A stretch of DNA of 47,742 bases from a virus. The stretch is taken from positions 1-47,742 of IMG/VR virus record IMGVR_UViG_3300029717_000016; one strand, given 5' to 3'. The notes below the pieces were generated by a model that was not told the origin of the DNA, did not search any database, and was given only the letters and a program-made list of their open reading frames with translations. A program made the position numbers and the translations under genes. Numbering within the stretch: the stretch's first letter is position 1; the number at the start of each line of letters is the position of its first letter. Below are positions 1 to 47,742 of this stretch, in pieces.

Positions 1-99
1 CTGCCTTGAGGACAAGCCCACGGTGAATATTCCGATTACGGTGGAGGTGTACGTATGAGTATTGCGGTGCCTTTATATGGATTTGGTGCCAGCGGCGGC
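1..99. repeat. Terminal overlap copy 1 (identical to 47644-47742); closure of a circular or circularly permuted genome
   Basis: First 99 nt recur exactly as the last 99 nt. Unique unit is 47,643 bp. The ORF starting at 55 is the same ORF that starts at 47698. Confidence 0.95.
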
Positions 100-1071
100 G
101 CAGGCGGCACCCTTACCGTCACAGCCCCGGCGAACGTCACCGTGACTGTTTCCAAGGACGGAAAGACGAAGACCAAGAGCTCCGGAACAACGGGTGTAGT
201 GGTGTTCAAGGGGCTTGCAAGCGGGACATGGACAGTTACCATCACCGGCGATGGTAAGACTGCTCAAAAGAATGTTGTGGTCACGACGGAGTACAGCACG
301 GCGATTTCGTTCAATACCATCCCCGAATTTACCTACACCGGCGATTACGAAATTGTCAACGATTCTGACGAGCCTATCACCGTATCTCAGGGCAACTGGA
401 AAATCCGCTTCCTCACCTCTGGCACGCTGACGTTTACCAACCTCAACGGTGCGGAGGGCGGTATCGACGTCTTCCTTGTTGGGGGTGGCGCAAGCGGTGG
501 CGGACGTGGCGGCGGTGGTGGTGGGTATACAAAGACGCAAAAATCCGTTTCCGTGAAGGTAGGTATAGAATACCCAATCATAGTTGGTGCGGGCGGTGTT
601 GGCCCTACTACAAGTAATAAAGTTCCACCAAACGCCGGTGGCGCAACGTCTGCATTTGGCTTGACTGCCAATGGCGGTGACACTAGCACAAGCGGTGACT
701 ATCCTAGTTCAGGCGGATCGGGTGGCGGCTCAGGAAAAGTTGGAGGTGCTGGTTATTCTGGCGGTTCAGATGGGTCTTCTGGCGGCGGTGATCTTGGTGG
801 TAGCGGCCAGGGAACAACAACAAGAGAATTTGAGGAAGCCAATGGCACACTTTACGCTGGCGGTGGCGGAGGCGGGGCTGTAACGACTAATGAAATATCG
901 TCTGGCGGTGCTGGCGGCGGTGGTGATGGTGGCGGTGCTGATGCAAATCCAAGGCCAAAAAACGGTGACGCAAACACGGGCGGCGGCGGTGGTGGACTTG
1001 GTAACTTACATTCTGCTGCAACATACGCTTCCGGCGGTTCCGGCATCGTAATCGCCCGCAATAAGCGATAG
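55..1071 (+). CDS. Glycine-rich tail-fibre-associated protein
   Basis: 338-aa ORF. ATG overlaps the stop of the upstream fibre gene (gtATGA). Beta-rich N-terminus followed by long GGxGG/GGGGGG tracts. Lies in the host-recognition module. Confidence 0.75.
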   Translation: MSIAVPLYGFGASGGAGGTLTVTAPANVTVTVSKDGKTKTKSSGTTGVVVFKGLASGTWTVTITGDGKTAQKNVVVTTEYSTAISFNTIPEFTYTGDYEIVNDSDEPITVSQGNWKIRFLTSGTLTFTNLNGAEGGIDVFLVGGGASGGGRGGGGGGYTKTQKSVSVKVGIEYPIIVGAGGVGPTTSNKVPPNAGGATSAFGLTANGGDTSTSGDYPSSGGSGGGSGKVGGAGYSGGSDGSSGGGDLGGSGQGTTTREFEEANGTLYAGGGGGGAVTTNEISSGGAGGGGDGGGADANPRPKNGDANTGGGGGGLGNLHSAATYASGGSGIVIARNKR

Positions 1072-1082
1072 GAGGGCAACAC

Positions 1083-1340
1083 ATGGCTAAAAGTATGGCA
1101 CTTATTGAAAACGGCACCATAACCAACATGCTGTGGTGTTCCGATGCCCAGCCCGAAACGGCATCCCTAATCAACCCCGCAGACCGCCCCGTGGCTATCG
1201 GCGATACCTACAGCAATGGTAAATTTTATCGGGACGGGGTGGAAATCCTCACCCCGCTGGAAGAAGCGTTGAAAAAGAACGCCGAATACGAAGCGGCTCT
1301 TCAGGAGATTGAAACCGCTCTGGGGGTGAATAACACATGA
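1083..1340 (+). CDS. Hypothetical small protein (fibre/lysis junction)
   Basis: 85-aa ORF with GGAGGG RBS. Coupled to the next ORF by an ATGA overlap. Confidence 0.6.
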   Translation: MAKSMALIENGTITNMLWCSDAQPETASLINPADRPVAIGDTYSNGKFYRDGVEILTPLEEALKKNAEYEAALQEIETALGVNNT

Positions 1341-1462
1341 TGACCATAGAAGAACGCAAAAACGCCATTATTGCGAAAATCCTGGAAATAAAAACCAGCG
1401 GCGGCGAGGAACAGCTGAAAGAGCTGGATGAAGCCTACAAGAAAGGGGTTGACAGTCTGTGA
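1337..1462 (+). CDS. Hypothetical 41-aa protein
   Basis: ATG overlaps the previous stop (ATGA) and its stop overlaps the next GTG start (GTGA). Below the ORF-track length cutoff. Confidence 0.45.
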   Translation: MMTIEERKNAIIAKILEIKTSGGEEQLKELDEAYKKGVDSL

Positions 1463-1908
1463 CACAAGAGGAAAGAAAAAGCATCATGTATGCTCAGGGG
1501 CGGGCGAATGCGCTTGCCTTGCAGGAGAAAGCCCCGGACATGACAGGCACCGAACTGAACGCGGCGGATAGCAACATTCCCGGTTTCAAGGCTGCTGTCG
1601 CAAACAAAAACATGCTGGAGCGCAAGGCCGGGTTTGTGTGCCGGTCATCTGCTGGCCGTGTGGTGCGGCTGGTGCAGTCCTATGACAGCACTATCTACAC
1701 CCAGGAGCCAGAGGAGCTCCCAGCGCAGTGGGGGTTTGCTTGGAGCACCGACCCAACGAAAGCATTGCCGTTCGTCGCCATGTCTACCAGCCCCTATAAT
1801 AAGGGCGACTGCTGCACGGAGGGCAGTAAAGTGTACCGCTCCACGTTGGACAATAATGTATGGTCGCCGTCCGCATACCCTCATGGCTGGGAAGAGGTGA
1901 ACGTATGA
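1459..1908 (+). CDS. Hypothetical protein with CBM5/12-like aromatic repeats
   Basis: GTG start. Two W/Y-rich segments, e.g. YNKGDCCTEGSKVYRSTLDNNVWSPSAYPHGWEEV, resemble carbohydrate-binding module 5/12. Confidence 0.6.
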   Translation: MTQEERKSIMYAQGRANALALQEKAPDMTGTELNAADSNIPGFKAAVANKNMLERKAGFVCRSSAGRVVRLVQSYDSTIYTQEPEELPAQWGFAWSTDPTKALPFVAMSTSPYNKGDCCTEGSKVYRSTLDNNVWSPSAYPHGWEEVNV

Positions 1909-2519
1909 CGGTAAAGCAAATCCAATGCCTGTTGACTTATCTAGGCTATTCTCCCGGCTCGATTGACGGCATTGAGGGCAGGAATACCCAAGGGGCTATC
2001 CGGGCGTTTCAAGCCGACTACGGGCTTACCGTGGACGGGATACCGGGTGCGGCTACCCAGAAAATGCTGATTGGTGCTATTGCCGGGACGGCGGTAAAGG
2101 TAGAGCAGCCGGAGCGCAGCGACGCGCCGAAAACCGGTACGTTCTGGGACGATATCCGGTATTTCACCCGGAAGGAATTCCGGTGCCAGTGCGGCGGGAA
2201 ATACTGCAACGGCTTCCCCGCCGAACCCGCAGAGGAAACCGTCCGCATGGCGGATGAGATACGCCGCAGGGCGGGGGTTCCCCTGAATGTGAATTCCGGT
2301 GTGCGGTGCAAGCGGCACAATGCCGAAGTGGGCGGGGTATCCAACTCCCTGCACACCACGGGGCAGGCCGTAGACCTCTCAGGGGCTATCTCCCCGGAGA
2401 AACTGTATGCCATAGCCCAGGAGGTACAGGCTGAGAAAATCCCTGGGCGGGGCGGCCTGGGGCTGTACGGATGGGGGATTCACGAGGACAACGGGAAATA
2501 CAGCCGGTGGAACGGCTGA
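1905..2519 (+). CDS. Endolysin: PG_binding_1 domain plus peptidase M15 (zinc D-Ala-D-Ala carboxypeptidase-like)
   Basis: ATG 1905 with GAGG RBS and ATGA overlap. N-terminal LGYSPGSIDGIEGRNTQGAIRAFQADYGLTVDGIPG. C-terminal SGVRCKRHN...SLHTTGQAVD...GIHED. Confidence 0.9.
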   Translation: MTVKQIQCLLTYLGYSPGSIDGIEGRNTQGAIRAFQADYGLTVDGIPGAATQKMLIGAIAGTAVKVEQPERSDAPKTGTFWDDIRYFTRKEFRCQCGGKYCNGFPAEPAEETVRMADEIRRRAGVPLNVNSGVRCKRHNAEVGGVSNSLHTTGQAVDLSGAISPEKLYAIAQEVQAEKIPGRGGLGLYGWGIHEDNGKYSRWNG

Positions 2520-2528
2520 GAAGGGAGT

Positions 2529-2834
2529 ATGCCAATGGAAGAAACGGAAATCGCTGGGCGGCTTTCCGCTGTAGAACAGCGGAGCAAATCCAACTCCCAC
2601 CGTCTGGACGCGCTGGAACGGCACACGGAAGCGGTGAACACGCTGGCAACATCCGTCGCCGTCATGGCGGAGAAGGTGGAGGTCACCGGGGAAAAGGTTG
2701 ACGGCCTCTGCACGGACGTGCAGGAGCTGAAATCCGAACCCGGCAAGCGGTGGAAATCGGTGGTAGAAAGGGTCATCTACATCGTCGTAGCCGCTGTCGT
2801 AGGGTTTATTCTTGCCCGGCTTGGGCTGGGCTAA
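2529..2834 (+). CDS. XhlA-like lysis accessory membrane protein
   Basis: 101 aa with a coiled-coil N-terminus and a single C-terminal TM (VIYIVVAAVVGFILARLGLG). Located between endolysin and holin. Confidence 0.7.
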   Translation: MPMEETEIAGRLSAVEQRSKSNSHRLDALERHTEAVNTLATSVAVMAEKVEVTGEKVDGLCTDVQELKSEPGKRWKSVVERVIYIVVAAVVGFILARLGLG

Positions 2835-2851
2835 ATTTAAGGAGGAACAAC

Positions 2852-3145
2852 ATGAAACTTTTTATCAGCCAACCAATGAAAGGCAAAACCAATGAAGAAA
2901 TTGAAGCAGAAAGAGCGGAGGTAATAAGCCGTTTTGAAGCTGAGGGAATCAAAGTCGAAATTATTGATTCCTTTTTCAAAAACGCCCCCGCCCAAGCTGC
3001 CCCTCTGTGGTATCTCGGAGAGTCCATTAAGCTGCTGGGAGAGGCAGATGTTGTGTACTTCTGCAAGGATTGGCAGCACTACAATGGATGCACCATCGAG
3101 CATGAATGCGCCGTGAGATACGGCAAGAAAATTTTATACGCTTAA
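2852..3145 (+). CDS. DUF4406-like (nucleoside 2-deoxyribosyltransferase-like fold) protein
   Basis: 97 aa from ATG 2852 (GGAGG RBS). MKLFISQPMKGKT...DWQHYNGCTIEHECA pattern. Confidence 0.55.
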   Translation: MKLFISQPMKGKTNEEIEAERAEVISRFEAEGIKVEIIDSFFKNAPAQAAPLWYLGESIKLLGEADVVYFCKDWQHYNGCTIEHECAVRYGKKILYA

Positions 3146-3166
3146 CGAACAAGGAGGAAAACAAAA

Positions 3167-3424
3167 ATGATTAACTGGGTTGTACGTATCAAGAACAAGA
3201 ACTTCTGGCTGGCCGCAATTCCTGCGCTGCTTCTGCTGGTGCAGACGGTAGCTGCCCTGTTCGGCTTTACGCTGGACTTGGGCGAAATCGGCGACAAGCT
3301 TCTGGCCGTGGTGAACGCCGTGTTTGCCCTGCTGGTGATCCTGGGCGTGGTCAATGATCCTACCACCGCCGGTATTGCTGACAGCAAACAGGCAAGAACT
3401 TACAGTTCCCCCAAGGAGGACTGA
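3167..3424 (+). CDS. Holin, phi-LC3 family (Phage_holin_1)
   Basis: 85 aa. MINWVVRIKNKNFW start, two TM segments, VNDPTTAGIADS motif, AAGGAGG RBS. Confidence 0.85.
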   Translation: MINWVVRIKNKNFWLAAIPALLLLVQTVAALFGFTLDLGEIGDKLLAVVNAVFALLVILGVVNDPTTAGIADSKQARTYSSPKED

Positions 3425-3432
3425 TGTGACAA

Positions 3433-3669
3433 GTGGATAAAGTCCCGTGGAATCGGGTGATTCTGGATGAGTTCTGTTCTCTGGCGATTCTTACGCCGCT
3501 AGAGGAAAAGATCATCCGCACCCGAGCCGCCGGATGGAGCCAGACAAAACAGTGCCACAAGTTTTGTGTGTCCCAAGCCACTATCACAAGAACGATTAAA
3601 AAGTTGCGGATAGAATACGAATTGTGCAGAAAGTACAGTGACAAGCTCCCTGAAAATCTGAAATTCTGA
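3433..3669 (+). CDS. Small sigma-70 region-4/LuxR-like HTH protein
   Basis: GTG start, 78 aa. LTPLEEKIIRTRAAGWSQTKQCHKFCVSQATITRTIKKL. Confidence 0.6.
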   Translation: MDKVPWNRVILDEFCSLAILTPLEEKIIRTRAAGWSQTKQCHKFCVSQATITRTIKKLRIEYELCRKYSDKLPENLKF

Positions 3670-3676
3670 TTCTGCG

Positions 3677-3707
3677 TGACGATTTATTGACGATTTATTG
3701 ACGAAAT
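3677..3707 (+). repeat. Tandem 11-bp repeat TGACGATTTAT x2.8
   Basis: tgacgatttat tgacgatttat tgacgaaat lies directly after the stop codon at 3669 and abuts the terminator stem. Confidence 0.8.
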
Positions 3708-3747
3708 CCCGACGAGTAGATGATGATTCTACCGTCGGGATTTTTGT
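3704..3747 (+). terminator. Rho-independent terminator ending the late/lysis operon
   Basis: Stem aaatcccgacg / cgtcgggattt followed by a T-run. Confidence 0.8.
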
Positions 3748-3802
3748 TATTCTATAGGTAGAAGGTGGCCACCTCCTAATATTTTGAAGGAGGACTTCTA
3801 AT

Positions 3803-4393
3803 ATGGTTGAAGTCGAAAAGGAATATGCCTCCAAAGGCGTCGCTGGTGCCGGTCTTGGTACTGGCATTGCTGGTTTGGCCTTGGGCGTTCTGAACGCTAT
3901 GGGCGGTATCGGCGCTCTGGCCCTGGGTAACCGTGGCACAATGCCTGGTCCTGGCGGGTGTAGTGAGAATACGCCTGTAAGCCGTTACGACCTGGCAAAG
4001 CAGCAGGAGCTTGCCGCCAAGGATTCCGAAATCGCTCTGCTGAAAGCCAATACCTACAATGACCAGAAAGACCTCCAGCTGTACGCCTACATTGACGCTC
4101 AGTTGAAGGAAATTCGCAAGACCTTGTGCGACCAGGCTGTGCACAATCAGCGGACCGAGGACAGCTTCACCCTGGCCCGTCAGGATATTGCGGCTGTTAA
4201 GTCCGACCTGACAAGGGAAATCCAGATCGAGGCGGAGCGGCGCTGCTGCGGTGACAATTCCATCGTGACCTACGCAAACGCAACCTTCTATCCCAAGATG
4301 GTTGCTGACGTGACCACTGGAACCACCACCACGGCTCAGTCCCTCTACAACCCTCTGCCCAAGTGCGGCGGTGGGTGCTGCAACGGTAACTGA
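3803..4393 (+). CDS. Glycine-zipper membrane protein with coiled coil and Cys-rich C-terminus (moron)
   Basis: 196 aa with GAAGGAGG RBS. GVAGAGLGTGIAGLALGVLNAMGGIGALALG. C-terminal RRCCGD...KCGGGCCNGN. Bracketed by terminators on both sides. Confidence 0.75.
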   Translation: MVEVEKEYASKGVAGAGLGTGIAGLALGVLNAMGGIGALALGNRGTMPGPGGCSENTPVSRYDLAKQQELAAKDSEIALLKANTYNDQKDLQLYAYIDAQLKEIRKTLCDQAVHNQRTEDSFTLARQDIAAVKSDLTREIQIEAERRCCGDNSIVTYANATFYPKMVADVTTGTTTTAQSLYNPLPKCGGGCCNGN

Positions 4394-4405
4394 TTCCCAG
4401 CCAAA

Positions 4406-4432
4406 GGGGCGGCAACCGCCGCCCCACATTTT
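4406..4432 (+). terminator. Rho-independent terminator
   Basis: ggggcggc aacc gccgcccc followed by acatttt. Confidence 0.7.
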
Positions 4433-4448
4433 CAAGGAGGTAATTTTT

Positions 4449-4793
4449 ATGGTTTCTATGGATACCGTCCAGTCTGGAATTGCAAAATTCATTGACCGAG
4501 ATATTGCCCCAAGCCTAAACGGCTGGGACAGAGTTCTGATCGCCGGAGCCGGTGGCCTCTTGACGGCCAACATTCCGAATATTATCGCCCAGTATGCGGA
4601 GCACCCCATGTTTAAGGCCCTGGGCGTTTACGATAAAGGGCGCAACGCAGTCGATGTAGACGCTCTGTACAACGCCGCCAAGCCGTACATCAGCGACCCT
4701 ATCCCTGTGGAAATCCCGATGCTGAAAATCACGATCAAAATAGGGAAGAAAGAGCTGGATACGCTGTATGCGTACATCAAGGAAGGAGCGTAA
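4449..4793 (+). CDS. Hypothetical protein
   Basis: 114 aa from ATG 4449 with AGGAGG RBS. Confidence 0.65.
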   Translation: MVSMDTVQSGIAKFIDRDIAPSLNGWDRVLIAGAGGLLTANIPNIIAQYAEHPMFKALGVYDKGRNAVDVDALYNAAKPYISDPIPVEIPMLKITIKIGKKELDTLYAYIKEGA

Positions 4794-4799
4794 GGCTAT

Positions 4800-5108
4800 A
4801 TGAAAGAAATAAAACTCCTAATGGAGCACATAGAGGATGAGCTGGAGGACGCGCACACCTACGCGGAGCTGGCCGTGGAATATAAGCACGACGATCCGGA
4901 GCTGGCAGACCTGTTTTACAGGCTGAGCGGGGAGGAAATGAACCACATGAACGCCCTGCACAAGGCCGTTGTTTCCCACATCGAGGAATACCGCAAGCAA
5001 AAGGGCGAGCCGCCTGCGGCCATGATGGCCGTCTATGAGTACCTGCACAAGCGGAATATTGAACGGGCGGAGAACGTCGGAGTGGTGCAGGGGCTGTATA
5101 AGCGGTAA
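4800..5108 (+). CDS. Small helical E/H-rich protein (ferritin-like look)
   Basis: 102 aa. EDELEDAHTYAELA...EEMNHMNALH. Family not recognised with certainty. Confidence 0.6.
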   Translation: MKEIKLLMEHIEDELEDAHTYAELAVEYKHDDPELADLFYRLSGEEMNHMNALHKAVVSHIEEYRKQKGEPPAAMMAVYEYLHKRNIERAENVGVVQGLYKR

Positions 5109-5118
5109 GCGTGGCAAA

Positions 5119-5146
5119 TTCCGTTGCCAATCCGTTGCCAATTTGC
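5119..5146 (+). promoter_or_regulatory. Candidate integrase arm-type sites (TCCGTTGCCAA x2); third copy at 5370-5380
   Basis: ttccgttgccaa tccgttgccaatttgc on one side of the tRNA-like core, and aattccgttgccaatttgc (5367-5385) on the other side. Confidence 0.5.
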
Positions 5147-5250
5147 ACCCTAAAAACGTACCGCACGCGGGAAAATATTAAAATCTGCGGTAATATTTTC
5201 CCGCAGAATAGTTCGGAGAACGTGGGAATATAGCTGATAAAGCAATAAAA

Positions 5251-5280
5251 AAGCCCTAGAATAAGGTTCTAGGGCTTTTT
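5251..5280. terminator. Bidirectional hairpin terminator
   Basis: aagccctagaa ... ttctagggctt flanked by an A-run and a T-run. Confidence 0.7.
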
Positions 5281-5285
5281 CTGTT

Positions 5286-5312
5286 TGGTGGAGCCGAGGG
5301 GAATCGAACCCC
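5286..5312 (-). other. attP core: 3' fragment of a tRNA gene (T-arm, acceptor 3' strand and CCA)
   Basis: Reverse complement reads ggggttcgattcccctcggctccacca. No matching 5' acceptor, D or anticodon arm upstream, so it is only a fragment. Adjacent to the integrase. Confidence 0.75.
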
Positions 5313-5341
5313 ATAAATAAATTTCAAAAACTGTTGCGGCA

Positions 5342-6442
5342 CTAGCAACTTTTATTTTTCATTTCCAATTCCGTTGCCAATTTGCGCTTTTTCATCGCTT
5401 CGGTGGTGAAGTAGTCGCAGAAGTCGCTGGAGCGTTTGGCAATATCTTTCTGGGCGAGGTGCGTGTAGATATTGTGCATGGTAGACAAGTCACTCCACCC
5501 TCCGATTTCGGCGGCGATCATTTCCGGAATTTGCAAGTGGTAGGCAAGAGATGCAAAGCTGTGGCGCAGCCCATGCAGATCAACCACGGTGATTCCAGCG
5601 GCGGCGCAGACTTTGCCTAAATTATTGTAGATGGTTTCTGCGCTTGCCTTTACCACGTTTCCGGTCTTCTGCTCCTGCGCTTTCAGCGCCTCTAGAAGCG
5701 GCGGAATGATAGGCACAGAGCGGCGGGACTTCGCCGTTTTGTTTTGTGGCTTCTGCACAAGCCCAGCCGCCCCCATGACGATTGCGCCGCGAACGTGCAT
5801 CACCTTGTTTTCCAAATCTACGTTTGCCCAGTCCATGGCGATCATTTCCGAGCGGCGCAGGGAGGAAAGGCACATCAGATACGGGATTTCAAATCGGTGG
5901 CCTTTTATAGCTTCCACAAACTTATCTATCTCGTCCGGCGTGAGGTATGCCCGTTCGTTGTGTTCCGGGGGATACAGCATCACCTCTGGGCGCGGAGCAC
6001 CGGCGGCGACGATGCAGGCGGAAAAGAACATCCACCCATTTTTGATATACTTCGGGGATTTCCCGGCCTTGTGTTCCTGCCTGATAGCGGCCTGCCATTG
6101 GTCATTGGAGACTGTGAAAATGTTCCGCTTCATCATGCCTAGCAGCATATTCCGCTTGAACTTCTCGTACCCTGCAATGGTGGATGGGGAAAGGAATCCC
6201 TCTTTTGATGCAATGTAGCTTTTGACGGCTTCTTCCAGCGTGATGTCTTTCCCGTCCTTCTTCTCGCGGACTTCCACAAGGCCGTTTTTCAAGGCGAGAT
6301 ATTCGGCCACGCATTCATCATATGTATCTTTCGTAATCGATACGCGGCGATTCTCTATCAATACACGTGTGTGCCACGCCCCAGAGGGGAGCTGCTTAAT
6401 TTTTGGGAGCCTGATTTCCGGCTCATTCTTTCTTTTTGCCAT
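5342..6442 (-). CDS. int: Tyrosine integrase (phage integrase family)
   Basis: LRRSEMIAMDW (R), HGLRHSFAS (HxxR), GWSDLSTMHNIYTH (Tyr). Start moved to M21 (ATG 6442, RBS aggggga) because the longer ORF runs through a terminator. Confidence 0.92.
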   Translation of the reverse strand: MAKRKNEPEIRLPKIKQLPSGAWHTRVLIENRRVSITKDTYDECVAEYLALKNGLVEVREKKDGKDITLEEAVKSYIASKEGFLSPSTIAGYEKFKRNMLLGMMKRNIFTVSNDQWQAAIRQEHKAGKSPKYIKNGWMFFSACIVAAGAPRPEVMLYPPEHNERAYLTPDEIDKFVEAIKGHRFEIPYLMCLSSLRRSEMIAMDWANVDLENKVMHVRGAIVMGAAGLVQKPQNKTAKSRRSVPIIPPLLEALKAQEQKTGNVVKASAETIYNNLGKVCAAAGITVVDLHGLRHSFASLAYHLQIPEMIAAEIGGWSDLSTMHNIYTHLAQKDIAKRSSDFCDYFTTEAMKKRKLATELEMKNKSC

Positions 6443-6469
6443 AAGGAATCCCCCTTTACATGCGGTTAG

Positions 6470-6500
6470 AAAAAATGGCAGACCGCCGAAACGGTCTGCC
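6470..6500 (-). terminator. Rho-independent terminator between toxin gene and integrase
   Basis: Minus strand: ggcagaccg tttcgg cggtctgcc followed by atttttt. Confidence 0.75.
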
Positions 6501-6573
6501 ACTGTTTTTGAGAACTAGGTGGGGCGACGCTCCCACATCTCCTAACAAGGGCGACGGCTGCCCGTTCCGTCTT

Positions 6574-7053
6574 CTAGTCCTTTCTGCTTTTGAGCAACGC
6601 GGCCTTGGTTTCGATAATATTTAACGGACTATGTAGAACCCCACGTTCAACCATGTTCAAGTAGGCAAGCGCTTTTACACGGATGTTTTTCTTTATATTT
6701 TTGTTTTCCAAAACATAAGGCACATTGTTGATATTGTATGGGCGTAGTACATGTTCCGGGAGGACGGGGAACATATCGCAGATAATAAAAGCCCTGTCTT
6801 TTCCGTATATCGGCGCTATGAGGTAATGCACGCAGTTTCCGGAGCCGTGCCGCCTCTCACTTTCATATATCAGCCGCTTGTATTTATCTACGTTGGTACT
6901 CATTGGAACCATCCATAGGACACCGGATTTGTCCGCCATAGCGTAGTAGTGGGGGCGGCTCTCCTGCTTATTCTTCATATAGCGGTTGTTCCCGTATTTT
7001 TCAAAGAAAGCATCACGGATTATGTATATTCCGGAGTCCTGTATCTCTGTCAT
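6574..7053 (-). CDS. Type III TA endoribonuclease-like toxin (ToxN/AbiQ/CptN-like)
   Basis: 159 aa. IYIIRDAFFEKY...ESRPHYYAMADKSGVLWMVPMST...AFIICDMFPVLPE has the layout of ToxN/AbiQ-type toxins. Preceded by repeat RNA plus terminator. Confidence 0.65.
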   Translation of the reverse strand: MTEIQDSGIYIIRDAFFEKYGNNRYMKNKQESRPHYYAMADKSGVLWMVPMSTNVDKYKRLIYESERRHGSGNCVHYLIAPIYGKDRAFIICDMFPVLPEHVLRPYNINNVPYVLENKNIKKNIRVKALAYLNMVERGVLHSPLNIIETKAALLKSRKD

Positions 7054-7065
7054 TTGTTATCCCCC

Positions 7066-7088
7066 AAAAAAGAATGCCGAACCGGCAT
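7066..7088 (-). terminator. Attenuator-type terminator between repeat RNA and toxin gene
   Basis: Minus strand: atgccg gtt cggcat tctttttt, then RBS gggggataacaaATG. Confidence 0.7.
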
Positions 7089-7099
7089 GGCGGCCAGTC

Positions 7100-7193
7100 C
7101 GGCATTTTCAGGCCGGAGTTTTGTATCCCGCTCCCGGCAAGCGGCAGTCTCACAACAAGCCGAAGTCTTATATCCCGCTCTCGGCAGGCGGCA
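7100..7193 (-). ncRNA. Candidate type III antitoxin RNA: 2 x 47-nt tandem repeats
   Basis: Units 7193-7147 and 7146-7100 share tgccgcYtgccgRgagcgggataYaaRactYcggcYtg. No ORF. Confidence 0.6.
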
Positions 7194-7250
7194 AATTAGG
7201 GCGGACGATGAACGTCGTCTATATAGCGTAGGTGGTTATCCTACGTCTAT

Positions 7251-7279
7251 ATTGTACCCCGAGAAATGGAAAATAGCAA
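7251..7279 (-). promoter_or_regulatory. Candidate promoter for repeat RNA/toxin-1
   Basis: Minus strand TTGCTA-N17-TACAAT. Confidence 0.5.
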
Positions 7280-7333
7280 TAGACAGATTGACCAAAAACG
7301 GAAAAATATTTCCGACAATCGTAAAAATTTATC

Positions 7334-7774
7334 TTACCTCTGAATCCATCCGGTTCCCGGGTGCATGATATCGAAGATGAGCCAGCCTACTAGGAAGATT
7401 ACCAGCACCGCAATGGAAATGCCCATAATCAGAATCACCCGCCGATTCTGGCGGTTGAGAATGCTGTAGTGCGTTTGCAGCTGCATGGTGTGCCGCCTGT
7501 AGTCCTCGCTCTGGCGGATGATCGTTGCCTGAAGATATTCCACATATTCCTCCATGGACTGGCCGGGGGCAGGTAGCACAGGGTGTTCCTCCGGGGTGTA
7601 CTGCACGGCGGCCTCAATGCTCTGCACAAGCCTTGCCGTCGGCTCCGTCGCACCATTCAGGGCGCGGCAGATCGTGGCCTTGGATACGCCGCAGGTTTCT
7701 GCCAACTCCTGCTGGGACATGCCCCGCTCCTTCCGCAGGGCTTCCAATTCTGATAAATGCTCGGAAATATTCAT
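7334..7774 (-). CDS. Membrane-anchored XRE-family HTH regulator
   Basis: 146 aa from ATG 7774 (GGAGGC RBS). HTH MSQQELAETCGVSKATICRALNG. C-terminal TM VILIMGISIAVLVIFLVGWLIF. Confidence 0.8.
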   Translation of the reverse strand: MNISEHLSELEALRKERGMSQQELAETCGVSKATICRALNGATEPTARLVQSIEAAVQYTPEEHPVLPAPGQSMEEYVEYLQATIIRQSEDYRRHTMQLQTHYSILNRQNRRVILIMGISIAVLVIFLVGWLIFDIMHPGTGWIQR

Positions 7775-7966
7775 AAAACCGCCTCCAAAAACGGAATGTT
7801 TCACATATGGAACGATTGTTGCGAAAATGGAACGGGAATTTCACATCTGGGGCTTTACGAAACGCCTGTGTGTGGTGTATGGTGGTATTGCAACCGGCAA
7901 GGGACACACGTCGTTACCGGCGGCAAGCCCCGTCACCTTGTGGCACGGGTGGCGGGGCGTATAGCC

Positions 7967-8389
7967 CTAACGAATACGTAATTCGCGGTGAAAGTATTGA
8001 AGGGAACTGCATGAACGGATCATGTCATAATGCTTGTTATCCGGATACTTCACGGCATTCCTGTACGCAATCAGGAATTTCCGCATTCCGTTTGTGATCA
8101 GCGCATCTTTCCCTTTCAATATATTGAATTCTTCCTGCTCGATGGTCGGTGTGCTTGAATTGATAAACCGCCATTCGGAGATGACGACGGCTTTTGAATA
8201 GTCCAGCCCAGCTTCGCCAACGGTAAAGAATGCCCACTTGTGGGGAATATGGTGGCGAAAAGGAATTGCGAATGTAACGCCGTCAACTTTAACCGCCAAA
8301 CAGACATACGGCCTTGTCTGCTTTATCAGAATCTCTTCACAGCCGTGATACCTTTCGTAGAAGACCGGGGACAGGGTGATCAGCTTCAT
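7967..8389 (-). CDS. Type III TA toxin-like protein (TenpN/AbiQ-like)
   Basis: 140 aa. FYERYHGCEEILIKQTRPYVCLAVKVDGVTFAIPFRHHIPH, GLDYSKAVVI, C-terminal SLQYFHREL. Preceded by repeat RNA plus terminator. Confidence 0.65.
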   Translation of the reverse strand: MKLITLSPVFYERYHGCEEILIKQTRPYVCLAVKVDGVTFAIPFRHHIPHKWAFFTVGEAGLDYSKAVVISEWRFINSSTPTIEQEEFNILKGKDALITNGMRKFLIAYRNAVKYPDNKHYDMIRSCSSLQYFHRELRIR

Positions 8390-8401
8390 CTATCTCTCTC
8401 C

Positions 8402-8435
8402 TAAAAAAGACGCCCCCTGTCGAAACAGAGGGCGT
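8402..8435 (-). terminator. Attenuator-type terminator between repeat RNA and toxin-2
   Basis: Minus strand: acgccctctg tttcga cagggggcgt cttttttag, then ggagagagataATG. Confidence 0.75.
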
Positions 8436-8442
8436 GAAAATC

Positions 8443-8542
8443 AATCGAGCTTTCTTTTGATTATGCTGCTCGCGCTCTACGAGCAAATCATCAATTGAGC
8501 TTTCTTTTTCCCGCAGAAGCCTCGCTCTAAGGCTTCATCATC
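8443..8542 (-). ncRNA. Candidate type III antitoxin RNA: 2 x 50-nt tandem repeats with covarying hairpin
   Basis: Units 8542-8493 and 8492-8443. Shared flanks and 7-nt loop tagagcg. Stems GAAGCCT/AGGCTTC versus TTGCTCG/CGAGCAG differ in a compensatory way. Confidence 0.7.
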
Positions 8543-8562
8543 GTGGAATTATCCACACCCTC

Positions 8563-8591
8563 ATTATAAAGCCCGAATATTCAGTTGTCAA
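8563..8591 (-). promoter_or_regulatory. Consensus sigma-70-type promoter for repeat RNA/toxin-2
   Basis: Minus strand TTGACA-N17-TATAAT. Confidence 0.7.
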
Positions 8592-8790
8592 CCACTTTTA
8601 AAAATTTTTTTGAATCAGAATTCAATTGTCATCTTCATTCAAAATCATACCACGTTCGACATATAATTTCAACGAAAAGAAAAATTTTTGTGCATTTTTC
8701 TAATTAGTCCGGTTTATTGGACACATGACGTGCTATTATACGCTACGTAATCAAACAAACGTTTATAAATACATAACGGAGGGACAAAAC

Positions 8791-8940
8791 ATGCAAGCGA
8801 AAGAAGAAATTAAGAAGCCTATCGAAGAGATGACGGAGCAGGAATTAGACAGGGAGATCGGAGAACGCATCCAGCTGCTGACAGATGAAGAAAAGGTAAA
8901 GCTTGTGCGCCTCCTTCTCGAACTGGCAGCATCCGAATGA
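8791..8940 (+). CDS. Small acidic hypothetical protein
   Basis: 49 aa from ATG 8791 (GGAGGG RBS). Longer track ORF trimmed. Confidence 0.5.
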   Translation: MQAKEEIKKPIEEMTEQELDREIGERIQLLTDEEKVKLVRLLLELAASE

Positions 8941-8959
8941 GCGTGTAACCGTTCAATGG

Positions 8960-9343
8960 TTATCTCCCCTCTGTAAGCCCTCTCAGCTGGGCAAGAATTA
9001 ACCGCTTGTGTTCTTCGGATAAACTCTTGACCAGCGCCATGATTTGACTATCCAATTCGGACAGCTCGCCGGAATCGGCGGGCTGTTCTTTTTCGTCGCG
9101 CTCTCTACGAACGTCGTATCCCATAAGCCACGTTTCGCTTACATTCAGTGCCAATCCGAGGATGGTCAACTTTTCCTGCCTCGGCTCAACCTTCCCGCTT
9201 ACGTACTGGCTGAGATCGTTTTTTGCCAACTTAACACCGTATTTCTCGCAAAAAGGTTTGGCAGCTTCAAGAATATCGACTTGTCGAAGCGACCTTTCAT
9301 TCATGATCTGCTTTAATCTTTCACTTGTGCTACTATTTTTCAT
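8960..9343 (-). CDS. cI-like XRE-family repressor
   Basis: 127 aa with N-terminal HTH. Divergent from the cro-like gene across an operator-rich region. Confidence 0.8.
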   Translation of the reverse strand: MKNSSTSERLKQIMNERSLRQVDILEAAKPFCEKYGVKLAKNDLSQYVSGKVEPRQEKLTILGLALNVSETWLMGYDVRRERDEKEQPADSGELSELDSQIMALVKSLSEEHKRLILAQLRGLTEGR

Positions 9344-9365
9344 TTGCTACACCTCCGGTAACTGA

Positions 9366-9394
9366 ATAATAGCACACATTGAACTAAAGCTCAA
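9366..9394 (-). promoter_or_regulatory. Candidate repressor promoter
   Basis: Minus strand TTGAGC-N17-TATTAT. The -35 overlaps a TTGAAC half-site. Confidence 0.5.
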
Positions 9395-9410
9395 GAGCCA
9401 AATAAAAATA

Positions 9411-9427
9411 ATTCAATTTTTTTGAAC
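9411..9427. promoter_or_regulatory. Operator-like palindrome ATTCAA-N5-TTGAAC
   Basis: 17-bp inverted repeat between the divergent promoters. Confidence 0.55.
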
Positions 9428-9434
9428 AAACTAG

Positions 9435-9463
9435 TTGACAAACGGGAAATTATGGTGTATACT
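9435..9463 (+). promoter_or_regulatory. Early rightward promoter
   Basis: TTGACA-N17-TATACT upstream of the cro-like gene. Confidence 0.7.
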
Positions 9464-9470
9464 TAAGCCA

Positions 9471-9487
9471 GTTCAAGAGAATTGAAC
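9471..9487. promoter_or_regulatory. Operator palindrome GTTCAA-N5-TTGAAC
   Basis: Perfect 17-bp inverted repeat just downstream of the -10. Confidence 0.65.
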
Positions 9488-9505
9488 CGAAAGTGAGGTG
9501 AGAAT

Positions 9506-9715
9506 ATGCCGTACAATTATTCCAAACTGCTAGGCCGCATTGTTGAAAAGGTTGGTACGCAGAGCAGGTTTGCCGAAAGAATGGAAATGTCCGAACGCAC
9601 CATTTCCTTAAAACTTAATGGAAAAGTTGGCTGGAAGCAGACTGAGATAGCAAAAGCCTGTAACGTTCTCGATATTCGGGACGTTGAGATTCCCAATTAT
9701 TTTTTTGCTTTATAA
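9506..9715 (+). CDS. Cro-like/DUF739-like HTH regulator
   Basis: 69 aa. QSRFAERMEMSERTISLKLNGK. GAGGTGAG RBS. Confidence 0.75.
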   Translation: MPYNYSKLLGRIVEKVGTQSRFAERMEMSERTISLKLNGKVGWKQTEIAKACNVLDIRDVEIPNYFFAL

Positions 9716-9732
9716 GTTCAAAGATATTGAAC
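9716..9732. promoter_or_regulatory. Third operator palindrome GTTCAA-N5-TTGAAC
   Basis: Perfect copy of the same motif immediately after the cro-like stop codon. Confidence 0.6.
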
Positions 9733-9770
9733 AATAGGCCGCACAAACAAGCCTAGAAGGGGGTGAAAAA

Positions 9771-9983
9771 ATGAAAAATTATCTATTCCCCAGAGGGTGT
9801 GATTCAGCACGTGTAATTCCCGTCATTGAAACACGGTCTGCGCGCGGGTCTGGTGCAGTGGATCAGCCGACACGGGTTGTCGTGGAATACTGGTCTTTGG
9901 CCGGGGAGAAGCTGGCAGAGCGCGATACCTATTTGCAGGGGATGGCTTCGGCTTCCTCGAAAGCAAGTTCCGATTCTACGTAA
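9771..9983 (+). CDS. Hypothetical small protein
   Basis: 70 aa with strong RBS (aagggggtgaaaaaATG). Its 3' end overlaps the convergent gene by 55 nt, so the end is uncertain. Confidence 0.45.
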   Translation: MKNYLFPRGCDSARVIPVIETRSARGSGAVDQPTRVVVEYWSLAGEKLAERDTYLQGMASASSKASSDST

Positions 9984-10636
9984 TTCAGCATGGCCTTTAT
10001 GAAGCGTTTCATATCTTCAATGCCGAGATCGTCGTGCTTTCTTACATAGTGCGTTTCGTCGTTTCCAATCCATGCCGACCGCTCAGCGAGAACCTTGAGC
10101 CTTTGGTCTTCCAGCTTTTTGATGCACGAACCGAGCGGCTCCGCGAGTATCTTATCGGTATTATCTGGATTCTTATGCCGCAAATAGTCCTTTACCAAAA
10201 ACTCCAGGGCTTTTCGATAGCCAACCCCGCAGATGCGATACAACCGTTGAGATTCGGCAATTTCCGCCTGCGCATAGGTCTCAACGAAGTCCGGTGAAAG
10301 CTGCTGCACGTCGCCTGAAAATTTGTTTATGTTAGGCGTGTAAGGAACAGAGTACGAGGCAGAATCGAAATCTGCAAAGCCAGGAACAGGGCGACTTGTA
10401 CTTTCCTGAAAAGCGCTTAAAAAGACCTGATTGCACCTTTTGCACAGGGAAAGAAGGTACAGCGTGCATTTCCCATCAGAAGGGCTGTCGGGCTGAACGT
10501 AGTAAGCGCATAATGCCTTCGGCTCAATCGCGAAATGGCATGACGGGCATTCGGTAACCTCCTGATACGTGCAGCGCAATAAATACGATTCGCCCGGATA
10601 CTCCGCGCTAGATGCTTTTATACTCTTTTTGCCCAT
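9929..10636 (-). CDS. Zinc-ribbon plus DUF4145-like domain protein
   Basis: 235 aa from ATG 10636 (AAAGAGGCGG RBS). CPSCHF...CKRCNQ. C-terminal YRKALEFLVKDYL...IGNDETHY...FIKAMLNYV pattern. Confidence 0.65.
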   Translation of the reverse strand: MGKKSIKASSAEYPGESYLLRCTYQEVTECPSCHFAIEPKALCAYYVQPDSPSDGKCTLYLLSLCKRCNQVFLSAFQESTSRPVPGFADFDSASYSVPYTPNINKFSGDVQQLSPDFVETYAQAEIAESQRLYRICGVGYRKALEFLVKDYLRHKNPDNTDKILAEPLGSCIKKLEDQRLKVLAERSAWIGNDETHYVRKHDDLGIEDMKRFIKAMLNYVESELAFEEAEAIPCK

Positions 10637-10746
10637 AAGACCGCCTCTTTCTGTTTTTTCTTCCAGAATAGCACAGCGAGGGGCAATATGCAATAAAAAA
10701 GACATGAATAAACGAATTACGGATTATATGAGAGGAGGTGCAGACA

Positions 10747-11037
10747 ATGCCAAGAATCCGGCAGTATGCCGACCGGTACACGGCAGAGGACTTCTGGAAG
10801 GAAATTAACCGCTGCTGCACCCTCGCGGGAATCCAGAGCGACAACGCCGCCGCTCTGGGGCGGGGAATCGGGGTGGATGGGCAAAACCTGCGGCACTACC
10901 GAAATGGAAAAACCGTTATGCCACTTGACGTCCTTCGGAAGCTGGTGACCACCCTCCACCCCAACCCGGCGGTGATCCTGAAAACCCTGGGGTACTCTGA
11001 TAAGGAGATACGGGCGTTTGCGAGGGAATGGCAGTGA
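10747..11037 (+). CDS. HTH-like early protein
   Basis: 96 aa from ATG 10747 (GAGGAGG RBS). Confidence 0.6.
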   Translation: MPRIRQYADRYTAEDFWKEINRCCTLAGIQSDNAAALGRGIGVDGQNLRHYRNGKTVMPLDVLRKLVTTLHPNPAVILKTLGYSDKEIRAFAREWQ

Positions 11038-11080
11038 TTTGAAATCTACGGCAGAATGCCGAAATTGAAAGGAGTTATTT

Positions 11081-11680
11081 ATGGCGAAATACAAGTGTGG
11101 GGATAAGGTGCGGATTGTGAGCAAGAGGACGCAGCAGTGCTGGAACCCTTATATGGACAAGTATCTGGGAAAGACCATGACGATCATAAAATCCGGAATC
11201 AACAATGAAGGAGTTTACTATTGCATGGAGGAGGATCTCGACGATTTTCTTGGGCATTGGTGCTGGTACGAAGACATGATCGCTGGCCTTGCGGAGCCTG
11301 AGCGGGAACCCTGCACCGTGGAACTCCGCTTTGACGGGATGATTACCACGGCCACGCTGAAACGTGGAGGACGGGACGTGAAGACCGCAGAAGCCCGGTG
11401 CAATCCGGAGGATACCTACAGCCGCGCGGAGGGCGCAAGGGTCGCCGTTGAGCGGCTGTTCGAGAAGAAGCGCAAGGAGGACAAGCCGGAAAAGTACACG
11501 CCCAAGGTTGGGGACAAGTTCAAGATTGTAAGGAAATCTCACTACCACGGGTTTAGCATCGGCGAAACCGTCAGACTTATTCGTATTTGCGAGCAAGGTA
11601 AACGTTACGAAAATTGCCGTGGCCTGGGTCAGTGGGTTTGTGATTCCGACGTCAAGCCCTATAAGGAGAACGCCAAATGA
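11081..11680 (+). CDS. Hypothetical protein (possible Gp49/Sf6 gp66-like central segment)
   Basis: 199 aa. AEARCNPEDTYSRAEGARVAVERL. GDKVRIV / GDKFKIV modules at both ends. Confidence 0.6.
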   Translation: MAKYKCGDKVRIVSKRTQQCWNPYMDKYLGKTMTIIKSGINNEGVYYCMEEDLDDFLGHWCWYEDMIAGLAEPEREPCTVELRFDGMITTATLKRGGRDVKTAEARCNPEDTYSRAEGARVAVERLFEKKRKEDKPEKYTPKVGDKFKIVRKSHYHGFSIGETVRLIRICEQGKRYENCRGLGQWVCDSDVKPYKENAK

Positions 11681-11853
11681 CACCCAACGAAACGACCCAG
11701 CTTCGCACCATGGCGGAAATGAACCGCCGGTTGCGCCGGGAAAATGAGCATCTGCGGGAATCCCTTTTCATGGAATCGAAGGAACGTAAGGCGTTTGACG
11801 ATGAGAACGTGGAGCTTTTCGACGTAGTTCACAAAAACCACGACAGGAGGTGA
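11677..11853 (+). CDS. Hypothetical 58-aa coiled-coil protein
   Basis: ATGA overlap with the previous gene. Below the track cutoff. Confidence 0.5.
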   Translation: MTPNETTQLRTMAEMNRRLRRENEHLRESLFMESKERKAFDDENVELFDVVHKNHDRR

Positions 11854-11858
11854 ACGAT

Positions 11859-12092
11859 ATGGCAAGCAGGAACAAGCCCGTGGATGCCCGGTGGGAGCCG
11901 GTGCCGGAGAACCGGAAGCCGTTCAATATCAAGGAATGCGTTTTCCGCGTCCTCCCATATGCGGGGCTGAATCTGGTGCTTTTCTGGTGGCAGCAGGCCG
12001 GTTTGCTGGCAGACAGGGCAGCAGTCCCCGCAATGTGGGTGTGCGCTATCCTGATGGGCGCCGGTATCGGACGGTGCATCAGAGGGAGATAA
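11859..12092 (+). CDS. Small membrane protein
   Basis: 77 aa from ATG 11859 (AGGAGG RBS) with two hydrophobic segments. Confidence 0.55.
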   Translation: MASRNKPVDARWEPVPENRKPFNIKECVFRVLPYAGLNLVLFWWQQAGLLADRAAVPAMWVCAILMGAGIGRCIRGR

Positions 12093-12186
12093 AAAGCCGC
12101 CCCCGATGTTACAGCACCGGGGACGGCAAGCGATATAAAAAATCTCTACCACTTACAGTATATCAAACTGAGAAAGGAAAGTCAAC

Positions 12187-12435
12187 ATGATTGAGTACAA
12201 GCTGGATGCCAAAAACAAATCCATATTTTCACATTCTCTCCGTATAGATGGAACCGTGAAAGACCTTGTTACGGAATCAGCGTTCCTTATCAACCGTGTT
12301 TATGCAGCTCTGCGGAAGAAAAACGAATCAGCCGCAGAAACGTACAGGGCACTGATGATTTATGACATACTCGGCGAAGATAGCCCGGTTTGGAAACCGC
12401 TTAGATCGGAGGGCGGCGACGATGGACATTCCTGA
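12187..12435 (+). CDS. Hypothetical protein
   Basis: 82-aa ORF with AAGGAAAG RBS. Confidence 0.55.
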   Translation: MIEYKLDAKNKSIFSHSLRIDGTVKDLVTESAFLINRVYAALRKKNESAAETYRALMIYDILGEDSPVWKPLRSEGGDDGHS

Positions 12436-12637
12436 ATGCTACGAACCGTGGCGGCAGGCTGAACAGTTGGCAGCGGATGCCGACTTTCGGGAAGCGGCAC
12501 TTCCGAAGTGTGCCAGGTGCGGATGTCCCATCACAGACAGCAAACTGGTATATATCCCGGCGCATGATGAGTTCTACTGCCTGGATTGCATCGATTCCAT
12601 GACGGAGTTCAACGAGGAAGCGGAGGTGGAGGAATAA
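12422..12637 (+). CDS. Small zinc-ribbon protein
   Basis: 71 aa from ATG 12422 (GGAGGG RBS). CARCGC...CLDC. Confidence 0.55.
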   Translation: MDIPECYEPWRQAEQLAADADFREAALPKCARCGCPITDSKLVYIPAHDEFYCLDCIDSMTEFNEEAEVEE

Positions 12638-13008
12638 TGGAGGACGGAATCGTCATCAGCGAATCAGAAAGATTCGAGGATATCTACATTAGGCCGTACA
12701 ATCGAGTCAATGTTCCGGCTGTCATTTTCCTGAATGGTAAGAGGCGCGTTGCCTACATTAACACTCTTGCTTCAAAGTTTTGGAACGGCGAAAACACTGT
12801 TGGGATAAAAGTAAGCAAGAACTACATCGTTTTTATTCCGCAAAAAATTGGTAGAACATTAAAAATCAACAAAGTTAGTACAGGATTTTATATCAGCGCA
12901 GGTAGCTTAGGCGGAATTGTTCCCCCCGGGGCAAAATACCGGGCATATCCGTACAAAGGCGGTATCGCTATAAAACGGTTTGAGCCGTTGCAGGAGGATG
13001 AAGAATGA
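12637..13008 (+). CDS. Hypothetical protein
   Basis: 123 aa. TAATG overlap with the previous gene. GGAGG RBS. Confidence 0.6.
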   Translation: MEDGIVISESERFEDIYIRPYNRVNVPAVIFLNGKRRVAYINTLASKFWNGENTVGIKVSKNYIVFIPQKIGRTLKINKVSTGFYISAGSLGGIVPPGAKYRAYPYKGGIAIKRFEPLQEDEE

Positions 13009-13023
13009 TGGAGGCGGTGAACT

Positions 13024-13254
13024 ATGGCGGATAAAAAAAGCTGCCTGTGGTACGAGAAGGCCACGGCAAGCATTTACTTCCCGGAGGGTCATGTATGCTG
13101 TGATTTGTGCCCGTGTATGGAAACATACGCCCGGAAGCAGTGCCGGTTGACCGGGGAGTATCTGCTGGATACAAGAGCAACAGTTGGGTATGAATGCCCG
13201 CTGGAATTTAAGGAGGAAGACAATGGCGAGAATGTTTCGGTTTCTGACCGCTGA
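13024..13254 (+). CDS. Cys-rich hypothetical protein
   Basis: 76 aa with GGAGG RBS. Confidence 0.5.
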   Translation: MADKKSCLWYEKATASIYFPEGHVCCDLCPCMETYARKQCRLTGEYLLDTRATVGYECPLEFKEEDNGENVSVSDR

Positions 13255-13762
13255 CGAGATTGAGGTCAAGGTCAAGCAGGTCAAGGAAAATGGTCTGGTG
13301 TGTCTGCTGTACAAGACGGCGAGGACGGATATGGACTTGCTGGACGAGACTGTAGGGGCGGGCAACTGGACGAACGACTACAAGGAGATCAAGGGCAATC
13401 TCTACGCCGGTATCGGGATTATCCAGGAAAACGGCGGCATCCAATGGAAATGGGACTGCGGTATCGAGAGCCGGGAGGACGAGGAAGGCAACCAGAAAAA
13501 GGGCGAGGCAAGCGACGCTTTCAAGCGTGCCGGGTTCCGCTGGGGCATCGGCAGGGAACTCTACACGTCCCCGTTTGTCTGGATTCCCAGCAATAAAGCA
13601 GAGATCAAAGCGTCTTCCTTCAACGGAAAGACCCGGTTCAACTGCTATGACAAGTTCAGCGTTGAGAAAATCGCCTATGACGAGAAGACCGGGCGGATCA
13701 CCGGACTTGCAATCCGCAACGATACAAAGAACCTTCGGGCGTTTGTGTGGCAGCAATCATGA
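13223..13762 (+). CDS. Rad52/Sak-type single-strand annealing protein
   Basis: 179 aa from ATG 13223 (AAGGAGG RBS). MFRFLTADEIEVKVKQV...ASDAFKRAGFRWGIGRELY. Confidence 0.75.
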   Translation: MARMFRFLTADEIEVKVKQVKENGLVCLLYKTARTDMDLLDETVGAGNWTNDYKEIKGNLYAGIGIIQENGGIQWKWDCGIESREDEEGNQKKGEASDAFKRAGFRWGIGRELYTSPFVWIPSNKAEIKASSFNGKTRFNCYDKFSVEKIAYDEKTGRITGLAIRNDTKNLRAFVWQQS

Positions 13763-14286
13763 CGGAGCTTACATTCACCGAGGCAAAGCTTGAGGGCGGC
13801 TGGCTGATGGTCAAGCCCTCCCGTTCTGAGTTGGGCAAGGCAATGGCCTTTATCCGAAAAATGAAGGCCACGCCCTACGATCTGGCCTTGAAAGAGCACC
13901 GGGAAAAGCGGAGCCTGGACGCAAACGCCTACGCCTGGGCGCTGATTCACAAGCTTGCCGCCGCTATGGGGATTCCTCCGGTTGAGGTCTACCGGAACGC
14001 CATTCGGGGCGTGGGAGACAATTACACGCCTATGTGCGTCCGGGAACAGGACGTGGAGCGCTTCACACGGAGCTGGCAGAAAAACGGCCTTGGATGGCTG
14101 GTGGACAGCCTGGGCGCGTCTCAGGTGCCTGGGTGCCGGAACCTGGCGGCATACCACGGTTCCAGTACCTACGACACCAAACAAATGGCTCGGCTGATCG
14201 ACAATCTGATACAGGACTGCAAGGCGCTGGACATTGAAACCCTGCCCCCGGACAAGCTGGAACTGCTGAAGGAGGAATGGCGTTGA
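13759..14286 (+). CDS. NinB/Orf-like recombination mediator
   Basis: 175 aa with ATGA overlap. EKRSLDANAYAWALIHKLA and SSTYDTKQMARLIDNLI resemble lambda NinB. Confidence 0.6.
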   Translation: MTELTFTEAKLEGGWLMVKPSRSELGKAMAFIRKMKATPYDLALKEHREKRSLDANAYAWALIHKLAAAMGIPPVEVYRNAIRGVGDNYTPMCVREQDVERFTRSWQKNGLGWLVDSLGASQVPGCRNLAAYHGSSTYDTKQMARLIDNLIQDCKALDIETLPPDKLELLKEEWR

Positions 14287-14612
14287 GGAAGGACACCAAA
14301 GCGAGGGATTTCACCCGGGGCGAGAAAATGGCGATTGCCGAGCGGGACAGCATTGACGGCTGGACGTGCTGTGTATTCTGCGGCGCTCCCGCCCCTGCCC
14401 CTCTGGCATGGAGCAACGCCCACTACATATCCCGGGCGCAGGGAGGGCTTGGCATTGCCCAGAACGGGCTTACCCTCTGCCCCAGATGTCACAACCGGTA
14501 CGATCAGACCACGGCAAGAATGGAAATGAGGGCGTATTTCCGGGAGTACCTGATGGGCATTTATCCCGGCTGGAACGAAAACGATCTGATTTACAGGAAG
14601 GAGAACACATGA
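14277..14612 (+). CDS. HNH endonuclease
   Basis: 111 aa. CVFCG...HYISRAQGG...NGLTLCPRCHNRYD. Confidence 0.75.
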   Translation: MALRKDTKARDFTRGEKMAIAERDSIDGWTCCVFCGAPAPAPLAWSNAHYISRAQGGLGIAQNGLTLCPRCHNRYDQTTARMEMRAYFREYLMGIYPGWNENDLIYRKENT

Positions 14613-15073
14613 ATAATTGTCAATTTGTCGGGCGGCTCACCGCCGACCCGGAGCTGAGAAGAACCCAGGAGGGGACGGCGGTTTGCTCCTACAGTCTCGC
14701 CGTCAAGCGTCCAATGACGAAGGATGCCACCGACTTTCTGGACTTCGTCACATGGCGGCAGGGCGCTGAGTACCTGACGCAGTACGGCCATAAGGGCGAC
14801 ATCGTAGCCGTTTCCGGAGCATTGCAAGCCAGGGACTGGACGGACAAGAACGGGAACAAGCGCCGGGCGTTTGAGATAGTGACCACAAGCGTTGAGCTGC
14901 TTTCCAGCAAGCGCAACTCTCAGGATACCACCAATAATACCGGAACGGCGCAAAACGCCGGATACGGGCAGCTCATCGCCCCACAGCGGACGAACCGGGG
15001 CAACGGGTACGGCCAGCAGGGATTTGGAGGATATCAGGAGATTACCGAAGACGACCCCGACTTGCCGTTCTAA
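14609..15073 (+). CDS. ssb: Single-stranded DNA-binding protein
   Basis: 154 aa. OB-fold N-terminus, G/Q-rich linker, acidic tail EDDPDLPF. Confidence 0.9.
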   Translation: MNNCQFVGRLTADPELRRTQEGTAVCSYSLAVKRPMTKDATDFLDFVTWRQGAEYLTQYGHKGDIVAVSGALQARDWTDKNGNKRRAFEIVTTSVELLSSKRNSQDTTNNTGTAQNAGYGQLIAPQRTNRGNGYGQQGFGGYQEITEDDPDLPF

Positions 15074-15176
15074 GCCGGAAAAAGTAATCTTTCCTCAAAA
15101 AGATTGACAGTATAGTTTGCATTTTCCCTTGACGGTGGGAGGTGAAACCGCCAACTCCAAAGGAAGGAGCGAAAAC

Positions 15177-15602
15177 GTGACGATTGAATTTACGATTCCC
15201 GGCGTTCCGCAAGGGAAGGAGCGCCCCCGCTTCACCCAGAACGGTGAGACATACACCCCAAAGAAAACGAAGGACTATGAAAAGCTGGTGGCATGGGCAT
15301 ACCAGTGCGAAGCCCACGGGGCAAAGTTTACCGGCACTATACGGGTTGACATTGCGGCAATCTACCCCGTCCCCCATTCGTGGAGCAAGCGCAAGCAGGC
15401 CGAAGCGATTGACAATCAGATTCTACCAATGGTGAAGCCCGACTGGGACAACATAGGCAAGATTGTGTGTGATGCCCTGAACGGTATCGCCTACAGGGAT
15501 GACGCAGCCATCACAGACGCCACAGTCTGCAAGCGGTACGGCACCCGCCCATGCGTGGCGGTTCGCATCACCGGAGAGGAGGCACCCCGTGACACAGTGT
15601 GA
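15177..15602 (+). CDS. rusA: RusA-family Holliday junction resolvase
   Basis: GTG start. IPGVPQGKERPRF...KPDWDNIGKIVCDALNGIAYRDDA. Confidence 0.85.
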   Translation: MTIEFTIPGVPQGKERPRFTQNGETYTPKKTKDYEKLVAWAYQCEAHGAKFTGTIRVDIAAIYPVPHSWSKRKQAEAIDNQILPMVKPDWDNIGKIVCDALNGIAYRDDAAITDATVCKRYGTRPCVAVRITGEEAPRDTV

Positions 15603-15813
15603 GCGTATCCTGCGGCATTTGCAGGACTATGGAAGTATCACCCAGGCCGAGGCGGTTACAGAGTACGGCTGTTACCGACTGGGTGCTAGAATCTGGGACT
15701 TGAGAGCTCAGGGCGTTCCCATCAAGAGCGAAACCGTCACCGGGAAGAACCGATACGGGGAGCGGACGTGTTTTGCGCGGTATTCGCTGGAACACTCAAA
15801 CGAAGCGAGGTAG
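15589..15813 (+). CDS. Winged-helix DNA-binding protein
   Basis: 74 aa from GTG 15589 (GGAGAGGAGG RBS). ILRHLQDYGSITQAEAVTEYGCYRLGARIWDLR. Confidence 0.6.
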   Translation: MTQCERILRHLQDYGSITQAEAVTEYGCYRLGARIWDLRAQGVPIKSETVTGKNRYGERTCFARYSLEHSNEAR

Positions 15814-15816
15814 CAT

Positions 15817-16689
15817 ATGGCAATCAAAAGCGGACTTGATTTCTTTCCGCTTGATGTTTGCTTGGACAAGAAATTTGAACTGATAGAAGCAGAATATGGC
15901 TTGACAGGATTTGGTGTAATTGTTCACTTGCTGCAAGAGATATACGGCAAGGAGGGTTATTACATTGAATGGACAGAGGAGGTTGCGCTTTTGTTCGCCC
16001 GAAGATGCGGGCTGGGTGGGAGCGTCGTTTCCGAAATAATAGAGGCTTCTATCAGACGAGGGATGTTCGACAAAGAGATATATGACAAGTACCACGTTCT
16101 GACTTCACGGGGAATTCAGAAGCGGTACTTCGAGGCAGTCAGCCGCCGTAAAAGTCTTGAAGTCGATTACAACATCCTTCTGGTCGAGTGCGCCCAAATT
16201 TGCCCCAATGTAAACATTTCAAGCAGAAATGTCAACATTTTCTCAAAAAATGCTGACATCCGAAGACATAGTAGAGTAGAGGAGAGTAGAGTAGAGAAAA
16301 GTAGAGTAAAGGAGAGTATAGGCGCGGAGCCGGACACCGCCTCCACGCCGCCGGTGTGCCAGATCATGCTGAATGATAAATCCCTTTACCCTGTTTTTCA
16401 GGCTGACGTGGACAAATGGGCAGAACTCTACCCCGCCGTTGATATCCTGGCAGAGCTTCGGAAAATGGCCGGGTGGTGTGACGCCAACCCGTCCAAGCGG
16501 AAAACCAAGGGCGGGGTACAGCGGTTTATCAACGGCTGGCTTGCCAAAGAGCAGGACAGGGGCGGCGCTGGGTCAGCACCACCGGTTAGGCGCTATGGGA
16601 AGCCTGATATTCCTAAGGGCGCGTCCGGCGAACTTGGGGACGCTGAGCTGGAAGCCATACGGCAGGTTCTGGCGGAGAAAGACCTGTGA
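15817..16689 (+). CDS. Replisome organizer / DnaD-like replication initiator (DUF4373 N-terminal domain)
   Basis: 290 aa. LDFFPLDVCLDKKFELIEAEYGLTGFGVIVHLLQEIY. Internal iteron block. Confidence 0.75.
   Translation: MAIKSGLDFFPLDVCLDKKFELIEAEYGLTGFGVIVHLLQEIYGKEGYYIEWTEEVALLFARRCGLGGSVVSEIIEASIRRGMFDKEIYDKYHVLTSRGIQKRYFEAVSRRKSLEVDYNILLVECAQICPNVNISSRNVNIFSKNADIRRHSRVEESRVEKSRVKESIGAEPDTASTPPVCQIMLNDKSLYPVFQADVDKWAELYPAVDILAELRKMAGWCDANPSKRKTKGGVQRFINGWLAKEQDRGGAGSAPPVRRYGKPDIPKGASGELGDAELEAIRQVLAEKDL
16207..16320 (+). repeat. Candidate replication origin iterons inside the replisome organizer gene
   Basis: Three copies of AATGTnAACATTT-like units (16207-16260), then GTAGAGTA-type repeats (16271-16320). 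Confidence 0.55.
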
Positions 16690-16784
16690 AATCATGTGGC
16701 ACGTCACCGCGAAAATTAGCCGCTTAAATCGGCGCTGAAAGCCCGACGATGGTAACACGTCAAAGCGGCGGAAGGAGACTGAAT

Positions 16785-17144
16785 ATGGGCAAGAACAACT
16801 ACATCCAGCGCCGCAGAAATGAACAGCAGGTATTTCTGGACGTTGGCGAACGAATGGGAATACAGAAAACATGTGATTATATACAAATTGCCCTGCGAGA
16901 CCCGGAGGTCATGGGGAAGGGCACATTTGGCCGGGCGCGGATTGAAAAGCTGTTTCGCCGCGTGGCAGAACTGGCGGACTACTTCCACACGGCGTTTACT
17001 TTCGACGTGGAGGCGGACAACCGGCAGGAGGAAATGGACGCGGCACTCAGAGAGATTTACGGGGACGATCTGGAAACATTCTACGAGAGATACCCGGAAC
17101 TCAAGAAAATCCGCTACGACAAGGCCAGAAAGGGGTGGGTATGA
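16785..17144 (+). CDS. Hypothetical protein, paralog of 22068-22436
   Basis: 119 aa from ATG 16785. Shares CDYIxxALRDPExMGKxTF...YF...EAD...LREIY with the second copy. Confidence 0.65.
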   Translation: MGKNNYIQRRRNEQQVFLDVGERMGIQKTCDYIQIALRDPEVMGKGTFGRARIEKLFRRVAELADYFHTAFTFDVEADNRQEEMDAALREIYGDDLETFYERYPELKKIRYDKARKGWV

Positions 17145-17375
17145 TGGACGAAAAACCCGGCCAGTACATCGAAAGCCCATTTTGCAGGAACTGCACGCGG
17201 GACGATTGCCCCACATGAGCACCCGGATTTGGCGAGAGAGGGGATTGCTTTTGAGCATGAGCAAGGCGAAAATGTACGGCTGTTTCACGGTGAAGCGGAA
17301 TTGCACCCCGCCCCGGTGGAGGATAGCCCCTCCGGGGAATAAAGGAAAACAGAACAGAAAGGAAATGAAATTAAA

Positions 17376-17813
17376 ATGGCAAATATTGTAGGACTGGATT
17401 TGAACATCGATCAGGATTATTTGGCGGAAGCGGTAAAGCAAACCGTTATGATGGGAATTTCGGAAGCCTTAAACGGGAAAAACGAAATCGTGAGCCAGAT
17501 CGTAAAAATGGTTTTGTCTACGAAAGTTGATAAAAACGGGAAAGTTTCTAACTATTCCAGTGATAATAAATATACATTGTTGGAGTTCCACGTGAGGAAA
17601 GCGATTGAGGAAATCACTCGTGAGGAGTTGCAAGCACTTGTAAACGAACGCAAACCGGAAATTACACAGGCAATCAGAGCGGAGCTGGCTAAAAAAGTTA
17701 ATTACACAAAGTTTGTTGATAGCTTTTTTACGGGCGTGGAAAGTGCACTGAGCAATACGTGGGTGCCGAAGATCAACGTAGAGTTTGATAAGAGAAATGA
17801 AGGTGACTACTAA
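17376..17813 (+). CDS. Hypothetical protein (AT-richer segment)
   Basis: 145-aa ORF. Confidence 0.6.
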   Translation: MANIVGLDLNIDQDYLAEAVKQTVMMGISEALNGKNEIVSQIVKMVLSTKVDKNGKVSNYSSDNKYTLLEFHVRKAIEEITREELQALVNERKPEITQAIRAELAKKVNYTKFVDSFFTGVESALSNTWVPKINVEFDKRNEGDY

Positions 17814-17815
17814 AA

Positions 17816-17890
17816 ATGCGAGTTTTGATAGCCTGCGAGGAATCGCAAACCGTGTGCAAGGCGTTCCGGGCGCGGGGACATGAGGCCTAA
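17816..17890 (+). pseudogene. Possible N-terminal remnant of a methyltransferase-like phage gene
   Basis: MRVLIACEESQTVCKAFRARGHEA then stop. Resembles the conserved N-terminus of longer phage proteins. Only ~150 nt remain before the next gene. Confidence 0.35.
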
Positions 17891-17960
17891 AGACCGCCCT
17901 GAAACGCAAAATCATCATGCTGCGGCAGGCGCTGCTGAATCTGGAAAGGATGCTGGATAA

Positions 17961-18098
17961 ATGACCAAGAAACGATTTGTAAAGCTGCTCATGTCGAAAG
18001 GCGTTAAGCGGAACAATGCAAACAGGATTGCGCAAGAGTTCCGGAAAGGGTCTTTGCCCTATGAATTTGCATGGATTGCTTTGGAATGTAGGCTATGA
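17961..18098 (+). CDS. Hypothetical 45-aa protein
   Basis: ATGA-coupled to a 15-aa upstream frame fragment. Below the track cutoff. Confidence 0.4.
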   Translation: MTKKRFVKLLMSKGVKRNNANRIAQEFRKGSLPYEFAWIALECRL

Positions 18099-18159
18099 TT
18101 TTTGGGAGAATGAAAACAAGCGATAAGCCCGGGGCAACCCGGGCGGGAAGGAGATAACA

Positions 18160-18342
18160 ATGGACGAAATCAAATTGAAGCCCTGCCCGTTCTGCGGAGA
18201 CAAGGGCGTTATGCAGAGAAACGGTTGTTGCTTTCGGGTATGCTGCCCAAATAGAGACTGCCCAATCGAACCGAGAACACATTGGTTATCTAATCCTCTA
18301 TTAGCAATCGAAACATGGAACCGGAGGGCTGACAATGGCTAA
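18160..18342 (+). CDS. Lar-family restriction alleviation protein
   Basis: 60 aa. LKPCPFCG...C...AIETWNRR, characteristic of Lar. Confidence 0.75.
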   Translation: MDEIKLKPCPFCGDKGVMQRNGCCFRVCCPNRDCPIEPRTHWLSNPLLAIETWNRRADNG

Positions 18343-18889
18343 GGCGGTACTTATCAGCATTCGCCCGGAGTGGGTGAAAAAGATTCTGGACGGAGAAAAG
18401 ACACTGGAAGTCAGAAAGAACCGTCCCAATATGGAAACGCCGTTTAAGGTTTATATCTATTGCACAAACCAAAAGAACGTTATACTTTGGAACGCACGAA
18501 GCTACATTTATGTAGACGACCATAACCACAATGCTTTTGATAGATGTTGGAATGGTAGTGTTGTTGGCGAGTTTGTGTGCGACAAGATCACATGGCTAAA
18601 TCACGTTGGTTTTTCCGGGTTGCCTGGGATTCTGCTTGTTGCGATGAGAGACAGGTGCACGATAGATGGTTCCTTCGACTTTTCCGAAAGCTGCCTAACG
18701 ACACCCCAAATTGAAAAATACCTGGGCGGTAAGGATGGGTACGCTTGGCACATTTCCAACCTGGAAATCTACGATACGCCGAAACCGCTGAGCGAATTTA
18801 CAGGGCTGCGGACGAAAAGGGATAGCATGGAACTGTACATGCTAGAACGCCCACCCCAAAGCTGGTGCTATGTGGAGGAATTGAAATGA
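18335..18889 (+). CDS. ASCH (PUA-like) domain protein
   Basis: 184 aa. VLISIRPEWVKKILDGEKTLEVRKNRP. Confidence 0.7.
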   Translation: MAKAVLISIRPEWVKKILDGEKTLEVRKNRPNMETPFKVYIYCTNQKNVILWNARSYIYVDDHNHNAFDRCWNGSVVGEFVCDKITWLNHVGFSGLPGILLVAMRDRCTIDGSFDFSESCLTTPQIEKYLGGKDGYAWHISNLEIYDTPKPLSEFTGLRTKRDSMELYMLERPPQSWCYVEELK

Positions 18890-19206
18890 GTGATTACATT
18901 GGCCGGGAGGCAATTAAAAACGCCATGCTGCGATATGGCTTTAAGGCCCCGGATATGACCGTTACCGAGTTTGTAGAAGACGAGTTGCCCGCCGCCGACG
19001 TGGAGCCAGAAAGGAACGGACGGTGGGAAGAGTGCGACTGGGTTGACGTGGACGAACATGGGTTCGGTACAATCAGAACCTTTAAGGCAGGATTGCGGTG
19101 CAACCAGTGCGCTTGTGTTTTCAAAAAGAAGCTGCTTTGGAAACGAAACTATTGCCCCAATTGCGGCAGCAAAATGGATTTGGAGGACGAAAACAATGAC
19201 GATTGA
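18886..19206 (+). CDS. Zinc-ribbon hypothetical protein
   Basis: 106 aa with ATGA overlap. CNQC...CPNCG. Confidence 0.6.
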   Translation: MSDYIGREAIKNAMLRYGFKAPDMTVTEFVEDELPAADVEPERNGRWEECDWVDVDEHGFGTIRTFKAGLRCNQCACVFKKKLLWKRNYCPNCGSKMDLEDENNDD

Positions 19207-19510
19207 ACGAGCAATTGAAATGCCACGCTTAATTGATGCAGAGGAATTGGAACTCCAATTTGATGTTTCCGACGAAGATATTATAGCAAAGGAGATAATC
19301 CGGAATGCCCCCACCGTGGATGCCGTCCCCGTGGTAAGGTGTCGGGACTGCAAGCATCTGCACATGTGGGACCAGAAAGATATATACGCATTTTGCCCCA
19401 AAACAAACATCGTGTTTTTGCCATTCGAGAAGGATACAAGGACATTCTTTTGCAGCTTCGGCGAAGCGAAGATGAACGGAGGAATTGAAAATGCAAGCAA
19501 AGAAATGTGA
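19196..19510 (+). CDS. RCRDC-motif protein, paralog 1
   Basis: 104 aa. MTIERAIE...AVPVVRCRDCKH...FCSFGE. Confidence 0.6.
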   Translation: MTIERAIEMPRLIDAEELELQFDVSDEDIIAKEIIRNAPTVDAVPVVRCRDCKHLHMWDQKDIYAFCPKTNIVFLPFEKDTRTFFCSFGEAKMNGGIENASKEM

Positions 19511-19709
19511 TCGCTGTGGACGCCTATATGAGGATTATGGCGGCAGGAAGGCGTTTCCTAAGTCACGATCAAATTCTATCGAGTTGAGAGACACCGATAT
19601 TGAAGGGAAATACTGGCAACGAGATCGATTTGACCTGTGTCTTTCTTGTATGGCAGAACTAGAAGCCTTTTTGTACGGAGGTGCTGACAATGGCCGAATA
19701 CATCGATGA
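19491..19709 (+). CDS. Zinc-ribbon hypothetical protein
   Basis: 72 aa from ATG 19491 (GGAGG RBS). CDRCG...CLSC. Confidence 0.55.
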   Translation: MQAKKCDRCGRLYEDYGGRKAFPKSRSNSIELRDTDIEGKYWQRDRFDLCLSCMAELEAFLYGGADNGRIHR

Positions 19710-19974
19710 ATCGGCAGTGCTTCAGAGAGCACTGGACACCTACGGCTCTGATTTGCAGATCGTGGTAACGATGGAGGAAATGAGCGAGCTACAGAAGGAG
19801 CTGTGCAAGTACCTGCGTGGCAAATACTCGCCCGCAAGCATCGCCGAGGAGATTGCCGACGTGGAGATCATGCTCGAGCAAATGAAGATGCTGTTTTGCT
19901 GCGCGGATGATGTGCGTTCCGTGCGCAGGTGCAAAGTGGAGCGACTGAAAGAGAGGTTAGACAATGACAATTGA
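19690..19974 (+). CDS. MazG-like nucleotide pyrophosphohydrolase (small)
   Basis: 94 aa. EEMSELQKELCKYLRGK...EEIADVEIMLEQ. Confidence 0.55.
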   Translation: MAEYIDESAVLQRALDTYGSDLQIVVTMEEMSELQKELCKYLRGKYSPASIAEEIADVEIMLEQMKMLFCCADDVRSVRRCKVERLKERLDNDN

Positions 19975-20278
19975 TCGGGCTATTGAAATCCTTGACCCGG
20001 AACACCGGGAGCATTACGACGGCATGGACGAGGTGAACGAAGCCTGCCGAATGGGAATGGAGGCGTTGGAGCGGGAGAGAAACGCCGTCCCCGTGGTAAG
20101 GTGCCGGGACTGCATTGAATTTGAGGAAATAGGCAAGCACCCCACCAACAATGGAGGAACACCATTTGGGCATTGCTATCATTGGCAATATGAGCAGGGC
20201 ATGTCCCCTAACGAGGTAGACGGCGATGATTTTTGCAGTTATGGGGAGCGAAAGGAGGAACAAAATGGAAGAACTTAA
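19964..20278 (+). CDS. RCRDC-motif protein, paralog 2
   Basis: 104 aa. MTIDRAIE...AVPVVRCRDCIE...FCSYGERK. Confidence 0.6.
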   Translation: MTIDRAIEILDPEHREHYDGMDEVNEACRMGMEALERERNAVPVVRCRDCIEFEEIGKHPTNNGGTPFGHCYHWQYEQGMSPNEVDGDDFCSYGERKEEQNGRT

Positions 20279-20648
20279 CGGCTACACACCACCTGCCAGC
20301 TTGAATTTAAGCGACTTCCAAGATGCTATCGGAGATGCCGTAGTACAGGCGATTATAAAAATTGGTATCCGGGTGAATCGGGAAGAACTTCTGAAAGCTC
20401 TGAAATATGATAGGGGGCAGTACAAGGCGGGGTATGATGCTGGTTTCGCAGACGGGTTCATTGAAACGCTCCATATCGTCCGCTGCCGGGACTGCATCCA
20501 CCGGCAGGGAGACGAGAATCCTATGTGTATGCTGCACACCGAGCCTTACCCAAATGTCAGAGGCTACAAGGGCGAGGCTGTTTGCGTGGAAATGAACGGC
20601 TTTTGCAGCTACGGAGAAAGGAGAAAATCGGATGAAAATCACACTTGA
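20265..20648 (+). CDS. RCRDC-motif protein, paralog 3
   Basis: 127 aa from ATG 20265 (AAGGAGG RBS). IVRCRDCIH...FCSYGERR. Confidence 0.6.
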   Translation: MEELNGYTPPASLNLSDFQDAIGDAVVQAIIKIGIRVNREELLKALKYDRGQYKAGYDAGFADGFIETLHIVRCRDCIHRQGDENPMCMLHTEPYPNVRGYKGEAVCVEMNGFCSYGERRKSDENHT

Positions 20649-20790
20649 TATTTCGGATGGTACTGTTTGTGCATTCTTTAGTAGCGTAGAAGTAACACTC
20701 AACGGAATGAGCGCGGTAAGTTATCCGTTGGACAGCGACGATCTGCACGATGGGGCAGAAATCAAACTGCCACGGGAGGCCGAAGGATGA
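20632..20790 (+). CDS. Hypothetical 52-aa protein
   Basis: AAAGGAG RBS. Coupled to the next ORF by ATGA. Confidence 0.4.
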   Translation: MKITLDISDGTVCAFFSSVEVTLNGMSAVSYPLDSDDLHDGAEIKLPREAEG

Positions 20791-20951
20791 GCTATAAACC
20801 CACTTACATGGACTGCTGGCACTTTATCGCTCCGCTGATTCCGGTGGACACTGACTACACCATGGACATCTACGTCATGGTGTTCGGTGCCCTGAAAGAA
20901 GCGGAGAAAAAACGGATTGCCGAGAAGAAAGGGGGCGCAGAGAATGGCTAA
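20787..20951 (+). CDS. Hypothetical 54-aa protein
   Basis: ATGA overlap with the previous ORF. Confidence 0.4.
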   Translation: MSYKPTYMDCWHFIAPLIPVDTDYTMDIYVMVFGALKEAEKKRIAEKKGGAENG

Positions 20952-21069
20952 AGTTATCGCGGCTGTGTTCGCTATGATTGTGTTCCTGCTTTTATGCGTG
21001 CTTATTGCCACGGGGCTGGTATGGGGGATTCTTATAATCGCCGAGGTGTGGCGGGAAATAAAGGAGTGA
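20944..21069 (+). CDS. Hypothetical 41-aa single-TM peptide
   Basis: MAKVIAAVFAMIVFLLLCVLIATGLVWGILIIAEVWREIKE. Confidence 0.4.
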   Translation: MAKVIAAVFAMIVFLLLCVLIATGLVWGILIIAEVWREIKE

Positions 21070-21149
21070 GAATCATGAGCAAAAAACCGGACTATCTCAC
21101 CCTGTGATCCATAGCCGCCCAGAAGGCCGGGACAAGCTACGGAAAGTAC

Positions 21150-21374
21150 ATGTCAATGCACGGATACCACCCGCCAATTCAGGTCGATGTGGAGGACGTG
21201 GAAGCCACACAGGGCATTGTTAAGGTCTGCCCACAGTGCGGGAAGGAATTCACGCAGGGGAAAATCAAGCAGAAAATCTATTGCAGTTTGGAGTGCCAGA
21301 AAGCCCACGCCCAGAGAGCCGCTAAAAGGAGATACCGCGATAGAAAAAATAAGGAATTGGAGGTACATGAATAA
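21150..21374 (+). CDS. Zinc-ribbon protein; possibly the 3' part of a gene interrupted by an in-frame TGA
   Basis: 74 aa. CPQCG...CSLEC. ATG 21075 is in the same frame and separated only by TGA at 21105. Confidence 0.6.
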   Translation: MSMHGYHPPIQVDVEDVEATQGIVKVCPQCGKEFTQGKIKQKIYCSLECQKAHAQRAAKRRYRDRKNKELEVHE

Positions 21375-21775
21375 TGGCAGAACAGGATTTCAAATTTGAT
21401 GATGCGTTGCTCATGAAGACTGCACGCGAGATGCTTGCAAAAAAATTGACCGAAACAGTGAAAGAGGTCGTCAAGTCCGGGGAATGGGAGATAACCACCA
21501 TCGAGCAGGAAGAATCTGACCCGGAAAAGATTCTCCGGAGGATGTTTGCAAAATACGCCTATGGCAACGTCCCGGAGTGGTTCGCCTCTGCGGTATCTGC
21601 GACGTCCTATGTGCTGTCTGTGGACAAGGGAAAGGGGATTGAGTGTATTTCCGTCTTGCACACGGCAGCGGAACGGGCACCGGCTGAAATTCGGATGACG
21701 GCGCAGGCAAAACTGCTCATGATATGCCAAGAAACCGGGATGCTCGGCGGGATTGGGAGCCTGCCTGTTCTCTAG
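21374..21775 (+). CDS. Hypothetical protein
   Basis: 133-aa ORF. Confidence 0.6.
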   Translation: MAEQDFKFDDALLMKTAREMLAKKLTETVKEVVKSGEWEITTIEQEESDPEKILRRMFAKYAYGNVPEWFASAVSATSYVLSVDKGKGIECISVLHTAAERAPAEIRMTAQAKLLMICQETGMLGGIGSLPVL

Positions 21776-21785
21776 GGGGGGCAAC

Positions 21786-21968
21786 ATGGAGTACAGGGAC
21801 GGCAGGAAGTATTGCGTCGGGTGCGGCTACTTCTACGGAGACTATGAAGGGAATAGGTGCTGTAATTATATACTCATCCGTGGGGAAAAGCGGCCTTGCC
21901 CGCCTGGGAAGGATTGTACCGAAAGGAGGGAGAAAACGAAAAACAGGAGACGGGATTTAATATTATAG
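21786..21968 (+). CDS. Small Cys-rich protein
   Basis: 60 aa from ATG 21786. CVGCGYF...CCNY...CPPGKDC. Confidence 0.5.
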   Translation: MEYRDGRKYCVGCGYFYGDYEGNRCCNYILIRGEKRPCPPGKDCTERREKTKNRRRDLIL

Positions 21969-22067
21969 CTTTATCCCTGTATAGTATATATAATATAATT
22001 CTATATCTTGTGTGTATGTTGTTATAGTTCTATACAGGGATTTACTAAGAAAAGAAAGGAAAAGCAT

Positions 22068-22436
22068 ATGGCAAAACAAAATGCGTATCTTGCCAAGCAG
22101 GAGGCTGTTCAGCGGCAGTGCTTCAACGATGGTTGGAAACTCGGAACACAGCAGATGTGCGACTATATTTCCCTGGCCTTGCGAGATCCGGAGACCATGG
22201 GAAAGGACACATTCAGCGGCGCAAGAATCCTGAAAGTCCTGAAGAAAACCAGCGAAATCATGCAGTATTTCCGACCGGCGTTCCTGCCAAACGATGAAGC
22301 GGATTGGTATCAAGAACAGCTGGACAAGGCTCTGCGGGAGGCGTACAAGGGCAACGGCGAAACATTCTACCCGTTCCGGGAGAGGTACGATTGCTTGAAA
22401 GAGTACGACTATAAGTCCGGGAAATGGAGGGGGTAA
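22068..22436 (+). CDS. Hypothetical protein, paralog of 16785-17144
   Basis: 122 aa from ATG 22068. Confidence 0.65.
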   Translation: MAKQNAYLAKQEAVQRQCFNDGWKLGTQQMCDYISLALRDPETMGKDTFSGARILKVLKKTSEIMQYFRPAFLPNDEADWYQEQLDKALREAYKGNGETFYPFRERYDCLKEYDYKSGKWRG

Positions 22437-22439
22437 AAA

Positions 22440-22757
22440 ATGAATCTATTGCAAGAAACGATGAACGCTTTGAAAGAAAACGGCAAAACTCCTGCGGACG
22501 TTCGGTGGGTAGGCAGGGCATCTATCAGCGCAAAATGCAGTTGGGATGACTTTCCAAAACAGGCCGACTTTGAATACAATAACGGCTACGGTTGGCCGGA
22601 AATACCTAAAGACCTGGTTGTGGTCGGGGATAACTGGTGGCTGGAAAGAGCTGAATATGATGGTTCCGAATGGTGGGAGTTCAAGACCATCCCGAAAGAG
22701 CCAAGATGTGGCGGCCACGCATTCAGCTGTGACCTTGGGATTGGAGCGACTGGCTGA
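22440..22757 (+). CDS. Hypothetical protein
   Basis: 105-aa W-rich ORF. Confidence 0.6.
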   Translation: MNLLQETMNALKENGKTPADVRWVGRASISAKCSWDDFPKQADFEYNNGYGWPEIPKDLVVVGDNWWLERAEYDGSEWWEFKTIPKEPRCGGHAFSCDLGIGATG

Positions 22758-22833
22758 TTGAGAATCACACATGAGCGCATAAGAGATTACTATCTGCGGG
22801 CGGAAAGCCAACGGGGAGCCTTTTATTATAAGA

Positions 22834-23827
22834 TAAATGCTTATCGACTTAACTCAGCACGCTACAAGATGTAGCGACAGCTCTGGTCAAGCGCAGGAAT
22901 ATCTGATTGCCGGTCATGCGGCGGTTGAAACGGAAACAGTACTCGTCCAGATATGCCTGGAGCTTGGTGCACCTTCCGTGATATGTTCCCTGAAGGAATG
23001 CTTTCAGATTACTGATTGCCTTGTGTACCCAATGCAGATCATCTGTTTCGTATTTCTTCGTGTTCAGTTCCACACCTTCCAGATTCAGGTAGCTTCTGTA
23101 ACCGTCGCATTCTACCTTCGTTTTAGGCACAAAATACTGGTCGATGATTTCCTGCAAAGTCTTTCCCTGTACGTTATCTACTACCTTCATCCTGGCAAAC
23201 AGTGGTGCACTGTTTGCGGTTTTGGATACGGCCACCACAATCTTGGCCTTATCCGTACCACGACCTCGTTTGCCGTTATGGGAAGGTCCGCCAACATAGC
23301 CGTCATCCAACTCTACAATGCCGGAAAGCAAGTATTTTTCGTCTCTTTGACCCATAGCGGTACGAATTCGATCCAATAGGTGCCACGCGGAGTCATAACA
23401 GATCCCCAGTGTGCGGCTTAGCTGAACAGCGGAAATCCCTCTTTTGTCCGTTGCGCACAGATAGATCGCCCAGAACCAGATTGTCAGAGGCAAATGGGTA
23501 CGGTGCATAACCGTCCCTGCGGTAACAGAAGTCTGGTGCCGGCAGGAACGGCACTGATAAATGTTGCGGCCATGAACGGGATAGTATTCCACACAGCCGC
23601 ACTTAGGGCAGACAAACCCATTGGGAAAGCGCAGGCGGAATAGTTCTGCTCTGCAAGCGTCCTCAGTATTGTAGCGACGGCGAAAATCTTTGAAAGTAAT
23701 CTCAGCTGTACGTGCCATGATGATGTTCCCCTTTTTGCTTTTGGGAACATTGTAGCATCCTATCTGTCCAATAAACCGGACTTTTTCAAGATATTGTGGC
23801 TTGCTGTGTTAAGTCGATAAGCATTTA
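22834..23827 (-). mobile_element. IS1595-family insertion sequence
   Basis: Terminal inverted repeats aaatgcttatcgacttaac (22835-22853) and gttaagtcgataagcattt (23808-23826), extending to ~27 bp with 2 mismatches. AAGAT on both flanks. Single transposase ORF. Confidence 0.85.
22849..23718 (-). CDS. IS1595-family transposase
   Basis: 289 aa. N-terminal zinc ribbon FPNGFVCPKCG...YQCRSCRHQTSVTAGTVMH. DDE region VELDDGYVGG... Confidence 0.85.
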   Translation of the reverse strand: MARTAEITFKDFRRRYNTEDACRAELFRLRFPNGFVCPKCGCVEYYPVHGRNIYQCRSCRHQTSVTAGTVMHRTHLPLTIWFWAIYLCATDKRGISAVQLSRTLGICYDSAWHLLDRIRTAMGQRDEKYLLSGIVELDDGYVGGPSHNGKRGRGTDKAKIVVAVSKTANSAPLFARMKVVDNVQGKTLQEIIDQYFVPKTKVECDGYRSYLNLEGVELNTKKYETDDLHWVHKAISNLKAFLQGTYHGRCTKLQAYLDEYCFRFNRRMTGNQIFLRLTRAVATSCSVLS

Positions 23828-23935
23828 AGATATATTTTATATATTATATATATAAATCTTATATCTTGTAGTGTGTATGTGTTATGGTAAAGAATATAAG
23901 TAAATCTACTAAGATAGTAAAGGAGGACAACGACT

Positions 23936-24484
23936 TTGGCGGAAAGCAATAAACTCAAAAAGAAGCCTTATCAAGTTCCTGATCTGGAACCAGGAGACAA
24001 TACCAAGTACATTAACCATTCCATGACTATCATGAAATGGAAAACACCGGATATGAATGATCTGGAAGCTGTAGAGAAAAGATGTTTCGATTATTTTGAC
24101 CTTTGTGCTAAGAATGATATGAAACCTACCTTTGCAGGATTCGCTTTGGCTTTCGGCGTAGATAGGATGACTATGTGGAGATGGTGCAATAATCAGCCTA
24201 GAAGCAGGGATTTAAGCGACTCTGTGCGTGACACTATCAAAAAAGCGCGGGATTTAATCAACGCTCAGATGGAGGATTTCATGCAAAATGGCAAGATTAA
24301 CCCCGTTGCCGGAATTTTTTTGATGAAAAACAATATGAACTACACCGACCAGCAGGAAGTGGTCTTAAAGCCGGATAATCCGCTTGGAGAGCGGGCAGAC
24401 CCGGAGAAGCTGCGGCAGAAGTATCTGGAAGATGTTCGCGGTAGCGGTGCGACTATCATTGACGCGGAGGGTGGAACGGAATGA
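23936..24484 (+). CDS. terS: Terminase small subunit
   Basis: 182 aa. TTG start with AAAGGAGG RBS. PTFAGFALAFGVDRMTMWRW...AGIFLMKNNMNYTDQ. Confidence 0.75.
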   Translation: MAESNKLKKKPYQVPDLEPGDNTKYINHSMTIMKWKTPDMNDLEAVEKRCFDYFDLCAKNDMKPTFAGFALAFGVDRMTMWRWCNNQPRSRDLSDSVRDTIKKARDLINAQMEDFMQNGKINPVAGIFLMKNNMNYTDQQEVVLKPDNPLGERADPEKLRQKYLEDVRGSGATIIDAEGGTE

Positions 24485-24699
24485 GAGAAAAGACGGAATA
24501 CGCCATCGAACGAATGTGCACAGAGGTTGCCCAAATCCGGATGCTGATGGAGGGCGGCGCTAGGAAACCCGCCTGCGACTTTTGCAGAGAGTGTGTGAAC
24601 AAACCGGAAACATTCACCGTGGTTGCCCATAGCGGGCGGCAAATGACGGTGACTTGGAATTTTTGCCCAGTGTGCGGTCGGAAGCTCGAGCGACTATAA
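24481..24699 (+). CDS. Zinc-ribbon hypothetical protein
   Basis: 72 aa with ATGA overlap with terS. CDFCREC...CPVCG. Confidence 0.55.
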   Translation: MREKTEYAIERMCTEVAQIRMLMEGGARKPACDFCRECVNKPETFTVVAHSGRQMTVTWNFCPVCGRKLERL

Positions 24700-24817
24700 C
24701 AGCGACTTTGACCCAGCGACTATAGCGACTATAAAAACGCCCCGGAGGTCTTGCGACTTTCGGGGCGACTTTCTGCGACTATGAAACGGGAATTTTCGGC
24801 TGCGACTTTGCGACTAT
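24690..24817 (+). repeat. Nine direct copies of GCGACTWT (candidate pac/TerS recognition array)
   Basis: Copies start at 24690, 24702, 24716, 24725, 24753, 24765, 24775, 24802 and 24810. A 7-bp hairpin cgccccg/cggggcg lies in the middle. Confidence 0.85.
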
Positions 24818-25297
24818 GGCTCACGAGCTGGGAGCCTTGCGGGGATTTTCAGCCATGACGCAAAAACATGGCGGGAAATCTGATCGGGATCTGGGCTGCC
24901 TCTGGCGGGCCGTGGGGTGGCGCCCCTGTTCCGTCGCAGAGGGCAGAACGCCGGAGGGCGCAGAAAGCGACCAGACGGGCGAAAAGCTGCGGGGGCATCC
25001 TGGCATATCCGGCACAGGAATAGGCACAATGGCGGGCGCTGAGCGCCCCACACGCTGCATAAAATGCCGCACGGCGCTGTGTTGCGCCCATACGCGCCCA
25101 TTTTAAGGCGGGAACGATGCTTGAAGTTAATTTATATTGCCAGAATAAAAGCCGCTTAGAAAGCCGCTGAAAGCCTTACAGGGCATAGCAAGAGAAAAGC
25201 CCCGCCACGTTGGCAGGGCAAAGAGAAAGCCGACAATAGATGCCAGCGCCGCAGAACAAAGAAAGCCGCCCGGACAATGCCCGGACGGCTTGAAATA

Positions 25298-25366
25298 TTA
25301 TTTGCTGATCTTCAGCAGTTCCGCTAGCACAAGCAGCGGGAAAAACAGGATTGCAAGTAGTGCCAC
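25298..25366 (-). CDS. 22-aa hydrophobic LFP-motif peptide (copy 1)
   Basis: GTG start. VALLAILFFPLLVLAELLKISK. Last gene of the minus-strand operon. Confidence 0.45.
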   Translation of the reverse strand: MALLAILFFPLLVLAELLKISK

Positions 25367-25378
25367 GGCTACACCCCC

Positions 25379-25675
25379 TTATATTTCCATTCTTGCAAAC
25401 TCTTTCATTTCTGCGGCGAGGTCTTCCGGGCTATTTGCCCATCTGCTGATCCATTCCGGGAAATGCTGGGAAAGATAGCTTTCGAGGTTGTCGAGATTAT
25501 CCGGCTTGGAGGCTATGAGCTTTATAGCCCCTACGAAATCCGCCGCCGCTTTCGCTACTCTTTCGGGCGTGTAAAGCACCTTGCAGGACTTTCCACCGGG
25601 GCAAATAAATTCCCGATCTTTTCCGGCGTGTTCGCAATGGCTCGCACAATTCTTGCAATTATCATACTTAACCAT
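25379..25675 (-). CDS. Cys-rich hypothetical protein
   Basis: 98 aa from ATG 25675. CKNCASHCEH...CPGGKSC. Confidence 0.6.
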   Translation of the reverse strand: MVKYDNCKNCASHCEHAGKDREFICPGGKSCKVLYTPERVAKAAADFVGAIKLIASKPDNLDNLESYLSQHFPEWISRWANSPEDLAAEMKEFARMEI

Positions 25676-25689
25676 GATATAACCCCCCC

Positions 25690-25914
25690 TTAAAACAAGA
25701 TAAACAGATTGGAGCAACGCCCGATAATGGCGTATAACTGCCCGGTTTCGGTATCTTCGACCAATCCGCCGTTAATGCCGTAAACCCCGGAGGAATAGCC
25801 CACTTTTTCAAGCCTGCGGAGCGTGTAAAGGTTCTCGGCGGGCTTGTTGGTGTAATCCTCAGCCACTCCGAGCCGCACAAGCTCCCGGAGCGCTTTCAAC
25901 GTGTATTTTTTCAT
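25690..25914 (-). CDS. Hypothetical protein
   Basis: 74 aa from ATG 25914 (GGAGG RBS). Confidence 0.55.
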   Translation of the reverse strand: MKKYTLKALRELVRLGVAEDYTNKPAENLYTLRRLEKVGYSSGVYGINGGLVEDTETGQLYAIIGRCSNLFILF

Positions 25915-26308
25915 TTGGGCTGCACCTCCCCCCGGTATATGCATTGACAACACGGCTTGCGGCCTGATACAAGGCTCTTGCCTGAGTGTCCAGCCATTCT
26001 TCCCGGTTGTTCGGCCTGCGCTCGCCGTTGCGGGTTTTCTTGAGCTCGGACGGGCAACACAACCGCTCGGCGATGTCGGCGTTGTAAATCAAGCTGGAGC
26101 CGCCCCAGCTGTATTGCTCCCAGTCCTGCGCCCCGTTCAGCATCCATTCCCGGCACTCTTTCTCGGATTCAGGGTCCCGGCCTTCGTATTCCGCCCGTTC
26201 TTTCAGTTCTTCTACCAGCTCCAGGGCGTAGGCATTGACACCCTTGCCCCATGCGCTGCGGTCTTTCCGGGTTTCCAGCTCGGCGGTGATTTGATCATAG
26301 ATTGCCAT
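25859..26308 (-). CDS. Acidic hypothetical protein
   Basis: 149 aa from ATG 26308 (AAGGAGG RBS). The 3' end overlaps the next gene by 55 nt, so a frameshift or alternative end is possible. Confidence 0.6.
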   Translation of the reverse strand: MAIYDQITAELETRKDRSAWGKGVNAYALELVEELKERAEYEGRDPESEKECREWMLNGAQDWEQYSWGGSSLIYNADIAERLCCPSELKKTRNGERRPNNREEWLDTQARALYQAASRVVNAYTGGRCSPNEKIHVESAPGACAARSG

Positions 26309-26425
26309 TTTTATTTCCTCCTTGTAATTCTGCGGAGGCCGTGCTATAATAGTAGCGCCCCCTTGTGTGGTGCGCTCCCGTTGGTCTTGGTAGGATTGCG
26401 GGGGCGCTTTTTTGTTTACGTGAGT

Positions 26426-26454
26426 ATTATACACTAATTATTTCAAGTTGTCAA
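26426..26454 (-). promoter_or_regulatory. Consensus promoter of the minus-strand accessory operon
   Basis: Minus strand TTGACA-N17-TATAAT, followed by a ~110-nt leader with a long-range stem agcgccccc/gggggcgct. Confidence 0.7.
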
Positions 26455-26910
26455 TAGGAAATCAAAAATTATTTTTAGTGTAGTTATGGCGATATAGTTT
26501 GAATTTTGCAGTGTTTTATACGCGCACATAATGAAAGAAATGTCTATAGTATAAGCACATGCGCCTAGTCCACGATATGAGGACATGAAAACACCGCAAA
26601 ACGCGGAGAAATCAGAACATTTTCAATAAATATTGCATTTTGACGTATGCGTTTATAGCCATGAACGCAACCAAATATTTATTTTGTTGCGTTCACTTTA
26701 CCGTTCATGTCGATACGGTCAAAATGTGTTTGCATAGCGCGGACAGTTTGCATTTCCTGGATCTTGTGCCGTCCGGCACCGTCCAGCGGTTCCGGCTGCT
26801 GCTGGATAGCACCGGGGGCGGGGGATATGGCCGGCCTGATTCGGTGGGGGTTAGCCCCACAAGTACCCGCAAAAATAAAAAGCCCCCTCTCCTTCTCGAA
26901 AAATCCCGAA

Positions 26911-26940
26911 AAAGAAAAAAGACCTCCAAACGGAAGTCTT
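26911..26940 (-). terminator. Minus-strand rho-independent terminator
   Basis: Minus strand: aagacttcc gttt ggaggtctt ttttcttt. Confidence 0.6.
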
Positions 26941-26989
26941 GAAAGATTGGGAATGTGGGAAAAATCTAAAAAAGTTATTAAAAAATTAT

Positions 26990-27018
26990 TTGACAACGCT
27001 TCTGTAAAGGTCTATAAT
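26990..27018 (+). promoter_or_regulatory. Consensus promoter of a small RNA
   Basis: TTGACA-N17-TATAAT. Confidence 0.7.
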
Positions 27019-27024
27019 AATAAC

Positions 27025-27170
27025 ACAGGGAACACCTGCTGGTAACAGATGTCCCCTGCGGTGGGAACCCAGACGGTTGCCACGAGCATACAAGTTAGTA
27101 GGTCGAGAGCTTAGCGCTCAAACAACCGTGAGCCGTTCTGCTGTGAACAGACGGCTCACTTCTTTCTGTT
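27025..27170 (+). ncRNA. Candidate ~145-nt sRNA (possible type I antitoxin)
   Basis: Consensus promoter and strong terminator (27128-27170; 12-bp stem plus T-run). No RBS-preceded ORF. 5' 13-bp imperfect hairpin. Confidence 0.55.
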
Positions 27171-27242
27171 ATGGAACTTGTCCCATGCTTGGACGAGAAT
27201 CCAGCAGATAGACACAATCCAGAAAACATCTTGAAGAGTTAT
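27156..27242 (-). CDS. Candidate type I toxin-like hydrophobic peptide (non-canonical ATA start)
   Basis: GGAGGTG RBS 7 nt upstream of ATA. Frame reads (I)TLQDVFWIVSICWILVQAWDKFHNRKK. 3' end overlaps the sRNA terminator. Confidence 0.3.
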   Translation of the reverse strand: MTLQDVFWIVSICWILVQAWDKFHNRKK

Positions 27243-27412
27243 GTATGGTCACCTCCATGAGAAATAAATTTCCCGCGAGGGCTATACACACGCCTCCATT
27301 CCGCACTCGCGGGATGACAGGCAACCGCCTTTTTAACCGTACACCGTCTACAAAGGAGATAGGCTATGGCAAGCCAGGAAACTCGACGCGGACGGTGGGT
27401 TCCACGGAATTT

Positions 27413-27441
27413 ATTATACACAGATTGTCGAATAATGTCAA
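27413..27441 (-). promoter_or_regulatory. Consensus promoter facing the sRNA (candidate toxin mRNA promoter)
   Basis: Minus strand TTGACA-N17-TATAAT. ~160-nt leader with a 9-10 bp inverted repeat (27272-27316). Confidence 0.65.
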
Positions 27442-27595
27442 CTTAATGAGAGCCATCCTTTGCGGGGGTTCTCTTATTTTTTATGCTGCACAAAATCAAC
27501 ATTTCAAAAATCGCGCGAAAAACAAAAAGGCAAGAACCAACTATATAAAAGCTCCCTCCGGTCGTCACATCACCAATTTTATTTTGGCAATCCTA

Positions 27596-27624
27596 TTGAC
27601 AATCAAATATATCTAGTGTATATT
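27596..27624 (+). promoter_or_regulatory. Promoter of the HTH-lipoprotein operon
   Basis: TTGACA-N17-TATATT. Confidence 0.65.
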
Positions 27625-27648
27625 AAAGGCACACAGGAGGTGTTCCCG

Positions 27649-27891
27649 ATGCAGATAAGCAAAGCGATTCGTCAGGTAATGAAGGAGAAAAGCGTGTCTC
27701 TGCTCACTATGGCAAAAGCGATTGGAAAACAACGGGGGAATGACATAAGCGCTAGACTGACAAACCCCAACATGTCCTTCGACAAGGCAGTGGAAATGCT
27801 AGACGTTCTAGGCTATGAGGTAGTCATTCAGGAGCGAAAGCCCGGTGCTAGAAGGGCAGACCAGATCGTTATCGACCAGAAGGAAAGTTGA
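27649..27891 (+). CDS. Small XRE-like HTH protein
   Basis: 80 aa from ATG 27649 (AGGAGG RBS). SLLTMAKAIGKQRGNDISARL...LGYEVVI. Confidence 0.65.
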   Translation: MQISKAIRQVMKEKSVSLLTMAKAIGKQRGNDISARLTNPNMSFDKAVEMLDVLGYEVVIQERKPGARRADQIVIDQKES

Positions 27892-27904
27892 AGGAGGAAT
27901 AATC

Positions 27905-28306
27905 ATGAAAAAACTGTTGTGCATTAGCGCCATTATCGTATTTCTCGTGACATTAACGGCGTGTGGAGGAAAGGGCAACACGCCGACAGTTGCCGCAGAT
28001 GTTGATGTCTATGCGTTGAAACAAGGTGACGAGGTTTCTATTGTTGGTCAAACTGCTGCGTCAACCTTGGAGAACGGAAATACACTTATTGTTCAGGTTC
28101 TGCGGAACGGAGACCGTACAGTTGTATATCACTGCCAAATGAAAGACGAATTTATCGCCGAAGCAGAGGGGTACAAACCTCTAGACGTGGCTAAGGTTAC
28201 AGGGAAGTTCTTGAGCCTCACCGATATGGCTGGTGAACCCGGAGTTGAATTACCAAAAGAAAATATTGCCATTTTGGTTACGCTGTATGACTGCGAGCTG
28301 AAATGA
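27905..28306 (+). CDS. Lipoprotein
   Basis: 133 aa. Signal peptide with lipobox LTAC (MKKLLCISAIIVFLVTLTACGG). Confidence 0.75.
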   Translation: MKKLLCISAIIVFLVTLTACGGKGNTPTVAADVDVYALKQGDEVSIVGQTAASTLENGNTLIVQVLRNGDRTVVYHCQMKDEFIAEAEGYKPLDVAKVTGKFLSLTDMAGEPGVELPKENIAILVTLYDCELK

Positions 28307-28319
28307 GGAGGGCTAATAT

Positions 28320-28424
28320 ATGTGGGTAGTTTTAATCATTCTGTTTCCGGCATTCGTCATTGCAGAACTCTTGAAGGGCTACGACGGGAAAGGCGCAAGA
28401 GGACGTAAAGGAAGGAGACATTGA
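28320..28424 (+). CDS. 34-aa LFP-motif peptide (copy 2)
   Basis: GAGGAGGG RBS. MWVVLIILFPAFVIAELLKGYDGKGARGRKGRRH. Confidence 0.5.
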   Translation: MWVVLIILFPAFVIAELLKGYDGKGARGRKGRRH

Positions 28425-28428
28425 CAAA

Positions 28429-28788
28429 GTGGGTAAACTCTGTAAGAAATGCGGAAGCGCATTAACCGATGACGCAAAATACTGCGGGCAGTGTGGCGAA
28501 AAGGTGGGGGAAGAAACAGAACGCGCTACGTGCAGATGCCCTAAGTGCAACTCCGCGAATGTCACGGCAACACCGAAAGAGTATAAGCCAAAGCTGACAG
28601 CGCCACTTGTGATGACATTCGGCGGGTTCGGGTTGATGTTTTTAGGGGTTATCGGCTTGGCTGTTGGAGCTTTACTTGGGCTGGTTATCGGTGCAATCGT
28701 AAACGGTTTAGTTCCGCAGACATATCAGACGGTCATCACTTGCTCTGACTGCGGGTATTCAGGAGTATGCAAGGATGTGAAAAAGTAA
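28429..28788 (+). CDS. Zinc-ribbon membrane protein
   Basis: GTG start, 119 aa. CKKCG...CGQCG, CPKC...CSDCG. Central TM region. Confidence 0.65.
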   Translation: MGKLCKKCGSALTDDAKYCGQCGEKVGEETERATCRCPKCNSANVTATPKEYKPKLTAPLVMTFGGFGLMFLGVIGLAVGALLGLVIGAIVNGLVPQTYQTVITCSDCGYSGVCKDVKK

Positions 28789-28857
28789 ATGGAATTTCTC
28801 TTGATTCTCCTGTTTCCCATATTCGTGCTGATAGAGATCATGAAGCATAAAAAGTAA
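28789..28857 (+). CDS. 22-aa LFP-motif peptide (copy 3)
   Basis: The previous TAA stop (28786-28788) is immediately followed by ATG 28789. MEFLLILLFPIFVLIEIMKHKK. Confidence 0.5.
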   Translation: MEFLLILLFPIFVLIEIMKHKK

Positions 28858-28888
28858 TAAATTTCCTGCAAGGGCAGGAGGAAAGCCG

Positions 28889-28932
28889 AAGGGCTGCTTG
28901 TGCTGAGATACGCACGGGCAGCCCTTATTTTT
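28889..28932 (+). terminator. Rho-independent terminator
   Basis: aagggctgc ... gcagccctt attttt. Confidence 0.7.
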
Positions 28933-28949
28933 GTATCAGGAGGGAATTT

Positions 28950-29282
28950 ATGAAAATCGACGTTTTGGGAGCAGAATATACGCTTACAGTAATTCGGGGA
29001 AGCAAAGAGCCAAGGCTCAAGGATTGTGACGGTTTCTGTGATGAAACTACGAAAGAGATGCTGGTTGAAAATTACGAAGACAGCAAGGGAGAACCAAATT
29101 GCAAGCAAAACCTTCTGGTTCAGACAAACAAGGTGAAGCGGCATGAGATCATTCACGCATTTCTATTTGAAAGCGGCCTTGCCGAAAATTCCAGTTGGGC
29201 ACAAAACGAGGAAATGGTGGATTTCTTCGCAATCCAGTTTCCCAAACTGCTGAAAGCATTTGAACAAGCTGACGCTCTGTGA
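28950..29282 (+). CDS. Putative small zinc metallopeptidase (HExxH)
   Basis: 110 aa. KVKRHEIIHAFLFESGL. Confidence 0.55.
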   Translation: MKIDVLGAEYTLTVIRGSKEPRLKDCDGFCDETTKEMLVENYEDSKGEPNCKQNLLVQTNKVKRHEIIHAFLFESGLAENSSWAQNEEMVDFFAIQFPKLLKAFEQADAL

Positions 29283-29291
29283 GGTGATAGT

Positions 29292-30947
29292 ATGGATTAT
29301 GGGAAATTGTCAACCTCCATTCTGGGGGCTATCGAGAACAGACCGGGCGATATCGGGGCATATGAAGACCTGTTTTCCCTGTGCCAGGCATGGGCTGAGA
29401 CTGATTTCACGGCGGCGCATCGGGCGAATAAACAATTGAAGGATATGTGCGACCGAATGATGGATAAAGTTCCCATGTCTCAGGTGGAGGGATTCTACAG
29501 CCTTTGGCGGCGGGGGCTATTGTTTGAGGCTCCATATGACTTTGACAGCTATCTTACCTATATTGAATTGGACAGGAAGCTAGAAAAACGGTTTTATCAG
29601 CCGAGAAAGCACTACTTAAAACGATATGTGGACGCATACCAGAAGATTTTGGACGGGGAATTGGACTTTTTATCGATTTCCATGCCTAAGCGCGCTGGGA
29701 AATCCCAGTTGGGAATCAATTTCACAAATATGCTTTCCGGGAAATCCCCTGAGAAGGCGACACTTATGGAAGGAACCGGTGACGATTTGGTCAATTCTTT
29801 CTACAAGGGCTGTCTGGAATATCTTCAAACACCGAGCGAATACCTGTTCTACGACGTTTTCCCGGAAAGCAAGCTGGTTCAGACGAATGCAGATACGAAG
29901 ACGTTGAATCTCATGAACAAATCCAGATTTCCAACAATCATGTGTCGCTCCATTGACGCACGACAGGTCGGCTTATCCGAAGCTACAAACCTGTTATACC
30001 TTGATGACTGTGTCGAAGGGCGGGAAGAGGCAAAGAACCGGCAGCGTCTTGACGAGAAGTGGGAGGTAATTTCTGGTGACATTATCGGCCGTGCCATCGA
30101 AGGAACGCCCATTGTTATCTGCGGCACACGGTATTCCCTGTATGACCCAATTGGACGGTTACAAGAGGAAATGAAGAAACAGAACAAACGCTGTGAGATC
30201 ATTGAAACCCCTGCCCTTGACCTTGTCACGGACGAAAGCAATTTTGAGTATATCCGAGACGGGAAAAAAGTGTTCACAACACAGTATTTCCGAGATCAGC
30301 GGGATATGCTGTCCGCGGAACAATTTGAATCCGAGTTTCAGCAGCAGCCATTTGAAGCAAAGGGGCTTCTTTTCCCAGAAGGCAATTTGAACCGGTTTTT
30401 TGAACTCCCCGTTGACAAGGAGCCGGATACCATCATTGCCGCCTGTGATACAGCAGACAAGGGAGCAGACTACTGCGCCATGCCGATTGCGGCGGTCTAT
30501 GGGCAGGAAGTGTACATTATCGACGTTGTTTTTGATGATTCTACCCCAGAAGTCACAAAACCAGAAGTCGCAAAGGCTTTGATTAACAACAAGGTCGTAT
30601 CTGCCATGTTTGAAAGCAACAATGCTGGCAGTTACTTTGCAAGGGACGTGCAGGATATTCTCAAAAGCAGAGAATATATGTGTAGCATTCGGACAAAACG
30701 AACGATCAGTAACAAACAGACCCGAATTGAGTTCGCGTCAGACAATATCCTGAAACATTTCTATTTCAAGCATCCGTCCACATATGCAAGGAACAGCCAG
30801 TATGCAGAGTTCATGCGACAGGTCACAACATATACCCGTTCCGGGAAAGTGGCTCATGATGACGGGGCAGATTCGCTCAGCCTACTTGAAAACGAACTCC
30901 GGGGCTTGGTTGGAACGAAAGTTGAAGTGTTTGCGAGACCGTTCTAA
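29292..30947 (+). CDS. terL: Terminase large subunit
   Basis: 551 aa. Walker A-like SMPKRAGKS, Walker B-like LLYLDDC, CGTRYS, C-terminal nuclease region with conserved acidic residues. Confidence 0.88.
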   Translation: MDYGKLSTSILGAIENRPGDIGAYEDLFSLCQAWAETDFTAAHRANKQLKDMCDRMMDKVPMSQVEGFYSLWRRGLLFEAPYDFDSYLTYIELDRKLEKRFYQPRKHYLKRYVDAYQKILDGELDFLSISMPKRAGKSQLGINFTNMLSGKSPEKATLMEGTGDDLVNSFYKGCLEYLQTPSEYLFYDVFPESKLVQTNADTKTLNLMNKSRFPTIMCRSIDARQVGLSEATNLLYLDDCVEGREEAKNRQRLDEKWEVISGDIIGRAIEGTPIVICGTRYSLYDPIGRLQEEMKKQNKRCEIIETPALDLVTDESNFEYIRDGKKVFTTQYFRDQRDMLSAEQFESEFQQQPFEAKGLLFPEGNLNRFFELPVDKEPDTIIAACDTADKGADYCAMPIAAVYGQEVYIIDVVFDDSTPEVTKPEVAKALINNKVVSAMFESNNAGSYFARDVQDILKSREYMCSIRTKRTISNKQTRIEFASDNILKHFYFKHPSTYARNSQYAEFMRQVTTYTRSGKVAHDDGADSLSLLENELRGLVGTKVEVFARPF

Positions 30948-30955
30948 AATAATGC

Positions 30956-30984
30956 TTGACTTTTGCCATTGCATAATATATAAT
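30956..30984 (+). promoter_or_regulatory. Near-consensus promoter of the RHH/antirepressor cassette
   Basis: TTGACT-N17-TATAAT overlapping the inverted repeat ttgccat...atggcaa. Confidence 0.65.
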
Positions 30985-31012
30985 AATGCCATGGCAAAAG
31001 AGAGGTGATGAT

Positions 31013-31198
31013 ATGTCGCCACGAACCGGAAGGCCAGTCAAAGGTAATAGCAAGCGAGATAAAAGTTTACAGCTTAGAATGAGCAAAGAGGAACTTGAAA
31101 TTCTTGATTTTTGTGCAGAAAAACTTGAAATTTCAAGAACAGATGTGGTAAACAAAGGTATTTTGCTTGTAAAGAAAGAACTGGACAAAAAAGAATAA
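31013..31198 (+). CDS. Ribbon-helix-helix (CopG-like) protein
   Basis: 61 aa. MSPRTGRPVKG...LQLRMSKEELEILDFCAEKLEISRTDVVNKGI. Confidence 0.7.
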   Translation: MSPRTGRPVKGNSKRDKSLQLRMSKEELEILDFCAEKLEISRTDVVNKGILLVKKELDKKE

Positions 31199-31310
31199 CC
31201 GCAACCTGCCGCCGTAGGAAGTGAACAGGTTACGGTTATCAAAACACCAGCCCGAAGGATGGTAAATCCATTCTATCATTCCTCTGGGCTGAAATCAAGG
31301 AGGAAAATTT

Positions 31311-32090
31311 ATGAATAACGAAATCAAGGTATTCAGCAACGAGGAATTTGGTTCTATTCGCAGAGTTGAAGTCGATGGCGAATTTTGGCTTGTCGGCAAG
31401 GATGTGGCGGCGGTGCTGGGGTACAGCAATCCCCGGAAAGCCCTCGCTGACCATGTTGATGAAGAAGACAAGGGAGTAACGAAATGTGACACCCTTGGTG
31501 GAACGCAGGATATGACCGTCATCAACGAAAGTGGCCTTTATTCCCTTGTGCTTTCCAGCAAGCTCCCCTCTGCCAAGAAGTTCCGCCGGTGGGTCACTTC
31601 CGAAGTGCTGCCTTCCATCCGCAAGCACGGAGCCTACATGACCCCGGAAACGCTGGAAGCGGCGATTCTGAACCCGGATTACCTGCTGAAAGTGGCAACC
31701 GCTCTGAAAGAGGAAACGGACAAGCGGAAAGCCCTGGAATCCAAAGTCCAGGCCGATGCACCCAAAGTTCTGTTCGCTGACAGCGTGGCCGCTTCCAGTA
31801 GCACGGTTCTTGTGGGTGAGTTAGCAAAGATCATGCGGCAGAATGGTGTGGACATGGGCGAAAGACGGCTGTTCCGGTGGATGCGGGACAATGGGTACTT
31901 AATCAAGCGCAACGGCACGGATTACAACATGCCTACGCAGGCCAGCATGGAGCAGGGGCTCTTCCGTATCAAGGAAACGGTCATCAATCACAGTGACGGA
32001 CATACCTCTGTGAGCAAGACACCGAAAGTTACCGGCAAAGGACAGACGTTCTTCCTGAATAAGTTTCTGGGGGAGGGCAAGACCGTATGA
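31311..32090 (+). CDS. Antirepressor (Bro-N plus KilAC/ANT domains)
   Basis: 259 aa. FGSIRRVEVDGEFWLVGKDVAAVLGY...NESGLYSLVLSSKLPSAKKFRRWVTSEVLPSIRKHGAY. C-terminal LVGELAKIMRQNGVDMGERRLFRWMRDNGYL. Confidence 0.88.
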   Translation: MNNEIKVFSNEEFGSIRRVEVDGEFWLVGKDVAAVLGYSNPRKALADHVDEEDKGVTKCDTLGGTQDMTVINESGLYSLVLSSKLPSAKKFRRWVTSEVLPSIRKHGAYMTPETLEAAILNPDYLLKVATALKEETDKRKALESKVQADAPKVLFADSVAASSSTVLVGELAKIMRQNGVDMGERRLFRWMRDNGYLIKRNGTDYNMPTQASMEQGLFRIKETVINHSDGHTSVSKTPKVTGKGQTFFLNKFLGEGKTV

Positions 32091-32296
32091 CAACCGCAAA
32101 AATGAACGAAATCTGGATGAATGCTCACATGGCTCTTGCAACAACGGAAATGCTGTTGGATATGCTTGACATGGAGGCTGACCCCGAAACCGGGGAACTT
32201 GCCCTTGGTAAGGCGCGGGTTGGGATGTACTGCGACGTTCTGGCTGCTGTTTGCAGCCAGATTAAAGGGATCGCAGACACGATTAGCGGCAAATAA
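32087..32296 (+). CDS. Hypothetical protein
   Basis: 69 aa with ATGA overlap. Confidence 0.5.
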   Translation: MTTAKMNEIWMNAHMALATTEMLLDMLDMEADPETGELALGKARVGMYCDVLAAVCSQIKGIADTISGK

Positions 32297-32315
32297 CAAG
32301 TAAATATTGGATGTG

Positions 32316-32361
32316 AGCGCGTTGGGTGTAGGTAACTTCACCCGATGCGCTTTGTGTTTTT
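32316..32361 (+). terminator. Terminator of the antirepressor cassette
   Basis: agcgcgttgggtg ... cacccgatgcgct followed by a T-run. Confidence 0.6.
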
Positions 32362-32392
32362 ATTCTCCGATGGTTTACGAACGAGAATTAAG

Positions 32393-32421
32393 TAGACAAC
32401 CATCCGCCACTGTAGTATAAT
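32393..32421 (+). promoter_or_regulatory. Candidate promoter upstream of portal
   Basis: TAGACA-N17-TATAAT. Confidence 0.5.
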
Positions 32422-32454
32422 GGTAAATGAGAAAATAGATTTCCGGAAAAGGGG

Positions 32455-33909
32455 GTGCGTAATACGGAGAGCAGGCGGTTATTCGGGCGTCGGGTAATTT
32501 ACACCGAGGTTACGGATATAAACGAGGGGAATATCATCGACGTGCTACAAAAGGCACTGTTTACGCACCTGCAAAATCAGGCAGAGATTGATTACCTGTA
32601 CCGGTATTACAAGGGAGAACAGCCAATTCTGAGCCGTGTGAAGGAAGTCCGCCCGGAAATCAACAACATGGTTGTGGAGAACCGAGCAAATGAGATCGTA
32701 TCTTTCAAATCGGCCTATCAAGTCGGCGAACCAATCCAGTACGTAAGCCGTGGTGGGGACGAAGACATTTCCTCCGAAGTGCTGAAACTGAATGACTATA
32801 TGCTGTCCGAAGACAAGCCGGAAAAGGATAAGGAACTTGCCGATTGGCTCTTCACTTGCGGTACCTCTTATCGAATGACTTTGCCGGACGTTTTGGCGGA
32901 TGCCGAGGAAGACGAGGCTCCTTTTGAGATATTCACCCTTGACCCAAGATACGCATTCGTGGTGTACTCTGTGGGCCTTGGCCATAAACCCATGATGGGT
33001 GTACGGTATGTTCTAAAAGAGGACGGAACGCTCGTTTTCTCCTGCTGGACAGAAACCAGGTATTTCGAGGTCTGGAACACGTGGGCTGTTATTCGCGCAG
33101 AAGATCAGATTTTGGGAATCCCGATTGTGGAGTACCCGGCGAACATGGCTCGTTTAGGGGCATTTGAAATCGTGATTCCGTTGCTTGACGCAATCAACAT
33201 GACGGAGAGCAACCGAATTGACGGCGTAGAGCAGTTCGTTCAAGCACTGATGCTGTTCCATAATGTTGACATCAGCAGTGAGGACTACAAGAAACTGCGG
33301 GACGAGGGCGCAATCAAGTTCAGGGATATTGACGCCACACTGAAAGCGGAGATTCAATACCTGACCTCCGAAATGAACCAGACCCAGACGCAGACCCTTG
33401 TGGACAGCATGTATGAAACGGTGCTGACAATTTGCGGAATGCCAAACCGGAACGGAGGGACTTCTACCTCTGACACCGGATCAGCGGTCATCATGCGGGA
33501 CGGCTGGTCGGCAGCGGAAGCCAGAGCCAAGGACACGGAGCTGGTTTTCAAGAAGTCCGAAAAGGAATTTTTGAAGCTGGTGCTGCGTATCTGCCGGGAC
33601 ATGGGGCATCTGAGCCTGAAACTCTCGGCACTGGAAATCCGGTTCACGCGGCGGAATTATGAGAATATCGCGCAGAAATCAACGGTTCTAACCCAGATGC
33701 TTGCTTGCGAGAAAATCGCCCCTGAACTGGCATTTACACATTGCGGGTTATTTTCCGACCCGCAGTTGGCCTACCGAATGAGCATGGATTACATGGCGGA
33801 ACAGGAGAAAAAAGCGGCGAAGCTTGCCGCGCAGAACGGAGGGAACGGCGATGGAAGCGGAAACCAGACCGGCGGTCAGAGTGACGGCGAAGGAAATTCG
33901 GGCGATTGA
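32455..33909 (+). CDS. Portal protein (SPP1 gp6-like)
   Basis: 484 aa with GTG start. Position after terL. YLYRYYKGEQPILSR...NNMVVENRANEIVSF pattern. Gly-rich C-terminal tail. Confidence 0.85.
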   Translation: MRNTESRRLFGRRVIYTEVTDINEGNIIDVLQKALFTHLQNQAEIDYLYRYYKGEQPILSRVKEVRPEINNMVVENRANEIVSFKSAYQVGEPIQYVSRGGDEDISSEVLKLNDYMLSEDKPEKDKELADWLFTCGTSYRMTLPDVLADAEEDEAPFEIFTLDPRYAFVVYSVGLGHKPMMGVRYVLKEDGTLVFSCWTETRYFEVWNTWAVIRAEDQILGIPIVEYPANMARLGAFEIVIPLLDAINMTESNRIDGVEQFVQALMLFHNVDISSEDYKKLRDEGAIKFRDIDATLKAEIQYLTSEMNQTQTQTLVDSMYETVLTICGMPNRNGGTSTSDTGSAVIMRDGWSAAEARAKDTELVFKKSEKEFLKLVLRICRDMGHLSLKLSALEIRFTRRNYENIAQKSTVLTQMLACEKIAPELAFTHCGLFSDPQLAYRMSMDYMAEQEKKAAKLAAQNGGNGDGSGNQTGGQSDGEGNSGD

Positions 33910-34000
33910 GGAAATCATCCGCCGCCGGAATCAGGCGGAAATCAAAGTCGAACAAGGCCAGATCGTGGTCATTGAGATTCGGCGCAAGAAGGTTAACTGA
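33851..34000 (+). CDS. Hypothetical 49-aa protein overlapping the portal 3' end
   Basis: The start could be ATG 33851 or GTG 33881. KEIRAIEEIIRRRNQAEIKVEQGQIVVIEIRRKKVN. Confidence 0.4.
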   Translation: MEAETRPAVRVTAKEIRAIEEIIRRRNQAEIKVEQGQIVVIEIRRKKVN

Positions 34001-34087
34001 CTGTTTGGCAAAGAGCGCCGCACCTTTCGCGGAAGAGCCACACCAAATGGTATAATTTGTGACTGCTCTAGGGAGCAGCGAACAGCC

Positions 34088-34133
34088 GAAGGGCTTCTGA
34101 TACCAGAAATGGTATTGGAAGCCCTTCTTTTTT
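34088..34133 (+). terminator. Long hairpin terminator
   Basis: 17-bp stem gaagggcttctgatacc / ggtattggaagcccttc plus TTTTTT. Confidence 0.75.
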
Positions 34134-34137
34134 ACAC

Positions 34138-34211
34138 TGCGGCATAGCCAAAAGGTAAGGCACATGGTTTTGACCCATGTAATGGAAGTTCGATTCTTTC
34201 TGCCGCAACCA
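34138..34211 (+). tRNA. tRNA-Gln (anticodon UUG)
   Basis: Manual cloverleaf: TGCGGCA ta GCC aaaaggtaa GGC a CATGG ttTTGac CCATG taat GGAAG ttcgatt CTTTC TGCCGCA a CCA. U1-A72 and the D-arm match bacterial tRNA-Gln. Confidence 0.85.
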
Positions 34212-34555
34212 GCGGGGGGCTGGACAATTCAAGCACGCCGATAACTGCTGTATGCGCAAGGCAGCCAAAGCGAAGGAGAAGGAACAGCATTGTGTGATAA
34301 GTGTACATAAGCGCACGATAGCTCAAAGTAGCTTGCCCCGTCCCACAAAAACATTTCCTCGGCCACAAGCCGAGTACATGAAGAATAGAAGACGAAAATT
34401 TGGCGCGGCAGACAGCGAGTGGGGTTCACCTCTCCCCCCACAGAAGGACGTTCAAATCGGCCTCGCGCCATATATATCGCCGATGGCCTCCCTATCGGCG
34501 ATGAAACCCGGAAACGGGCAAAGCGGTTCCCCGGCACCGTAAGCAGGGGATATGT

Positions 34556-34631
34556 GGGTTGTTAGCTCAGTTGGTAGAGCAGCGGACTGTTAATCCGCAG
34601 GTCACAGGATCGAAGCCTGTACAGCCCTCCA
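34556..34631 (+). tRNA. tRNA-Asn (anticodon GUU)
   Basis: GGGTTGT ta GCTC agttggta GAGC a GCGGA ctGTTaa TCCGC aggtc ACAGG atcgaag CCTGT ACAGCCC t CCA. Confidence 0.85.
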
Positions 34632-34739
34632 TAACAGCAGCAGGGAAGCTGCTCTATCAAAAACGCAGACGGGAGACAACCCGAAAAAACAGAGATCACG
34701 GCGGAGGGAACCGCCTCACCAAACGCAGGAGGAATAATT

Positions 34740-35300
34740 ATGGCAAAAATCGACACAAATCTCATTGAAGGTTATGCGGACATGACCCCGGAACAGAAGC
34801 TTGCCGCTTTGGAGGGCTTTGAGTACGAGGACAACGCCGTAGAGCTGGAAAGGCAGAAAAACGCGCTGTCCAAGGCCAATTCCGAGGCTGCGGAATGGAA
34901 GCGTAAGCACAATGCGCTTCTGACTGACGAGCAGAGGAAGCAACAGGAGCAGGCCGAAAAGTGGGAGAACATGGAAAAGGAACTGGCCGGTCTGCGGAAG
35001 GAAAAAACCGTTGCCGGTTACAAAGCAAAGCTGGTTGCGCAGGGCTATGATGAAGCCCTTGCGGACGCTACTGCGGCGGCCATGGAATCCGGAGATATGG
35101 CTACGGTTTTTGCCAACAACCAGACGTTTTTGGAAAAATACGCCCAAAAAGTCATTGCGGACAAGCTGAAAAGAACGCCCAGAGGCGCGGATGGAAACCC
35201 CGGCGGCGCAATGACCAAGGCGGATTTCCTGAAACTCGACACCAAATCCCAGATGGAGTTTATCAAGAACAATCCTGACTGGAAAACAATTTTGAAATGA
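34740..35300 (+). CDS. Scaffolding protein (GP20-like)
   Basis: 186 aa, highly charged coiled coil, directly upstream of the capsid gene. Confidence 0.75.
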   Translation: MAKIDTNLIEGYADMTPEQKLAALEGFEYEDNAVELERQKNALSKANSEAAEWKRKHNALLTDEQRKQQEQAEKWENMEKELAGLRKEKTVAGYKAKLVAQGYDEALADATAAAMESGDMATVFANNQTFLEKYAQKVIADKLKRTPRGADGNPGGAMTKADFLKLDTKSQMEFIKNNPDWKTILK

Positions 35301-35318
35301 TTATGGAGGTAAAACATT

Positions 35319-36356
35319 ATGGCTACTTATCTTGGCTTTCCGTTTGACCCCGAGCTGTTTAACTACAACTGGGCAAATGCGAAAGACCCCACCCTGACCG
35401 CGATGTTTGAGAGCGGCGCTGTCGCCCCGAACGCAGAGCTGGCGAGTTTGATTTCCAACGGCTCCGATTTCTACACCCTGCCGTTCTACAAAGTTATTGG
35501 CGGCACTCCTGAGAACTACGATGGCGCGACTGACATCACCCTGACCGACCCCGAAGGCAGCGCTCAGAATGGTATCGTGTTTGGCCGCGCCCACGGCTGG
35601 AAGGAGAAGGACTTCATCGTTGATTACAACAGCGGTGCCGACCCCATGCAGCAGATCGTGTCTCAGGTGTCCAAGTATTGGCAGAAGCAGCGCCAGTCCA
35701 TCATGCTGAAAATCCTGAATGCGGTGTTCGGTGTGACCGGCAGCGGTGAGTTTGCCGGTTGGGCGAACCACATCACTGACCTGTCTTCCGCATCCACCAC
35801 TGTTGCGGATGCAAACAAGATGGGTGCGACCACCATTGGCGATGCGATTCAGAAGGCCGTGGGCGACAATCAGGACGCTTTCCGGCTGGTGTTCATGCAC
35901 AGTAAGGTCGCCACCAATATGGCTGGCCTGAAGCTGCTGGACTTCCTGAAATACACCGACGCCAACGGCGTTGAGCGCCCCCTCCGCATTGGCACCGTGA
36001 ATGGCATGACTGTTGTCGTAGATGACAGCTGCCCCGCCACCGCCGCTACCAGCGGAGAAAGTGCGAAAGCGGCCACCTACACCACCTACGTCCTCGGCCT
36101 TGGCGCAATTCAGTACGCCCCCGCTCCCGTGAAGGTTCCTTCCGAACTGACCCGTGACGCGCTCAAGGGCGGCGGCTATGACGCGCTGGTCACCCGTATC
36201 CGTGAAACCATGCACCCCAACGGTTTCAGCTTTACCAAGCCCACTTCCGGCTACACCGCTTCTCCCACGGATGCACAGCTTGCGGCATCTGCCAACTGGT
36301 CTATCGTGGCCGACCCGAAGACCATTGCTCTGGCAAAGATCATCACCAACGGCTAA
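35319..36356 (+). CDS. Major capsid protein
   Basis: 345 aa with strong RBS. Position after the scaffold protein. Confidence 0.85.
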   Translation: MATYLGFPFDPELFNYNWANAKDPTLTAMFESGAVAPNAELASLISNGSDFYTLPFYKVIGGTPENYDGATDITLTDPEGSAQNGIVFGRAHGWKEKDFIVDYNSGADPMQQIVSQVSKYWQKQRQSIMLKILNAVFGVTGSGEFAGWANHITDLSSASTTVADANKMGATTIGDAIQKAVGDNQDAFRLVFMHSKVATNMAGLKLLDFLKYTDANGVERPLRIGTVNGMTVVVDDSCPATAATSGESAKAATYTTYVLGLGAIQYAPAPVKVPSELTRDALKGGGYDALVTRIRETMHPNGFSFTKPTSGYTASPTDAQLAASANWSIVADPKTIALAKIITNG

Positions 36357-36367
36357 GGAGGTTCACC

Positions 36368-36631
36368 ATGTTCTATGTTTCTGACGGGAAAGTGTATGTG
36401 CGCGAGGGAGATCACTTTCGCAACGTGGGCTTTACCGCAAAGGACAAGGTGATTACCCGGCGCGAACTGGAGAGCACTTCTGTGGTGATGGGAACGGTAG
36501 TCGTTGATACACTCAACGACCCCGTACCGCTCACCCGCGAGGAAGTTATCACCAAGTTTGGTTTATCGGAGAATAATCCTATTCCCGTTATCAAGAAACC
36601 ACGCAAGAAGGCGGGAGAACCCGTAGAATGA
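36368..36631 (+). CDS. Hypothetical head-module protein
   Basis: 87 aa with AAGGAGG RBS. Confidence 0.6.
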   Translation: MFYVSDGKVYVREGDHFRNVGFTAKDKVITRRELESTSVVMGTVVVDTLNDPVPLTREEVITKFGLSENNPIPVIKKPRKKAGEPVE

Positions 36632-36647
36632 AAGGAGGTAAGAAACC

Positions 36648-36959
36648 GTGCAGGAAGCCGAGAAAAACGCATTGGTAAAAGCCATGGCGAATGAAACCGA
36701 CGAAAGCACGGTTTCTGCCTACCTTGGCATTGCGGCAAGTAAGATTTGCCGCAGGGCATACCCGTTTGACCCTTCCATTATGGAGGTTCCGGAGCAGTAC
36801 AGCTATCTACAGGTGGAGATTGCTACGTATCTTCTGAACAAGCGGGGCGGCGAGGGGGAGCTGTCTCACAGCGAGAACGGCATTTCCCGTTCCTACGAGA
36901 ACGGGGACGTTCCGGAATCCATGATGCGACAGATCGTTCCCATGGCCGGGGTTCTGTGA
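36648..36959 (+). CDS. Head-tail connector (gp6-like)
   Basis: GTG start, 103 aa. Call rests on position and size. Confidence 0.55.
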   Translation: MQEAEKNALVKAMANETDESTVSAYLGIAASKICRRAYPFDPSIMEVPEQYSYLQVEIATYLLNKRGGEGELSHSENGISRSYENGDVPESMMRQIVPMAGVL

Positions 36960-36968
36960 GGTGACAGT

Positions 36969-37343
36969 ATGAGAATCATGGAGCGAAACAAGCAAAGCTT
37001 CTGGTATCTGCTGTATGACCGGAAAGCGCCTGTCACCGACGAAGACGGCAACGAAACCGGTGAGGAAACTGTTGCGTACAAACCTGCCGTTTCCTTCCGC
37101 GCCAACGTATCCGCTGCGACCGGGGCTTCTCAGGTTGAGCAGTTCGGCAATCTTGCCGGGTATGACAAAGTCATCGTTACGGATGACATGACCTGTCCCG
37201 TTGACGAGAATACCGTGCTGTTTCTGGACAAGGAGCCTGTGTATGACGAGGACGGGAAGCCCCTGTATGACTACATGGTCAGACGGGTGGCAAAGTCTCT
37301 GAACTCAGTGTCCATCGCCGTTACGAAGGTGAGCGTGTCGTGA
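36969..37343 (+). CDS. Head closure / head-tail adaptor protein
   Basis: 124 aa. Call rests on position in the connector module. Confidence 0.5.
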   Translation: MRIMERNKQSFWYLLYDRKAPVTDEDGNETGEETVAYKPAVSFRANVSAATGASQVEQFGNLAGYDKVIVTDDMTCPVDENTVLFLDKEPVYDEDGKPLYDYMVRRVAKSLNSVSIAVTKVSVS

Positions 37344-37837
37344 GCTACAAGAAAATTGTGGTTCCGCTGTCGGTTTCCGGCATTCAGAAGATTCAGGATG
37401 AATTGAAGGAATACAAACGCTGGCAGAAGGACAAGGCAAAGGAACTGGCCGAAAGGCTGGCAATGCTGGGTGCTTCTGTGGCTTCCATCCGGTTCTCACG
37501 GGCTGTTTACACCGGGATGAGGGATGCAACCGTGTCCGTCGTGGCAATCCCGAATGGTTACGCCGTAAAGGCCGATGGGGAATCCGTTCTTTTCATTGAA
37601 TTTGGAGCCGGTATCACCTACGGAACCGGGCACCCGGAAGCGTCGGAGTTTGGCATGGGGGCTGGCACCTACCCGGACGGGAAAGGTCATTGGGACGACC
37701 CCAAAGGCTGGTATCTGCCCAAAGACAAGGGCGGCGGCCACACATACGGAAATCCTCCTGCAATGCCCATGTATGAGGCGAGAAAAGCGATTGAGCAGGA
37801 GCTTCCGAGAATCGTTATGGAGGTGTTCAGGGCTTGA
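37340..37837 (+). CDS. HK97 gp10-like neck protein
   Basis: 165 aa with a GTGA start-stop overlap (GTG start). VLFIEFGAGITYG. Confidence 0.5.
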   Translation: MSYKKIVVPLSVSGIQKIQDELKEYKRWQKDKAKELAERLAMLGASVASIRFSRAVYTGMRDATVSVVAIPNGYAVKADGESVLFIEFGAGITYGTGHPEASEFGMGAGTYPDGKGHWDDPKGWYLPKDKGGGHTYGNPPAMPMYEARKAIEQELPRIVMEVFRA

Positions 37838-38235
37838 CTGATATTGAAAAGCTGATCTATACCCCCATTGCCGAGGCTCTGCGAAAGCGCTTCAAGGGCA
37901 TTGCGGTATCCGGCGAATATGTGAACGCTCCTCCAAAATTCCCCTATGTAAGCATCGTAGAGCAGGACAATTATATGTCCGCGAACAGGCTGGACAGCAG
38001 CGACCGGGAAAAGTTCTCAACGCTGATGTACGAAGTCAATGTGTACTCCGACAAGGCAGGAAGCAAGAAAAGCGTATGCCGGGAGATTATGGGCGTTATA
38101 GACGAAATGCTCTACAAACGGAATTTCACGCGAATTTCGTTGTCCCCTGTTCCGAATATGGAAAACGGGACGATTTACCGTCTGGTAGCCCGGTATCGGG
38201 CGGAGACGGACGGCGGAACAATTTACCGCAGGTAA
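37834..38235 (+). CDS. Tail completion/terminator-like protein
   Basis: 133 aa. TTG start overlapping the previous stop (cTTGA). Position before the major tail gene. Confidence 0.5.
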   Translation: MTDIEKLIYTPIAEALRKRFKGIAVSGEYVNAPPKFPYVSIVEQDNYMSANRLDSSDREKFSTLMYEVNVYSDKAGSKKSVCREIMGVIDEMLYKRNFTRISLSPVPNMENGTIYRLVARYRAETDGGTIYRR

Positions 38236-38275
38236 ATATGCTTTACCTTTCCGCAAGGGCGGAAAGAGAGCCGAA

Positions 38276-38305
38276 GGGCTGCTTCACAGGAGGCAGCCCG
38301 TTTTT
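38276..38305 (+). terminator. Hairpin terminator/attenuator before the major tail gene
   Basis: gggctgc ... gcagccc g ttttt, preceded by a second hairpin ctttccgc aagg gcggaaag. Confidence 0.6.
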
Positions 38306-38329
38306 ATTACAACGAAAGGATGATTAAAC

Positions 38330-38764
38330 ATGGCCATAAGCACGTATAAAGTTTTCCTGATGAAAAAGGGAACCACCGGCAACACCTACGAAAAGCTCAT
38401 TGACATCAAGGAATTCCCTGATCTGGGCGGCGATCCGGAGATGCTGGAAACCACTACCCTGTCTGACAAGATGCAGACCTACATCGCCGGTATCCAGTCT
38501 CTGGATGCGCTGGCGTTCACCGCGAACTACACTCTGACTGACTACAAAGCGCTGCAAGCGCTGGCTGGAAAGACCGAGAGCTACGCCGTATGGTTCGGTG
38601 GTGACGAGGCTGGCGGTTCCCTGACCCCCACCGGCAGCGACGGCAAGTTCAAGTTTGACGGTCAGCTGACCGCCTACGCCACCGGCGGCGGCGTCAACGA
38701 GGTTGTAGACCTGAACATTTCCATTGCCCCGTCCACGCCCATTGAGCTGGACGACGCGACCTGA
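38330..38764 (+). CDS. Major tail protein
   Basis: 144 aa. Position before the chaperones and tape measure gene. Confidence 0.8.
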   Translation: MAISTYKVFLMKKGTTGNTYEKLIDIKEFPDLGGDPEMLETTTLSDKMQTYIAGIQSLDALAFTANYTLTDYKALQALAGKTESYAVWFGGDEAGGSLTPTGSDGKFKFDGQLTAYATGGGVNEVVDLNISIAPSTPIELDDAT

Positions 38765-38803
38765 GCCAAAACACAGACCACACATTTTTAAGGAGGATTA
38801 GCG

Positions 38804-39136
38804 ATGGCTAAGAAAATCTGCATTCCCTACAACGGCAAGAAGTACACGCTGGAATTCACCCGCTCCACGGTTTCTGCTATGGAGAAGATCGGGTTCTCCA
38901 TCAATGAGCTTGGCGACAAGCCCGCTACCATGATCCCCATGCTGTTCAGCGGCGCTTTTGCGGCAAATCACCCCAACACCAAGGTTGCTACCATCAACAA
39001 GATTTACGACGGTCTGAGTAACAAGTCCGGCCTTGTGAAGGTGCTGACGGAAATGTACTCCGAGGCCGTGTACACCCTGCTTTCCGATGATGAAGAGGAA
39101 AACGAGGGAAACCCCGGCTGGGAAGCAGTAGAGTAA
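38804..39136 (+). CDS. Tail assembly chaperone (G-like)
   Basis: 110 aa with an acidic C-terminus. Contains the slippery site near its end. Confidence 0.8.
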   Translation: MAKKICIPYNGKKYTLEFTRSTVSAMEKIGFSINELGDKPATMIPMLFSGAFAANHPNTKVATINKIYDGLSNKSGLVKVLTEMYSEAVYTLLSDDEEENEGNPGWEAVE

Positions 39137-39603
39137 GCGAACTTCTTTCCGAAAACGGAGGGGGTGGGGAGACCCCTACCCCCTCTTACGCTTACACAAA
39201 TATCTTCAAGAAGTTATTCCCGTACTATCTTGCAATCGGCATGACCTATGACCAGTTCTGGAATCAGGACGTGGAACTGGTGAAAGCCTACCGGGAAGCT
39301 GACAAGATCAAACGGGACTTGAAGAATCAGGATATGTGGATGCAAGGGGCTTATTACTATGAAGCCCTTCTGGATGCCGCCCCGGTTCTGCGGTTCAGCT
39401 TCAGCAAGAAGCCTCCGAAGCCGGTTCCCTACCGGGAGCAGCCCTTTGAGCTGCACACTGGGCAGCGGAAAGCGGCGGATAGTGGAGAAAAGCAGCTGAC
39501 CCAGCAGGAAAAGAGCGACAAAAGGGCGAAAGCCATGATGGAGATGTTTATGGTATCCATCAACAAGAAATTTGAGAAGAAGGGCGGTGAAGGGAATGGC
39601 TGA
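38804..39603 (+). CDS. Tail assembly chaperone G-T-like fusion (by -1 frameshift at 39106-39112)
   Basis: No stop in the -1 frame across 39106-39241. It joins the conserved LFPYYLAIGMTYDQFW segment that the track truncates at ATG 39241. Confidence 0.65.
39106..39112 (+). promoter_or_regulatory. -1 programmed frameshift slippery heptamer G GGA AAC
   Basis: X XXY YYZ in the zero frame of the G-like gene. The -1 frame is open from here to 39603. Confidence 0.7.
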
Positions 39604-42600
39604 CAATGTGGAAATGCAGGGCATTGAGTTTCAGATTGTGAATGACAGTGCCGCGGCATCTGCGGGTGTAGAGCAGCTGGCCAAGAAACTGGCGGCGCTG
39701 AAATCATCCATCAGCGGTTCCACAACTGCCCTTTCCAAAGTTGCAGCGGGAATTTCGCAGATCAAGAATGCCGTGAACAACATGAATACCGGCGATTTTG
39801 CAAGCAAGATGAACCGCATCAGCGACACGCTGAGCAACCTGAAATCTAAGACGGAAGGCCTGAAAATTTCGTCTTCCATCGCAAACCAGCTTACGGACAT
39901 AACCGCCGCTCTCGACAATCTGAAATGGACAGATGGCGATAAGCTGTCCGCTCTCGCCGATGGCTTACGCCCTCTTTCTGAGATTGGTAAAGCCAACCTG
40001 ACCACTTTCATCAATCAGCTTGGGAAATTGCCTGAGGTCATTGAGGATTTGGAAAAAGCGGACATTGACAAGTTCACTCAGCAGATGAAAGACTTGGCTT
40101 CGGCCATGAAACCGTTTGCTGACGAAATGAACAAGGTTTCCTCCGGGTTTTCGGCATTTCCAAGCAGAATTCAAAGGCTGATTACATCGACGGAGCAGTA
40201 CAACGGTACGGTAAGGCGGGCAACCACAAGCACAAATGCGTGGAGTTCTGCATTGAAAGGTCTTAGCTTTGCTGTGGTGTATCGCGCTGCAACGAAACTA
40301 ATTTCAAATGCCATCCTGAAAGCTTCCGATTATCAGGAAACGCTTGCCATGTTTCAAGTTTCCATGGGTGAGTATGCGGAGGAAGCCTATAACTATGCTC
40401 AGAGGGTAAACGAGGTTATGGGCATTAACCCCGCCGAGTGGATGAAAAACCAAGGCGTTTTCCAGAGTATCATCACAGGTTTTGGTGTTGCCGGGGACAA
40501 GGCGGCAATCATGTCCAAGAACTTAACACAGCTTGGATATGACCTTTCGGCGTTCTACAATCTAAGTTTTGAGGAAACCATGCAGAAGGTTCGTTCCGGT
40601 ATTTCCGGTGAACTCGAACCGCTCAGAAATTTAGGCTACGACCTGTCTGCTGCCCGTCTACAGCAGGAAATGGACGATTTAAGCGAGGCGGCAAAAAATC
40701 TCTCTGTTGATCTGTCTGATACATATTTGGAGCAAGAGCGTGTCAATTTAGGCATCAATAAGAGCGTTTCTAGCATGAATCAGGCTGAAAAGGCGCAGCT
40801 GCGTTATCACGCTATGATGACGCAGCTGACAACGGTGCAAGGAGCAATGGCAAGAGAGCTTGACAGCCCGATTAACCAGTTACGAATTTTGCGTTCACAG
40901 CTGGAACAGGCTTCACAGGCATTTGGCAATCTGTTTATTCCTATTCTGAACAAGGTGCTGCCTCCCCTGATTGCAGTAGCTTCTGCACTTCGGCAAATCA
41001 TATCTGCAATTGCGAACCTGTTTAACATCAAAATTGCCGATTCTGTCGATTGGGGGAAGTCATTCAATACGGCAGCCGGTGCAACGGGTGACATATCCGA
41101 CAACATGGGCAGCGCCGCCGGTTCGGCAAAAGAGCTAAAACGCTATCTTGCCGGTTTTGATGAACTGAACGTTCTCCCAGATCAGAGCAGTAGCGGGAGC
41201 GGAAGCGGTGCTTCCGGTGGCGGCGGACTGTTAGACCTCAACCCGGAGGATTACGATTTTCTGGGCGGCGCTATCACGGAAGCTGTTGATGCATGGAAAC
41301 AAAAGCTGCAGCCTGCCGTTGACTGGATTACAAGCCACCTGAAAGAAATCGGAGAAATTGCGGAGGGCATCGCCGCGATATTTTTGGCGTGGAAGATATC
41401 CGAATCGCTTATACGCGGTATAGATACCCTTTCCGGCTTTTTCAAAAACATCTCTAAGGTTGGTTCTCTCACGCTCGGCGGAATCGGTCTTATCGCCGAC
41501 CTTAACGAGTTTATGAAAGCCCTGAAAGACATTCAGGAGAACGGAGCAAACTTCTCCAACGTTTCAAAACTTATAAGCGAGTTTGCGGGAATGGTCGGCG
41601 ACATCGCGCTGTGGGAAGGCAAATACAATATTGCCGGTGCCCTTAAACTGGTGCAGGGCGTTGTCAAAATTGTAAGTGCCATAAAGGACATTGCAGACAA
41701 TGGGGTGAACTGGGGCAATGCCAACAATGCCATTAGCGGATTAACAACCGTTGCGATTGGAATTGGCTTTTTCACTAAGCGCTTAGATGTTTCAGGCTGG
41801 GCAATGGCTATTCAAGGGCTTTCCTCCGTCATAACAGAAATTGCTGCCAACTGGGAAGCAATTAAAAAGGGCGATTGGAGCGGCGTTGATAAAGCAACGC
41901 TTTTGATCGGCGCAATCCAAATCATGGGTGGCATCGCCACTGCTCTTGACCTTTTCTCCAAGCTAAAAGGCATATCCAATGCCGGAAACGCCGCGAAATC
42001 TGTATCTCAGACGGCAGAAGCGGCAGGGAATCTCGGAGAATCAATCGGTGGAAGCCTAAGCCCCAAAATGCTTAGCCTTGCAAAAAACATCGGTCTTGGC
42101 GTTGGGATTCTTGCCGAAGTCGCCGCTGGCGCAATCATCTTCGTTGGCGCGATCGCGGTTCTTGGCTGGGAGCTTAGCAAGGTCGGCGAAGCGTGGCAGC
42201 CGGTCATTGACAATGCCGGAACAGTCACCATCGCTGTTGGCGTCGGAACCGTACTTATGGCCGCTATTGGCGTCGCCTGTTATGCCCTTGGCGCTGCCGG
42301 AGCAACGGTAGCTTTGAATGTCGGCATAGGAACGGCCATTCTTCTGGAACTTGGAGTTGCGACCGCTTTGTTTCTTGCGGAAATTTGGGGCGTCGGAAAA
42401 GGACTGGACGAAATCGGCAAGGCGTGGGAACCCGTTTTGAATAATGGTGAGGATATCGCCACCGCAATAGGTATCGGAACCGGATTGCTTGTCGGAATCG
42501 GCGTTGTTACAGCCGCGCTCGGAGCAGCAACGGTTGGAACGGCAGGACTTCTCCCGTTGGCTATCGGGCTCGGAACAGCAATCCTCGTTGAGCTGGCAGG

Positions 42601-43651
42601 CGCGTTCATACTTTTTACGGAAAGCCTTGTCGCGGTTGCAGACGAGCTTAATGACAATTTGGCTCCATCTATGCGAGACCTGAATGGTACGCTTCCGCAG
42701 CTTACATCCGACACACATGATTTCACGGTATTCATGACCAGTTTGGCGTCTGAAATCTCCAATTACACCGATAGCATGGGCAGCATCACGTGGGACAGCA
42801 TTGTCGGCGGGTTCAGGAAACTTTTCGCAGGAAATCCAATTCGTGATTTTGCGGATAAGGTCGGAGCCGTAGCAAGTGATGCCTCCGTTTTAAATGAAAA
42901 GCTTACCACTGCGAACGGGGAATTAGAGACGGCGGTAACGCTACTGACCGATTATATCACATTTATGACAACGATGAAGCAACTGACTGGTGACGCAGGA
43001 ACCATCGAGCTTTCTACTGGAATCTTTACAAACCTGAAAGATGCTGGTTCAAAACTGGTTACGGGATTCTCTGTGGGAATGGTTGCGGAAACGCCCAAGC
43101 TTACAGCAGCGTTCAATGATATTCTGGCAGCCCAGAATACGTTCGCCAATCGGTTCTTAAATGGATGGACAAGCCTCTGGTCAAGCGTGAGTATTTCCTT
43201 TGCCGGTTACTGGAACAACGTGTTAGGTAACATGGCGACCGGGCTTAACTCCATTGTCTACGCAACAAATACCATTATATCTGCTGTAAATGCGCTTATG
43301 CGCACCATCGGATATACGGGCGGTATCTCGGCGATTCCCACAGTTTCCATTCCGCGCTATGCCGACGGCGGTTTCGTAGACCAAGGCCAACTCTTTATAG
43401 CCCGTGAAGCCGGTGCGGAAATGGTTGGCTCTATTGGCAGACGGACAGCGATTGCCAACAACGACCAGATCGTTGAGGGCATCACCTACGGTGTTCGGGA
43501 AGCCAATGACGATGTTGTTACTGCTATCTATGCTGTTGCTCAGCAGATTATCGCGGAAATGCGGAATCAGGACAACGGAGGTGGCGGCGGATATGACTTC
43601 GACCGGGCTGTCCGGGATGCTCAGCGCAGGAACGCAAGAATGTATGGATAA
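39596..43651 (+). CDS. Tape measure protein
   Basis: 1351 aa from ATG 39596. Helical N-terminal region, central multi-TM Gly/Ala-rich duplicated block. Position after the chaperones. Confidence 0.9.
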   Translation: MADNVEMQGIEFQIVNDSAAASAGVEQLAKKLAALKSSISGSTTALSKVAAGISQIKNAVNNMNTGDFASKMNRISDTLSNLKSKTEGLKISSSIANQLTDITAALDNLKWTDGDKLSALADGLRPLSEIGKANLTTFINQLGKLPEVIEDLEKADIDKFTQQMKDLASAMKPFADEMNKVSSGFSAFPSRIQRLITSTEQYNGTVRRATTSTNAWSSALKGLSFAVVYRAATKLISNAILKASDYQETLAMFQVSMGEYAEEAYNYAQRVNEVMGINPAEWMKNQGVFQSIITGFGVAGDKAAIMSKNLTQLGYDLSAFYNLSFEETMQKVRSGISGELEPLRNLGYDLSAARLQQEMDDLSEAAKNLSVDLSDTYLEQERVNLGINKSVSSMNQAEKAQLRYHAMMTQLTTVQGAMARELDSPINQLRILRSQLEQASQAFGNLFIPILNKVLPPLIAVASALRQIISAIANLFNIKIADSVDWGKSFNTAAGATGDISDNMGSAAGSAKELKRYLAGFDELNVLPDQSSSGSGSGASGGGGLLDLNPEDYDFLGGAITEAVDAWKQKLQPAVDWITSHLKEIGEIAEGIAAIFLAWKISESLIRGIDTLSGFFKNISKVGSLTLGGIGLIADLNEFMKALKDIQENGANFSNVSKLISEFAGMVGDIALWEGKYNIAGALKLVQGVVKIVSAIKDIADNGVNWGNANNAISGLTTVAIGIGFFTKRLDVSGWAMAIQGLSSVITEIAANWEAIKKGDWSGVDKATLLIGAIQIMGGIATALDLFSKLKGISNAGNAAKSVSQTAEAAGNLGESIGGSLSPKMLSLAKNIGLGVGILAEVAAGAIIFVGAIAVLGWELSKVGEAWQPVIDNAGTVTIAVGVGTVLMAAIGVACYALGAAGATVALNVGIGTAILLELGVATALFLAEIWGVGKGLDEIGKAWEPVLNNGEDIATAIGIGTGLLVGIGVVTAALGAATVGTAGLLPLAIGLGTAILVELAGAFILFTESLVAVADELNDNLAPSMRDLNGTLPQLTSDTHDFTVFMTSLASEISNYTDSMGSITWDSIVGGFRKLFAGNPIRDFADKVGAVASDASVLNEKLTTANGELETAVTLLTDYITFMTTMKQLTGDAGTIELSTGIFTNLKDAGSKLVTGFSVGMVAETPKLTAAFNDILAAQNTFANRFLNGWTSLWSSVSISFAGYWNNVLGNMATGLNSIVYATNTIISAVNALMRTIGYTGGISAIPTVSIPRYADGGFVDQGQLFIAREAGAEMVGSIGRRTAIANNDQIVEGITYGVREANDDVVTAIYAVAQQIIAEMRNQDNGGGGGYDFDRAVRDAQRRNARMYG

Positions 43652-43671
43652 ACGAAAGGAGTGAAAACGGC

Positions 43672-44040
43672 ATGAAGATGATGCTCAAGATAAACGGCGT
43701 GGACTTCATGCCGTTCATCGCCAAACAGGGCGTAAAGTGGCAGCGCAACGACATTGACGCACCCAATTCCGGGCGCACAATGGACGGAACAATGCAACGT
43801 GGCCGGGTGACAACCAAAATCCGTCTGGACATCACCTGCCGCCCGCTAACGGCTGAGGAAGCTATGACCGTGTTGCATACCATTCTCCCGGAATATGTGA
43901 CCGTGGACTACTACGACCCTATGAGCGGGTACCGCAACAATGTGACCATGTACTCCAACAATAACCCTGCATCTTTCCTGATAGAGAAGCCGGAAGACGA
44001 TTGGTGGAGCGGCATTACCTTTCCACTGATTGAGAGGTGA
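43672..44040 (+). CDS. Distal tail protein-like component
   Basis: 122 aa immediately after the tape measure gene. Confidence 0.55.
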   Translation: MKMMLKINGVDFMPFIAKQGVKWQRNDIDAPNSGRTMDGTMQRGRVTTKIRLDITCRPLTAEEAMTVLHTILPEYVTVDYYDPMSGYRNNVTMYSNNNPASFLIEKPEDDWWSGITFPLIER

Positions 44041-44049
44041 CGGGCGCTT

Positions 44050-44832
44050 ATGCAGAACGTATCACAGGCATACCGGGACATTGTAGCGGGTAACCACTGG
44101 TTTGAAAACCGCCTCTGCATCGGTGATACCGGAAAGCTAATTGACAAAAGCGGAAGCGCAATCACGTTCGGCGGAGTGCGCATTCTGGTAGATAGCGGTG
44201 GCGCTGAAACCGGCTACGGTGAAGAACTGCTGATATCCATGGAGCAGAAGCAACCGCTTCTTTCCGATTCTCCTGACGTTGGAAAAACCTGCGCCGGTGA
44301 GATTAACGTTGAAATGATTCATCCCTATGGTGATATCCCCAAACGTGCGCTTCTTCGGCCATATATCAGAGCTGCAAATGAGAATGCCGCCTCTGAATGG
44401 CTACCCCAAGGAAAGTATTACATTGACAAACGGAGCGAAGGAGAAATCGGCGACCGGACAAAACTAACGCTCCACGGATACGACGGGATGCTGCTTCTGG
44501 AAGAAGACTATCCGGCAGAATCCTCCCTTAACTGGCCTGCACGTGACATTGAAGTTCTGAAAGAGATTTCCGATGCAGTCGGCATCTCGCTGGATAGCCG
44601 GGTATATCAAATCGTCACCTCTGGCTACGAAATCCCGTACCCTGCCGGGTACAGCTGCCGTGAGGTCATTGGCTACATCGGCGCAATGTACACCGGCTCC
44701 TGGGCTATGACGGCCACCGGAGAATTGATGCTGGTCACGCTCACGGGGCTTCCGAAGGAAACCAACTATCTGATTGTTGGCGGAAGCGATAACAGAGCGA
44801 TCACGTTTGGAGGTGCCAGAATCCTTGTTTGA
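44050..44832 (+). CDS. Tail-associated protein
   Basis: 260-aa ORF. Confidence 0.6.
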   Translation: MQNVSQAYRDIVAGNHWFENRLCIGDTGKLIDKSGSAITFGGVRILVDSGGAETGYGEELLISMEQKQPLLSDSPDVGKTCAGEINVEMIHPYGDIPKRALLRPYIRAANENAASEWLPQGKYYIDKRSEGEIGDRTKLTLHGYDGMLLLEEDYPAESSLNWPARDIEVLKEISDAVGISLDSRVYQIVTSGYEIPYPAGYSCREVIGYIGAMYTGSWAMTATGELMLVTLTGLPKETNYLIVGGSDNRAITFGGARILV

Positions 44833-46021
44833 TAAGTTCATCATCGGGTCTGCCGCCGACAGCCTGAAAATATCAGACCCACTCAGCGCGTACAGCCGTG
44901 TCACGTTGAAGGTTGCTGACGGCGTGGAGTACACGGCGGGTACAGACAGCGGCAAGGAGCTGATCTCCGAAAACCCTTTCGGAACTCAAAAAATGGCAAA
45001 CGATATGTTGGCCAGAATCAACGGCTATTCCTACCAAACATATACGGCGACAGGCGCAATCTTAGACCCGGCGGCGGAGATTGGAGATGCGGTTCAGGTT
45101 AAAGGAACCTATGGCGGCATCTACAGCGTGTCAAAGTCCTACGGGAAAATGATACGCGCGGATGTTTCCGCCCCCGGCTCTGAGGAAATCGACGAATCCG
45201 CTCCCTATAAATCCCACGAAACACGTAAAGTAGAACGTCAGTTTATAGAAACCCGGGCACAACTAAAAATTCAGGCCGACCAGATTTCCGCCGAAGTCTC
45301 TGCCCGTATCGAGCAGGGGGACGAACTCACCTCGCGGCTGGACATTCAGAGTGACCAGATCTCCGCACGGGTGACCAAAACCGGCGGCAGCAGCTCGTCC
45401 TTCGGTTGGGAGCTGCTTAATGATTCCTGGACGGTCAAGGCCAACAATACCACGGTGTTCCGAATCACCAAATCCGGCGCAGAAGTCCGTGGAAAGTTCA
45501 TCGCCTTAAGCGGCAAAATCGGCGGTCTTGATATCCAATCCGACTACCTAAGCTATAACAATCAGGTCTGGAACGGCACCAACAGCCTGGGTATTTACAT
45601 TGGGGTCAACGGCATTCAGTGCGGCTCTGAGGCTAACGGCGTGCAAATTACGCCGACCGGGAATCTGTATGCGGAGAATGGCTATTTCCGGGGAAGCGTC
45701 AGCGCCGGAAGAATTGACTATGGCGGCGACGATGGGTATTTCAACGGCGGCGGCATTACTTCCGGCAGTATCTCAGGCGGCTACGGCGGGCAGATATATG
45801 GCGGTTCTATCGGCAATTACGCAGTATCCGGAGGTATCAACACCTCCCTTGGGTATGCGGATTTTGCAAATGGTGTGTTCAATGGGTGGAATACAGCGCC
45901 TAGTTTATCAACCGAAGATAAAGGACTGGTAATTGGAGGCCATACGATAGCTATAGCTTCTACATCGTTCAGGGATGGAAACGGCGGAACAGTATCTATA
46001 AAATACCTAACATGGATTTGA
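44825..46021 (+). CDS. Tail fibre/baseplate protein with coiled coil and Gly-rich C-terminus
   Basis: TTG 44825 (GGAGGTG RBS, 8-nt overlap). QLKIQADQISAEVSARIEQGDELTSRLDIQSDQISARV. Confidence 0.65.
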   Translation: MFDKFIIGSAADSLKISDPLSAYSRVTLKVADGVEYTAGTDSGKELISENPFGTQKMANDMLARINGYSYQTYTATGAILDPAAEIGDAVQVKGTYGGIYSVSKSYGKMIRADVSAPGSEEIDESAPYKSHETRKVERQFIETRAQLKIQADQISAEVSARIEQGDELTSRLDIQSDQISARVTKTGGSSSSFGWELLNDSWTVKANNTTVFRITKSGAEVRGKFIALSGKIGGLDIQSDYLSYNNQVWNGTNSLGIYIGVNGIQCGSEANGVQITPTGNLYAENGYFRGSVSAGRIDYGGDDGYFNGGGITSGSISGGYGGQIYGGSIGNYAVSGGINTSLGYADFANGVFNGWNTAPSLSTEDKGLVIGGHTIAIASTSFRDGNGGTVSIKYLTWI

Positions 46022-46048
46022 TATGACTGATTATAATAGGAGGTTTCG

Positions 46049-46294
46049 ATGGAAAAACTGAAAACCGCAACAGGCAAAGAATTCGACTGCGATTATTTCA
46101 ACCCATTTCCCCAGGCGGGGCAGATAAACATCCGTATTCTCGGGGAATCCCTGGCGACGATTGCCACGGTATTTGCAAATCCCGCTGAGACGGTGCAAAT
46201 GTGGTGGGAAGGGCAGTACGCCGCCCAATATACGAAGATAATCGCTATCGTACCGGAAACCGGCGCCATTCGCGTCGTGCTGGGAAAGGAGTAG
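46049..46294 (+). CDS. Hypothetical tail-module protein
   Basis: 81 aa with AGGAGG RBS. Confidence 0.6.
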   Translation: MEKLKTATGKEFDCDYFNPFPQAGQINIRILGESLATIATVFANPAETVQMWWEGQYAAQYTKIIAIVPETGAIRVVLGKE

Positions 46295-46297
46295 GAA

Positions 46298-46471
46298 ATG
46301 AACCCTGTAATGAAACTTAGGGCAGTCCTGAATACCCTTGAGGGCGTTCAGGTCGCAGGACGGGAGAACTGGGACAGAATGCTGGGCAGTATGCAGGCCA
46401 TTGAAGAAGTGGTGCAGGAGCTGTCTGCGCCTCCTGCCCCCGAAAAAGAGACTGACGTTGAGGAGGGATGA
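46298..46471 (+). CDS. Hypothetical 57-aa protein, in frame with the downstream fibre gene
   Basis: AAGGAG RBS. Its TGA stop (46469-46471) is in the same frame as the fibre ORF. Confidence 0.5.
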   Translation: MNPVMKLRAVLNTLEGVQVAGRENWDRMLGSMQAIEEVVQELSAPPAPEKETDVEEG

Positions 46472-46474
46472 CTT

Positions 46475-47701
46475 ATCGCAGATAAAGCAATATCCGAGCT
46501 GATTGCAGCGGAACAGATAAAAGCCGCTGACCTTTTCGTCCTGGAACAGGACAGCGCGGCCAAGAAGCTGACGGGACAAATTCTGCTGAACTGGCTTACC
46601 GCCGCAGCTGACGGCCACGGCGGTATCAGCAGCATCGTGAAGCAGTCCACAAGCGGCCTTACGGATACATACCGCATTACGCTTGCCGATACGACTACCT
46701 TTGATTTCAACGTGTCCAACGGCAAGGGCATTGCAACCATTGCCAAAGTATCCACAAGCGGCCTTGTGGATACATACCGCATCACCTACAACGACAGCAC
46801 CACCAGCACGTTTACCATCACAAACGGCGCAAAGGGCGATAAGGGTGACAACGCATACGTCTGGATTCGGTACGCGTCTCAGAAGCCAACGGCGGCTTCT
46901 CACAGCTTCGGTGTTCTCCCTGACAACTGGATGGGCGTATACAGCGGCAATTCCGCAACTGCCCCAACGGACTGGACGAAGTATCAGTGGTTCGAGATCA
47001 AGGGCGAAAAGGGCGACATCGGGAACCCGGCGCTGTTGACCAGCCAGTCCGTAACATATCAAGCTAGCACATCCGGGAATGTTATACCGTCCGGAAACTG
47101 GCAAGGCAGCATTCCCACGGTAGCACAGGGCGCTTACCTGTGGACGCGAATTGCAATGACGTTCAATTCCGGAGACCCGATTTATGCCTACTCCGTCTCC
47201 CGTATGGGCTTGGATGGCACTGGAGCTGTATCCAAAGTGTGCGGCAAAGAACCTAACTCCAATGGCAACGTTGAGCTAGAAGCTGAAAATGTCGGGGCAT
47301 TGCCTAGTGCTGGCGGTCTAATGACCGGAAATATTGTCATGAACTCCCATCAAATCAAAGCATTAGGTGCGCCCACGGACGGCGCTGATGCCACAACCAA
47401 GGGGTACGTAGATACGGCGTTAAGTAATGCCAAAACGATTGCAAAGACTGCAACGTTAACTGCTGCCGGTTGGTCTGCCAGCGCCCCGTATACCCAGTCT
47501 GTTACGGTCTCCGGTCTGACGGATACAAAACGTGCGATGGCTTATCCAGTGTACGGGAGTAACACGGAGATCAATCTGGCGTTGAAAGAGGCCTGCGGTA
47601 TGGTGAGCTTCGCTTCCCGGTCGGGCAGTACGCTGACGTTTACCTGCCTTGAGGACAAGCCCACGGTGAATATTCCGATTACGGTGGAGGTGTACGTATG
47701 A
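46475..47701 (+). CDS. Tail fibre protein (start uncertain: ATC 46475; first canonical start GTG 46637)
   Basis: The open frame begins right after TGA 46471 and encodes (I)ADKAISELIAAEQIKAADLFVLEQDSAAKKLTGQILLNWL, a conserved-looking fibre N-terminus. GAGGAGGG RBS lies 8 nt before ATC. Tandem STSGLxDTYRIT domains and a GAKGDKGD segment. Confidence 0.7.
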   Translation: MADKAISELIAAEQIKAADLFVLEQDSAAKKLTGQILLNWLTAAADGHGGISSIVKQSTSGLTDTYRITLADTTTFDFNVSNGKGIATIAKVSTSGLVDTYRITYNDSTTSTFTITNGAKGDKGDNAYVWIRYASQKPTAASHSFGVLPDNWMGVYSGNSATAPTDWTKYQWFEIKGEKGDIGNPALLTSQSVTYQASTSGNVIPSGNWQGSIPTVAQGAYLWTRIAMTFNSGDPIYAYSVSRMGLDGTGAVSKVCGKEPNSNGNVELEAENVGALPSAGGLMTGNIVMNSHQIKALGAPTDGADATTKGYVDTALSNAKTIAKTATLTAAGWSASAPYTQSVTVSGLTDTKRAMAYPVYGSNTEINLALKEACGMVSFASRSGSTLTFTCLEDKPTVNIPITVEVYV

Positions 47702-47742
47702 GTATTGCGGTGCCTTTATATGGATTTGGTGCCAGCGGCGGC
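47644..47742. repeat. Terminal overlap copy 2 (identical to 1-99)
   Basis: Exact 99-nt match to the window start. Confidence 0.95.

Follow-up and report, generated by a model that had tools for sequence, protein, structure and literature searches.

What is the small minus-strand locus that lies beside the integrase gene of this phage, where two imperfect repeats precede a reading frame of 159 codons, and for what role has it been selected? The window, by which is meant the whole analysed stretch of 47,742 nucleotides, is that of a temperate siphophage with genes for an endolysin, a tyrosine integrase, cI-like and Cro-like proteins, terminase, portal, major head protein and tape measure. [quoted passage not shown] The answer reached here is that the phage very probably carries at this place, within its lysogeny region, a type III toxin-antitoxin module of the cptIN family, operating by the mechanism proposed below. 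It is a phage-borne member of the cptIN family with features specific to its subclade, and not a new kind of system.

The family is identified first of all by the protein. The ORF (7053-6574, minus strand, 159 aa, from the ORF list) encodes a CptIN-family endoribonuclease toxin; its score against NCBIfam NF047359, the curated equivalog model of the CptIN toxin with a cut-off of 90, is 109.8 bits, and phmmer finds a single significant relative of solved structure, the CptN of Eubacterium rectale (Rao et al. 2015, PMC4627078; PDB 4RMO; E=1.5e-23, residues 7-144). An AlphaFold2 model of the ORF has a mean pLDDT of 88.5, and a Foldseek search of the PDB with this model returns 4RMO_A first (TM 0.82/0.84, E=1.4e-11), ahead of MazF/CcdB and AbiQ (4GLK). 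A Pfam scan with a library that includes ToxN_toxin (PF13958) gave only weak and unrelated matches of the ORF to DUF6745 and TBPIP at E up to 1, no PADLOC model matches it, and the TenpIN toxin model NF047358 matches a different ORF of the window (7967-8389). Because the ORF passes NF047359, matches 4RMO in sequence and in predicted fold and has no ToxN_toxin match in Pfam, it is assigned to CptN and not to ToxN. The motifs from which a ToxN/AbiQ-type enzyme had been deduced at first (RPHYY, WMVPMST and CDMFPV) are all present; of the profile searches then proposed, that with the CptN model bore the idea out, while those with the ToxN_toxin and TenpN models did not, so the CptN half of the earlier assignment stands and the ToxN or AbiQ half falls. 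The protein belongs to a PHROG of function unknown, and the clade of the E. rectale toxin (CptN_Er) comprises 1,528 clusters at E below 1e-10.

The signals around the gene follow the order that the first-pass annotation had recognized as type III, namely promoter, repeats, terminator and toxin. A sigma-70-type promoter, TTGCTA-17-TACAAT, is predicted by scan on the minus strand at 7279-7251, where it had been placed before. Its 9 of 12 consensus matches are weak taken alone, but it is supported by the homologous position of the promoters of relatives, which are mostly near consensus: the gap between promoter and first leader hairpin is 6 nt, and it is equal in all relatives, among them 11 related loci with near-consensus TTGACN-17-TATAAT. 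A separate terminator (7314-7299) closes the upstream HTH gene, and the cptIN locus therefore constitutes its own transcription unit on the minus strand. The structured leader noted earlier resolves in RNA folds into two minus-strand hairpins, HP1 (7245-7227, CGTAGG/CCTACG), at or near the 5' end of the transcript, and HP2 (7219-7204, GACGA/TCGTC), adjoined by an AGATA-like motif. HP1 is found in 12 of 12 lineages examined, its stem varying among GCGGA/TCCGC, GCAGA/TCTGC, GCAGG/CCTGC and GCGGGGA/TCCCCGC, and a second stem-loop is found in all relatives (GACGA/TCGTC, GACAA/TTGTC or ACAGA/TCTGT). The leaders and terminators of relatives were compared by folding each sequence separately; the leaders differ in length, for which reason MAFFT/RNAalifold yielded no usable consensus for them.

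Between the repeats and the gene, the terminator scan finds an intrinsic terminator on the minus strand (7106-7066), composed of a 14-bp hairpin (7106-7073) and T6, to whose stem the 3' tail of the second repeat contributes. Nested in this hairpin is a smaller one (7088-7074) which, together with the U-run to 7066, had originally been taken for the terminator. The small hairpin exists, but the working terminator is probably the longer one, backed by equivalent long hairpins in 12 lineages, with folding energies of -20 to -25 kcal/mol and inner stems of varying sequence. Immediately downstream is the ribosome-binding site read from the sequence, GGGGGA (7065-7060, minus strand), 6 nt ahead of the ATG at 7053, and the ORF then runs to 6574. 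All the elements of the first-pass annotation lie where it had placed them.

The two repeats are the presumptive CptI antitoxin units, at 7193-7147 (unit 1) and 7146-7100 (unit 2) on the minus strand. The earlier description of two 47-nt units sharing about 38 nt of near-identity is correct for the core, since the repeat finder gives 84% identity between 7156-7193 and 7109-7146 at a spacing of 47; over the full units only 32 of 47 bases are common (68% identity), the 3' tails being systematically unlike. The similarity is well beyond chance: the best 38-nt match has 32 identical positions, whereas 1000 dinucleotide shuffles of the 300-nt region gave a mean of 20 and a maximum of 25, and the 33-nt pattern of the unit core matches exactly 2 times in the 47.7-kb window with 0 expected. 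Tandem Repeats Finder does not report the repeats, because the copies are too few and too diverged. An Rfam search, which had been suggested as a check, gave no family over 7054-7250, only sub-threshold chance matches to ctRNA_pGA1 and PtaRNA1. The size and number of the units, from which the cptIN family had been guessed, do agree with that guess, two copies of 47 nt lying inside the published limits of 40-48 nt for the unit and 1.9-3.4 for the copy number (PMC3401426).

Each unit contains a stem S1 (CCGC/GCGG), a 2-nt loop L1, a stem S2 (GCCGR/YCGGC) and an 11-nt A-rich loop, GAUAUAAGACU, and can fold, as judged from its sequence, into an H-type pseudoknot with the layout of the crystallised CptI. 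In unit 1 the predicted stems are S1 7191-7188/7178-7175 and S2 7185-7181/7163-7159, and in unit 2 they are S1 7144-7141/7131-7128 and S2 7138-7134/7116-7112, the 3' tail of the latter unit entering the terminator. From unit 1 to unit 2, S2 passes from GCCGA/UCGGC to GCCGG/CCGGC, a compensatory change within the window itself. In an alignment (A3) of 34 distinct units from about 20 related loci, 99.3% of cells are paired in the pseudoknot, a figure to be read with the fact that some invariant columns are fixed by the retrieval pattern. That pattern left pairs 10-34 and 13-31, both of stem 2, free to mismatch, and both covary over the 34 units: the former is CG in 29 and UA in 5, and the latter GC in 25 and AU in 8, with one mismatch. 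The observed covariation score was reached by 0 of 500 shuffles, and slid registers are only 23-50% paired. Stem 1 is invariant, so covariation speaks neither for nor against it, and its sole support is complementarity. In the clade of the window, unit 1 ends with UUGUUGU(G/A)AGAC and unit 2 with YUGAAAA, leading into the terminator stem; by register with the E. rectale RNA (CptI_Er), we infer that CptN might cut about 7 nt past S2, after GUUG(U/A). A protein antitoxin concealed in the repeat region was also considered and rejected, as no ORF there is conserved in frame, length or presence, which argues against it.

Relatives were gathered in two independent ways, through protein homologues and through a degenerate DNA pattern of the unit run over genome, viral and metagenome collections. 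The protein route gave eight homologues of 62-99% identity with their contigs. In the pattern search, some 40 single-copy matches in GC-rich soil contigs were dropped as chance matches inside coding sequence. The two routes together gave about 22 distinct repeat-bearing loci, 18 of which have a cptN homologue (41-100% identity) directly downstream. The order promoter, leader, repeats, terminator and cptN is kept down to 41% protein identity. IMG/VR contains 23 near-identical viral contigs, and the same cptN gene occurs in 22 viral contigs there at 97-100% identity with its ORF intact. Among 50,697 GenBank phage records, neither megablast of 5300-9800 nor tblastn of CptN gave a match, and a protein-pattern scan of the genome contig collection found no relative; the DNA-pattern scan of that collection found two MAG contigs. 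The relatives lie in prophage regions beside integrases, recombinases, holins and amidases, and one is in an Oscillospiraceae MAG.

On these grounds, the following mechanism is proposed. Transcription from the promoter would give an RNA with two hairpins, two 47-nt pseudoknot-capable units and a strong terminator, followed by the ribosome-binding site and cptN. By analogy with ToxIN and CptIN, most transcripts would end at the terminator, which would act as an attenuator and keep the antitoxin RNA in large excess over the toxin mRNA. CptN, an endoribonuclease of the ToxN/Kid fold, would, as its characterised relatives do, cut the precursor to unit-length pseudoknots with a 2',3'-cyclic phosphate and be trapped by them, in an inactive state, in a closed ring of protein and RNA, with a 2:2 composition in the E. 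rectale system. A drop in transcription of the locus or decay of the RNA would then free the more stable toxin, which would cleave cellular or phage RNA. Infection by another phage and loss of the prophage are candidate triggers, and in the lysogen the module might accordingly serve superinfection defence by abortive infection, or prophage retention.

These two roles lead to the strongest of the alternatives, which accepts the same module but holds that it was selected for prophage retention through post-segregational killing and not for anti-phage defence. This is a real possibility, though a tentative one. The characterised cptIN system, CptIN_Er, stabilised plasmids and neither aborted phage infection nor gave phage resistance in E. 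coli (PMC4627078, PMC3401426), and the place of the present cptIN directly beside the integrase favours retention as well. However, the coliphage tests were made in a heterologous host, and other type III systems, toxIN and tenpIN, do give abortive infection (PMC3401426). The immediate surroundings also weigh against it, for 0.9 kb from cptIN and in the same orientation is a second type III locus, tenpIN (8591-7967, minus strand), between integrase and repressor, which is a classic position for superinfection immunity. Its toxin, TenpN (7967-8389), scores 124 bits against NF047358; upstream of it lie two repeats, each about 50 nt long, and then a terminator, and these tandem units with their terminator recur ahead of TenpN homologues of 51-55% identity. 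The Rfam orphan 6A RNA (RF02925, 60.7 bits) corresponds exactly to one TenpI unit; Rfam 6A is the TenpI repeat of this neighbouring system. Moreover, retention and defence are mutually compatible roles. That a temperate phage of gut Clostridia has cptIN in its immunity region, beside tenpIN, suggests phage-phage competition or retention of the prophage as the setting in which the module naturally works.

The 3' end of the locus bears a further element. Overlapping the cptN stop codon is a skipping-rope RNA (RF02924; 6581-6511, minus strand; 58.8 bits, gathering score 36.7), the outer stem of which begins within the cptN coding sequence, and after it a closing intrinsic terminator of 13 pairs and a T-run is found by scan (6503-6474, minus strand), upstream of the integrase gene. 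Neither was part of the first-pass annotation. A pattern scan of viral contigs found 27 further skipping-rope loci, in 13 of which a gene for a PBECR3 nuclease ends 40-55 nt upstream on the same strand; in such PBECR3-linked loci the RNA has a promoter, TTGACA-17-TATAAT, which overlaps the end of the gene. One skipping-rope locus is paired with MazF instead. The reciprocal search by protein alone found the RNA just downstream in 27 of 28 PBECR3 loci, and the 28th contig stops 9 nt after the gene, so that the evaluable count is 27 of 27, and PBECR3 nuclease genes have the skipping-rope RNA as an obligate partner on their downstream side. No PBECR3 gene occurs in the window. A separate skipping-rope promoter inside the end of cptN was considered and rejected, since, in contrast to the PBECR3 loci, the scan shows none at this place.

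Most simply read, the RNA is a relic, and cptIN probably replaced a PBECR3 gene upstream of it. In a short MAG contig (L032), a PBECR3 nuclease gene comes directly after a CptI-like unit, with the skipping-rope RNA and terminator of the window behind it, and these same flanks around a PBECR3 gene suggest cassette replacement; the homologous closing terminator also follows the RNA in L027, L028 and L031. A hybrid locus is unlikely, though it would have the larger consequences: the skipping-rope RNA would be an RNA antitoxin or regulator of PBECR3, and here it would serve either as a third component for CptN or as an orphan antitoxin that protects the lysogen against competitors that carry PBECR3. 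If true, this would provide a function for a structured RNA that has lacked one since 2017 and a new class of toxin and RNA antitoxin in which the RNA is encoded downstream of the toxin. The related proposal that the element is a working third component and not a relic, such as a second CptN-binding or CptN-regulating RNA, is considered quite unlikely. The RNA is intact in all copies of the window phage (58.8-63.2 bits) with its outer stem in cptN, it also follows cptN in L027, and elsewhere it is tied to RNase toxin genes, as the PBECR3 and MazF cases show; but behind the cptN genes of L031 and L028 it shows visible decay, most other cptN loci compared, the type locus included, have a plain terminator and no skipping-rope RNA after the gene, and the promoter of the PBECR3 loci is missing here. 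The arrangement in L032 likewise favours replacement.

A relic of another sort has also to be weighed, namely that CptN itself is catalytically weak or dead and that the locus is decaying or merely an antitoxin-only decoy. In CptN_Er the active site consists of a Ser-Ser/Thr-Arg triad and Tyr104, and Asp81 and Ser85 specify the scissile adenine (PMC4627078). In the ORF of the window, the counterpart of the catalytic-site Tyr104 is Tyr106 and those of Ser51-Ser52 are Ser52-Thr53, while the third residue of the triad is Asn54, giving S-T-N where CptN_Er has S-S-R; across the clade this residue is R, K, Q or N. The equivalents of Asp81 and Ser85 are Tyr and Arg, which suggests that the specificity of cleavage may differ from that of CptN_Er. 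Judged by alignment, Asn54 and the Tyr/Arg substitutions are the main caveat on the predicted activity of CptN, and the occurrence of repeat arrays without intact cptN in two loci (L063, L070) also favours a relic or decoy. However, the ORF is intact at 97-100% identity in 22 independent viral contigs, it is above the equivalog cut-off of NF047359, relatives with Q or K at the third position keep full ORFs and covarying repeats, and the fold is predicted with confidence. A dead or weakened toxin is regarded as improbable.

Finally, that the repeats are no antitoxin but only a leader and attenuator, or protein-binding DNA such as integrase arm or att sites, is hardly credible in spite of the nearness of the integrase and the share of unit 2 in the terminator, and the att or integrase-binding reading was rejected, since the repeats accompany cptN in contexts without a tyrosine integrase (L025, L027), their substitutions are compensatory at the RNA level, and they agree in layout and loop sequence with the CptI pseudoknot of the crystal structure.

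The locus is a fairly ordinary member of a known family, and its interest lies mainly in its carriage by a temperate gut phage next to the integrase. All 33 cptIN loci of the 2012 survey by Blower et al., which defined the family, were chromosomal and none was in a phage (PMC3401426), and according to a 2025 survey the only type III systems reported from phages were one toxIN prophage and the tenpN matches of that survey itself (PMC12283969). The window phage thus offers a natural system for probing the role of cptIN. In addition, its subclade, with a leader of hairpins, units that are not identical and a triad residue that varies, widens the family and should be useful for learning what CptN requires for catalysis and RNA recognition. 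Furthermore, two orphan Rfam RNAs obtain testable functions, 6A as the TenpI antitoxin and skipping-rope as the obligate partner of PBECR3.

Among known systems, the PBECR3 and skipping-rope pairs of phages have the same RNA and the same downstream terminator after a toxin gene, but their toxin is a nuclease of the BECR fold, and a separate promoter, which overlaps the gene end, belongs to their RNA. The window shares with ToxIN of Pectobacterium atrosepticum and Bacillus thuringiensis and with AbiQ/antiQ of Lactococcus the operon logic of promoter, repeats, terminator and endoribonuclease, and also a related toxin fold, as the AbiQ match of the fold search indicates, and antitoxins that are pseudoknots. 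They differ in that CptN of the window has no meaningful match to any Pfam family, ToxN_toxin among them, that ToxI has units of 36 nt in 5.5 copies and forms a 3:3 triangular complex (PMC3401426), and that phage abortion has been demonstrated for ToxIN/AbiQ systems and not for cptIN. The neighbouring TenpIN resembles cptIN in its two repeats of about 50 nt, its terminator and a hairpin at the 5' end, next to the promoter, whereas its toxin belongs to NF047358 and its RNA is unrelated, being a hairpin and AAAAGAAAGCUC, that is, Rfam 6A.

CptIN_Er is the closest characterised system. It differs from the locus of the window in several respects: the proteins are only about 30% identical, with Asn in place of the triad Arg and other residues at the adenine-specifying positions in the phage protein; its two 45-nt units are identical, while those of the window are 47 nt long and 68% identical; its type locus lacks the 57-nt two-hairpin leader that separates promoter and unit 1 in the window, the first repeat starting a few bases after the -10 box; every junction of the type locus is UGA^AAG, which the junctions of the window are not; and skipping-rope RNA is present at the 3' end in the window and absent in the type locus. 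The module of the window is, moreover, phage-borne, in contrast to the chromosomal loci of the 2012 survey. CptI_Er is composed of CCAC/GUGG, UG, ACCGA/UCGG and UAUAUAAAUGG, a sequence taken from a primer in PMC4627078 and read again in the E. rectale-type locus, and it has the same H-type pseudoknot layout as the units of the window, with an A-rich long loop containing AUAUAA. Both systems have two repeats of the 45-nt class followed by terminator, ribosome-binding site and toxin gene, both toxins belong to one family by curated HMM, sequence and predicted fold, and Tyr104 and the first two residues of the triad are kept.

The skipping-rope RNA (Rfam RF02924), which in the window lies at the 3' end of cptN (6511-6581, minus strand), is, judged from sequence, an obligate downstream partner of phage PBECR3 (BECR-fold) nuclease genes. 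It was found at 27 of the 28 PBECR3 loci picked by protein, the remaining locus being truncated. The RNA has a promoter of its own, which overlaps the 3' end of the nuclease gene. Conservation does not extend to the genes upstream of the pairs, and no protein antitoxin for PBECR3 is therefore obvious; the nuclease and the RNA together are a candidate toxin/RNA-antitoxin module. A literature search found no paper connecting the skipping-rope RNA with PBECR3. On one viral contig (L147, 5600-6305), the RNA stands directly 3' of a gene pair that resembles mazE-mazF, a likeness judged by eye from the sequence and not by profile search, and is followed by an integrase.

In one MAG contig, CAZUZK010000284.1 (1-600), PBECR3 stands in place of cptN: the gene for a 120-aa PBECR3 nuclease comes immediately after a CptI-like unit, with no terminator between them, and 3' of this gene are the skipping-rope RNA and then the terminator that the window also has. 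Either a cassette swap or a chimeric assembly could account for this arrangement, which is seen in a single 1-kb contig of low coverage.

In an Oscillospiraceae MAG (L031), direct repeats of about 95 nt containing palindromes (228-318 and 1137-1226) flank the entire cptIN cassette, which is about 0.9 kb from promoter to terminator, and this suggests that the module was inserted or duplicated as one unit. The copy number of the CptI unit differs among close relatives, with one in L069 versus two in L111; L112 carries three 45-nt units, and two other loci (L063 and L070) have CptI repeats without an intact cptN.

The window carries a second type III module on the minus strand (7967-8591), the toxin of which is TenpN (match to NF047358, 124 bits). 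It consists of a consensus promoter (8591-8563), a 5' hairpin (8556-8541), two repeat units of about 50 nt each (8541-8493 and 8492-8443) and a terminator (8435-8410) in addition to the toxin gene. The orphan Rfam family 6A RNA (RF02925) matches at 8490-8439, which is exactly one tenpIN unit, and the same tandem units lie upstream of TenpN homologues (51-55% identity) in two other loci, L164 and L167; on these grounds the TenpI antitoxin repeat appears to be what Rfam lists as 6A. A gene with its own terminator (7314-7299) lies between the cptIN and tenpIN loci, also on the minus strand (7334-7804); its 156-aa product has an XRE-type HTH at the N-terminus and a hydrophobic segment at the C-terminus. 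Elsewhere in the window, two tRNA genes (34138-34208 and 34556-34628) lie within the phage structural region, with the portal on one side and the major head on the other.

Common to the cptIN and tenpIN loci of the window is a short GC-rich hairpin (7245-7227 in cptIN, 8556-8541 in tenpIN) that starts 6 nt past the -10 box and is of the GGUGCGGA...UCCGC-like kind; L164 has it too. The hairpin may be a 5'-end stabiliser. Unlike both of these loci, the E. rectale cptIN, the type locus of the CptIN family, is without such a 5' GC-rich hairpin.

Follow-up and report, generated by a model that had tools for sequence, protein, structure and literature searches.

Two type III toxin-antitoxin modules as probable independent cargo of a regulator-integrase backbone in a temperate phage of gut Clostridia

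Layout of the lysogeny arm

Two self-contained type III toxin-antitoxin (TA) modules, tenpIN and cptIN, very probably occupy, as cargo, two slots of a conserved regulator-integrase backbone, with no coupling between the regulator and the toxins, in the lysogeny arm of a temperate phage of uncultured gut Clostridia (IMG/VR record IMGVR_UViG_3300029717_000016; the window, i.e., the whole stretch of DNA analyzed, comprises 47,742 nucleotides). The locus is read as a regulator-integrase pair with two cargo slots because its units are separable in related elements and the operator-like motif found upstream of the regulator gene is missing at both TA promoters. If so, it presents a clear case of a single prophage that has accumulated, as exchangeable cargo, modules of two different type III families.

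On the minus strand, with falling coordinates, the order of genes is as follows: cI-like repressor, toxin 2 (TenpN), a membrane-anchored XRE regulator (HTH-TM), toxin 1 (CptN) and integrase (Table 1). The co-orientation of the latter four next to the repressor gene, as well as their positions, agreed with the first-pass annotation of this DNA. The backbone probably runs from a hairpin-plus-box element through operator-like repeats and the regulator gene to the integrase gene. Slot 1 would be located directly upstream of the hairpin and slot 2 between the regulator and integrase genes, the former being presumably occupied here by tenpIN and the latter by cptIN followed by a skipping-rope RNA.

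The comparative data used throughout are metagenomic. A search of the genome collection returned three matches only, all of them uncultured MAGs. Among GenBank phages, megablast found no match to the region, and cluster look-ups yielded no informative names.

Table 1. Features of the lysogeny arm, in order of their coordinates in the window.
Feature	Position	Strand	Remarks
Tyrosine integrase gene	5342-6442	minus	PF00589
Skipping-rope terminator	6474-6503	minus	
Skipping-rope RNA	6511-6581	minus	Rfam RF02924
cptN toxin gene (toxin 1), 159 aa	6574-7053	minus	NCBIfam NF047359 CptIN equivalog
Terminator-like hairpin between cptI and cptN	7073-7106	minus	14-bp stem, then CTTTTTT
cptI antitoxin RNA, two 47-nt repeats	7105-7198	minus	repeat family D1
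cptIN promoter TTGCTA-17-TACAAT	7251-7279	minus	9/12 consensus
Tail-anchored XRE regulator gene (HTH-TM), 146 aa	7334-7774	minus	HTH_3 PF01381
Three tandem 20-nt operator-like units	7794-7853	minus	directly upstream of the regulator ribosome-binding site
Conserved hairpin-plus-box element before the regulator gene	7868-7963	minus	
tenpN toxin gene (toxin 2), 140 aa	7967-8389	minus	NCBIfam NF047358 TenpIN equivalog
Terminator-like hairpin between tenpI and tenpN	8410-8435	minus	11-bp stem, then CTTTTTT
tenpI antitoxin RNA, two non-identical 50-nt repeats	8443-8542	minus	direct repeats D3, D6, spacing 50 nt
tenpIN promoter TTGACA-17-TATAAT	8563-8591	minus	12/12 consensus
cI-like repressor gene	8960-9343	minus	
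cro-like DUF739 gene	9506-9715	plus	

Anatomy of the two type III modules

The presence of two different type III TA-like modules, proposed earlier from the letters of the sequence, was confirmed by the toxins, both of which exceed NCBIfam equivalog cut-offs: CptN scored 109.8 bits with NF047359 and TenpN 124.2 bits with NF047358, the cut-off being 90 in each case. NCBIfam was the resource that identified both of them; neither was matched by Pfam or PADLOC. Residues 7-144 of CptN match the solved CptN structure (PDB 4RMO, 4RMO_A; E 1.5e-23), and TenpN, which also matches phrog_8049, gave no sequence match to any solved structure. Both modules follow one plan, in which a separate, predicted sigma-70 promoter precedes two tandem RNA repeats, and a terminator-like hairpin stands between these and the toxin gene.

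The two cptI copies, spaced by 47 nt, are 84% identical and differ by one compensatory A-U to G-C change (GCCGAG/CUUCGGC versus GCCGGG/CUCCGGC); they can be drawn, by eye, as a predicted H-type pseudoknot with an A-rich loop. With 47 nt and two copies, they fall inside the published cptI ranges of 40-48 nt and 1.9-3.4 copies (PMC3401426 Table 2). The module shares with the CptIN systems of Eubacterium rectale (PDB 4RMO) and Coprococcus catus a homologous toxin, approximately two repeats of ~45 nt, a terminator and the toxin gene following it; unlike them, the present copy is located on a phage contig, in the lysogeny arm between the regulator and integrase genes, and has a skipping-rope RNA 3' of it. 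This location on a phage contig is to be set against the census of Blower et al. (2012), in which all 33 cptIN loci were chromosomal and none was found in phages (PMC3401426).

The skipping-rope RNA (58.8 bits with RF02924 against a gathering score of 36.7) starts at the cptN stop codon. A PBECR3 nuclease gene lies upstream of this RNA in 13 of ~22 other copies, and here cptN takes the usual PBECR3 position. The annotation of skipping-rope RNA is improved in that it is now tied to RNase-toxin genes near integrases. As a general partner of cptN the RNA was rejected, diverged cptN loci being devoid of it.

Each tenpI repeat consists of GAUGAU, a hairpin with the loop UAGAGCG, and AAAAGAAAGCUC; the stems of the two are unlike in sequence, yet both pair (GAAGCCU/AGGCUUC and UUGCUCG/CGAGCAG). 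The 3' repeat coincides with the Rfam 6A motif (RF02925; 8439-8490, 60.7 bits against a gathering score of 41.2), and 6A matches lie 50-100 nt upstream of tenpN in the loci L125, L126, L153 and L155-L159, with toxin identity ranging from 99 to 51%. What Rfam lists as "6A RNA" is the antitoxin repeat of TenpI, and an orphan motif gains an annotation. Both the 6A and the skipping-rope motifs are reportedly described by Weinberg et al. in 2017.

In size and number (50 nt, two copies), the tenpI repeats fit the published 39-57 nt and 1.9-3.0 copies (PMC3401426 Table 2). The whole module resembles the TenpIN of Photorhabdus luminescens and the viral tenpN systems (Nadig et al., 2025, PMC12283969) in its equivalog toxin, in the two non-identical repeats of ~50 nt with an A-rich tract, and in the terminator followed by the toxin gene; it differs in belonging to a gut-Clostridia subfamily, the antitoxin repeat of which is the Rfam 6A motif. 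Carriage of such systems by prophages was reported previously; in the 2025 survey, Rfam is unmentioned (Nadig et al., 2025, PMC12283969).

Putative mechanism and role of the modules

In each module, a constitutive promoter would transcribe the two tandem RNA repeats, and the terminator would let only a fraction of the transcripts pass into the toxin gene. The repeat RNA presumably keeps the endoribonuclease toxin inactive, and a halt of transcription, caused, for example, by infection or by loss of the element, would lead to decay of the RNA and release of the toxin, resulting in abortive infection, prophage addiction, or both.

It is possible, though rather doubtful, that modules of this same architecture do not abort infection and instead stabilize the prophage by post-segregational killing upon its loss or excision. 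Such a role is consistent with the support of plasmid maintenance by CptIN (PMC4627078), with its failure to protect against six coliphages, an anti-phage effect of CptIN having never been demonstrated (PMC3401426), and with the direct adjacency of cptIN to the integrase gene in our locus. However, TenpIN of P. luminescens does abort coliphage infection (PMC3401426), and sister phages carry in the slot occupied here by tenpIN Abi_2 and SNIPE-like proteins, i.e., known or candidate defense functions. The stabilizing and anti-phage roles are not mutually exclusive.

The membrane-anchored regulator and the elements upstream of its gene

A membrane-anchored XRE regulator had been proposed to be encoded between the two modules, and this was corroborated by an HTH_3 match (PF01381, E 6.3e-12), by one hydrophobic span within residues 109-141 in the hydropathy analysis, and by the AlphaFold model, in which a 4-helix HTH is followed by a single continuous helix 74-137. 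The predicted architecture is an HTH, a long helix, one C-terminal membrane span and an 11-aa outside tail, of which residues D135, P139 and W143 are invariant in 28 homologs. Foldseek returned only XRE repressors (SinR, HipB, C-proteins, P22 c2), and literature searches turned up no account of XRE proteins that are membrane-anchored and encoded beside phage integrases. Membrane-bound one-component regulators are represented by BcrR of Enterococcus, ToxR and CadC. As in these proteins, a cytoplasmic DNA-binding domain would be tethered to the membrane, and repeats precede the gene presumed to be regulated; in contrast to them, the present regulator is tail-anchored with 11 residues outside, has no sensor domain and is encoded beside a phage integrase, homology being confined to the XRE HTH.

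Two direct repeats upstream of the regulator gene, GGAATGTTTCACATATGG at 7793-7810 and GGAATTTCACATCTGG at 7835-7850, had been taken for an operator pair. Both repeats are exact and are the outer units of an array of three, located next to the ribosome-binding site GGAGG (7782-7789). The operator reading itself seems plausible, because such arrays change in sequence together with the HTH subtype of the regulator: the present array is kept in L025 and L029, where the regulator protein is 70% and 54% identical, respectively, and diverged homologs have arrays with a 20-21-nt period or inverted repeats in the same position. As far as can be judged from sequence, the 20-nt repeats before the regulator gene are most likely the binding site of the regulator, which would thereby exert autoregulation on the regulator-integrase unit and have no tie to the toxins. 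The 12-mer CCAKATGTGAAA has exact copies at two places only in the 47.7 kb, both inside the regulator array; when up to two mismatches were allowed, it was found in the region only at 7799-7810 and 7839-7850 and not near either TA promoter, and the remaining matches were at 14482, 30604 and 40893, the total being at chance level. The regulator gene gave no match to a sigma-70-like promoter, and the hairpin 3' of tenpN ends in only 2-3 U, so that transcription from the strong tenpI promoter may continue into the regulator-integrase unit.

The element preceding the array consists of a hairpin (7927-7958, loop GUGCCAC) and an invariant box, TGCCGCCGG..GTCCCTTGCCGGTTGC, at 7890-7925. The 11-bp stem displays compensatory changes in five pairs, with 90.9% of the cells paired versus 30-51% in slid controls. 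The element was detected in 92 IMG/VR contigs and is single-copy in the window. Its identity with a known RNA was rejected, as no Rfam family matched, and so was that with a sigma-70 promoter, none being found on that strand; sigma-54, sporulation-sigma and attC-like elements were dropped due to their poor fit, assessed by eye. An apparent -10 box directly upstream of the hairpin is actually made of the stop codons of preceding cargo genes. For gut-Clostridia phages, this defines a protein family in which a membrane-anchored XRE regulator is paired with an integrase and accompanied by a covarying upstream hairpin.

We consider it unlikely that the backbone represents an undescribed lysogeny control unit, which makes expression of the integrase dependent on a cue from the membrane. 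The parts of such a unit are the covarying hairpin with the invariant box, subtype-specific operator arrays, the tail-anchored XRE regulator, and the abutting tyrosine or serine integrase. The regulator tail, outside the membrane, carries an invariant D..P...W. In a control unit of this kind, the slot between the regulator and integrase genes may preferentially host endoribonuclease toxins (PBECR3, MazF, CptN) followed by skipping-rope RNA; were this true, the pairing of toxin and RNA would hint at the latter being an RNase-linked regulator or an antitoxin acting beside int.

Independent occurrence of the units

Single-sequence searches with the cptN and tenpN loci returned near-identical copies only, and protein searches with contig look-ups were therefore used. 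The integrase gene was found directly 3' of HTH-TM homologs in L022, L025-L029 and most of the 68 loci analyzed, and where the regulator homolog is 54-74% identical, a tyrosine or large serine recombinase comes next within ~10 nt and cptN is missing. An 831-nt gap filled by cptIN is seen in 15 of the 68 loci. Judging by this gene order, the integrase is the conserved partner of the regulator.

No tenpN was present in regulator-bearing IMG/VR viral contigs (0 of 24). At 99-100% identity, tenpIN stands before a different, 228-aa regulator subtype without cptN (L055, L113), and more distant tenpIN have cI on one side and the integrase on the other, no regulator of this kind being present (L155-L159). 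The association of cptIN with the regulator is limited to one near-identical 1.56-kb block: the segment 7962..6400 is common to 22 IMG/VR loci at 94-99.6% nucleotide identity, tenpN being present in none, and these loci possess integrases that are 54-100% identical and differing cI/cro genes. Homologs of cptN with 62-69% identity were found in other contexts. Slot 1 is elsewhere empty or occupied by an Abi_2 protein, a SAP-domain protein, a Zn-ribbon membrane protein, lipoproteins or a SNIPE-like nuclease. Of the two alternatives put forward in the first-pass annotation, i.e., two independent stacked modules or their coupling by the regulator, the independent occurrence of the units in related elements supports the former and speaks against the latter.

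That the regulator, cptIN and the skipping-rope RNA constitute a functional cassette, to which tenpIN alone was added independently, appears highly improbable. The regulator and cptIN do occur together at fixed spacing in 22 of 22 close relatives despite the differing integrases and immunity genes, and L149 and L150 have a cptN of 69% identity beside an HTH-2TM-integrase pair, albeit in divergent orientation. However, the 22 loci amount to a single evolutionary event, since they all represent the one 94-99.6% identical block; in every regulator homolog below 75% identity, cptN is missing and the integrase adjoins directly; a neighbor of this kind is not seen beside other cptN homologs; and CptIN of E. 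rectale is a complete system alone (PMC4627078).

Finally, the coupled island, in which a signal from the envelope or from infection acts on the membrane-tethered regulator and, through it, on both type III modules, the three units forming one system, can hardly be upheld: the three units are adjacent and co-oriented, the strongly conserved 11-aa extracytoplasmic tail could sense something, and there is no proper U-tract terminator between tenpN and the regulator gene, but tenpN is missing from all 24 regulator loci, tenpIN and cptIN each occur in loci devoid of the other module and of this regulator, each module has a separate promoter and terminator, the operator motif is missing at both TA promoters, and three-way coupling is left unsupported by the fact that the real partner and conserved neighbor of the regulator is the integrase. 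Such a pair of type III systems coupled by a membrane signal would have been new, if true.

As probable cargo of the regulator-integrase pair, the two modules can be compared with the contents of prophage moron and defense hot spots, among which are the Sie and Ltp genes of lactococcal and streptococcal phages, the hot spots of P2/P4, and the prophage-mediated defense of mycobacteriophages. Similarly to the hot spots between integrase and repressor genes, the locus has cargo that varies, brings along its own promoter and terminator and is swapped at fixed slots between otherwise syntenic phages, and several defense genes can be stacked. In distinction from them, two slots are present here, bounded by the covarying hairpin-plus-box element and the skipping-rope RNA.

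Organization of the island and its toxin modules

On reading positions 5000-10500 of the window on both strands, the integrase, toxin 1, HTH-TM regulator and toxin 2 genes were found to form a co-oriented minus-strand array (Table), in a sequence that is overall a phage genome, encoding two tRNAs and containing large structural ORFs. This reading, together with the NCBIfam assignments and the HTH and membrane-span evidence, confirmed the composite island described in the first-pass annotation, i.e., two toxin modules flanking a membrane-anchored XRE regulator. Neither toxin was matched by Pfam or PADLOC; with a cut-off of 90 bits for both models, NCBIfam assigned toxin 1 to CptIN (NF047359, 109.8 bits) and toxin 2 to TenpIN (NF047358, 124.2 bits). 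Toxin 1 in addition matched the structure of E. rectale CptN (4RMO) with an E value of 1.5e-23. Both toxin genes display the canonical type III layout (promoter, two repeats, terminator, toxin), with repeat lengths and copy numbers inside the known ranges of 40-48 nt and 1.9-3.4 copies for cptI and 39-57 nt and 1.9-3.0 copies for tenpI (Blower et al., 2012; PMC3401426). In both modules the repeat copies differ by compensatory stem changes: the tenpI stems are GAAGCCU/AGGCUUC versus UUGCUCG/CGAGCAG with a common UAGAGCG loop, and the cptI stems show one A-U to G-C change. Judging from this layout and these changes, cptIN and tenpIN are each predicted to be complete and self-contained.

Features of the lysogeny region (positions in the window)
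Feature	Position	Strand	Remarks
Integrase	5342-6442	-	PF00589
Skipping-rope terminator	6503..6474	-	
Skipping-rope RNA	6511-6581	-	Rfam, RF02924; starts at cptN stop codon
Toxin 1, cptN	6574-7053	-	
cptIN terminator	7106..7073	-	
cptI repeats	7105-7198	-	two x 47 nt
cptIN promoter	7279..7251	-	TTGCTA-17-TACAAT
HTH-TM gene	7334-7774	-	
Toxin 2, tenpN	7967-8389	-	
tenpIN terminator	8435..8410	-	
tenpI repeats	8443-8542	-	two x 50 nt
tenpIN promoter	8591..8563	-	TTGACA-17-TATAAT, perfect
Promoter-like site	8638..8667	+	TTCAAA-18-TATAAT
Promoter-like site	8672..8644	-	TTGAAA-17-TATGAT
49-aa ORF	8791-8940	+	
cI-like repressor	8960-9343	-	faces DUF739 gene
cro-like DUF739 gene	9506-9715	+	

Distribution of the three units

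The scan of IMG/VR with the regulator yielded 24 loci (L-numbers denote the compared viral loci), in 22 of which the stretch 7962..6400, comprising the upstream element, regulator gene, cptI, cptN and skipping-rope RNA, is 94-99.6% identical; homology extends about 170 nt into int, the integrases being 54-100% identical and the neighbouring cI/cro genes unrelated. TenpN was present in none of these 24 loci. Its place upstream of the regulator hairpin (slot 1) is occupied in sister phages by other cargo, including Abi_2, SAP-domain, Zn-ribbon membrane and Phage_min_cap2-like proteins, several lipoproteins and, in L025, a DUF4041+T5orf172 (SNIPE-like) nuclease, or by nothing (27 bp, L002). The upstream edge of this slot, 8641-8812, keeps 74-94% identity in sister phages and carries divergent promoter-like sites, one per strand.

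Conversely, tenpIN that is 99-100% identical precedes a different, 228-aa regulator subtype in L055 and L113, without cptN. More distant tenpN homologs (77, 63 and 51% identity) also lie between cI and integrase, and only the 77% one (L153) is accompanied by a regulator of the HTH-TM type, namely an HTH-2TM protein of 184 aa. Downstream of the regulator homologs that are 74, 70, 62, 60 and 54% identical, a recombinase comes within about 10 nt in every case, either a tyrosine integrase (L022, L025, L029) or a large serine recombinase (L027, L028), and cptN is lacking. Such adjacency is the rule across the 68 loci with enough downstream DNA, except for 15 in which the 831-nt gap is the cptIN block (slot 2, between regulator and integrase genes). 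CptN homologs of 62-69% identity occur in three other contexts: divergent from an HTH-2TM-integrase pair, among lysis genes and beside a hexapeptide transferase. No copy of the operator-like 12-mer (up to 2 mismatches) was found near the cptIN or tenpIN promoter.

The units are thus found apart from one another, which contradicts the proposal that the membrane regulator couples both modules; the alternative put forward with it, two stacked independent modules, is supported by the separate occurrence and by the promoter, repeats and terminator that each possesses, so that the original interpretation holds in part. We interpret the locus as one in which regulator and integrase form a conserved backbone that carries two slots for cargo, each apparently holding an autonomous type III module.

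The modules may serve abortive-infection defence, as suggested by TenpIN of P. luminescens and by defence genes in the same slot of sister phages. Prophage addiction is a live alternative, since CptIN has displayed only toxin-antitoxin and plasmid-maintenance behaviour (PMC4627078, PMC3401426). A functional link between the regulator and cptIN is very improbable, its basis being a single near-identical block.

Regulator and its upstream elements

The 146-aa regulator comprises an XRE HTH (PF01381, 6e-12) and, following the sequence NRQNRR, a single hydrophobic span (within residues 109-141); D135, P139 and W143 of its short C-terminal tail are invariant in 28 homologs. Its AlphaFold model (pLDDT 74) displays a four-helix HTH, a linker and a continuous helix from 74 to 137, and Foldseek retrieved with it Cro/CI-type repressors only (e.g., SinR, HipB, C-proteins, P22 c2). 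The two repeats previously noted before its gene are exact and flank a third unit; together the three form an array of 20-nt period (7794-7853), ending 4 nt upstream of the ribosome-binding site. Repeats downstream of the hairpin-box element vary with HTH subtype: direct units of 20-nt period accompany the 146-aa type, an inverted repeat of 14 nt the 228-aa type, and L153 has four GGAAGAATC units of 20-21 nt. This co-variation is the best support available for putative autoregulation by the HTH protein. Longer relatives of 184-243 aa (L040, L055, L078, L149:1336-1926, L153:2829-3383), with an HTH, a coiled coil, two membrane spans and a common LDxxxPxxGLI(R/Q) motif after the first span, occupy the same place directly before integrase.

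An element conserved over about 95 nt (7868-7963, minus strand; single-copy in the window) lies just upstream at every regulator locus of the clade. It consists of a GC-rich 11-bp hairpin with the invariant loop GUGCCA(C/U), an invariant box TGCCGCCGG-N(4-16)-GTCCCYTGCCGGTTGC and, further downstream, CATA(C/G) and GTAAA boxes. The stem is supported by covariation: 5 of 11 pairs show compensatory changes, paired cells reach 90.9% versus 30-51% in slid controls, and 0 of 500 shuffles attain the score observed. The element matched no Rfam family; its pattern occurs on 92 IMG/VR contigs (L030-L121) and in only three species-representative genomes, all uncultured gut Clostridia MAGs. The hairpin starts 5-12 nt past the stop codon of the preceding cargo gene, whichever it is, a position that would suit a 3'-end or insulator role, although its tail of only 2-3 U counts against this.

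RNA motifs of the lysogeny region

The pattern scan revealed about 22 distinct skipping-rope RNAs (L160-L207). The same-strand gene ending just upstream encodes a PBECR3 nuclease (PF18812, 86.7 bits) in 13 of them, a MazEF-like pair in one (L197) and CptN in the window-type block, so cptIN occupies a slot usually belonging to another RNase; integrase follows in at least nine copies, and diverged cptN loci were devoid of this RNA. Skipping-rope RNA seems tied to RNase-toxin genes adjoining int. In a related prophage (L028:2384-2590), FuFi-1 RNA (RF02986, 86.8 bits), reportedly also among the motifs of Weinberg and coauthors (2017), lies upstream of a cI-like gene, being another RNA motif sited in a lysogeny module. 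Directly 3' of the window integrase gene, a fragment like a tRNA/tmRNA 3' end (5286-5340, minus strand; weak tmRNA match, 16.5 bits) is probably the attP core.

The Rfam orphan motif 6A RNA (RF02925), said to originate from the same 2017 work, was detected at 8439-8490 (minus strand). Both here and in each of the eight TenpN loci for which upstream DNA is available (L125, L126, L153, L155-L159; toxin identity 99-51%), a 6A match above the gathering threshold lies 50-100 nt before tenpN; the upstream tenpI repeat, having a different stem, scores no 6A match. This constant position identifies 6A RNA, at the sequence level, as the 3'-proximal TenpI antitoxin repeat; Rfam is unmentioned in the tenpIN survey of 2025 (PMC12283969). 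An orphan 6A/tenpI copy with its own TTGACA-17-TATAAT promoter and terminator (L015:4620-4810), without tenpN, directly follows an Abi_2 gene and could represent a locus that encodes only the antitoxin, as a decoy against TenpN, or else the remnant of a deletion.

Follow-up and report, generated by a model that had tools for sequence, protein, structure and literature searches.

The locus and its genomic setting

The window analysed here is the whole stretch of 47,742 nt taken from the IMG/VR virus record IMGVR_UViG_3300029717_000016 (positions 1 to 47,742). It encodes terminase, portal, major head protein, tape measure and replication initiator proteins as well as an integrase and HTH regulators, and the carrier of the locus described below is a temperate tailed prophage. 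The region 8591-7967 on the minus strand, placed between the integrase and cI-like repressor genes with a strand common to all three, comprises a promoter, a leader hairpin, two 50-nt repeat units, a terminator and a gene coding for a 140-aa protein (Table 1). The locus is a further member of the already known TenpIN family, real and mostly ordinary, and the region is very probably an intact tenpIN type III module of the prophage lysogeny region, the mechanism outlined in the last section included. A second type III locus, of the CptN type (ORF 6574-7053, NCBIfam CptIN NF047359), is found at a distance of 1 kb within this lysogeny region. A gut bacterium of the Clostridia type is the probable host, and the toxin homologues carry the names Oscillospiraceae and Lachnospiraceae. 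A BLASTN search of positions 7900-8700 against the phage collection returned no match, and a single-protein scan of genome contigs returned one, a 1-kb MAG contig labelled Bacteroidaceae which was probably mis-binned.

Table 1 Features of the putative tenpIN module in the window
Feature	Position	Strand	Remarks
-35 hexamer TTGACA	8586..8591	-	Consensus scan
-10 hexamer TATAAT	8563..8568	-	Followed by conserved GAGGGTG, 8562-8556
Leader hairpin GUGGA-UAAU-UCCAC	8543..8556	-	MFE fold; directly 5' of unit 1
Unit 1 (U1 type)	8493..8542	-	Stem 1 8536-8529/8523-8516; linker UGCGGGAAAAAGAAA
Unit 1 pseudoknot stem 2	GAGC 8527-8524 with GCUC 8500-8497	-	
Unit 2 (U2 type)	8443..8492	-	Stem 1 8486-8479/8473-8466; linker CAUAAUCAAAAGAAA
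Unit 2 pseudoknot stem 2	GAGC 8477-8474 with GCUC 8450-8447	-	
GAU, onset of partial third repeat	8440..8442	-	
Intrinsic terminator	8403..8435	-	Stem-loop 8435-8410, T-run 8408-8403
RBS AGGAG	8398..8402	-	8 nt ahead of ATG; read from sequence
tenpN toxin gene, 140 aa, predicted endoribonuclease	7967..8389	-	ATG at 8389; NF047358

All the elements named in the initial annotation, which had proposed a type III toxin-antitoxin locus with a TenpN-type toxin and a fold-selected RNA antitoxin, were found in place, and the proposal is supported by the TenpIN profile, a ToxN-like structure model and covariation of the RNA. The promoter and the terminator were predicted by consensus scans. The promoter, claimed to be a consensus one with a 17-nt spacer (8591-8563), indeed agrees with the consensus at 12 of 12 positions and is the top promoter-like site within 6400-9400; many homologous arrays also show a TTGACA-type -35 element upstream, and TATAAT followed by RRGGGTG is kept in the clade of the window locus. 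The leader hairpin, which had been overlooked, probably marks the 5' end of the transcript or lies close to it, and its position is occupied in homologous loci by GUGGA/UCCAC, GCAGG/CCUGC, CAAGG/CCUUG, UAAGG/CCUUA or GCGG/CCGC, a covariation judged by eye only, since gaps are misplaced when these hairpins are aligned by MAFFT. The hairpin and U-run described ahead of the ORF proved to be a terminator with a stem of 11 pairs, seven of them G-C, a loop of 4 nt and the tail CTTTTTT, and nearly all homologous loci have a terminator in the equivalent position. The window locus thus shows the tenpIN arrangement with a promoter upstream of the repeats and a Rho-independent terminator before the toxin gene.

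The 140-aa ORF is present with the RBS and the motifs quoted for it, and the profile search suggested as a check of its TenpN-type nature gave 124.2 bits (E 4.4e-36) for the NCBIfam equivalog NF047358 TenpIN, with a cutoff of 90 bits, residues 6-137 being aligned to profile positions 1-141 of 141. The protein also matches PHROG 8049, has 111 homologues and possesses all 15 invariant columns of a 42-sequence alignment. The best PDB matches of its AF2 model (pLDDT 93.9, pTM 0.89) are the ToxN chains 2xd0_A (TM 0.55) and 4ato_A (TM 0.53), both with probability 1.00, followed by MazF chains; the model has a ToxN/Kid(MazF)-like endoribonuclease fold, the match to ToxN being a moderate one (TM about 0.55, Foldseek E 3e-3). 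The likeness to ToxN is at the fold level only, as NCBIfam assigns the protein to TenpIN and not to the ToxN/AbiQ family, and no Pfam family, including the ToxN model, was matched at E <= 1. Neither toxin of the window was matched by Pfam or by PADLOC. The CptN profile NF047359 matches the neighbouring ORF and not the 140-aa toxin, and similarity between the two toxin sequences is undetectable by BLASTP (E 0.23), in line with the initial statement that they are unrelated in sequence. A profile search of PDB sequences retrieved no relative of the toxin, and no solved TenpIN complex was found.

Fold and covariation of the repeat units

Both units are exactly 50 nt long, start with GAUGAU, contain the loop UAGAGCG and end with AAAGAAAGCUCRAUU, as described initially. 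Their stems are GAAGCCU/AGGCUUC and UUGCUCG/CGAGCAG, the latter with U.G as its outermost pair, and the claim that six of the seven stem pairs differ between the units while pairing is kept was confirmed; an extra U.G closing pair extends the stem to 8 bp. The units had been presented as two exact 50-nt repeats, of which the 50-nt period stands and the identity does not, since they share only 30 of 50 positions (60%). The array is not reported by Tandem Repeats Finder, and a repeat search sees only the common 19-nt 3' block at a 50-nt spacing. For the tenpIN family, mean values of 50.9 nt and 2.2 copies per array and ranges of 39-57 nt and 1.9-3.0 copies have been listed (PMC3401426 Table 2), and the two 50-nt units, together with the following GAU as the onset of a third repeat, fall within these ranges. 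After unit 2, GAUGA is present in most relatives, which may be the 3' processing site of this unit, and the window copy has GAUUUU, so that the release of unit 2 could be impaired here if GAUGA is needed for 3' processing.

The initial reading of the units as hairpins holds for stem 1; each unit is, however, not a plain hairpin but an H-type pseudoknot, whose second helix had been missed. The folding energy of single units is unremarkable (z -0.8 and -0.95), and that of the whole 168-nt leader stands out (z -4.0, 0/200 shuffles). About 70 homologous loci were compared, with 108 distinct units in an alignment made from sequence only and not fitted to any structure. The corresponding sequence-only model, R1, matches just the two units across the 47.7-kb window (unit 1, 34.9 bits, E 6e-10; unit 2, 51.6 bits), and in 69 of the 72 sources searched it recognised units immediately ahead of TenpN genes, 130 in total. 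Over all units, 98.2% of cells are paired versus 77.0% in shuffles, and changes on both sides of a pair affect 266 cells versus 66 in shuffles (0/500 in both cases), although the loci are phylogenetically related and the cell counts do not equal independent events; in slid controls, pairing drops to 27-44%. Compensatory change is present in all eight stem-1 pairs. The pseudoknot helix (stem 2) is paired in 100% of cells with four variants, namely GAGC/GCUC, GAAC/GUUC, GGGC/GCCC and GGUC/GACC, and the A-tract columns of the units are invariant. When only first units were aligned, 95.1% of cells were paired versus 75.1% in shuffles, 72 versus 19 cells were changed on both sides, and stem 2 was again paired in 100% of cells.

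Judged from these alignments, both helices of the units are supported by covariation, and the pseudoknot repeat RNA with a conserved A-stretch that is typical of tenpIN is present in the window. The argument that covariation speaks for a selected RNA fold, made initially from the two units of one array, therefore extends to the homologous loci, where the alignment proposed as a check found the repeats present and the stems covarying strongly relative to shuffles.

Two unit types and the Rfam 6A motif

Within the clade of the window locus, represented by 17 distinct loci, the mean nucleotide identity is 60.8% for the toxin gene, 82.3% between first units (U1), 92.6% between second units (U2) and 66.4% between U1 and U2, whereas in 15 of these loci the toxin gene is only 29% identical at four-fold degenerate sites. 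The linker positions 29-35 show 100% identity among U2 and 77% among U1 versus 12% between the types, and the bases of stem 1 show 82% identity in U2 and 62% in U1. U1 and U2 are thus two separately conserved unit types and not drifting copies, both being under purifying selection for different sequences. U2 is the more constrained type, able to stand alone, and U1 is its more variable partner. Neutral drift of the stems under a purely structural constraint was considered as a full account of the differences and rejected, because conservation of the U2 stems and of the linkers of both types greatly exceeds the 29% identity seen at synonymous sites.

At least one helix differs between the units in 56 of 60 distinct arrays. 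The initial annotation had called diverged repeats unusual, which is correct relative to ToxI only: they have been reported within tenpIN (PMC12283969) and are the rule in the clade of the window locus. Unlike units are not strictly required, since in some arrays both units are identical (L020/L088, L055, L067, L078 and L076); such homogenised arrays consist of two U2-type units and never of two U1-type units, except that L076 has a repeat type of its own and is untypable. It may be speculated that unlike units prevent cross-pairing between units, an idea which fits the 56 of 60 arrays, but these represent few independent lineages, each blocking only one of the two mispairings.

Unit 2 is also recognised by the Rfam family RF02925 "6A RNA" (8439-8490, minus strand, 60.7 bits, E 5e-11, full length 1-52; gathering score 41.2 bits), which, together with the comparative evidence, places the units beyond chance. 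A search of 241 nt with 6A left U1 (8493-8542) unmatched at E <= 10, and U1 is a related yet distinct unit type. In 17 of 20 related loci the toxin-proximal unit matches 6A, always directly upstream of the TenpN gene. Rfam types 6A as "Gene; sRNA" and not as an antitoxin, and its model covers only the hairpin; the motif presumably originates with Weinberg et al. 2017, in a supplement. No paper linking 6A to type III toxin-antitoxin systems was found in the literature searched.

Units are recognisable upstream of TenpN in 71 of the 72 sources searched, and 15 of the 34 RNA-pattern matches in viral contigs have no TenpN detected downstream within the available sequence of up to 800 nt, three contigs being shorter. 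Such asymmetric co-occurrence, with the toxin rarely found without units and units found without the toxin, is expected for a toxin and its antitoxin. The solitary units found in viral contigs are all of the U2 type; one is located beside a phage tRNA-Trp gene and another upstream of terminase genes. A sister prophage has kept U2 at 98% identity and contains about 100 nt in place of the terminator and the toxin ORF, homology restarting exactly at the toxin stop codon. Phage PhiTE reportedly carries pseudo-ToxI, a toxin-less copy of an antitoxin RNA that neutralises a host type III toxin (Blower et al. 2012, PLoS Genetics), and the solitary U2-type units, which belong to related viral contigs and not to the window, could by analogy act in the same way.

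Several readings of the two units were weighed. The most far-reaching one, in which U1 and U2 are obligate non-equivalent partners in an asymmetric ribonucleoprotein with TenpN, 6A corresponds to TenpI and solitary 6A units in phage genomes are anti-TenpN decoys or anti-addiction elements, is put forward tentatively, as a possibility we would not bet on. U2 would here be the sequence-specific TenpN-binding core and U1 a faster-evolving unit with its own conserved linker, for instance in a ring of two TenpN, one U1 and one U2, unlike the symmetric 3:3 ToxIN and 2:2 CptIN complexes.

It is rather unlikely that U2 alone is the working antitoxin, with U1 being an accessory or decaying copy which serves U2 only as a source of the 5' processing site, as a spacer or as protection of its 5' end. 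The much stronger conservation of U2 (in whole units as well as in stem-1 bases), its recognition by 6A, the U2 type of every solitary unit and the lack of U1-type pairs among homogenised arrays (L076 aside) all agree with such a division, but U1 holds both helices by compensatory change and retains the loop, the A-tract and the tail, and conservation of its linker at 77% versus 29% at neutral sites is not expected of a decaying copy.

Highly improbable is a purely cis-acting role, in which the units would form a 5' leader (an attenuator, a riboswitch-like or a protein-binding element) governing read-through instead of a trans antitoxin. They do lie between promoter and terminator, directly upstream of the ORF, and nine bases past the -10 hexamer, GAGGGUGUG, could pair as an antiterminator with the complementary CACGCCCUC, a segment spanning the 5' arm of the terminator. 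However, complementarity of leader and terminator amounts on average to 5.5 consecutive pairs within a locus versus 4.96 between mismatched loci, compared with 9 pairs in the window, which leaves the pairing of GAGGGUG with the terminator arm unsupported, and the leader segment may lie mostly upstream of the transcription start. Moreover, the RNA unit also occurs alone, with no TenpN detected downstream, at the tRNA-Trp and terminase sites, and the family of the downstream protein is experimentally a toxin inhibited by the upstream repeat RNA (PMC3401426).

The idea of a duplication arisen by chance or slippage, its hairpins being fortuitous and the ORF an unrelated prophage gene, to which one might be led by the single-unit z values of about -0.8 to -1.0 and the silence of Tandem Repeats Finder, has a negligible probability and is refuted by the ORF scoring above the curated TenpIN cutoff, by the layout repeated upstream of about 70 TenpN homologues, by the strong covariation of both helices (in all units and in U1 alone) and by the match of an independent Rfam model to U2.

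Proposed mechanism and comparison with known systems

As a tenpIN module, the locus would work as follows. A strong constitutive promoter would drive a transcript made of the leader hairpin and two 50-nt RNA units, most transcripts ending at the intrinsic terminator, so that the RNA would exceed the toxin mRNA, and read-through would yield TenpN, a putative endoribonuclease of the ToxN/MazF fold. Each unit adopts an H-type pseudoknot with a stem 1 of 7-8 bp, in which GAGC of the loop pairs with GCUC 23 nt further on and the 15-nt A-rich linker probably occupies the stem-1 minor groove. The conserved junctions, between GCUCRAUU and GAUGAU, are the most likely sites of precursor cleavage by TenpN, which most likely stays on the cut products as an inactive ribonucleoprotein. 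When the supply of RNA fails, for example upon infection by another phage, free TenpN would cleave RNA, and either the infection would be aborted or cells losing the prophage would be killed. Toxicity, RNA processing, inhibition by binding and phage defence are here ascribed to the locus by analogy with ToxIN, CptIN and the TenpIN of Photorhabdus luminescens.

For annotation, the gain is a further TenpIN module for defence or addiction, carried by a prophage and situated near a CptIN-type system, and the comparative data are more useful than the window locus itself. The additions are modest and consist of the covariation proof, the non-equivalence of the units and the link between 6A and TenpI. 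Counted covariation backs the TenpI pseudoknot including its second helix, Rfam 6A, so far typed only as an sRNA, is tied to a concrete role, and the toxin-less phage copies could be counter-defence decoys.

A close characterised relative is TenpIN of P. luminescens TT01, which has the toxin family and the order promoter, repeats, terminator and toxin in common with the window locus, and in which the toxin is neutralised by the full repeat array and infection by coliphages is aborted, a phenotype shown for this TenpIN alone, in E. coli (PMC3401426). The window locus differs in its prophage carrier and in its probable host of the gut Clostridia type, and its toxin is among the shorter ones of the tenpIN family (140 aa versus a mean of 164); the system is known here from sequence. 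Operons of tenpIN with dissimilar repeats have been described by Nadig, Sandhya and Singh in 2025 in E. coli cluster 1, in Klebsiella pneumoniae and in viral genomes, tenpIN being also found in Caudoviricetes and prophage genomes of human microbiomes, and each repeat was proposed to contain stem 1, a conserved A-stretch and a stem 2 leading to an H-type pseudoknot (PMC12283969). These operons resemble the window locus in having two unlike repeats poorly detected by Tandem Repeats Finder, the repeats differing by up to 35% there and by 40% in the window. The stems were obtained in that work by prediction and manual curation, whereas covariation was counted here over the 108 distinct units, and Rfam is not mentioned there (PMC12283969). 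Nadig et al. leave the function of both repeats open; the separate conserved lineages of units are demonstrated here, and purifying selection on both bears on the question of whether both unlike repeats are functional.

CptIN of Eubacterium rectale, whose 45-nt repeats are nearly identical, a single one being fully antitoxic once processed (Rao et al. 2015, PMC4627078; PDB 4RMO), has two genetic repeats, as does the window locus, although the toxin families differ. Its RNA is like the window units in forming an H-type pseudoknot whose loop 1 is very short and whose long A-rich loop packs into the stem-1 minor groove, and it is likely, by analogy, to be a model for a closed ring in which RNA ends occupy the toxin active sites. 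The nearest solved folds are those of ToxIN from Pectobacterium atrosepticum and Bacillus thuringiensis (2xd0, 4ato), at about 14% sequence identity to the window toxin. The logic of a toxin that cuts its own repeat RNA and is kept inactive by the resulting units, with abortive infection as the outcome, would be common to both systems, whereas ToxI, with 5.5 near-identical 36-nt repeats assembled into a 3:3 triangle, is unlike the array of the window.

Organisation of the TenpIN locus and its toxin

The features of the locus and its surroundings are listed in the table. The stems, the common loop UAGAGCG and the common unit ends of the two antitoxin RNA units, U1 and the toxin-proximal U2, were found as described in the initial annotation, and its "exact 50-nt repeats" hold for the period and not for the sequence, identical at 30 of 50 positions (60%). 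Six of seven stem pairs differ between U1 and U2 with pairing kept in all, and the array is not reported by Tandem Repeats Finder.

Features of the TenpIN locus and neighboring elements in the window
Feature	Position	Strand	Remarks
Promoter TTGACA-N17-TATAAT	8591-8563	-	12/12 consensus positions; best promoter-like site within 6400-9400
Leader hairpin GUGGA-UAAU-UCCAC	8556-8543	-	small, between promoter and units
U1	8542-8493	-	exactly 50 nt
U2	8492-8443	-	exactly 50 nt
GAU, start of a third unit	directly after U2	-	read from sequence
Intrinsic terminator	stem 8435-8410, then CTTTTTT	-	promoter/terminator scan
AGGAG, then 140-aa toxin ORF	ORF 8389-7967	-	read from sequence
156-aa protein, N-terminal XRE-type HTH	7334-7804	-	PF01381, E 7e-12; hydrophobic C-terminal segment
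CptIN-family locus	6574-7330	-	second type III locus in the window
CptIN weak promoter-like site	7279-7251	-	scan
CptIN repeats	7109-7146, 7156-7193	-	47 nt apart, 84% identical
CptIN terminator	7106-7073	-	scan
CptIN-family toxin ORF	6574-7053	-	NF047359, 110 bits; locus 1 of the initial annotation
Skipping-rope RNA RF02924	6511-6581	-	Rfam, 58.8 bits vs gathering score 36.7
tRNA genes Gln-TTG, Asn-GTT	34138-34211, 34556-34631	+	inside prophage structural module

The proposed TenpN-type identity of the 140-aa ORF was borne out by NF047358, the NCBI curated model for TenpIN toxins (124 bits, cutoff 90), and the ORF shows no detectable similarity to the neighboring CptIN-family ORF. No Pfam or PADLOC model matches either of them. 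The structure model of the toxin, built from 42 homologues, is confident (pLDDT 93.9), and its best solved-structure matches are ToxN of both solved ToxIN complexes, followed by MazF. A PDB sequence search detected no solved structure of a TenpN relative, and no paper on a TenpIN structure was found in the literature search.

The segment GAGGGUGUG (8562-8554, minus strand), directly after the -10 hexamer, can form nine consecutive pairs with CACGCCCUC (8436-8428, minus strand) at the terminator 5' arm, and similar complementarity of 8-9 pairs occurs in the homologous loci L001, L005, L023 and L030. An antiterminator is unsupported, as across 24 loci matched combinations gave 5.5 pairs vs 4.96 for mismatched ones, and the segment may rather act as the promoter's GGG discriminator.

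Pairing of the antitoxin units across homologous loci

Taken singly, the units have an ordinary folding energy (z about -0.9), so the case for selection rests on the comparison with other loci; the energy of the whole 168-nt leader stands out (z -4.0). TenpN homologue loci with 32-99% identity were gathered from genome, metagenome and viral collections and their upstream regions were read. In almost all of them a promoter precedes two units about 50 nt long, which are followed by a terminator and the toxin. The unit model was built from 26 units by sequence only, so that the alignment was not fitted to structure; it matches only U1 and U2 in the window and 130 units in 72 sources, every one directly upstream of a toxin gene.

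In this alignment, a stem of eight pairs and a pseudoknot helix of four have standard pairing in 98.2% of the 1265 cells vs 77.0% in shuffles (0 of 500 reached the observed value) and 27-44% in slid controls. Cells altered on both sides number 266 vs 66 in shuffles, and compensatory change is present in all eight stem pairs. The pseudoknot helix, which had no part in model building, joins loop positions G16-C19 with GCUC 23 nt further on and is paired in every distinct unit, as GAGC/GCUC, GAAC/GUUC, GGGC/GCCC or, once, GGUC/GACC. By this pairing each unit is an H-type pseudoknot, its first loop very short and its second loop A-rich and 15 nt long. The same topology has been solved for CptI, where the A-rich loop lies as an A-minor twist in the stem 1 minor groove (PMC4627078). 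The selected fold proposed earlier from changes within the array is supported for the stem by covariation across loci, the second helix having been overlooked.

An Rfam scan of 6400-9400 identified U2 over its full length as the 6A RNA RF02925 (60.7 bits vs gathering score 41.2), a family typed there as sRNA, not antitoxin; U1 was not recognised as 6A. Among 20 related loci the toxin-proximal unit was called 6A in 17, and both units in three. The 6A motif is said to be described in the supplement of Weinberg et al. 2017. The literature search found no paper connecting 6A with type III systems, and Rfam goes unmentioned in the 2025 tenpIN survey (Nadig 2025, PMC12283969).

Two unit types and units without a toxin

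Diverged repeats had been considered unusual, which is not the case for tenpIN: unlike units have been published and are the rule in this clade (56 of 60 distinct arrays), differing in stem 1 only in 24 arrays, in stem 2 only in 20, in both in 12 and in neither in four, with the window array at the diverged end. In a large TenpN clade with 37-42% identity (L042-L080; contigs Ga0268262, Ga0099364, JGI24698 and similar) stem 1 is the same in both units (GUGAUUG/CAAUCAC) and the pseudoknot helices differ (GAAC/GUUC in unit 1, GGGC/GCCC in unit 2); the units of the window show the reverse, unlike in stem 1 and alike in stem 2.

For 17 distinct loci of the window clade, mean identity is 60.8% (nt) between toxin genes, 82.3% for U1-U1, 92.6% for U2-U2 and 66.4% for U1-U2. 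Four-fold degenerate toxin-gene sites, compared in 15 of these loci, are saturated at 29% identity. Seven linker positions in 15 loci are 100% identical among U2 (CAUAAUC) and 77% among U1 (CGCGGGA-like), with 12% between types. U1 and U2 are thus separate lineages, and linker conservation within each type, set against the 29% at four-fold sites, shows purifying selection on both, for different sequences, U2 being the more constrained. The alternative that U1 is a decaying copy was rejected, because the U1-only alignment retains both helices (95.1% paired vs 75.1% in shuffles, stem 2 100% paired, 72 cells altered on both sides vs 19). Typeable homogenised arrays consist of two U2-type units (L020/L088, L055, L067, L078); L076 has its own repeat type. 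Options for the asymmetry include an asymmetric complex, differing affinities, a need to avoid mispairing or the deletion of repeats, and U1 mainly aiding U2 processing.

Recognisable units lie upstream in 71 of 72 TenpN loci searched. In the reverse search, the pattern TAGAGCG-N14-AAAAGAAAGCTC found 34 stretches in viral contigs, 19 of which have TenpN encoded in the 800 nt that follow and 15 of which do not, three of the latter having less than 460 nt of downstream sequence. A toxin that hardly ever lacks the RNA and an RNA that often lacks the toxin are what would be expected of a toxin-antitoxin pair. In most of the 15 the unit is alone and invariably of U2 type. Such solitary 6A-like units occur in viral contigs L101, L104, L118, L119, L121 and L127, with no TenpN detected within the up to 800 nt available downstream (less in L127). 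That of L104 (10562-10609), one of a group placed directly upstream of terminase genes, precedes the small and large terminase genes directly, and that of L121 (6823-6871) directly abuts a phage tRNA-Trp. By analogy with the pseudo-ToxI of phage PhiTE, they could be phage-encoded antitoxin decoys.

The sister prophage L105/L096 is 96.8% identical to the window from 7967 to 6282 and, in the toxin region (L105 6822-7983 vs window 8584-7968), keeps U2 at 98% identity and lacks U1. The window promoter, leader and U1 give way to an AbiD/F-like gene that has its own promoter and leader hairpin, and a stretch of about 100 nt stands in place of the terminator and tenpN, homology restarting exactly at the toxin stop codon (7967). 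It looks like a cassette exchange at a defence hotspot that left an orphan antitoxin. Contig L115 (1005-1173) matches window 8568-8400 at 90% identity from the promoter -10 through leader, U1, U2 and terminator and has no toxin gene after them, so the antitoxin array is complete there and the toxin is missing.

Prophage context and comparison with known tenpIN systems

The window, a temperate tailed prophage, has genes for integrase, HTH regulators, replication initiator, large terminase, portal, major head protein and tape measure. Since the TenpIN module lies between the integrase and cI-like repressor genes, on the same strand as both, it would be expressed in the lysogen. Its role, given the known behaviour of ToxIN and P. 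luminescens TenpIN (PMC3401426), is most likely abortive-infection exclusion of other phages or prophage stabilisation.

Two different type III systems, TenpIN and CptIN, are found within 2 kb in the window. The HTH protein between them, conserved in sister prophage L105, may be a membrane-anchored regulator. The skipping-rope RNA adjoins the CptN-type toxin ORF on its 3' side and is followed by a terminator (6503-6474), with the integrase gene just downstream; a second one (L030, 1937-2015, plus strand) directly follows a TenpN gene. This motif was described as having unknown function, with terminators following and particular proteins nearby (Weinberg 2017, PMC5737381), and it may be linked to type III toxin genes or prophage integration modules. 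A FuFi-1 RNA (RF02986, 78.6 bits; L026 333-594, plus strand), among the "motifs with 3' terminators" (Weinberg 2017), precedes another tenpIN locus by about 900 nt.

The window locus shows all the testable features that define tenpIN. Known tenpIN repeats are about 51 nt long in about 2.2 copies (Blower 2012, PMC3401426). Nadig 2025 (PMC12283969) reported tenpIN in gut and oral phage genomes, with a stem 1, an A-stretch and a proposed stem 2 in the repeats, which may be non-identical (up to 35% different). A two-RNA antitoxin that is obligately asymmetric, with decoys carried by phages, is a tentative and rather doubtful extension of this picture. New with respect to the known tenpIN systems are the counted covariation for both helices, the evidence for U1 and U2 as distinct, separately selected lineages, the 6A identification and the toxin-less unit copies in phages.

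Follow-up and report, generated by a model that had tools for sequence, protein, structure and literature searches.

A candidate type I toxin–antitoxin-like cassette with a mostly ATA-started peptide frame in human-gut phages and bacteria

A peptide frame opposed by a small-RNA unit in a common gut phage

In a 47,742-nt phage sequence (IMG/VR record IMGVR_UViG_3300029717_000016, here called the window), we identified a promoter-to-promoter cassette of 450 bp in which the frame for a 28-residue membrane peptide is opposed by a small-RNA (sRNA) unit. This cassette is probably a self-contained type I toxin–antitoxin-like module of a previously undescribed family. As judged from the related sequences collected, the family is widespread in gut phages and bacteria, with the peptide start mostly at ATA. 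A type I-like layout had been put forward in a preliminary description of the region; promoters, a coding signature, RNA covariation and cassette mobility support that reading, and all sequence features it listed were located where it had placed them. From sequence we infer that the cassette is transcribed, that AUA initiates translation, that the peptide is toxic, that the sRNA is its antitoxin, and what the cassette does biologically.

The window belongs to a common temperate phage of the human gut, with an integrase at 5342-6502. Its terminase sequence recurs without any change on 251 contigs, and a search at E <= 1e-100 retrieved 7,677 relatives of this protein. Using degenerate DNA patterns and alignment of longer in-frame translations, we gathered related copies of the cassette from viral and metagenome contigs, which amounted to 109 loci and 47 distinct sequences. 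One further candidate from the pattern scan of genome contigs, L127, was discarded as a chance match, as neither blastn nor nhmmer revealed a module there.

Two convergent consensus promoters bound the conserved module

The sRNA promoter on the plus strand (26990-27018) and the peptide-mRNA promoter on the minus strand (27441-27413), already recognized earlier as a convergent pair, are both sigma-A-type TTGACA-N17-TATAAT elements scoring 12/12. Perfect matches to TTGACA-N16-18-TATAAT occur four times in the window versus 0.01 expected from shuffles. No complete copy lacks either promoter, divergent homologs included, with the equivalent of the plus promoter scoring 9-12/12 in every complete homolog, while spacers and flanks diverge. 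The limits of homology coincide exactly with the two -35 boxes at 26990 and 27441. Transcription of the peptide mRNA would start near 27405 on the minus strand. Because both promoters are equally perfect, the sequence gives no sign that the antitoxin is made in excess.

The peptide frame is constrained and usually begins at ATA

The minus-strand frame ITLQDVFWIVSICWILVQAWDKFHNRKK comprises 28 codons for the hydrophobic peptide (I/fM)TLQDVFWIVSICWILVQAWDKFHNRKK (27242-27156), beginning at ATA 27242-27240 and ending at TGA 27158-27156. As proposed previously, this 3' end lies inside the stem of the plus-strand terminator; the complement of the sRNA U-tract encodes the basic tail R-K-K. Upstream, the Shine-Dalgarno (SD) sequence GGAGGTGA (27256-27249, minus strand) has eight consecutive matches to the Firmicute anti-SD. 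From GGAGG to the ATA codon the distance is 9 nt; from the GGAGGTG that the preliminary description had assigned as ribosome-binding site (RBS), it is 7 nt. Nearly all copies conserve the SD sequence 8-9 nt upstream of an ATA, ATC or ATG codon, and it reads GGGGGTG in the most divergent copy (L154).

Most copies, like the window, have ATA at the start position. The reading frame carries a TGA (27251-27249) within the SD sequence, and the first possible ATG, GTG or TTG start downstream of it is GTG 27215. We assign the start to the ATA position because ATG replaces ATA at the identical codon in P0030 (152 contigs) and L234; in L163, a GTG follows one codon after the ATA position. The nonstandard codon had been raised as a caveat, which these ATG-bearing relatives and the purifying selection on ATA copies largely settle, although AUA is still nonstandard. 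In Escherichia coli, AUA initiates with ~1% or less of the efficiency of AUG, and we know of no type I toxin with an AUA start.

Conservation in relatives, which had been suggested as a check, is borne out: the peptide frame is the only one open in 15/15 haplotypes. Its pN/pS is 0.37, where the two remaining frames give 1.11 and 0.87, a value that, based on 14 short, related haplotypes all lacking ATG, indicates moderate constraint only. Indels in the frame (+6 and -3 nt) are all in frame, and the hydrophobic core and K/R tail are retained in sequence-diverged subfamilies (P0036-P0040 and L154). Competing frames were rejected. The two minus-strand frames from ATG 27258 and ATG 27229, doubted from the outset, hold stops in homologs, show pN/pS of ~1 and have non-conserved ATGs. 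A plus-strand 26-codon ORF with a good RBS (27366-27446) is interrupted by TGG -> TAG in L011 and lies in a region deleted in many homologs.

A predicted leader hairpin sequesters the SD sequence

In structural models of the 164-nt mRNA leader, the SD sequence is sequestered by a hairpin supported by covariation (27243-27289, minus strand). Both the SD and the bases between it and the start codon are paired in this hairpin, with the anti-SD CCCUC at 27280-27276. In the RNAalifold consensus (helix 4), it comprises 17 pairs, is 94.5% paired and has four pairs changed on both sides, and SD bases are mostly paired in the predicted ensemble. An alternative 8-bp helix, CCCGCGAG / CUCGCGGG (27313-27306 / 27279-27272, minus strand), is mutually exclusive with the SD hairpin; its arms correspond to the inverted repeat noted before at 27272-27316. 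This helix is 99% paired, yet nearly invariant. Between the conformers, the energy gap is 1 kcal/mol (-57.8 versus -56.8).

The leader also contains a 5' domain (27331-27405, minus strand) that begins with GUGGAACCCACCGUC and in which 27400-27391 pairs with 27348-27331 in a long-range helix. The hairpin enclosed by this helix is not constant in length, its tip being longer, shorter or deleted among homologs. Helices 1-2 of the leader are 90-95% paired with two compensatory pairs. For the whole four-helix structure, 94.7% of cells are paired versus 39-50% with slid partners, and many of the G-U pairs fit the minus strand only.

The plus strand encodes a candidate antitoxin RNA

The candidate antitoxin sRNA (27025-27172, plus strand) would measure ~146 nt, with ends derived from promoter and terminator, and would fold into three hairpins followed by the terminator. 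RNAalifold identified four compensatory pairs in hairpin 1 (27026-27058) and four jointly in hairpin 2 (GUGGGAACCCAGACGGUUGCCAC, 27061-27083) and hairpin 3 (27105-27119). The fold has z = -2.9, and the U-G pairs of the hairpins are compatible with the plus strand only. Hairpin 1 is missing from many family members. We found no conserved ORF in the plus RNA: the ATG at 27049 lacks an RBS and is missing in homologs, matching the earlier account of a ~145-nt unit without an RBS-linked ORF.

A stem-loop used on both strands (27128-27172) forms the sRNA terminator on the plus strand and holds the peptide stop codon on the minus strand. Its arms (27128-27140 and 27148-27159) pair over 12 bp with one bulged T and precede TTCTTTCTGTTAT at 27160-27172, which agrees with the 12-bp stem plus T-run reported initially. 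Within it, CAGACGGCTCACTTCTTT is invariant across all copies. As a two-way terminator the shared stem is asymmetric, with a good U-tract on the plus strand and a poor tail, GGUUGUUUG, on the minus strand. Layout dictates an overlap of sRNA and mRNA of at least 45 nt; probably the plus-strand RNA lies wholly inside the 3' UTR of the peptide mRNA, so that all 146 nt would overlap. When the 5' part of the sRNA was paired with leader and TIR by RNAduplex in 16 homologs, z against shuffled controls spanned about +1.0 to -1.7 and no conserved site emerged.

Terminators and edges of the cassette

A terminator scan flagged a minus-strand hairpin at 27060-27024 with 17 pairs and the tail TTATTATTAT. 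This probable peptide-mRNA terminator (27014-27060, minus strand) consists of the complement of sRNA hairpin 1, then UUAUUAUUAU overlapping the sRNA -10 box. At the sRNA -10 box, a hairpin with UUU(U)AUUAUA behind it is present in all homologs, even those without hairpin 1. The preliminary description had placed the mRNA end at a second terminator, 26940-26911, which is present as a 9-bp stem with a T-run (26911-26940, minus strand). This lineage-specific element is part of the cassette, falls beyond the limits of the conserved module and does not align in divergent homologs. Most likely, therefore, the conserved mRNA terminator is the hairpin 27060-27024 with its U-rich tail and not 26940-26911. 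The associated proposal of an sRNA antisense over its full length to the mRNA 3' UTR still holds with this nearer terminator. On the opposite side, we read from the sequence an outer terminator-like hairpin, GAGAGCC...GGTTCTC followed by TTATTTTTT (27450-27485, plus strand), which the scan did not flag and which is likewise lineage-specific and not conserved elsewhere.

In the phage lineage of the window, a 607-bp cassette is bounded by direct repeats of ~22-25 nt, the left copy at 26899-26920 and the right copy at 27506-27527. The two copies of this repeat, D1, are 77% identical with a spacing of 607 nt. In L012 and L015, the site is empty and the repeat is present as a single copy.

The cassette moves among phages and chromosomes

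Sibling phages differ in presence or absence of the cassette: among the 76 loci with the neighboring helix-turn-helix (HTH) gene, 14 contain it. We encountered it in at least six unrelated genomic contexts, including a prophage end adjoining host lysS and an endolysin as well as chromosomal sites beside feoB, lplA, proBA and recG. None of the window's neighboring genes accompanies the divergent copies. Copies in the window's phage lineage are 97.5-99.9% identical, and part of the conservation in this lineage thus reflects recent spread. A blastn search of 26440-27650 against 50,697 GenBank phage records gave no match.

Architecture of known type I systems

Searches of Rfam, Pfam, NCBIfam, PADLOC and the literature returned no match to the peptide–RNA cassette. 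With Rfam cmscan, 26400-27900 contained no toxin–antitoxin-related family at gathering thresholds or E <= 10. The Fst family gave no match at E <= 10 to its Pfam profile or Rfam RNA, and Rfam, Pfam and NCBIfam showed no membership in the TxpA/RatA and BsrG/SR4 class. PADLOC detected no defence-system signature on the island, its sole match being a weak one (E = 7e-4) to the HTH protein. The likeness to Fst, TxpA and BsrG drawn in the preliminary description is one of architecture and not of sequence membership in any of these families in Pfam or Rfam.

At that architectural level, several hallmarks are present. The 28-residue ORF, which is under purifying selection, combines a hydrophobic core with a K/R tail, as in type I toxins, and the sequence provides for an independently promoted antisense RNA complementary to the stop codon and 3' UTR. 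The convergent units share the terminator stem 27128-27159 in the manner of Fst/par, and their predicted 3'-end overlap in a temperate phage recalls the TxpA/BsrG class.

Experimentally proven type I pairs of Clostridioides difficile, both prophage and CRISPR-adjacent (CD2517.1/RCd8, CD2907.1/RCd9, CD0956.2/RCd10 and CD0977.1/RCd11, among others), offer a parallel: the transcripts converge, an antitoxin of ~134 nt overlaps an mRNA of ~300 nt by 131-134 nt, the RBS is sequestered, and the toxin's N-terminal region is hydrophobic and its tail Lys-rich (PMC5961336, PMC7699646). In common with them, the cassette has convergent sigma-A-type promoters, a long 5' UTR, a sequestered RBS in a predicted mRNA of the same ~300-400-nt range, and a candidate antitoxin of the ~130-150-nt class whose full length would fall within the overlap with the mRNA 3' end; a Lys-rich tail after a hydrophobic helix and residence in prophages of gut Clostridia are likewise shared. 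The C. difficile toxins, however, have 35-53 residues and start at ATG, whereas the peptide of the window has 28, about half as many, starts at ATA and consists almost entirely of the hydrophobic segment. This comparison concerns architecture only, the function of our cassette being read from its sequence.

In Bacillus subtilis, txpA/RatA (skin), bsrG/SR4, bsrE/SR5 and yonT/SR6 (SPbeta and other prophage-like elements) are convergent with a 3' overlap of ~100-120 nt and are controlled by RNase III-mediated decay, with SR4 additionally changing the structure at the RBS (see also PMC5961336). The cassette resembles these pairs in being prophage-borne with a convergent mRNA and sRNA predicted to overlap at their 3' ends. 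Their toxins differ from our 28-residue, ATA-started peptide in having 38-59 residues and ATG starts, and to our knowledge these pairs have no shared bidirectional terminator overlapping the stop codon. Such a shared bidirectional terminator stem-loop between convergent RNAs is found in the pAD1 par system of Enterococcus faecalis (Fst, RNA I - RNA II), as are a ~30-residue single-helix peptide with a charged tail and mRNA 5' structure that blocks ribosome access. Control of Fst, in contrast, needs the 5' direct repeats DRa and DRb, whereas in our cassette RNAduplex revealed no direct-repeat complementarity of the sRNA 5' region with the initiation region, and the sRNA portion outside the overlap lacks significant complementarity to the leader.

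Alternative roles of peptide and RNAs

The peptide might instead be a real but non-toxic small membrane protein, with the convergent sRNA as an ordinary cis-antisense regulator that tunes its level. It would then act, for example, as a holin/antiholin-like modulator of lysis timing, a superinfection-exclusion factor or a membrane sensor, without any addiction or abortive-infection logic. A weak similarity to one transmembrane segment and polar stretch of T7-type holins (TLQDVFWIVSICWILVQAWDKFH against SLNEWFYVAAIAYTVVQIGAKVV) points in this direction, with PHROG 920 matched at E = 3e-4 over 26 residues by three variants. The match to Pfam Phage_holin_2_2, however, stays below threshold (E = 0.03; 14.5 bits versus a cut-off of 25.4), hhalign assigns 28% probability (E-value 6e-4), and only one transmembrane segment of these 67-residue class II holins (T7 gp17.5) is covered. 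One group of copies adjoins a prophage lysis cassette with an endolysin and small membrane proteins, and the window's island carries other small membrane proteins, but other copies are distant from any lysis genes or reside at chromosomal sites that are not phage. In the window, unlike T7-type holins, the peptide gene has its own promoter and antisense RNA and lies outside any lysis cassette. A weak start, a sequestered SD and a fully overlapping antisense RNA would amount to a triple repression typical of harmful products, and we consider a non-toxic role unlikely.

Alternatively, the RNAs themselves could be the functional products, working as paired antisense transcripts, insulating transcription or regulating in trans, for instance the neighboring HTH gene, and the peptide frame of ATA copies an untranslated relic of an ATG-bearing ancestor. 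The nonstandard ATA and the terminators on both sides of the cassette would fit such a role, as would distant subfamilies in which leader and sRNA nucleotides are more conserved than the peptide. Yet the pN/pS of the peptide frame stays low in haplotypes that without exception (14/14) lack ATG, this frame alone remains stop-free with in-frame indels, and the SD is retained at optimal spacing. For sRNA bases 27028-27041, 13/14 could pair in trans with the HTH-gene RBS (27634-27647); we rejected this pairing since the complementarity is not kept among cassette-bearing relatives, and hairpin 1 is absent from many members. An RNA-only function thus appears quite improbable. That an AT-rich intergenic spacer merely happens to contain motifs resembling promoters and terminators, conceivable insofar as the scans are simple consensus matches and the region is rich in promoter-like sites, is effectively refuted by the four perfect promoters and by recurrence of the exact promoter-to-promoter unit, with covariation and coding signature, in 109 loci.

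Proposed mechanism and implications

Under the preferred type I toxin–antitoxin-like reading, the minus promoter would yield an mRNA of ~390 nt composed of the 164-nt structured leader, the 28-codon ORF and a 3' UTR of ~140 nt, and the product would be a single-helix membrane peptide with a Lys/Arg tail. The leader hairpin would hold the strong SD and the spacer, and the start would be a weak near-cognate AUA. On account of this hairpin and the weak start, very low basal translation is expected. From the plus promoter, the 146-nt three-hairpin sRNA would arise as a perfect complement of the last codons, the stop and the 3' UTR. By analogy with RatA, SR4 and the C. difficile RCd RNAs, the sRNA–mRNA duplex may be channelled into decay by RNase III, J or Y, may lock the mRNA in its closed form, or both. 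If the sRNA were lost or outpaced, through loss of the element or shut-off of transcription, the peptide could build up and cause holin-like membrane damage, which might stabilize the prophage or abort infection.

More speculatively, the family could be a widespread mobile cassette of human-gut Clostridia phages and chromosomes in which the toxin is normally AUA-initiated and its output gated by start-codon fidelity, an extension that we advance tentatively. If true, IF3 and initiator-tRNA selection would be added to the SD switch and antisense RNA as a layer of control undescribed for type I toxin–antitoxin systems.

Type I systems have been shown experimentally in few organisms, and they escape annotation owing to their tiny genes, which here are also devoid of a standard start codon. 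The present family occurs in a very abundant temperate phage of the human gut, in many other gut phages and in chromosomes of Clostridia. Were the mechanism correct, the family would be a candidate for what keeps prophages in place or aborts infections in the gut microbiome, and a source of compact counter-selection markers for gut anaerobes that are hard to engineer, a use to which C. difficile type I systems have already been put (PMC7699646). With ATG and GTG variants of the conserved ATA occurring naturally, non-canonical initiation in Firmicutes could be studied here in a clean comparison supplied by nature.

A 5' motif common to both RNAs

The two predicted RNAs have an identical opening motif, GUGGAAACCCA, with GACGGUUGCC coming later; the element common to both 5' ends is GUGGAAACCC/GGUUGCC. 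It could act as a common 5' stabilizer or as a docking site for a shared factor, or could allow strand exchange between the 5' hairpin of the sRNA and the 5' end of the mRNA.

Two convergent promoters delimit a conserved unit

All elements of the type I toxin–antitoxin (TA)-like module proposed in the preliminary description (promoters, stem, ribosome-binding site (RBS) and frame) were found where it had placed them. Both convergent promoters are perfect TTGACA-N17-TATAAT matches, of which the whole window holds four against 0.01 expected. GenBank phages yielded no match to the locus. Using two neighbouring proteins as queries, we retrieved 108 related viral loci, among which the stretch at ~26921-27527, here termed the cassette, is either present or absent. 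It occurs in 14 of the 76 loci having the adjacent helix-turn-helix (HTH) gene, and two loci (L012 and L015) show a clean empty site with a single copy of a ~25-nt A-rich sequence that lies on both sides of the cassette in the window. Within the window lineage, cassettes are 97.5-99.9% identical, versus 85-95% for the flanks, with insertions of up to 37 nt (L023).

Diverged copies, sought in metagenome and viral contigs by degenerate patterns for the peptide frame and two invariant DNA words, were found down to ~70% identity, and an nhmmer profile collected 109 copies, 47 of them distinct. In all alignments, homology runs from the plus-promoter −35 box to the minus-promoter −35 box, which, judged from these alignments, makes the conserved unit exactly 26990-27441. 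None of the window’s neighbouring genes was found beside diverged copies. Four of these (L140, L164, L171 and L179) occupy prophage ends, with host lysS on one side and an endolysin plus small membrane proteins on the other, and tail genes adjoin two others (L156 and L194). Chromosomal copies adjoin feoB (L128) or lplA and a 2-hydroxyglutaryl-CoA dehydratase gene (L131), or lie between a beta-eliminating lyase gene and proBA (L229); L234 belongs to a recG-adjacent integrated element.

A hydrophobic peptide frame with a probable non-AUG start

On the minus strand, the Shine-Dalgarno (SD) sequence GGAGGTGA (27256-27249) is followed by 7 nt and ATA (27242-27240), from which an open frame for ITLQDVFWIVSICWILVQAWDKFHNRKK runs to TGA (27158-27156). 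A further TGA, in frame within the SD sequence, leaves the frame without an upstream ATG, GTG or TTG. This hydrophobic frame, previously pointed out at 27242-27156, is the sole one open in all 15 coding haplotypes. Among the 14 of equal length, stop codons arise in the other two frames, third codon positions are the most variable and pairwise pN/pS is 0.37, compared to 1.11 and 0.87 for the other frames. The indels, −3 nt in L164 and +6 nt in L154 (the fifteenth haplotype), preserve the reading frame, and replacements such as ITLQEIFWIVSICWILVQAWDKFHSKKK and ITLQNLFWIVSIIWIIIQVWDKFRDKKK are conservative. More distant subfamilies (L154 and peptide clusters P0036-P0040) keep the leader and have a different hydrophobic helix and a K-rich tail. 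On this comparative evidence, the frame is coding and under purifying selection.

The caveat that the codon at the correct spacing is ATA applies to nearly all copies, in which ATA is the in-frame codon 8-9 nt after GGAGG. Exceptions are ATC (L218), ACG after a 3-nt deletion (L164) and a GTG one codon downstream (L163). The initiation position itself is pinned down by relatives with ATG at exactly this codon, namely cluster P0030 (MTLQDVFWIVSIAWILYQAWDKFNNRKKK; 152 contigs) and L234, a chromosomal copy (GGGAGGCGGTACAT ATG ACA CTT CAA). All 14 haplotypes of the selection analysis lack ATG and are still under purifying selection. The simplest reading, we infer, is that AUA serves as a weak start codon.

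The leader is predicted to close the RBS

The 164-nt mRNA leader folds better than shuffled sequence (z = −3.4). A consensus structure computed with RNAalifold from 13 diverse copies contains a 5′ domain closed by ACCCACCGUC / GACGGUG..ACGGUU, a middle helix and a hairpin (27289-27243, minus strand) in which CCUC pairs with GAGG of the SD sequence and pairing extends through the spacer up to the last base before AUA. Four pairs of this SD hairpin are changed on both sides. Across the whole leader (four helices), 94.7% of cells are paired, versus 39-50% with partners slid by 1-3 columns, and the numerous G-U pairs are compatible with the minus strand only. The leader inverted repeat noticed earlier (CCCGCGAG / CUCGCGGG) is present, nearly invariant and 99% paired across copies; its CUC bases are contested by the SD hairpin. 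The two conformers lie 1 kcal/mol apart in the window sequence, with the SD sequence largely paired in both. This model describes a two-state leader that would keep the RBS closed, a common trait of type I toxin mRNAs (PMC5961336).

A 26-codon open reading frame (ORF) antisense to the leader (MASQETRRGRWVPRNLLYTDCRIMST, 27366-27446, plus strand) has a good RBS (AAAGGAGA) with a 6-nt spacer. It is broken by a TGG to TAG change in L011, falls in a segment missing from many homologs and is probably not a gene.

A predicted structured antisense RNA overlaps the mRNA 3′ end

The plus-strand transcript had been described as lacking an RBS-linked ORF and ended by a 12-bp stem plus T-run. The stem, of 12 bp and one bulged T, is confirmed at 27128-27159 and followed by TTCTTTCTGTTAT, and the candidate small RNA (sRNA; ~27025-27170) contains no conserved ORF. 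Its fold has a z score of −2.9. In hairpin 1 (27026-27058, plus strand), four pairs are compensatory and the loop, CUGCUGGUAAC, is conserved; this hairpin is missing in some subfamilies, where the −10 box directly precedes hairpin 2. The latter (GUGGAAACCCAGACGGUUGCCAC, 27061-27083, plus strand) hardly varies, apart from one covarying pair and one U-G pair; in hairpin 3, three or four positions covary. The terminator is invariant. No Rfam family matched the sRNA, even at E ≤ 10.

The sRNA U-tract is the complement of the basic-tail codons AGA AAG AAG and the peptide stop codon falls inside the terminator stem, as the preliminary description had it. On the minus strand, the shared stem is followed by a poor U-tract. 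Every copy has a further minus-strand hairpin followed by UUU(U)AUUAUA; the hairpin is complementary to sRNA hairpin 1 or, in copies lacking it, to hairpin 2, and the tail to the sRNA −10 box and the A-rich stretch after it. Because this hairpin and U-rich tail recur in every copy, the mRNA most likely ends at ~27015, which would place the whole sRNA within its 3′ untranslated region (UTR). The proposal that the sRNA is wholly antisense to the 3′ UTR is thus retained with a different endpoint, while the minus-strand terminator invoked for it (26940-26911) belongs, like a plus-strand hairpin at 27450-27485, to the lineage-specific cassette outside the conserved unit. Between sRNA and leader, we detected no significant complementarity beyond the 3′ overlap. 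Control via this overlap, as for the Bacillus subtilis antitoxins RatA and SR4 and the Clostridioides difficile RCd RNAs, is more likely than a 5′ mechanism of the Fst type.

Both convergent RNAs carry GUGG(A/G)AACCCA near their start (27061-27071, plus; 27405-27395, minus), and (A/G)GACGGUUGCC or AGGCGGUUGCC, inverted repeat I7, is also found in both (27071-27081, plus; 27330-27320, minus). In subfamilies without hairpin 1, the two predicted transcripts would begin with identical 11-mers. The shared 5′ motif could serve to stabilise the 5′ ends, to bind a common factor or to allow strand exchange.

The 5′ arm of hairpin 1 (GGGAACACCUGCUG, 27028-27041) is complementary at 13 of 14 positions to the HTH-gene RBS region (CAGGAGGUGUUCCC, then GAUG; 27634-27647). 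That region varies among cassette-bearing relatives (GTGCTACC, GTGTTCCA and GGGGGTGCCACC), so the match is not maintained and probably reflects an anti-SD-like sequence plus chance.

Relation to known systems

Pfam, NCBIfam, PADLOC and Rfam provided no family assignment for the module, and full-text literature searches for the peptide strings found nothing. Entries in nr bear the label hypothetical protein or, where the ORF is over-extended, a spurious DUF4808 label. A weak likeness to the transmembrane segment of T7-type holins (PHROG 920, E = 3e-4; hhalign probability 28%), below membership thresholds, is suggestive of holin-like membrane action. The closest experimentally proven analogues, compared by architecture only, are the prophage and CRISPR-adjacent type I TA pairs of C. 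difficile, which match in geometry and sizes (PMC5961336, PMC7699646). The type I TA-like interpretation is supported as far as sequence analysis reaches, with transcription, AUA translation, toxicity and antitoxin activity of the module being putative. We regard the module as a new family within this known kind of system; its unusual predicted features are the conserved non-AUG (ATA) start and the identical 5′ motif on both RNAs.

Phage and island context

The window is the genome of a temperate, siphovirus-like phage, with genes for an integrase (5342-6502, minus strand), an SPP1-type portal, capsid and tape measure. This phage is very common: its exact terminase sequence occurs in 251 contigs, and the label human gut metagenome is attached to several matching records. 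Between terS (23936-24484) and terL (29292-30947) lies a 4.8-kb accessory island whose small genes occupy both strands and mostly lack a family assignment. Here, the module sits in a 1.2-kb stretch free of long ORFs, flanked by a 149-residue gene (25859-26308, minus strand) and the 80-residue HTH gene (27649-27891, plus strand) with promoters at 26426-26454 (minus; 12/12) and 27596-27624 (plus; 11/12), respectively.

In many relatives, the promoter regions of these two genes match each other in inverted orientation (short reciprocal matches, 26440-26481 versus 27591-27633). Together with the near-perfect promoter that each gene has of its own, this suggests that the cassette inserted into a divergent regulatory region. 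Several relatives (L002, L006, L084, L077-L079, L014 and L016) contain a ~1-kb insertion at 26856-26867, where BLAST segments share 12 nt of the window, possibly a target duplication. An IS1595-family transposase (DDE_Tnp_IS1595 plus zinc ribbon; 22849-23718, minus strand) lies directly upstream of terS. Rfam detected a skipping-rope RNA (6511-6581, minus; 58.8 bits) and a 6A RNA (8439-8490, minus; 60.7 bits). The window’s fourth perfect promoter (8563-8591, minus) precedes the 6A RNA by ~70 nt on the same strand, which suggests that the latter is an independently transcribed sRNA. Two tRNA genes, Gln (UUG; 34138-34211, plus) and Asn (GUU; 34556-34631, plus), are located between the portal and capsid genes. 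Lastly, the terS-terL island contains three paralogous tiny hydrophobic ORFs, MWVVLIILFPAFVIAELLKGYDGKG... (28320-28424, plus), MEFLLILLFPIFVLIEIMKHKK (28789-28857, plus) and MALLAILFFPLLVLAELLKISK (25298-25366, minus), each immediately 3′ of a larger accessory gene; with their common motif LxFPxxV(L/I)xE(L/I)(L/M)K, they may constitute a second small membrane peptide family.
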